This document shows positions 1-27,213 of a DNA stretch of 27,213 bases, piece by piece; position 1 is the first letter of the stretch, and each line of letters opens with the position of its first letter. Where the stretch lies: positions 1 through 27,213 of the forward strand of contig CAWGVG010000016.1 in assembly GCA_963825865.1 (NCBI GenBank), given 5' to 3'. The stretch is from an uncultured Nitrososphaeraceae archaeon (GTDB taxonomy: Archaea; Thermoproteota; Nitrososphaeria; Nitrososphaerales; Nitrososphaeraceae). Both the position numbers and the translations under genes were made by a program. Below the pieces are notes generated by a model. That model searched no databases, was not told the DNA's origin, and saw nothing but the letters and a program-made list of their open reading frames with translations.

Positions 1-119
1 ACTAATCCATTTAGTATACTTAATAGATGGGGGATTCTAAATAAAGGATGATTACTATTATGGGTCTACTACCATCAACGCCAAAGCCATTGACACTACA
101 AATACAAATGATGACGTTG

Positions 120-347
120 TTACCAAGTTAGAATTGGAAAGATACCAAGTAGAAGATAATCCTTATACATTTCTCTCAACAATCCCAAAATATCAACACC
201 TGAGCCCAACCAACCAAGGAACGCGAAAGTGATTGCAGCTGGCAGAAGTGTATCTATTTTTGTTTCTAATGCGACTTTCTGTAATACGAGTGAAATAAAG
301 AACCCTCCGGCAACACCTATACCTAAAAGTGCTCCTGATAATGCCAA
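120..347 (-). CDS. small hydrophobic membrane protein, probably a fragment
   Basis: 75-aa ORF with 2-3 hydrophobic segments; true start unclear. Confidence 0.3.
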   Translation of the reverse strand: MALSGALLGIGVAGGFFISLVLQKVALETKIDTLLPAAITFAFLGWLGSGVDILGLLREMYKDYLLLGIFPILTW

Positions 348-499
348 GATAATTCTGAATTGTTTTGGATATAATATGTTGTAAACTTTTTTCTCGAATA
401 GATAAACCAGTTAGTATGAAGAGTATTATTATTTGCGATATAATTTTAGCATAATAAAAATTAAGGAAAACAAAAAACTAATTGGCATTAGCAATATTC

Positions 500-957
500 T
501 TAATCTATTATGGGCGGGTGGATATCGTAGGTAGTAGTTTTGCTCCCTGGCTGACCGTGGCGTATTACGTCTAATACATTTTTGTCGTTTGAAAGCCAGT
601 ACGGTACGGTTTTTGCGTCTTTAGGACCGCGTTCCCATATGGAGATTTCAGACGGATGGTTTGGATTTGTAATGTCATAGCATTCAAAAAAGTATCGTTC
701 TGAGAACCTACCTTGGATTACCTCATTTGTTATAAAGTCTTTTTACGGTACTTGTTCTTTATTGAATCGCCCTGTGAAGCTAAGACGTTTCTGCTCCAAG
801 TCATGCACGAATTTGATAAACTTTCCTCTTTACCGCTATTGGCGTTTGTGGCTTGTTGTTGCTGTTGCTTGTTATAAATCTCCTGCAGGGATTCCTGAAT
901 TTTTCCTTTGGTTTCTAAATCAAAGGGAACTTGTTGTTGATAATTTGTTGTTTCCAT
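500..957 (-). pseudogene. disrupted mobile-element-type hypothetical protein, possibly ssDNA-binding/OB-like
   Basis: ORF 730-957 continues after a frameshift near 830 as KFIKFVHDLEQKRLSFTGRFNKEQVP*KDFITNEVIQGRFSERYFFECYD...VLDVIRHGQPGSKTTTYDIHPPIID* (stop at 500-502). One frameshift plus one internal stop. Function is inference. Confidence 0.5.
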
Positions 958-1451
958 TTTACTTTTTTACTTTTTTATGTTTTGTTTTCTTTTCCATCGG
1001 TACTACTTTCCTTTGAGATAGAAAGCACTCAAGCATACAAACAGCAATGATAGCTATAAACGTTTCTGTCTGTTGCTATGTATATATGAAAAAATTGGGC
1101 CGTTCATAGATGATATGTTTTAGATGTAAATGCATGGTTATTGTTCTTAATAGAGAAAATCCTCAAATGTTATCAATTATGTGTATTCTAAGATGAGATC
1201 CTTACAAATATCGGCTAGAAAACTTATGCTAATTGGGTTCGTACTTTTATAATAATCATCTAAATTACATCATAATGTTTGTAAATGATGTAATCTTAAC
1301 CACTAATTCATCATCTATATTATCGAAATTCTGCTGGTTTTGTGAAACCATATTCTATTAATAGAGTCATAGTATTATAAATGTTACCAGTATTATATAT
1401 CATACTTAATATCCTTTAATATGCAGAGACGCCATTGGTTTAAAAACACAT

Positions 1452-1650
1452 GATGTTTTGAATGCAATTAGCATCTGGTTGAATAAATGTAGGCAATTAA
1501 GACAGCTAGATTCTAACCTTGGTTCCATAACAAAATACATGTTAAAAGAGTCAAAGAAATATTAGAAATGGCCGTAGACCGCTCAAGTTTGAGACATTGA
1601 AGCTGAAAAACAAGATACTATATGAAATATTAAGACAACAGGATTGTTAA
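1452..1650 (+). pseudogene. remnant resembling the C-terminal PriX-like (primase non-catalytic) domain
   Basis: Manual translation across one frameshift: DVLNAISIWLNKCRQLRQLDSNL...IRNGRRPLKFETLKLKNKILYEIL. The WLxKC..LR.LD and P..L..LK..N..LY pattern recalls thaumarchaeal PriX-domain proteins. Confidence 0.45.
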
Positions 1651-1853
1651 AGGAAAATCTGTGATATGAGTAGGCTACCTTTGAGTTTGAGTATAATAGC
1701 ACCAAATCACTAGTGATATGATTTAACATGTCTCATCCGTCAGGGTTGTTTTTCTGGTAGCTTGACAATGTGGAATATTATACATATTATATATGTCGGT
1801 TGTCTTGGTAATGACGACGACAGATATACTTATGAAAGCATAAATAAGTCACA

Positions 1854-3431
1854 ATGCAACTGGACCTAATGAAAAATGCATTAACAAATGTAGCTTTAGT
1901 TTTAATAATAATATCAATTTTGTCTGGCACGTCACTAGTATCAGCTCCAGCTGTTTCTAGTAATTTTTCAACAGCCACACCTATCAAACACCTTGTTATT
2001 ATATTTCAAGAAAATGTTTCGTTCGATCACTATTTTGCTACTTATCCTAATGCTACAAATCCATCTGGCGAACCCCCTTTTCATGCATCTCCAAATACAC
2101 CATCAGTTAATGGCTTAACCGGGGCACTATTGACTAATAATACAAACGTCAAACACTCCAGCCATTTCGTTTCGACCGCTCACAAAATGCAACTTGCGAT
2201 ATGAATCACGGTTACACAGCAGGAGCAGAATGCAACTAATGGTGGTCTTTTGGACAAGATTCGTAAATTAATACATCTCCAAATAAAGCATTGTTAGATA
2301 ATTCGCCAATAGGACTAAGTTAGTCAATGGGTTATTATGATGGCAACACTGTGACCGCATTATGGAATTATGCTCAGCATTTTGCAATGAGCGACAACTT
2401 TTTCAGCACTACATTTGGTCCATCCACTCCAGGACATCTTAACCTTATTTCAGGCCAAACCCATGGGCCAATGCCAGCCAATATCAAGGGAGTTGTTAAT
2501 GGCACGGTAATTGCTAATCCGGACCCTGCTGTACGATAATTGCTCAGATCCTGCTAGACTCTTGATAAATATGTCAGGAGCGAACATAGGAGACCTTTTG
2601 AACTCCAAAGGTGTTACATGGGGTTGGTTCGCAGATGGATTTAGACTCCCAAATAAAACATCCTCATCGTCATCATCAGATATTAAGGTAAGTTGTGATA
2701 GCCGACCAGAACATTTGGGTAGTGACGGAAAAGTGTCGAAAGACTATTATCCAGATGAGAACCATTTCAATACTACAAGTCAACAGCCAATCCTCTGCAT
2801 CTGTCTCCTACCTCAAATTCAACTATCGGTCATAATAGCGATCAAGCCAATCATCAATATGATTTATTGATTTTTGGACTGCCGCTGACTCTGGTAATTT
2901 ACCGTCTGTCAGTTTCATCAAGGCTGCCAACTATCAACAGGGACATCCAGAACTATCAGATCCATTGAAAGAACAAACCTTTTTGGTAAACACACTGAAT
3001 CATTTGCAAGAACACCGCAATGGAATAGTCCTGCAGTCATAATAACGTATGATGATTCAGATGGATGGTATGATCATGTCATGCCTCCTATAGTTAGTCA
3101 ATCTAATGACCCTAAGTACGATAGACTATTAGGTAAGGACGGACTTTGTGGCCGGGCTCCCGCAGGCGCTTATCAAGATCGTTGTGGCTATGGGCCCCGT
3201 CTTCCTTTCTTGATAATATCTCCATATGCAAAGGTAAACTATGTAGATCATTCAGTTACTGACCAGACATCGATAATACGTTTTATTGAAGATAATTGGA
3301 ATCTAGGACGTATAGGAAATCAGTCCTTTGATGTTAAAGCTGGATCAATTCTAAACATGTTTAATTCTACCACAAACCATCATGCAGCAGCAAAGTTATT
3401 CCTTGACAATTCGACAGGGTTAGAAAAATGA
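1854..3431 (+). CDS. secreted phosphoesterase / phospholipase C (AcpA-like), split by several frameshifts
   Basis: Signal peptide; TPIKHLVIIFQENVSFDHYF, MGYYDG..LWNYAQHFAMSDNFF..TFGPSTPGHLNLISGQT, YDDSDGWYDHV and GYGPRLPFLIISPYAK motifs spread over 4-5 ORF pieces. Confidence 0.85.
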
Positions 3432-3588
3432 ACTTTCAGAGTTTGTATAAAAGCCTTATAATAAAATACACAAGAGTACATCCTTTTACTGTTTTCTGAA
3501 ATCCCTGTTTTATTGTTATTTGGTGAAGTTGGTGTCTTTTCACTTATACGTTGACTTTAATTTCACTCTTATTTTGTTTTAATAACAT

Positions 3589-3858
3589 TTGACTCACTCT
3601 CGAGAGAGACAAGTGGGTAGTCCTTTTTCAATTAAATATGGAGGTAAAGAGATAGGTGATAGTGCAGATGCTTTTGCACAGGTTGTTGCCAGTACAGTTA
3701 AGATTGCCGAGGCAATATCTGTATCTGCAGGACTGGAAGCTTCCTTCAAAGAAGAGAACAAGACTGGAAGCGAGCAACGTTTAATTTCCCAACAGGAGCT
3801 CAAACAAATTGACCGGCAGAAATTCATGAGAAAAATATTGAACAAACAGACGAATTAG
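3589..3858 (+). CDS. hypothetical protein or fragment
   Basis: 89-aa ORF with protein-like composition, no recognised motif. Confidence 0.25.
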   Translation: MTHSRERQVGSPFSIKYGGKEIGDSADAFAQVVASTVKIAEAISVSAGLEASFKEENKTGSEQRLISQQELKQIDRQKFMRKILNKQTN

Positions 3859-3974
3859 ATAACTTCTACAAAGATAAATTCACAAAGCTGGAATCTACGA
3901 TTATCTTTCTGAATTCCATCACATCATATTTGAATAAACCTAATAAATAATCTGTATGTTTGAAAAAGTAATAA

Positions 3975-4359
3975 ATAACTTAAGCTATTCGTAGTTATAA
4001 AATCAATGAATTTGACTCTATCCGTTTTCATATGTAGATACAAGATATATATCCTCAACCAATTGCAGACATGTTTTCTAACACATCCGTGGCTTTTGCA
4101 TGGAATAAAAAGACGATTGCAAGAAGGAATAAAACAGAAAGAAGAACTGTTCTCCTTCAGAATATTCATAAGAGTAAAACACTACATATCGTGCTTGAGG
4201 AAGAGGTTGGCACACAGAAATTATATAATTCATTGGTACACCACCCCATTCTCCTATGGCAGTCCACTTTGAAGATGTTCTGCTGCTTCTTTTGAATCTG
4301 ACCATTAAAGGAAGTAGCGGCGTCTTTAGCTATACATTTATCGTGAAGTGAACAGAGCC
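3975..4359 (-). mobile_element. IS6-like element remnant, internally deleted, carrying a passenger fragment
   Basis: GGCTCTGTTCACT end at 4359 (cf. IS26 GGCACTGT, IS257 GGTTCTGT), short N-terminus MVRFKRSSRTSSK, and C-terminal piece PCKSHGCVRKHVCNWLRIYILYLHMKTDRVKF resembling archaeal IS6 transposase tails. Left boundary approximate. Confidence 0.5.
4150..4266 (-). pseudogene. internal fragment of a molybdopterin oxidoreductase (MsrP/sulfite-oxidase family)
   Basis: WTAIGEWGGVPMNYIISVCQPLPQARYVVFYSY matches the W.A...W.GV....P...ARYV.F segment of this family. Confidence 0.65.
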
Positions 4360-4482
4360 ACCATGCTTTTCTAAAGTTTTATAAACTCCACATTCATACG
4401 CGCCTAGGGAACCACCTCCCTGCATTATCAAGACAGTTTCATGCTGTCCTTTTTGTATGTCTCTTATTTGTATCCTGTCCAA
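4330..4482 (-). pseudogene. truncated N-terminus of a patatin-like phospholipase
   Basis: ETVLIMQGGGSLGAYECGVYKTLEKHG glycine-rich oxyanion motif; cut before the GxSxG motif. Not in the ORF track. Confidence 0.8.
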
Positions 4483-4595
4483 GTTGGTTATAAGAAATAA
4501 TTCATTATCTGTCTAATAAAAGTAAGAACATTATGTTGTTGATTGATTTCTCTTGGATATCAAAAGAGGATTATGCAATTAACAGTCACATCAAG

Positions 4596-6033
4596 CTACA
4601 ACAACTTTTTTACCAACTGTGATGCTGCAATATTAACTGGCTCCCACACAGGAGAAGCTGGTGGGACATAGCATGCATCATAATTTGCTAAATCTCTGAT
4701 ATCTGCTTTGAGCAAGAGAGCTAATGCAATTAAATCAATCCTTTCCTTTACTGCTTCCCCTCCAACAATCTGCGAGCCCAATACTCTTCCACTCCTTCTA
4801 TCAGCAACAATCTTTATCCATATCGGCTTACTACCTGGGTAGTAACCGGCTCTTGTTATACTTTCTATTTCTTCCTCAATAGGATCAAAACCATACTTTA
4901 AAGCTTCTTCTCTAGTTAATCCTGTTTTGCCAATAAATAAGTCAAATACTTTGGTTATAGCGCTGCCTGCAATTCCTATAAATTTTGCATTTCCACCAGC
5001 GAGCGTTCTCACCTGCAACTCGTCCTTGCTTATTTGCTGTTGTTCCTAAAGGTAGATATGTATCCTTGTTTGTAATGTAGCTTCTAGCAGTAGCACAATC
5101 GCCTGCTGCAAATATATCTGGTATATTGGTTCTCATATGATCGTCTACCTTAATAGCATTGGCATATCCTAGCTCTATACCAGCATCTCTAGCTATTTCA
5201 GAATTAGGTCTTACACCAGTTCCAAGAACTACGAAATCAGCATCAATCTGACGTTTAGTAGCAATAGTATTAGTATTGGTGGTAGTGGTGGTAGTAGTCT
5301 TTACACCCTTGACCTGTCTCTCTATACCACTACCAAGAATTTCTTCAACTCGCTCACCTAGTATAACTTTCACTCCATTGGCTTCTAACTCTCTTTGTAC
5401 AATCTTGGCCATATTTGGGTCAAGAATGAGAGGAAGAATATGGTCACTCATCTCTACTACCGTTACGTCCATTACTGTTCTTGTGGTGTATCGTTTCTTA
5501 AAAGCCTCTGCCATCTCAAGACCAATAAGGCCTGCACCCGCAATTAAACAGGAACGAGCATTTTTTGTAGAATCGTTAATTCTAACTCCATCTCCGTAAT
5601 TTCTTATCAAAAATACGCCTTCGAACTGATTAACACCTTTGATATTGGGAACTAATGCTCTTGCACCCGTTGCTATCACCAAAGAGTCATATTCAAAAAT
5701 CGTTTCTCTGCCAGTTTGCAGATCTGTTGCATATACTTCTTTTTTTATTCTATCTATTTTGTGTGCACGTGTGTTTACGATTACATCTATATGATATTCA
5801 TTTTTGAAAATATCTGGAGGTCTTTCTATTAGTTCTTCAAAATTATTTATGATACCTTCTATGACATAAGGCATTCCACACGCACCATAAGAAACCACAC
5901 TTTCATCTTGAATTATCTTTACATCAGCATCAGGATCAATCCTTTTAGCTTTTGATGCAGCACTAGAACCTGCAGCAACACCACCAATAATCAGTATTCT
6001 CTTATTATTATTCTTCTTCGTCGTCGTCTGCAT
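4596..6033 (-). CDS. cdr: CoA-disulfide reductase / NADH oxidase family flavoprotein (one frameshift near 5000)
   Basis: IIGGVAAG FAD motif, SYGACG redox Cys, GAGLIGLE NAD motif, FAAGDC, PLGTTANKQG, C-terminal dimerisation domain with YVPP. Confidence 0.85.
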
Positions 6034-6243
6034 CGCAGTTTAGATGATTTCTTATTATATAAGTAATATTTATCAGGTATGCTTTCAGGATATAAATTTT
6101 AATTAGAGCTTCTTTTCAAGAGGATGGGCTAAAGTATATTCAGTAGTATATTTGCTGTTGAATGAAAGTGGCAAAATAAAAAAGTAGTTTTAAGAAGTTA
6201 AGATATTTAAGATGCTACCCAGCAATAGCAAGTTGAGACATAT

Positions 6244-6900
6244 ATGAGTTCGTCGGAAGATCGTGACATAGAGCCATTTGATTGGTTCAATAGATTCTTT
6301 GGCGGTGGTAGAAGAAGTGGCGGAAGAGGAGGAGGATTTTTTGGTTTTCCTGATATTTTCAGGGGATTTGATGATATGAGAAAAGAAATGGAAAGACAAT
6401 TTGAACAACAGTTTAAGGATATAGAGAGTAAAGCACCAAAAGACCTCGTAAAAGAATATGAAACATCTACTGGGTGTAAGGTAAGAGAATATGGGCCATT
6501 TGTTTATGGTTATTCTATGACAATAGGTCCTGATGGTAGACCAAAAGTAAGAGAATTTGGCAATGTTAAATCACCATTTAGTAGCAAAGGCTTTTTCACT
6601 AGGCCACTTGTATCATCTGAACGGGAACCTTTAGCAGACGTAACAACTACAGATAAGGAGGTAAAAGTGGTAGTAGAAATGCCAGGTGTTAGCAAAGAGA
6701 ATATCAAGGTAAACGTCTATGATAATTCATTAGAAGTAACAACTACTGGCACAGATAGAAAATATCATGAAGTTATTGAAATACCTCCTGAAACAGATAT
6801 TGAAACAGTCACGTCAACCTATAAAAATGGTATACTTGAAATAGCATTCAAGAAAAAAGAACAGACAAAACCAAAGGGAAAGCAGATAAAGATAGAATAA
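6244..6900 (+). CDS. hsp20: archaeal small heat-shock protein Hsp20
   Basis: GPFVYGYSMTIGPDGRPKVREFGNV, EPLADV, EMPGVSKENI, YKNGILEI, terminal I-K-I motif. Confidence 0.95.
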   Translation: MSSSEDRDIEPFDWFNRFFGGGRRSGGRGGGFFGFPDIFRGFDDMRKEMERQFEQQFKDIESKAPKDLVKEYETSTGCKVREYGPFVYGYSMTIGPDGRPKVREFGNVKSPFSSKGFFTRPLVSSEREPLADVTTTDKEVKVVVEMPGVSKENIKVNVYDNSLEVTTTGTDRKYHEVIEIPPETDIETVTSTYKNGILEIAFKKKEQTKPKGKQIKIE

Positions 6901-6955
6901 AGTCATTTTCTTTCTCATTAAGATTTACAGTTTTTGAGTTTATATTCAGTATAAT

Positions 6956-7558
6956 ATGTATTCAAACAAGCAGACCACTACCAAACCTAATGATGCTGTC
7001 AATGAGGTTAGTTTATTCCTAAAAGAGCGGATTAGAAAATATCTAAATCAGAATGATTATTATCCTGGTTATACGGCGGTACTAGCAAAGCCTTTCAGAG
7101 ATATAAGACATATAAATTACTATAATTTTACAGGTATAATCCGAGATGTCTATAATTATTTGTATCAATTTGAAGATGAAGGGGCATTAATATCAGATTT
7201 TATATACTGTCAGCAGCCCATAGATGATAGAAATATACTCACTTGGGAAGATGCTCATATTTTAATAGAAAGTGATAGAATATCAGATACAAGTCCAGAA
7301 AAATTAAAAAGACTTTTAAATACAATTATAACTGACGAGGAAATAAAGCTAAAATTTGTGGATCTCAAAAATAAGCGTAAAAAGATAGATAATGAATTAA
7401 AGAATTTTTGTAACCTCGTCAAGAATCTATCTGACAATATAGATCTGGGTCACATTATCAAAGGTACTTGCGATATAGGATATTCGTCATTTACCCTTAG
7501 ACAGATAGTGATAGTAGTTATCGTCGCCCATACATTTATTCATCTCTTGTTCCGATAA
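6956..7558 (+). CDS. hypothetical protein
   Basis: 200-aa ORF with a coiled-coil-like segment, no recognised family. Confidence 0.5.
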   Translation: MYSNKQTTTKPNDAVNEVSLFLKERIRKYLNQNDYYPGYTAVLAKPFRDIRHINYYNFTGIIRDVYNYLYQFEDEGALISDFIYCQQPIDDRNILTWEDAHILIESDRISDTSPEKLKRLLNTIITDEEIKLKFVDLKNKRKKIDNELKNFCNLVKNLSDNIDLGHIIKGTCDIGYSSFTLRQIVIVVIVAHTFIHLLFR

Positions 7559-7760
7559 CAGTTCTAAAAAGAAACTCTTTAATTATAAGATAGATGAGCT
7601 AAGCTTTAAAGTTTTCGAATTGTTAGCGAAGAAAGGTTATCCCTCACTTTAAGATACTACTTACCTAAAGATCAATTTTACTTTCTATATCTCGATGCTA
7701 TTTTACTAGCCGCAATAACAATAAAAGCCTCACTAGAATATTTAACAAAAAGGAAACAAG

Positions 7761-8007
7761 ATGCCTACTGACAATCTTTTCACCCCTGAGGTTATAGGAG
7801 GTCATTATTGCAATATTAGTTCCCTTCGGAACTGCTGTTTTTGCATTAGGAGTACTACATAATTAAATTAAGACACTTGAAACAGATGTTAGAGATCTAA
7901 AAGCTCGACTGTATGATTTATCGACAAAGTTTGAAGCAGATTTATTAGCAAGGAAAGCACAAGAAGAACGTAAAAGGATCAAAAGGGTAGGAGAAGAAAC
8001 AAGATAA
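7761..8007 (+). pseudogene. disrupted small single-TM plus coiled-coil protein
   Basis: MPTDNLFTPEVIG/VIIAILVPFGTAVFALGVLHN*IKTLETDVRDLKARLYDLSTKFE...; its stop overlaps the next ATG (TAATG). Confidence 0.5.
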
Positions 8008-8285
8008 TGAGTTCTATTCCTATGGATTACAGTCGTGAAAAACTGGACATATTATTGAAGAGGTTAGAGCTTCATATGTTGACTAAAGATGAAGCTCATG
8101 AGTTAATGCCTTTACTGGAAGAGGAACGGAATAATGCTAAAAGAGACGGCAATGTAGAATACGAGAGAGTTTTAAGTGGTTTGTTAAATATATTAGATAT
8201 GTATATTGCAAATAAAGTCAATCTCTATGACAGTAATATTGACATACTAGACAGACTAAGTGCCATGAATCTTTCAAATCTATAA
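8007..8285 (+). CDS. hypothetical helical protein
   Basis: 92-aa ORF, translationally coupled to the upstream gene. Confidence 0.6.
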   Translation: MSSIPMDYSREKLDILLKRLELHMLTKDEAHELMPLLEEERNNAKRDGNVEYERVLSGLLNILDMYIANKVNLYDSNIDILDRLSAMNLSNL

Positions 8286-8923
8286 AAATATATACACAGA
8301 ATGTAGTCGGAAATTTGTTTTGCATCTCTTTTGTCTATTTTTCGATCTTTGCTCAGTATTGATATCTATTTATTTAAATCAAGGTTCGCATGCGACAAAA
8401 CCATAGAACTTGGACGGATGGTTATTCTGAATTTGTTCTTAAGGGCTCAGAAGAAAAATCATAGGCCCGGCGAAATTTGAAACTGTCAAGAATTCTTTTA
8501 AGCAATTGAGACTAACATTTACTAACAAGTTTAAACTTATGCTGGAACAATTGGGAATTGATTATTCTAATGTATAACTAAAACCGAACAAATTGTTTCA
8601 ATCTGAAAATATATAACGCATAGGTGTTATCTAGCCGGTATTCTTTAAAACAATTCCGTGAGATATTAACAACATTTGGTTGCTCTGGACGATATCAGGT
8701 AAAATATTTCTATAGCCTTGAATACTCAATAACTAGTAGTTTGACTAGCATATACAATATATCGCATCTCAAGAAATTCAAGAATACCACTGTTTCTTCG
8801 AAAGAGCGACCTTGGTAGATTTCTATCAATGTCTCAAATCCAGCGAACATCTAGGTTAGCACTTGGGGTCTTGTACTCCGTTACTAGCATCTACCCAACC
8901 ATCATTATATCCATTTACATATT

Positions 8924-9973
8924 AGATGTATTGCGTAATTACTAAAGGAAATCTCTTTATGATGGTTCGTTATAGTCCTGTTCTGTTAGAGTAACGTCCT
9001 ATTAGTTCGCATCATTATTCTGAAATTTACCAATCCTGAAACAATGTCAGAAGCATGATCATATCTTCCAAGCTTGTTTCTAAATTTAGTACCCATTATT
9101 CCAAACTTTTTAATTCTGCTTACAGTATGCTCGACTATTATCCTTAATTTGGAATGCTTTCTGTTATGTCTCTTTTCCTCATCTGAGAGTTCACTTTTCC
9201 TTTTTTTTCTAAATGGCAGTACAGGCTTTACAGTGGGAAAGTCATTATGAACGCCCAAGTAACCAAGGTCAAACACATTTTCAACTTGAACTGGAGTTGT
9301 AGGATGTTTATTTTTGAAAACTTCATAATCATGTATTCTTCCCCAATCATGACCTGTCTTGTGTAGTATAGTACCCTCATTGTTTACCATATACTGTGTC
9401 TTGATAGTGTGTTTCTTCTTTTTGCCAGAATAGTAGCTTTTTCTCTTTCTCTTGTTCTTTGGTCTTGGTATCTCCTGTTCGGAACAGTCTATGAAAGCCT
9501 TGAAACCTGGAAAGTAATCTTCAACTTCATCTATAGTCCTAAGCCTTCTTGTACGTTTATACAACTTCTTTGGCAATGGGATACACAGTTTGATAAGTGG
9601 TTCAAGCATAGATATATCTCTGCAAACATTGCTCTGATTAAGATCAAATAGAAATTCTGAAAGTGTGTATGTAATGTACAGTCTGTAATAGACTAAAAGC
9701 ATCAAGAATCTTTCTTTGGCTTTCAGTTTGAATGGTCTACCAGCACCAACATCTCTTTCTCTTTTCCTATTGGAAAGACGCTTTCTTTCATGTTCATCAT
9801 ATTTTGATTCTATTTCTTTGGCAATAATATCAAATTCTGATACAACCAGTCCAGTAAACGATTTGAATAACAACGGTCTTCTTGATAATCGAGCGTAAGA
9901 CATCAACGGAGTATCAAATATGTGCAGATCAATGGAGAATAAAGCTCTAAGCTTTCAATTACGCAAGAGGTCT
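8924..9973 (-). mobile_element. IS5-family insertion sequence (ISL2-like), 1050 bp
   Basis: Imperfect TIRs AGATGTATTGCGTAATT / AGACCTCTTGCGTAATT (13/17); 3-bp TSD ATT at 8921-8923 and 9974-9976. Confidence 0.9.
8986..9906 (-). CDS. IS5-family DDE transposase (HTH + DDE endonuclease)
   Basis: FKSFTGL, GAGRPFKL, IDCSEQ.IPRP, YYSGKKKKHTIK, HD, DLGYLG, RIIVEH catalytic motifs; intact. Confidence 0.95.
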   Translation of the reverse strand: MMSYARLSRRPLLFKSFTGLVVSEFDIIAKEIESKYDEHERKRLSNRKRERDVGAGRPFKLKAKERFLMLLVYYRLYITYTLSEFLFDLNQSNVCRDISMLEPLIKLCIPLPKKLYKRTRRLRTIDEVEDYFPGFKAFIDCSEQEIPRPKNKRKRKSYYSGKKKKHTIKTQYMVNNEGTILHKTGHDWGRIHDYEVFKNKHPTTPVQVENVFDLGYLGVHNDFPTVKPVLPFRKKRKSELSDEEKRHNRKHSKLRIIVEHTVSRIKKFGIMGTKFRNKLGRYDHASDIVSGLVNFRIMMRTNRTLL

Positions 9974-10453
9974 ATTGCTTATTGTATTCTGCGCTATGTC
10001 TATTGCCAGGGTCACTATCAAAGCCTGTATGTTTTGAGAAGTGAACATGTGCATCTACATACCCCTGATCATAACCGTTATCTCCTTCAGTACCTTCCAA
10101 TCCTGCGCAAGCCGAATTCGTTGGCTCTTCTCTAAATCCTAGTGCTTTTCCAGTCTTGAGTTCTTTCGCTTCCACTTGGATACAGGCAAAAGGAATGCTG
10201 CAACATACTACCAATATATGTAGCAGTACAAATAGTTTCATATCGGACTGTAAAAAGAATACTTACAAATATAATTCATGTTCTATTAGTACTATTATGG
10301 AAAGCTCGTTTTGCGAAATCTGAAAAGCAGCTAAATCGAATTGACGTTCCAAAAGAATTGGAAAAGTTGTTTTGTATAGCTAATAGCGATAGAAACATCA
10401 TTAGGTTATCAATATATTACATTTATTTTTAAACTTGTTTTTTGCTAATTTCT

Positions 10454-10493
10454 TTATCATTTGATTTTTTGTAAGGACCAAAAACATGTACAA
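10454..10493. repeat. dispersed intergenic repeat R1, copy A
   Basis: TTATCATTTGATTT-n-TAAGGA-n7/8-ATGTACAA, also at 14150 and 17174. Confidence 0.75.
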
Positions 10494-10593
10494 AACAGTA
10501 AAAAGAGATAGATATATGTATATCCATAGGATCTGCTATATAGCACATCCAATATTAGAAACTAACCGAGTGAACGGCTCTGTCGATTTGAAT

Positions 10594-11157
10594 TTAACGT
10601 TCCATGGTCCTAGAAGACATCATTTGCATTCTTCTTCCTGATATTGCAAGGACAATTATCTCTATCCCTATTATTAAAAGTGCTATTCCTAAGATGAGGG
10701 ACACAAGAACTGCGCCATACAACGGAGACGCCATTATCAATATGGACAATGCAATAGCTATAACTCCTGCACCGATGCCAAACCCTCTTGCCCAGCCTGG
10801 ACTTTCTTTGTTTCCTACTCCATATACGACGTGAGCAATACCATTAAACAATAGAGCGATTGCCAATAAAGTTATTACGAACACAGTTGTGCCTATAGGA
10901 AATGCCAAAGCTATTAAGGCCAAGATAATAGCTAGGACCCCAAGTCCCACACTACCCCAGCGTGATTTATTCGCAACAAATATTCCACTTAGAATTTTCT
11001 CGACTCCAACAAATAGCAATATTATCGCAATTATGATTATAATCGACACAACTGTTATTCCTGGATGTATTAAAACTAGTATTGATAATATGATGACTAT
11101 CGCACCCAGGCCAACCTGCGCACCACGCATCCATCTAGGAGATTTTGATTCACTCAA
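10594..11157 (-). CDS. HdeD/DUF308 family membrane protein
   Basis: Six TM segments arranged as three repeats of G....I..LI.P..T....I..A..LLF.G. Confidence 0.85.
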   Translation of the reverse strand: MSESKSPRWMRGAQVGLGAIVIILSILVLIHPGITVVSIIIIIAIILLFVGVEKILSGIFVANKSRWGSVGLGVLAIILALIALAFPIGTTVFVITLLAIALLFNGIAHVVYGVGNKESPGWARGFGIGAGVIAIALSILIMASPLYGAVLVSLILGIALLIIGIEIIVLAISGRRMQMMSSRTMER

Positions 11158-11491
11158 TACAATATTAAAGAATATATATGTATATTTATGATTAATAATA
11201 CATGATTAGCTATTCTTATTACTTAACAACAAACTAATTTTGATATTTGCTTTTATTTTCTAGATTAGCAGAGCAAGATACTTGACGTTTGTTTAGCTTT
11301 CACAACATGTGATGGGCATAGTAATTGTTGGAGTAACTAAGTATACTAAGCTTTTACAAATTCGTCTGTGAGTATATGCATATGTGTTTAACCTATAACG
11401 TCGTCGTATATGCCTATAAGATGAGAGTTGCCTAATCTATGATTTCCATCTGAAACTATTTTTTTTATATTGTATTAGATAGATAAAGTGC

Positions 11492-11662
11492 ATGATTCCA
11501 CAAGGACAAGAACAAGAACAAAAGTTACCTCCTTTTATGTTTGTAAGAGAAATATCTAAAATATCAAATGAGAAATACTATATCAACATACCAAAAGCAA
11601 TGTGGCCGGACGTACAACCGTATCAACAAATCAAACAGCTGAAAATAATAATTGGAGACTAA
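11492..11662 (+). CDS. small AbrB-like (swapped-hairpin) DNA-binding protein
   Basis: 56 aa, REISKISNEKYYINIPKAMW pattern; below the ORF-track cut-off. Confidence 0.55.
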   Translation: MIPQGQEQEQKLPPFMFVREISKISNEKYYINIPKAMWPDVQPYQQIKQLKIIIGD

Positions 11663-12117
11663 CATTGATACAGCATATTCACTTCAGTTCTTCTAAAGAA
11701 TCTCACTTCTTATACAAGCAGCTGCTAACTCTGATTGCTTTTTACGAGTGAAAAGACCGTCTGGTCTTAAGCCTTGTTCTCTTGTGCTGGACTTGACCTT
11801 AAATGAGTTTTGTTGTTCTTCATTATATACCGGAAGCAATGGTAACTATGATGGTTTGCTTAAATGATAGTCAACAGTAAAAGTTTTGTTTATCTTTTAT
11901 TAGTTGATTGAATAGTTTTCCACTTTTCTATACTATCACAGCAATTCTTGAATAATGTATGTATTCAAGCACGAACCCATAAATTTATTGTAGTCCTGAT
12001 TTTTACCTGTCGATTTGAGCATTGATGATGTGAGTAACGGCTGATAGAGAGAGTGTTCAATCATTGGTCATATGATTTCTCCATCAATTATCTGTCTGTC
12101 TTCTATTACCGAGTGGA

Positions 12118-12411
12118 TTATGAAAGATCATTTATAATCTTCATTCCTTCCTCAGCACCAAATGCTCTCAAGGTTTTGGTTTTCACGTTTCCAGCCGACC
12201 CAACTTTTAGCATCAGAGACATTACTATTTCATCATTTGGAGCTTCTATAATTATTACGACATCGTATTCTCCAAAAGTATAGTAACCTTCAATCAATTT
12301 TCCACCTGCTTTTTCAAGTGATGCTTTAAAGGAATTGTAGCGGTCTGAAGATTCTTTGATTTTACTAATGCCTTGCTCCGTCCAATTTATGAGTAATATA
12401 TATTGAGACAA
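12118..12411 (-). CDS. GYD domain protein
   Basis: WTEQG, GGKL...YYTFGEYDVVIIIEAP, GNVKTKTLRAF. Confidence 0.9.
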   Translation of the reverse strand: MSQYILLINWTEQGISKIKESSDRYNSFKASLEKAGGKLIEGYYTFGEYDVVIIIEAPNDEIVMSLMLKVGSAGNVKTKTLRAFGAEEGMKIINDLS

Positions 12412-12590
12412 ATGTAACAGGTAGGTAAATAGGCTATTAGTTATGTCTCATCATATAATCCTTTGGAACAAATTATACCTTAAGATGGTTAAATGCTCCA
12501 TTGAACGTTGGACTTACTGCTTAATGCCAGCCAACAACCCAAGTTAGAACAAACCATCTTTTTATGTAATGACGTTGAAGAGATACAGAT

Positions 12591-12905
12591 ATGGCATTGT
12601 ATCTAGTCAGAGCAAAGCCAAGAAATGAACTTGCAGGTCTTCGCAAAGAACTGGACTCTGGCAAAATATCAAAACTTAGGCCATTTGGAGAAACATCCAA
12701 GCACAGCTTGGAGAATGCAAGAATCGATAACGAAGATGGCTATGCGTTATGGGTAGAGGAGGATTATTGTTCTCCACCATTAGCCATGGAAAGAGAAAGC
12801 GTGTTGGATCGATACTTTAACGATATTACAGTAGAGCACGTTGAATCCGAACAAGAAGGATTGAGTAGAATTAACAACATGCCTCGGATTTGGAGAAGAG
12901 AATAA
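12591..12905 (+). CDS. conserved hypothetical protein
   Basis: YLVRAKP, LRPFG, WVEEDYCSPPLAMERESVLDRYF looks like a conserved block. Confidence 0.75.
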   Translation: MALYLVRAKPRNELAGLRKELDSGKISKLRPFGETSKHSLENARIDNEDGYALWVEEDYCSPPLAMERESVLDRYFNDITVEHVESEQEGLSRINNMPRIWRRE

Positions 12906-13092
12906 CACAAAATATGGCAAAGGCTTCCTTCAACAATAAATCATGACTTAAGTGATGATATAATAATAGTATCTCATGTTTTCTACAATAATATCTATGA
13001 GTTTCTGATTGATAATATGTCTAATGTGTCCTGTCGGCGATAGCGAAAATGGGTTATTGCAGGAGGACGATCAAAGAAAAAGAAAGCGTTTC

Positions 13093-13110
13093 ATGCGCTA
13101 TATAGCGCAT
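13093..13110. repeat. 18-bp perfect palindrome ATGCGCTATATAGCGCAT (R2)
   Basis: Identical copy at 14033-14050; degenerate copies at 10531-10548 and 16668-16681. Confidence 0.9.
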
Positions 13111-13424
13111 AGTATTATGGATATACTTTCATCTGCTATATACAATATTTCTGCAGCTGCATTTCCTTCACGTCTTATTGTCTTCGCTTGTTTTATTCCC
13201 GAATTTTCAGCCTGAGATTTATAATCATCAAGTAGCTGTACAGTTACAGCTGTTCCACCTTCCTCTGCTATTCGCTTAGCAATTTCTCCAAATTCTTGCT
13301 TTATCTTACTTGGTATTCTTTCAAATGCGTCAAATATGTTTACAATAATTAGAGCAGCATCACATTGTTTGGCCAAAAAGGTATCAAATGTATATCTTGC
13401 TCTTATACCAGCTATTGGATACAT
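13098..13424 (-). pseudogene. universal stress protein (UspA) internal fragment
   Basis: LAKQCDAALIIVNI and REGNAAAEILYIADE motifs; lacks the GSRG C-terminus and is truncated at R2. Confidence 0.75.
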
Positions 13425-13604
13425 TCAATCAACTTTTCTATATGCGAGCCTTGTGTTATATCTCCATGATCTCTTATAGATCTTTTTTACCCGTGAGTCA
13501 CATTTCGATGCTTTATTCTTGTCAAGTTATCAAGAATAGCCATAATCCAAATGTCTCAATAAAAATATATTTCAATTTAAATTGAAAATCAAGGTTAATC
13601 CAAT

Positions 13605-13775
13605 ATGATATTAGGACGAAGCGGAGGTCCTATTGGGAATGCTTACATAAGTCCAAAAAATCCTAAATTTATGCAAATGGCCAGCATAATATTCCAATAT
13701 ATTATCACTTTCCTGGTGGGAATCTATATTTCCATTATACTCTATGAGGCGGTTAGAAAAACAACATCAACTTAA
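13605..13775 (+). CDS. possible small membrane protein (56 aa)
   Basis: One TM segment IIFQYIITFLVGIYISIILY. Confidence 0.3.
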   Translation: MILGRSGGPIGNAYISPKNPKFMQMASIIFQYIITFLVGIYISIILYEAVRKTTST

Positions 13776-14032
13776 AAAATCTTTTTTATGGCTTCTTTGG
13801 CTATATTAATGCAGTGTTAGTAGTTAAAAGTCCGCTTAGAAGTTACAATGTCATCATGTAAGAATTGTCGAAAGTGGATTTGAGGATTAAATCTATTTGA
13901 TGGATGGATAAATATAATTATTAAAACATGCGTTGGCGTATTTGAAAATAGAGATTATCATTGATTTTTTTGCACTGCTACTCTTATCATCTATGAAATA
14001 ACACAGCTGTCGGTTTCTTTATCGGTTTTTTG

Positions 14033-14073
14033 ATGCGCTATATAGCGCATAATGACAGAAGATTATGTTAAAT
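14033..14073. other. R2 palindrome overlapping a dif-like site
   Basis: ATAGCGCATAA-tgacagaaga-TTATGTTAAAT versus E. coli dif GGTGCGCATAA-tgtata-TTATGTTAAAT; spacer is 10 bp instead of 6. Confidence 0.5.
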
Positions 14074-14149
14074 ACAATACATACGGAAGCATATTCAGAT
14101 GCATTAGATGAGACTAGTAATAGTATTTTTAAACTTATATTTTCTTAAC

Positions 14150-14188
14150 TTATCATTTGATTTCTCATAAGGAGTATTTTATGTACAA
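14150..14188. repeat. dispersed intergenic repeat R1, copy B
   Basis: TTATCATTTGATTTCTCATAAGGAGTATTTTATGTACAA. Confidence 0.75.
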
Positions 14189-14218
14189 AAAGACAACGGT
14201 ATCAATGCAGCATATTTG

Positions 14219-15419
14219 TTAAAATTTATAATATTCTTTTCCTGCCAGAGAAGTACCACCTATATCTTTTAAGTACCTCATTTTGATTAATTTCTTGAGT
14301 TTGCTGGCGGAATAACCATAAAGATCTAATCCTCCTACCCTTGATACGGCAAAGTCTGATCCAATAGAAATAGCAAAAGTGGAGCCAGGTTTATCAGGCT
14401 TATATTCCTGTAACTTTTTTTTCGTCTCTCCTCCTTTCATTATAGCATAGATATTTTGTGCCAACTCTCCCATGTTGTTCAGCAAAGTATGCATTTGTTG
14501 GTAAGGGTTGACTTTTATCGTCAAGTATTAAAGCAGAATCTCCAAGCACAAAAACACTATCCTCTTGTCCTTCCGCCTGCAGATATTTATTGACAATAAC
14601 TCTTCCTTTTTCACCGGTTTTCAATCCAATATTTTTTAAGAGAGGAGATGCCGTGACACCGCCCGTCCAAATAAACATAGTATGTGTAATCTCCCTTCCA
14701 TCCTTGAGATGTATTGAATGCCGTTTGACTTGCAAAACATAGCATTCAGGACATAAAAATAGTTTAACTCCCAAACTCCCGAGGTATGTTTTTACCCAGT
14801 TTACAGTAGAGTCTGGAAAACCCGATAATAGACTTGGGGACACTAATGTGACGTTAACATGACTCACCTTAAAATTGCATTGTCGTTGTTGTATGTTTAG
14901 CACAGATGCTATCTCGCCAGCAAGCTCTACACCTGTAGTTCCTCCACCTGCTATTACTATATTGCCATTTAGATTTACGTCTGATATCCTTCGGGCTATT
15001 TTTTCTGCATCTTGTATAGTATTGAATAGGAATGCGTACTCCCTTAATCCTGCGATATTGGGTAAAAAAGGCTGGCTACCTAAAGATATGACTAGAAAAT
15101 CGTATCTTAATTCAGAAGATTTTCCTTCTCCTTCAGTAATGAAGACTGTCTTGCTATTTAGATCAATATTGCTTATTGTTGCTTGGATAAAGTCTATTTT
15201 CTTATTACGGACAATATCTTTGTAGTCAATGATAGAAAATCCACGTTTTGATATTATTTCTGGTAAACTTGGAAGTAAAGTATGATATCCTTTTTTATCT
15301 ATTAGTAGAATTTTTGAATCGGAGTCTTTAAGCAGGTGATGCTCCAACACAAGAGCAGCTTGAATTCCTGCATAACCTCCACCAGCAACTAAAACTTGTT
15401 TTGGACGATCTTTATACAA
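14219..15419 (-). CDS. type II NADH dehydrogenase-like FAD-dependent oxidoreductase (frameshift near 14460)
   Basis: VAGGGYAG, YDFLVISLGS, GGGTTGVELAGE, IWTGGV, FVLGDSA; C-terminus continues in the 14219-14524 frame. Confidence 0.85.
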
Positions 15420-15653
15420 TTGCCATAATATTACAAATAACCACAGTTAACAACCTTCTTCCCTCAGTCAAACTCGTCTGAATCGTGTAACACTTTACTA
15501 CAAGCCTTGTCCTATGTTCAAATAAACATAAATAGACTTTACTTTTACTACCAGCTTGCATTGCAATTGACAGTGTTCTTCCTATTCTTCAATCACACTT
15601 AAGATAGTATTGTTTAACAAATCTTTTTAAAAATAGTCTATGAGAGCAATATC

Positions 15654-16608
15654 ATGAAAGTAGGTATTGTTTTACCACAAACAGGACAGCAGGCTACAAA
15701 AGACAATGTAGTTGAATTAGCACAGAAATCCGAAAAAGAAGGTTTTGATTCTTTATGGGTTTTCGACAGACTTCTTTGGCCTTTGGAGCCACAGACACCA
15801 TATAGAGGAATGGCAGATGGAAGTTTACCAGATGATATGCAAAATGTATTTGATCCCTTAGGTACACTTACTTTTGTAGCTGCGAATACAGAAAAAATTG
15901 CATTAGGAACATGTGTTATAGATATGTTATTTCACAATCCTGTAATACTCGCAAGGAGATTTGCAACACTTGATGTTTTATCAGAAGGAAGAGTTATCTG
16001 TGGCCTTGGTATTGGTTGGTCAAAAGACGAGTAACAAGGCTTCCAACGTCCCATTTGAACACAGCGGTAAAAGGGCAAATGAATTTGTCCAGGCACTTAA
16101 AAAGATATGGGCAGATGATATCGTTGAGTTCAAAGGAGAATTTTATAATATCCCACCTTCTAAAATAGGACCTAAGCCTATTCAGAAACCATCTATTCCA
16201 ATCTACCTTGGAGGTTATAACCCAAAGACATTTTCAAGAATTGTAAAGTATGATGCTAATGGATGGTTGGCGTCTATGTCTGGTGCTGTATCTTTGGGAA
16301 GTCTGGAGAATAACATAAAGATATTAAAAGATAAGGCAGCTAACGCAAACAAAAATCCAAATGATTTTAGAATTGTTGTGTTATTATATCCAGGAAGATA
16401 TTCAAATTCCAATAAAGAAAAAGTAAAAGAAAGTAATAGCAGGATTCCCTTCACCGGCACCATCGATGAAATGGGTAGTGATCTACAGAAAATCAAAGAG
16501 ATGGGAGTAGTAGATCATGTAATTTTTAGCTATAATTTCTCATCTGAAGGCAGAGATATAGAGAAGATGATTCAGACAACAAAACAGCTTTCAAAATTTG
16601 CAACATAA
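15654..16608 (+). CDS. LLM-class probable F420-dependent oxidoreductase (frameshift near 16033)
   Basis: GFDSLWVFDRLLWP, LGTCVID, LARRFATLDVLSEGR, GIGWSKDE, PKPIQKP.IPIYLGG. Confidence 0.9.
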
Positions 16609-16773
16609 GAGAAGAAAAATTTTAGATCAACCATATCGAATTACGATTGAAAATAGTTTGAAAAATGATGCGTTATATAGCTATTATCTAGACCCTTGTA
16701 GAATAGACCCAAGTCACGCATTCAAATATTAGAAACTGACGGAGTGAACTGTTAGTTTGATGTGTGTTATAGG

Positions 16774-16801
16774 TCGGGTTTATAGATTTCAATAAACCCG
16801 A
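16774..16801. repeat. perfect inverted repeat TCGGGTTTAT-N8-ATAAACCCGA (R3)
   Basis: 10-bp arms; 24/25-identical inverted copy at 22994-23018. Confidence 0.85.
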
Positions 16802-16930
16802 TAATGATGATAATTCGTCATTGTCGTCATCCTGTATGTGTATCTGCCGTAAGGAGGAAGACAATACATGAACAAGAAAAAAAGTTTAGAGATTTATTTC
16901 ACTGTCAAATGATATGTTACATCGTAAGCG

Positions 16931-17122
16931 AAATTTCTGGGTAGTATTGGGACAGCATAGATGGAGGATGAATTACAAAGAAGGGTAATGAAGTTGGCAA
17001 AGGAACAGCACGACGTTTTAACACAGCAAACAGGAGTCGAGCCATCGCTTAATGAAGCTGAGGTAAAACAATATTTGTATGAAACGATACAAGAAATTAA
17101 GAAGAGATCAATAAGACATTGA
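16931..17122 (+). pseudogene. C-terminal remnant of a Nitrososphaera-type membrane protein family
   Basis: KFLGSIGTA*MEDELQRRV...QQTGVEPSLNEAEVKQYL; TAG where Gln would be expected in SIGTAQME (recalled family tail). Confidence 0.5.
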
Positions 17123-17173
17123 CTGTTTGTGTGAATTAATACATTAGACTATACTAAAATATTATGAAATATC

Positions 17174-17212
17174 TTATCATTTGATTTTGATAAGGACGTA
17201 TTCAATGTACAA
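17174..17212. repeat. dispersed intergenic repeat R1, copy C
   Basis: Contains the palindrome CTTATCA-N8-TGATAAG (17173-17194). Confidence 0.75.
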
Positions 17213-17674
17213 GGTATCATGACGATATCAGACAAAATATTTTGATAGCAGACTTTTGATAACAGAAAATGAGATAGATATATTTATATCCAGCCAGAAA
17301 CTTAGAGCCCATCATTTTGTGGAAAATTGTTGATTGTTCTTTAGCATCTTCGTGATCGTCATGTTTTAATGATATAATAAATGTAGAAGTAAGAAATAAC
17401 CTACCTAATGGAGCTCATTTCTTTCATTTCAATCCCACCTGAAAGTCAGCTATATGTCAAACACCATTACGAATAGTATCTATCAGCGTTCTTGTATATT
17501 ACCATAACTACTGCTGACTGTTGGCCATTCATTAGATTTCATAGAAGAAATACAAAAGGTCATTATTAGTATAATTATTTGTATACAAAAGAGGAACTAA
17601 AACCACGGAAGCCTTCCAAAAGCATCTTCTTCCATTTAAAAATGCTTTCAATTAAGCACTTAGGTGGTAGTTGT

Positions 17675-17790
17675 TATAATGGTATCATGGATACATATAA
17701 TTTGCGCCTTTTCTTGTTTTGCGATTTTTGTTGCGTATTTTGAAGCCTTTATGGATGCATTGGAGCCGTCTATTGGTAGTAATATCTTTT
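17675..17790 (-). pseudogene. UspA N-terminal fragment
   Basis: KILLPIDGSNASIKASKYATKIAKQEKAQIICIH; not in the ORF track. Confidence 0.75.
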
Positions 17791-17858
17791 AATTGGTATC
17801 TCATATTCGCTTTCAGAATTCTTCTTTAAGATATCCATTCATATCGTCACCACTACTA

Positions 17859-18176
17859 CTATCTAAAAATACATAAGATTTCTTTTTGAAAGTAATAATC
17901 TATACAGAAGATATTTTCTCCAGCAGAATCCTTAGTTTTTGAAATTGGCAAAATCATATTCTCCACTTTAGGAACCCTATATGACATAGTATTAGCTCTG
18001 TTGCAAATAGAAAGTGAAAGTGATGTTGTTCTGTCTTTTTTTATCAACTTTTGGCCTCTGATCTGTGATATGAGCTTTTCTGGTTTTTCTATCTCAAACT
18101 CAATCCTTCTCAGATAAACGCTGCTATGTTTCCATCCAACCCTAGGTAGTCTCCCTCCTTTAACACTCCTTTTCAA
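17859..18176 (-). CDS. hypothetical protein or fragment
   Basis: 105-aa ORF, no motif recognised. Confidence 0.2.
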   Translation of the reverse strand: MKRSVKGGRLPRVGWKHSSVYLRRIEFEIEKPEKLISQIRGQKLIKKDRTTSLSLSICNRANTMSYRVPKVENMILPISKTKDSAGENIFCIDYYFQKEILCIFR

Positions 18177-18550
18177 TACTACATTTCTTTTCCTTGTTTA
18201 TATCAACAGATCTTGACATCTGACTTCCTATACTCTCAACTTAAAGATATCACATTAAAGATTGTAAACTTGTATCAAATACTGCCAATGATTGTAAGCA
18301 GTCCCGGAGTACCGATAAGTAATACTAATGATACCGTAGTAGTTGATAATAATATAAATAATAATAATTATTCTACAACAATAGTGATGCATGATGCTCC
18401 TTCAAATGACTGCAAATGTGATAAATGTCTTGATCCTGAACGGAAATTTTAGGTAGTTAGTAGATAAAATAAGAAGAACAGCAACAGCAACTATCGTAGA
18501 TCGGTCTTTTGCTTTGTAGTCATGGTAATGTATCCAATTACTTACCTATT

Positions 18551-19435
18551 TTACGTGATTGTTCGTAAACTAAATTGATCCGTTATTTTATTCTGCGGTT
18601 GTTTGGCATTTATTGTAGTAATTTCAGCTCTTATGGTGTAATCTGTATTGGGTTTTAGGAACGGTGCTTGAAGGTGGTATGCACCGGTACTGCTAAAGTC
18701 CGGACCATATACTGTTGTCTCATTGATATCCTTTCCTGCTATCAACTCAAGTGGTAGTTTTTCTCCTGCTACGGTAAATGTTTTTGAAAATACCTTGTTA
18801 GTATTATTATCCTTAAATATAGTTACATTGTATGTAAGTGGCGTTGACCTGTCTAACGGTACTGTTAGCGGCGTAAACTCTAGCAAAGTTCTCAAGTCTT
18901 TTGTGAGATTGAACGTTGGGCCTACACCTGAAGAGAATTCAAAGTTAGTTCCTCTTTCTATTGCGCTACTTACAGATACAACTGCAAGTCTCCATGGATG
19001 TATCTCACAATGATATACGAAATCGCCGGCTTTATTGAATGTATACTGAAAGAAAGAATTTGCTGTGGCTGGCATAATACCAGAGTTAAAGAGAGCACCA
19101 GAACCTGAAACTGATGGTAAACCACTAGTTACTGTATGAGGTTGTTCTGGATCATTGTTAAACCATGCTACAGTAGTATCAACAGGAACTGCAATTGAAG
19201 GAGGATAATAATGAATAAGATTGGTTTTGTGAGCTGCTCCTGGGACTATACTTACTGCATATGTTGCTCCTATATTTTGTAGTGTAGCCATACTTCCTGT
19301 TTGTCCATAGACGTTAGCAATAGTAGTTGTTGTTGTTGTAAGTGATGTTAATGCTACTGCAGAGGCTATTGTCGCTGCAGTGCAAATCAGAAGTAATATC
19401 AAAGTTTTATTGTAAATAACAGGCATTTTTAGCAT
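18551..19435 (-). CDS. secreted cupredoxin (plastocyanin-like) with an extra C-terminal domain
   Basis: Signal peptide; W.NND..PHTVTSG, FNSG, YTFNKAGDFVYHCEIHPW. Confidence 0.9.
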   Translation of the reverse strand: MLKMPVIYNKTLILLLICTAATIASAVALTSLTTTTTTIANVYGQTGSMATLQNIGATYAVSIVPGAAHKTNLIHYYPPSIAVPVDTTVAWFNNDPEQPHTVTSGLPSVSGSGALFNSGIMPATANSFFQYTFNKAGDFVYHCEIHPWRLAVVSVSSAIERGTNFEFSSGVGPTFNLTKDLRTLLEFTPLTVPLDRSTPLTYNVTIFKDNNTNKVFSKTFTVAGEKLPLELIAGKDINETTVYGPDFSSTGAYHLQAPFLKPNTDYTIRAEITTINAKQPQNKITDQFSLRTIT

Positions 19436-20286
19436 TTTAAGGGCCTTGTTTCTTAAAAGCTTTCGCTAATATAGATGCTCTCCATAAATATTCATTTGTC
19501 ATCTATTAGAAAATGCATAAACAAAAGCAAATAACAATTGAGAAAAAATGTTTATTTGGTGATAAGTTTTACTCTATCACTCCCCCCCTGAAGTTATGAC
19601 AGATATGCTCTAACTCAGGATAACAACAATTAGCTCAAAACTAAACCCCCCGATATACATTTTATACCCATATATGTATATTCAATTTAACATACAGCAA
19701 GCATATTAGAATGTAGAACCATATAAAATAACTTATTTTAAAATTGTTTTATTATGGTTGGCATAGACAACGAAGAGCAAATTACTACTTTTATATTAAA
19801 TATTAAATACTTAACACACATAAGCTCGACCATCAAACCTCGTCTTTACTCTTATCCGTTCTTTCGTTCATAGATATTACCTCTCCTGTGTCATAATTAC
19901 ATGCTTCTAGATATATTTCTCCTATTTCGATTTTTTAATAGTAGCTAAGAGACTTTTGAAGATTTTTCAAAGCTTCAATTCCCCGCTACCTAAGATTAGT
20001 ATCACTATTGCATCTGCAATGATGAAACAAGTCCTACCTGTAAATGGTTTTGATATAACAATCTATTCGAACAACGTAAAGTATTATGGCAAAAGACAAA
20101 TCAATATCTTATCGGCATTAAACATATTTTAAGAGATTATTTCAATACCAATCCTCCGAATTATATGAAATTAATAATGAGCATAGCAAACCAAATATCA
20201 TCGATCTTCTGAATGGCAGAATAACACTACCAACCGTTATCAACAAAAAGGAGAATAACACGGTAAACGGCTTATCTTTAATCTCC

Positions 20287-21040
20287 TTAGGCTTGTCCGC
20301 CCTTTTTAGCTACCTTTGCTCTTGTCTTTTTGCTTGCAGAAGCAAGCCCTTTTTTAGCCATTTCTTCTCCTTGTTGTTTCTCTTCTCTTACTTCCTCCCC
20401 TTCAGGATTTCTAACCGTAACTTTTTCGGTTATCACGTCTTCACTTATTGTTTTAGTTTCAGTTATTGGCTTTTTGTTTATAACTATCTCTTCTTTTACA
20501 TAAGGCTCGCTTTATCACCTGTACCTCTTCTTGCTTTAATGGAACGTTAGTCCCAGTTCTTGATTGTACTGGTCTTTGTTCTGTGGGGCGGTCATTAACA
20601 TCTCTTCTCTCTATAGATATCTCTTCATGTGTTACTGGTACTTCAACAGTTTTTGTTTCTGTAACAGGTTCCTTTATAATTGTAGCATCTATAGTAGATT
20701 CTACTGTAGATGCATCTAATCTCTCTTCTGTTATAGGAACTACAGTTTCTTCTGCTTTTCTTGCTGCTGCCAAACCTTCATTCGCTGCTGTTGGTGATGG
20801 CGGCGAATCTCCCAAAAACCTTGATTTTGCTTCTTCTTCAGATATATTGAATCGCAGCACATCCCCATTATAGCTTTCTACCATATCCTTTGGAATGTAG
20901 AATTTGTCTTTGTTGATCAGCCCTCTCTGTACTAAAACATAATTTTCCCCGACTTCGTGTACTTCACCTAAATCCTCATCATTACTTCCTCTTGCTTCCT
21001 TCTTTATTACATCACTCCAATCTATAGTATATGAACTCAT
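20287..21040 (-). CDS. PRC-barrel-like + YsnF/AvaK (DUF2382) protein with C-terminal KGG motif (frameshift near 20507)
   Basis: DWSDVIKKEARG..DEDLGEV, VPITEERL, VEVPVTHEEISIERR; corrected frame continues PYVKEEIVI..KP.TETK...MAKKGLASASKKTRAKVAKKGGQA*. Confidence 0.85.
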
Positions 21041-21654
21041 GACAAACTTGTCGTAGAAAACAAGGATAATAAGCCTTAGAATGCATTTATGCTAAAGTTT
21101 CATATAATATGTAAATCCTGTTGTAAAAGTAATTTTTTGGAAGTTCATCTGGTTACTTTAGATTCTTCCATAATAACGAGTTTTTTAACTGATCTGTATG
21201 TCATCATCGGGAAGGATTCTTAATTAATAAGAGATCATTTTGACTAAACTTCAGGGCACGTTAGTTCCTGCCAGCACTCCAAACAATAATCACCATTAAC
21301 TTGGTAAATCTCTGATAATTTGTTTTTACAATAGTTGCAGTATGGAGCAGAAAAGTAGTTGTTACCGCTTTTATTATTATTGTTGTCTTTGTTCATTGTA
21401 ATCATATATGCTAACTCAAAAGCTCAAAAGCGTTCCGTTGTGATGTATGTTGACCAATTGTAGTTAATAGTTGACCAATCTTTTTTTCTTTATTTCTCCT
21501 CTGCAAATTATCGATAACTATATTGCCAAAAGGCAATGCTAATGGGAGGAGGTATTCCATAGACCATCCTGCAATTGTGGAGTTGCTGTTTGTTTGTTCT
21601 TTTAGTTTGTTGTTCTTGTTGTTGTTCTTCTTATCTATTATATTGTCAACAACG

Positions 21655-22206
21655 TTAATGTTGCTTTGAGTTGTTCATTCGTATTAAGTTGTCAACAGTA
21701 TCAGCAGCTTGTTTTCGTTGTGATTCAGGTAATTGCGATGATGATAATGCTGCTGGCAACGAACTTTCTTGTATTGTTTTTAATCCTAGGATAGTTTTTT
21801 GAACTATTTCATTTAGATTTCTCATAGATATCGGCTTTTGCATAAAGCCATCTACCATAGTTGACGATGCCAAAACTTGAAACGAATCAAACAAGTCATT
21901 ATCGATGTTAAGTGCCGACATCATTAGAACTTTGACTGTTGGATGTATTTCTCTAACTCTTCTTATGAATTCAAATCCATTTATGGACCGCATCTTAATA
22001 TCAGAGATAACTAAAACATAAGCTTTGTAGTTTAACTTTAAGTGATCTAATGCCAAGAACGGATTTGTAAATCCATACACACGAAAAGAAGAATTATTAT
22101 TATTTACTTGTAGTAAATGTTTGATTACCGTTATGATATCAATTTCATCATCTACTATCATTATGGACTTGGAATAGAGATCGTTGTCATTATGATGCAT
22201 TAGCAT
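21655..22206 (-). CDS. response regulator receiver-domain protein
   Basis: IMIVDDE, VISDIKM, NGFEF, MSA, FMQKP. Confidence 0.9.
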   Translation of the reverse strand: MLMHHNDNDLYSKSIMIVDDEIDIITVIKHLLQVNNNNSSFRVYGFTNPFLALDHLKLNYKAYVLVISDIKMRSINGFEFIRRVREIHPTVKVLMMSALNIDNDLFDSFQVLASSTMVDGFMQKPISMRNLNEIVQKTILGLKTIQESSLPAALSSSQLPESQRKQAADTVDNLIRMNNSKQH

Positions 22207-22468
22207 ATCTTTTTAAATATCCTTACGATGATACTATTTCTCCCTCTATAGTGATTTTGTAAATGCCAATGAAGTATTATTAATATTTGTTCACATGTCT
22301 CCAGGTCTGCTTTCATTGTACCTATCAGTATCATAATTATTATTTTTTATATCATAATTATTATGTAAACCGTCCAAATTAGTCATTTTATTATTATTAG
22401 TTGATATCTCGAACCATTTTATGATACATTTTACATTAGAAATTGTATATAAACATTAACTAAATAAC

Positions 22469-22915
22469 ATGACCGTAATCAAAAGAGAAGAATATAAGTA
22501 CACTCCCAAAGAAGGCTTTATCCTCGCACACTTCTTGACCGTAGAGAATGTGAAACGATCGGCAGAGTTCTATCTTCGAATATTCGGCGGAAAAGTTGTC
22601 CGCAGGGGTGAACCCACCATTATCCAAATTGTCAACAGCTGGATCGTTTTAAACGTAGGAGGCGGCCCAACTGACGATAAGCCAACCGTGACGCTCCACA
22701 CTCCGCAGAACGCGAATGAGGCCAGCAGCTTCATGAATATTCGTGTAGCAGACATCCGGACATCTTACGACAAGTGGCAAAGGAGAGGGGCTGAATTCAT
22801 CACCGAGCCAAAGGACCATGGTCTTGAGATTCGATGCTACATGCGTGACCCTGACGGCTATATTATCGAAGTTGGGCAAACAACCGGTGGGCTGAAAGAT
22901 ATCGAGGTCGGGTAA
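22469..22915 (+). CDS. VOC / glyoxalase family protein
   Basis: HFLTV..V.RS.EFY..IFGG, NIRVADI, RGAEFITEPKD, YMRDPDGYIIEVGQ. Confidence 0.92.
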   Translation: MTVIKREEYKYTPKEGFILAHFLTVENVKRSAEFYLRIFGGKVVRRGEPTIIQIVNSWIVLNVGGGPTDDKPTVTLHTPQNANEASSFMNIRVADIRTSYDKWQRRGAEFITEPKDHGLEIRCYMRDPDGYIIEVGQTTGGLKDIEVG

Positions 22916-22993
22916 AGACGAATGGATGGAATGATTAGTTTATTATTTTCTGAAAAAGAAACAGAGTATCCTAAGTCGCACATCAGCAAAAAC

Positions 22994-23018
22994 ATCGGGT
23001 TTATTGAAATCGATAAAC
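22994..23018. repeat. R3 second copy (inverted, one arm eroded)
   Basis: ATCGGGTTTATTGAAATCGATAAAC is the reverse complement of 16778-16802 with 1 mismatch. Confidence 0.8.
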
Positions 23019-23108
23019 GTCTATTGTTATTTCATAAAGCAAAAGATTTAGGAAGAAAGCTTTTTTGTTTACGATACTTTTTTATCTCAATATGGTTATA
23101 ATTAATTT

Positions 23109-24978
23109 TTGAACGAAATGCTTTGGAATATCTTTTGTTCTTCTAGAAAGTCTTTTAAATTGGTAGTATTAGCAGTAGTATTTTTGTCTATTTTATTGAT
23201 GATATTTGGTATTGTATTTGGTTATGCTTTTGCATTTGTGTTGCCTGCTAGTTCATTTCTAAACATGGGACTTCGACTAACCCAACAATTGGAAAACACA
23301 TCAACAATGGCAACAAGACAATTGGGCGTTTCTCAGAATGATATATTTTCTGACCAAAACTCATCTGATAGGCAAGATAATGGTGATGATAGTAGCAGTA
23401 GCAACACAGTATCATTACCGCCTAACTCATCTAACTCAGACCTTGGGACAAAGTTAAAAGACACCAATAACTGGATAACAGTCAATCATGACATCTATGG
23501 TACTAGACACAGTAATCAGACTTTGATTAATAAGGAAAATGTAGCTACACTCCAAGTCAAATGGAGATTAATCAACGATGTCGAAATACAAGATCCACCT
23601 ATAATTATAGGCAACAAAGGTTACGTACAGGATTATGCTGGTACTGTTATAGCATTTGATGCTGATACCGGGGAAGTCCTATGGAAAGTTAAAGCAGGTA
23701 ATGGTCCTACAATGGGATTGACTTTCGATAAGGGAATGGTATTTGCAGCTACAGCATATAATGCTACTGTAGTTGCAATTAATGCTACAGACGGTAGAAT
23801 TATTTGGCAATCGCAAGAATTAGGTGATCCTAAAACAGGCTACAATATTCCTTCTCAACCTATAGTATGGAAAGATTATGTAATAGTAGGTTCAGCTGGC
23901 GGCGGTGATCCGTCAACTGGTATTGGAACAGTAAGAGGAAATATTACTGCTCTGAACAGTACTAATGGTGAAATAATATGGAATCTGCACACTGCTATAG
24001 GAGAATGGGTGAATCCAAGTACAGCTCCTGCTTATAATTCTGGAGCAACAGCTTGGTCTGGTGGTTCACTGGATCCGGAAACAGGAATAATATACATTCC
24101 ATTAGGAAGTCCATCACCAAACTTTAACGCAACCACAAGACAAAGTCCTAATCTATATGCAAATCATATGATAGCTGTTAACATCAGTAACGGCCGAATG
24201 ATATGGGCTACACCATTCATAGCTCATGGAACTGTTCTAAATGTCAGGGTTCCTGACACACATGATTGGGATACGTCATGGGGAAGCACATGTTAGCAAG
24301 GTTACATTTGACAATGGAACACATGCAAAAGTAGTCATAGGTCACGACAAGATGGGAAATGTCATTGCAATGGATGCAGCTACGGGAAAAGAAATATGGT
24401 GGAAAACGTTAGGAAAGCAATACAACACAGATTCAATCCCATTACCAAATGGAAGTGGCATGGTATGGTCTTATGGAGTAGATGCTTATCATGCAGTAGA
24501 TAATAATAGTAACACTCTCTTCATTACTGCTACAAATAGAGGTGTGAATTATTTTACAGATGGAATAGCTGGACATAAAATAGCTCGCTCCACACACAAT
24601 AAAACAAGGACATCTTAACGGAACCATAATTGCAATGGATTTAAGAAACGGAAATATTAAGTGGCAATACCAGACAGAGTTCCCCCAAGGATTTCTCCAA
24701 TAGTTACCAACGACATTGTGTTTGCTGGTTATATTCCTTTTACAGAAAGCGCAAAGACTAAAACAAATCACACGAAAACAACAAGTTCAGGTGTGATTTT
24801 GGCATTGGACAAAGAAACTGGGCAAAAGCTATGGGAATATAATGTTAATGCTGCAATAGCTCAGGTTGGACCATCCATAGGAAATGGAATGCTATTTGTA
24901 CCAACTGATAAAATCCAAGTACAGTCTAAAGACACACCTCGAGGAGAAGGGTCCATAGTTGCATTTGAACTGCCATAG
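23109..24978 (+). CDS. secreted PQQ-binding beta-propeller (PQQ dehydrogenase-like), three frameshifts
   Basis: W..N.D..GTRHS.QT.INKENV.TL..KW, repeated A.DA.TG...W motifs, GSPSPNF, HDWD; shifts near 24290, 24586 and 24684. Confidence 0.85.
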
Positions 24979-25140
24979 ATAAGTAGCAATAGCGAGGTAA
25001 ACATGAACTTTACATCAAGACCACTATCTTTGTATCATTAAAAGGAAGCTTACTACAACACTATACCTTAAGCTAAATGCTGATTTGTTAGAGTTTCAGA
25101 ATAGGTAGTGAATGAATTATGAAGCCTCTTGCAAGATTAG

Positions 25141-25335
25141 ATGCTGCAAGGGAACTTATTGAATTTGAAGATAAGCGTCTACCAGAGAAAAAGAACTAAA
25201 ACTGAAATAGCTGCAATAAAATTCAAACATATCATGGCTAAAGTGGGACAAGAGACAGCAAAAGCATCGCGTGATATAATAGTAAATATTGCCAGCGAGA
25301 CAGCCAAGAAAATTCTTCTTGGGCAAAACACATAG
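25141..25335 (+). pseudogene. C-terminal fragment resembling DUF2321
   Basis: KTEIAAIKFK.IM.KVG......RDIIVNIASETAKKILLG. Confidence 0.55.
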
Positions 25336-25748
25336 CTAAAAAAGAATGGGTTGTGGTACCAAACAAGAGCGGAGGACTAGACTAGCTGATGATGGATTTT
25401 GCAAAGATGGTAAGTATTAACAACTTTATTGAAATGCTTCATAGAGGGGAATGCATGATTGATTCCAAGGCCAACGATATATCATATGATAATGAAAAGA
25501 CCTTAGCTGAGTTTATAAATTATGCATTACAAATTTATTCAAACAAATTCCAAATGAATAATATTCTTTCACTATCTTCTTGTATACAGGTGCAGACTTC
25601 TACTCCAGCTCTATATATTGAATCGGTTTTAGCCAACAAATCAATCAACTTGAGTAAGACTTGACTTTTGTTAAAGGAATACTTACGTAGTAGTAGCTAC
25701 TCATCGTCATATATTCAAAACATACATAACTACGATAATAATTTGTCT

Positions 25749-26734
25749 TCATTTAATTATTTCAAAAGATTCGATCATCTTTTGTGCAATTGGTAAGTAA
25801 TTTGAGAATTTCGCTGCCGGCTGCAGTATAGTCAACAAAGTATCCCTTATCACCTATTACCGTTGCAATTTCAATTGAATTTCGTATTCCGTATGTAGGA
25901 TGAGTGTATGTCCATACTACTGTATACGCACGGTTACCAGCAAGACTATTGTTTGTATCATATCTGATGAGATTAAAGCCAGGAAAACCTGTTGAATTCT
26001 TATGGTCAAGTGATCTGTTAAGATAATCATTTATATTTACTGCAGGTGGTTGTGGAAACTCTTTAGTTACATTATCCACTCCTATACGAAAAAATGGAAG
26101 TCCATTGTTTACATCGGGCAGATAGAATGAAGCAATTTGAATTCCTCCTGCTCCCGTAGGATAATCATTGCCTTCCACAATCCAATTATGCAGATATTGT
26201 ATTTTTATTCCAGATTTAGAATTTGTATATGTCAAAAAAGTCCCGTTAGGGATATGAGCAACAACAGTAGCAGCAGTTTTGTTGATAGCATTTGGTAATG
26301 GTAGCATGGTCAATAGATCTCTTCCAAGCTGTTGATCTGCTAAATTAAGATATACAGCTGCTTTGTTAGGATCGCCATTATCTAATGATTGAATGACGTC
26401 TTTTACAAGTAATAAAGTCGACAATGAGTGAAGTGGAAAATAAAGATTTCCTGTACCTAACGATAATAATTCTTGCTCAGCTGATCTTAGATGTGTAATT
26501 GTCTTATTGATATTGCCACTCTGTAATTGTTGAATGGAATTATCTATAAACACTTTTGCCAAATCAGGTGAAGCAATCATTGTTGTTGTTGATGTTTGAG
26601 CAGACAGGAGCAGCAGCAGCAGCTTGAACATAAATGCTATATTCAAATGGCACTCGCAATGATGGCAATAACAAAATAGCAACTATGATGAGGATTATAA
26701 AACAGAGCAAAATCTGAAATGATATGATTCGCAC
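25749..26734 (-). CDS. secreted PsbP-like domain protein (frameshifts near 26602 and 25818)
   Basis: Reconstructed signal MRIISFQILLCFIILIIVAILLLP; FLTYTNSKSGIKIQY..NW, LAGNRAY, IGDKGYFVDY, corrected end FSNYLPIAQKMIESFEIIK*. Confidence 0.8.
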
Positions 26735-27213
26735 TATTTCTTAATAAAGAATATATAATTTAAAAAGATATAAAGGCAGTTGCGTTCCCACAGCCTAGAT
26801 GTGGGTTTGTGAAGTGTATGATGCTCTCTTGCTTTGTGGCCTAGAATTATTCAATGGTCAAATCAAAAATGTAAAAAAGGTGGTGAAGTATGTGACCAAG
26901 TCACAGTCACACGTAGAAAGTCGTTTGACCCCCTCCGACTTAAATCACTACCTGCCTCGATTGGTTTTCAGTTTGTATATGTCACAAACCACTAGTTATA
27001 GACACGTGGCAGTAATAATATTCAGTTCAAGGCCTCTTTTCGTATTACTCTTTTTCTGAATAGGAGGAAGATGATTATCTTTGACTAGGGAAACTGTATT
27101 GATGATAATCACGTCACATTCTAAGATATGCTAGATGTAAACATTGACAGAGTGCTACTAACAAGGCTGGTACTTTTGGTTTCATTGTTTTTTGGATTCT
27201 GTATAGACATATT

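Follow-up and report, generated by a model that had tools for sequence, protein, structure and literature searches.

A dispersed 18-bp palindrome in one lineage of soil ammonia-oxidising archaea: a candidate REP/BIME-like core of mosaic non-coding repeats

The 18-bp palindrome ATGCGCTATATAGCGCAT (PAL) was studied in a 27,213-bp stretch of archaeal DNA, the whole of which is called the window here, and is read with a probability of about one half as a REP/BIME-like palindromic repeat that is at the same time a preferred point of DNA breakage and rejoining. With the same even balance, PAL may be taken as the conserved core of a lineage-specific, dispersed, mosaic and non-coding repeat family, to which the bacterial REP/BIME elements would be the nearest analogue. 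PAL repeats are confined to one lineage of soil ammonia-oxidising archaea, and PAL behaves neither like a dif site nor like a gene-cassette system.

In the following, G000 stands for the 4.98-Mb host genome, C-numbers for its contigs and L-numbers for metagenome stretches. The host lineage has an unusually large genome with many repeats and split open reading frames (ORFs). The copies of the window and the features around them are these:

10405..10530, minus strand: copy of a repeat of about 200 bp (ATGGATATAAATATAT...AAGTTTAAAAATAAATG) that abuts a degenerate PAL
10531..10548, no strand: degenerate PAL, 15/18, with an identical variant at C49:6362
10594..11157, minus strand: DUF308 membrane-protein gene, its stop 46 bp from the degenerate PAL at 10531
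13093..13110, no strand: PAL copy 1, perfect
13111..13126, plus strand: 16-bp stub of the promoter-like repeat of about 200 bp, adjoining PAL copy 1
13127..13395, minus strand: fragment of a Usp-family gene that lacks both ends, 80% to C21:43284-43533
13821..13889, plus strand: 3'-terminal relic of a Rad51/RadA-paralogue gene, 80% to C32:6589-6658
13966..14032, plus strand: flank module left of PAL copy 2, 93% identical to C4:18779-18846
14033..14050, no strand: PAL copy 2, perfect, 940 bp from copy 1
14051..14091, plus strand: flank module with the 'dif-like' TTATGTTAAAT (14063-14073), common only to C7:67601-67652 and C26:52033-52082
14124..14199, minus strand: partial copy of the repeat of about 200 bp
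16550..16667, plus strand: flank module, 92% identical to C5:62676-62793, which runs into the perfect PAL at C5:62794
16668..16685, no strand: degenerate and truncated PAL, 14/18; homology to the C5:62794 locus extends as far as 16681, within the copy
17174..17292, minus strand: copy of the repeat of about 200 bp without PAL

The two perfect copies and their spacing, as given in the original prediction, were borne out by the window scan, and the two degenerate ones held as well. Copy 2 indeed continues as GCGCATAA (14045-14052), 10 bases and TTATGTTAAAT, and copy 1 is followed by agtaTTATGGATAT. A usp gene had been described as cut off at copy 1, which is correct in that the stop codon of the ORF (13098-13424, minus strand) lies inside PAL, the Usp homology ending at about 13127, 17 bp off; this ORF has no Pfam match and represents part of a Usp-family paralogue of C21:43170-43653. 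The other copies are, as had been noted, intergenic and near gene ends, the one at 16668 lying 60 bp past an ORF end at 16608, and just the first 14 bases of this copy extend the homology to the copy at C5:62794. Likewise, none of the 22 Phage_integrase matches of G000 falls in the window, which had been described as free of recombinase genes. The 940-bp segment between the two perfect copies is a patchwork of the Usp fragment, a 56-aa ORF and the relic of the RadA-paralogue 3' end, and full Rad51/RadA-paralogue genes end 81-123 nt before PAL in five metagenome contigs. The largest flank family (..GATAAAGAAAC..ACAGCTG..) is akin to the module at 13966..14032, and on C4 and C26 the DUF308 paralogues have a PAL at a distance of 0.8-2.2 kb. 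Both perfect window copies are ordinary family members within a patchwork of gene fragments.

Genome-wide, PAL occurs 11, 17, 25 and 32 times in G000 at zero, up to one, up to two and up to three mismatches, respectively, and the 32 copies are dispersed across more than 20 contigs. It is the top perfect palindrome of 16-18 bp in G000, its 11 copies comparing with at most two for every other one. None of 100 shuffles of the window held any PAL match at up to three mismatches, and the reversed pattern used as a control gave 0 matches versus 17 for PAL. The 8-base half arm TAGCGCAT alone is at background in G000 (121 found, 107 expected). That PAL might be a chance resemblance or an artefact of assembly or sequencing is refuted by the shuffles and the control, by its presence in assemblies from numerous independent projects as well as in the Logan contigs for three DNA runs from three studies, and by its setting within homologous flanks; the probability of this reading is practically nil. 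Six contigs start or stop at PAL (L023, L028, L041, L058, L075 and L087), which would speak for an artefact; any repeat is expected to give such ends. The Logan runs compared to the window (three DNA and one RNA, all as assembled contigs) leave 13202-13709 uncovered in X1 and X2, and the RNA run covers 5 of 30 bins. Joints in Logan contigs link repeat copies and do not count as evidence of recombination.

The core is a sharply bounded, perfect and loop-less dyad of 18 bp, and the information content around it is approximately zero past +2. The two bases outside the core can be described as 'not T' (2-6% T), and a weak excess of A-C was seen at the first flanking bases (37 found, 26.6 expected). 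Metagenome copies were fetched by the exact palindrome, so that the core looks more perfect than it really is. Copies range from perfect to decayed, with four-mismatch relatives lying within flanks that are 84-89% identical. As only one of ten two-mismatch contexts is compensated, meaning that it is palindromic still, selection for pairing in PAL is at most putative.

At up to one mismatch, PAL was present in none of 40 relatives, and its 14-base core occurred a single time in each of two of 150 other family genomes, versus 11 times in G000. The species genomes scanned gave only six PAL matches, each of them single-copy, and a search of viral contigs gave none. PAL was found in 83 metagenome stretches, many with 2-5 copies, and is common in related soil contigs; these stretches have mostly 30-38% G+C and are partly 77-99% identical to G000.

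The flanks of PAL are mosaic. From 125 PAL copies, at least 89 flank families were obtained, 38 of them with at least two members, and family 0 was found with 11 partner families, family 2 with seven, family 1 with six and families 3 and 4 with five each. These modules are short (25-300 bp), repeated themselves and joined with PAL in many combinations. Since 92 of 362 module sites are without any palindrome, modules and core are separable. The few bases between PAL and each module are more variable than the modules. The junction of family 6 with family 5 was constant in nine of nine cases, and PAL is therefore not invariably a breakpoint. A promoter-like repeat of about 200 bp ('..ATGGATATA..', with the pattern given above for 10405..10530) comes after PAL in 14 flanks, in which its A/T box ATGGATATAAATATAT lies 3-9 bp from PAL, and no conserved ORF follows the promoter-like end in 15 of 15 copies. 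CRISPR-repeat-like flanks were identified in a scored control test, in which 8 of 89 families lay at or above the 99th percentile of 2000 random 60-mers; a loose CRISPR-like regular expression did not discriminate (135 matches versus 149 in the reversed genome).

Breakage at PAL is suggested by comparisons of contigs. An exact half copy, ATAGCGCAT, is fused to unrelated DNA at four independent loci (C26:52034, L048/L060, L066 and L068), and half copies break precisely at the dyad centre. L076 and L066 show an 844-bp difference between a full and a half copy, and a block of 278-290 bp that begins at the palindrome edge sets L039 apart from L025, L063 and L068. As a case of strain variability, L028 is 96% identical to C26 until the start of its PAL-bearing module. 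Contigs from other soils cease to match the window at 13092, 13111, 14029 and 14050. The link to breakpoints raised in the original prediction was thereby upheld, as flanks re-assort at PAL and matches stop at its edges. Where synteny breaks at C57:34843, the point at which three strains part is a gene end and not a palindrome.

For a REP/BIME-like repeat that is also a breakage point, these patterns can be put into a simple scheme. The core would be recognised by a trans-acting protein or by a hairpin-dependent process on single strands, and DNA would preferentially be broken and rejoined at or beside PAL. Such breakage and rejoining would explain the half copies cut at the centre, the blocks starting at an edge and the hypervariable bases between core and module. 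Among the palindrome-bearing contigs and G000, no clean empty site (a flank-flank joint without PAL) was found, and mobility of PAL itself is therefore at most putative. No cognate enzyme was found in G000, which is weak evidence because this genome is 81.8% complete; its only Y1 HUH match is a Y1_Tnp fragment of 34 positions (C46:38302-38403), 26 kb from PAL. Candidates for a protein acting on PAL would be the tyrosine-recombinase-like proteins of G000, its resolvase, a protein of 226-313 aa whose gene precedes that of the RadA paralogue, and a winged-helix protein (C32:8411-8872). A more specific version, which is tentative and rather improbable, supposes a hitherto unrecognised archaeal activity that recognises PAL, cuts it at its dyad centre (T9|A10) and rejoins the DNA, so that modules and occasionally whole genes pass between copies. 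The modules carried from PAL to PAL would be short and either regulatory or non-coding, with CRISPR-repeat-like pieces among them. If true, archaea would have their own equivalent of REP/RAYT or cassette exchange, and its enzyme would not be recognisable as a RAYT, Xer or IntI protein.

The same rearrangements bring up the possibility, considered unlikely, that a site-specific recombinase, whether of the tyrosine, the serine or another type, makes its crossover in PAL and that segments between copies are excised, inverted and re-inserted at other copies like cassettes, which amounts to the original prediction stripped of its dif homology. Re-assortment of flank families about an invariant core, clustering of copies and halves broken at the centre would all be expected, and genes between two copies do exist, such as one for an N6_N4 DNA methylase on L067 and L050, which has no full homologue in G000. 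Besides its Phage_integrase matches, G000 has one resolvase (C60:76751-77170), and an 8-kb segment of C32 with an integrase-like gene carries 230-bp direct repeats at its ends, each with a three-mismatch PAL. However, the bases beside the core vary more than the modules, and a crossover inside the core predicts otherwise. Modules between two copies were in no case seen to be inverted, family 6 keeping its place beside family 5 throughout, and the segments between copies are mostly 107-543 bp, non-coding and mosaic, with ends that are not fixed pairs; some of them are shorter than expected for recombining double-stranded circles. Of the 32 PAL copies, 7 have integrase-like ORF fragments within 3 kb, but this family comprises about 27 loci, about five of them within 5 kb of PAL, and none of the full-length homologues at C5 and C62 is near one. 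Its 355-aa form has no Pfam match and a weak PHROG integrase match. An association with the integrase was rejected, as the family loci are mostly far from PAL. No recombinase, transposase or IS end was found consistently beside PAL, nor was a link of PAL to IS200/IS605, IS110 or a serine recombinase.

The arms are a further point in which PAL departs from a recombinase site. As there is no conservation outside the 18 bp, they would measure just 6-8 bp, compared with 11 bp for Xer-type sites. Copy 2 had originally been regarded as fused to a dif-like site, the arms formed by PAL and its flank presumably matching those of E. coli dif. Their layout is 8 + 10 + 11 bases with a dyad symmetry of only 5 bp (CATAA/TTATG). 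The exact 11-mer TTATGTTAAAT adjoins one of 32 copies (within 60 nt), so that the arm could not be retained as part of a system; that other copies might lack it had been named beforehand as speaking against the idea. In G000, the 11-mer is at background (16 found, 21.5 expected), and one-mismatch or half-site relatives of the arm occur only at C7:67631 and C26:52034, PAL being reduced to a 9-nt half in the module copy at C26:52033-52082. The dif-like arm is merely a module that happens to adjoin PAL copy 2, and strong resemblance to E. coli dif at the level of letters can come from one chance flank. Xer-type sites are described in the accessible portions of PMC2958812 and PMC5357621 as 28 bp long, with 11-bp arms in an 11-6-11 architecture. 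According to the accessible portion of the latter, the central region has 6-8 bp and rarely 10-11 bp (difSL, possibly difH), and such long centres would favour a recombinase site. A dif/Xer site was rejected on the grounds of an 8 + 10 + 11 instead of an 11-6-11 layout, many copies and absence from all 40 relatives, the 14-base core being present once each in two of 150 other family genomes. What was kept of the proposed recombination site is a multi-copy, non-random site at breaks of similarity where flanks re-assort, but not its identity as dif, pdif or attC.

PAL copies occupy gene-poor, strain-variable intergenic stretches. Outside ORFs of at least 120 aa lie 23 of 25 copies in G000, compared with 1574 of 3000 random points, and 103 of 107 PAL contexts are outside an ORF of at least 100 aa (4/107 inside). 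The nearest ORF of at least 120 aa is 25 to more than 4000 bp away, and neighbouring genes are paired 3'/3' in eight, 5'/5' in six and mixed in eight cases. Distances between copies are at most 561 bp in 25 of 35 cases (125-561 bp), and these intervals are geneless, with longest open frames of 23-73 aa; the DNA between clustered copies (107-543 bp) is mostly non-coding and itself mosaic.

Hsp20 loci are enriched near PAL, with 8 of 14 lying within 5 kb, a count reached by none of 5000 random sets. Usp and DUF308 paralogues were also observed near PAL, and the enrichment figure covers Hsp20 alone. The duplicated Hsp20 genes are gene-sized and 96-98% identical, with boundaries that vary by copy and are without PAL. 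Hsp20 'cassettes' bounded by PAL were rejected, as the boundaries of the duplicates differ and carry no palindrome. The proposal of stress-gene cassettes thus stands in so far as Hsp20 genes are enriched near PAL, but not in its cassette part, since the Hsp20 duplicates lack PAL boundaries and the 940-bp segment consists of gene fragments.

This neighbourhood bears on a quite unlikely reading, in which PAL is bound by a dimeric protein, be it a transcription factor, a regulator that a mobile element encodes or a nucleoid protein. PAL would then have been spread passively on repeated promoter or UTR modules and would perhaps serve the stress response. A perfect dyad of 18 bp has the usual size for a dimeric regulator and fits this proposal. 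The centre of PAL is TATATA, so that a bound protein could compete with TBP, the A/T box lies close by in the 14 flanks described above, and the Hsp20 loci and the Usp and DUF308 paralogues are nearby. Against an operator, distance and orientation to genes are scattered with no fixed value, and Hsp20 genes lie 0.2-4.5 kb away on either side. The promoter-like repeat end is without a conserved ORF in all 15 copies, PAL is absent from all related genera, and its copies decay in the manner of neutral sequence. An operator with a fixed promoter position that is conserved in relatives was rejected because of the scattered distances and the lack of PAL in relatives.

Gene ends have also to be considered with regard to RNA. 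Within 300 nt of PAL, 32 gene 3' ends compare with 16 5' ends (about 2:1), and a single strand of PAL folds into a 7-bp stem with a 4-nt loop (-7.3 kcal/mol as ssDNA and -9.5 as RNA for the copy at 13093). PAL might act in RNA, as a terminating or stabilising hairpin at the 3' ends of mRNAs and of short non-coding transcripts from the modules, some of which contain CRISPR-repeat-like sequence, and this is considered very unlikely. In its favour, hairpins of -9.2 to -10.7 kcal/mol are predicted, T is enriched at +5 to +9 (44-55%), families 4 and 5 consist of PAL and then T5-7, and CRISPR-repeat-like sequence is enriched in flanks (the 8 of 89 families). One metatranscriptome contig spans the copy at 10531, although contigs cannot prove transcription. 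On the other side, most flanks have no T-run, and where there is one, it often comes before and not after the hairpin. An Rfam search gave no relevant family for PAL, one z-score against shuffles was merely -1.27, and an RNA role would leave the re-assortment and the half copies broken at the centre unexplained.

Returning to the REP/BIME-like repeat, no palindromic mosaic repeat of this kind was found in the literature searched for ammonia-oxidising archaea, including the accessible portion of a review of thaumarchaeal mobile elements (PMC6563490). PAL marks the joints of re-assorting modules and thus offers a handle for finding the protein that recognises it. It is further useful to track genome plasticity among soil strains, and awareness of it helps to avoid mis-assembly and mis-annotation of such regions.

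Several known systems share single traits with PAL. In the pdif modules of Acinetobacter plasmids, XerC/D sites flank gene modules. Like these, PAL has many short dyad copies and flank modules shared in differing contexts; unlike these, it has no 11-6-11 layout, its segments are mostly non-coding with 100-560 bp, and its copies are chromosomal on more than 20 contigs. Modules of the pdif type were rejected, as segments between PAL copies are mostly at most 561 bp, with frames of at most 73 aa, and the arm is found at 1 of 32 copies. Integron attC sites are 55-140 bp long, imperfect and variable with conserved R''/R' boxes, and occur one per promoterless ORF near intI/attI. The array-like alternation of a palindromic site with variable segments is similar in PAL, whereas PAL is invariant, alternates mostly with non-coding repeats and lies next to no gene of the intI type. 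The invariant 18-bp core, unrelated flanks, non-coding segments and the lack of an adjacent integrase gene led to rejection of attC sites and integron cassettes.

MITEs share their ends with a parent IS and come with a target-site duplication, and PATEs are hairpin elements derived from IS200/IS605. PAL resembles both as a short, non-autonomous, hairpin-capable repeat in an IS-rich genome (41 copies of one IS). A second palindrome, AGAAGACGTCTTCT, is unrelated to PAL; its 41 copies are part of a near-identical multi-copy IS. No target-site duplication or direct repeat was visible beside PAL in the G000 flanks inspected. A MITE was rejected because no parent IS has ends that match, the half arm being at background level, and in view of no visible duplication and modules without a fixed pair of ends. 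The five TnpB loci have no PAL at up to four mismatches, a lone five-mismatch match lying about 2.5 kb from the TnpB of C46, and a PATE derived from IS200/IS605 was rejected, as the G+C-containing hairpins of the TnpB loci differ in sequence and their ends are without PAL.

With archaeal chromosomal dif/XerA sites, PAL has the inverted repeat and the A/T-rich centre in common. As far as the accessible portions of PMC2958812 and PMC5357621 describe it, dif is single-copy, 28 bp long and conserved among related genomes, whereas PAL is multi-copy, 18 bp long and absent from related genera. A recurring short palindromic repeat is also typical of CRISPR arrays, and some flanks resemble the CRISPR repeat of G000. 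In contrast to CRISPR, the 'spacers' of PAL have 107-543 bp and are themselves conserved repeat families instead of unique sequences of about 30-40 bp. The genuine CRISPR arrays at C15 and C42 have a different 30-nt repeat and no PAL, and PAL as a CRISPR array was rejected because of a spacing of 125-561 bp or more and conserved intervening families.

REP/BIME elements of enterobacteria and pseudomonads are imperfect palindromes of 20-40 bp with hundreds of copies and are associated with RAYT (TnpA-REP) enzymes. PAL differs from them by its perfect 18-bp dyad, its archaeal host, and modules that include CRISPR-repeat-like pieces, and no RAYT-like gene flanked by PAL was found in G000 as far as it is complete (81.8%); by comparison, it appears shorter than typical REPs, and its tens of copies would be at the low end for a REP family. 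Like REP/BIME elements, PAL is short, intergenic, inclined towards gene 3' ends and lineage-specific, forms mosaic clusters and ranges from perfect to decayed copies, and it shares with them both the dispersed intergenic palindromic unit and the mosaic combination with short motifs.

An archaeal AmoA (E 5e-115) is encoded in the host genome assembly (G000; 4.98 Mb in 62 contigs, 35.5% G+C, 81.8% complete, 2.8% contaminated), which identifies the host as an ammonia-oxidising archaeon; the window is the whole of its contig C16. The 18-bp palindrome (PAL; ATGCGCTATATAGCGCAT) is perfect at window 13093-13110 (copy 1) and 14033-14050 (copy 2), as originally predicted, and the letters quoted beside both copies are also present, with zero matches in shuffled windows. 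The predicted degenerate copy at 10531 was found (15/18), and that at 16668 is present at 14/18 but is really a truncated copy. Across the host genome the motif is multi-copy: 11 copies are perfect, and the count rises to 17, 25 and 32 when up to one, two and three mismatches, respectively, are allowed. It is the most frequent of the 16-18-bp perfect palindromes there (11 versus at most 2 for any other), and its 8-base arm alone occurs at background level (121 found versus 107 expected). At up to one mismatch PAL was found in none of 40 relatives (33 other genera). Among 150 other family members, two genomes had its 14-base core, each a single time, versus 11 occurrences in the host. A prokaryote scan with one genome per species gave six single matches, all in unrelated bacteria, and viral contigs gave none. 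Metagenome contigs contained 83 PAL-bearing stretches; among the 80 retrieved, all except about 11 were below 40% G+C, and many showed piecewise 77-99% identity to the host genome with two to five copies each. Copy numbers, absence from relatives and metagenome matches thus establish PAL as a real motif, confined to a single lineage and common across the soils where that lineage occurs.

The region from 10 to 17.5 kb of the window is a patchwork, each short piece being common to a different contig. Similarity to the window ends at 13092, 13111, 14029 and 14050 in contigs from three DNA runs and three studies, and another strain, with 96% identity over the adjoining gene, has a PAL-bearing module at a place where the host genome has unrelated sequence. 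The exact 9-nt half of PAL (ATAGCGCAT) is fused to unrelated DNA at four independent loci, with shorter remnants of 7 nt at two others and 6 nt at one. One metagenome contig (L076) has the order flank, PAL, flank family 5, whereas another (L066) shares this flank and PAL but has 844 bp and then half a PAL before family 5. Likewise, L025, L063 and L068 have a 278-290-bp block, starting at the PAL edge, that is missing from L039. The half copies and these two comparisons show that DNA was repeatedly broken and rejoined at the dyad centre or edge of PAL, and the supposed link to breakpoints is borne out. We put at about even odds (probability roughly 0.5) the reading that PAL is a REP/BIME-like palindrome at the core of mosaic intergenic repeats and also a preferred point of breakage and rejoining.

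Sequence conservation stops at the 18-bp boundary; the first two bases outside are the sole biased flank positions ('not T', 2-6% T), and T is mildly over-represented at positions +5 to +9. In the host and low-G+C contigs, 125 copies with at most two mismatches gave 250 flanks, which fell into 89 families, 38 of them with at least two members. Across PAL, family 0 was paired with 11 different partners, family 2 with 7, family 1 with 6, and families 3 and 4 with 5 apiece. The gap between PAL and module is 3-9 bases, variable in length and sequence inside a family, and modules without PAL exist (92 of 362 flank-module sites keep at most 3 nt of it). Adjacent copies are mostly close (125-561 bp in 25 of 35 pairs), and the segments of these 25 pairs hold open frames of just 23-73 aa; segment ends are not fixed as pairs, so the segments are themselves mosaic. 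Only a few copies lie within longer duplications. A further recurring hairpin module, TCGGGTTTAT..ATAAACCCGA, was seen at window 16775-16808 and as flank family 30 (L015, L082), about 25 nt from PAL copies in other contigs.

In the host genome, 23 of 25 copies are not within any ORF of 120 aa or more, versus 52% of random points; they often occupy 1-5-kb stretches free of such ORFs, and their orientation toward neighbouring genes is not consistent. PAL falls within an ORF of 100 aa or more in 4 of 107 distinct contexts, and gene 3' ends facing a copy within 300 nt outnumber gene 5' ends by 32 to 16. That PAL is an operator appears quite improbable, as this reading accounts for fewer facts. The same holds for a role as an RNA hairpin, judged about as improbable, even with a predicted 7-bp stem and 4-nt loop (-7.3 kcal/mol as DNA, -9.2 to -10.7 as RNA). 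A repeat of about 200 bp starts with ATGGATATAAATATAT and ends in a strong archaeal-promoter-like box, AAGTTTAAAAATAAATG; none of 15 copies was followed by a conserved ORF.

Copies of the ~200-bp repeat
Window 10405-10530
Window 14124-14199
Window 17174-17292
C6:81765-81950 (host contig)
About 12 more

Several genes of the window are broken up into ORFs that overlap or lie side by side (1854-3431, 4596-6033, 14219-15419, 15654-16608, 23109-24978), those examined being Pyr_redox_2 (14400-15419) and Bac_luciferase (15961-16608). At 14415, 14461 and 16038, contigs of other soils differ from the window by indels of 1-2 bases; the split genes are either pseudogenes or assembly indels.

The segment between the two perfect copies had been a candidate for a recombinase cassette; its contents show that it is not a gene cassette.

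Contents of the segment between copies 1 and 2
13111-13126: 16-bp stub of the ~200-bp promoter-like repeat
13127-13395, minus strand: Usp-family fragment truncated at both ends, 80% identical to C21, no Pfam match
Between the Usp fragment and the relic: 56-aa ORF
13821-13889: relic (69 bp, 3' end) of a Rad51/RadA-paralogue gene
Before copy 2: flank module, 93% identical to C4

Full RadA-paralogue genes terminate 81-123 nt ahead of PAL in five metagenome contigs, so the context of copy 2 is recurrent. In L031 and L076 a 226-313-aa protein without known family is encoded upstream.

Rad51/RadA-paralogue genes (Pfam Rad51, E 6.5e-49)
L031:381-1220
L076:528-1166
L065:3-482
L034:204-965
L053:1380-1763

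The window had been said to lack a recombinase, and all 22 Phage_integrase matches of the host genome indeed lie elsewhere. The inventory further comprises one resolvase, one IS110-type transposase, five TnpB loci, none with PAL at its ends, and, in this 81.8% complete genome, a single 34-position fragment of a Y1 transposase. Of the roughly 27 loci of a divergent integrase-like family, about 5 lie no more than 5 kb from PAL. An 8-kb segment of host contig C32 (3979-12211) lies between direct repeats of 230 bp that are 95.7% identical and each hold a 3-mismatch PAL variant; it encodes a 355-aa integrase-like protein, an integrase-like fragment, a Rad51-family/RadA paralogue, a winged-helix protein and ORFans. 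This segment may be an integrated mobile element and is a suggestive link between an enzyme and PAL; full-length homologues of its integrase-like protein elsewhere were not near any PAL copy. A true site-specific recombination system of which PAL is a part is unlikely, and the REP/BIME-like reading is preferred. L067 (8504-10231) and L050 (9782-11781) carry a gene for a protein of 576-595 aa with an N6_N4 DNA methylase domain; it lies between two PAL copies, one 66 bp upstream and the other 151 bp downstream, and has no full homologue in the host genome. Another palindrome restricted to the lineage, AGAAGACGTCTTCT, was counted 41 times in the host (e.g., C2:20464, C2:41481, C3:4638) and not at all in 20 relatives; it is located within a near-identical multi-copy IS (three aligned copies about 98% identical as far as the IS end) and is absent from the window DDE_Tnp_4 transposase (8986-9906).

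The proposal of stress-gene cassettes held for proximity only. Eight of 14 Hsp20 loci, which are paralogues and hence not independent in this test, lie within 5 kb of PAL (random mean 0.77; 8 reached in 0 of 5000 trials), at 0.2-4.5 kb on either side. An Hsp20 gene, together with some 40-70 bp on its upstream side and 0-50 bp on its downstream side, is duplicated in differing contexts. The boundaries differ among copies and none carries PAL. Hsp20 and PAL are co-tenants of the same flexible islands, not site and cassette.

Duplicated Hsp20 gene (96-98% identity)
Window 6173-6945
C5:61056-61828
C43:6722-7420
C56:30925-31623

The genuine CRISPR repeat of the host is a 30-mer ending ATTGAAAG, and PAL was not found near its arrays.

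Small CRISPR arrays and solitary repeats
C15:55960-56316
C15:57643-57736
C42:5025-5122
C44:35325
C46:55932

When aligned to this 30-mer, eight of the 89 flank families reach or exceed the 99th-percentile score of 2000 random 60-mers, an enrichment of diverged CRISPR-repeat-like pieces beside PAL; one such piece (C4:18872-18901) lies 8 nt from PAL. At some loci PAL has a piece of this kind on each side with spacer-like spacing, but the 'spacers' are conserved.

The original prediction tentatively assigned the copies to dif-like, pdif or attC-like sites, from arms beside copy 2 that are presumably those of E. coli dif. Only two other loci have the right-hand module of copy 2 (14051-14091): C7:67631, where the dif-like arm differs by one mismatch, and C26:52034, where the module adjoins half a PAL only. 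The arm TTATGTTAAAT occurs 16 times in the host genome versus 21.5 expected and within 60 nt of 1 of 32 PAL copies; the assignment, whose defining features are lacking, was dropped. No description of such a repeat was found in the literature searched, including parts of a review of thaumarchaeal mobile elements; the repeat is real and unusual. The dif site has an 11-6-11 architecture and is single-copy and conserved in relatives, archaea included (PMC2958812, PMC5357621), and 10-11-bp central regions are known for difSL and possibly difH (PMC5357621), so that spacer length alone is not decisive. It is the copy number of PAL, the lack of Xer-type symmetry in PAL plus arm, the unconserved arm and the absence of PAL from relatives that set it apart from dif, and the likeness we favour, at even odds, is that to REP/BIME elements.
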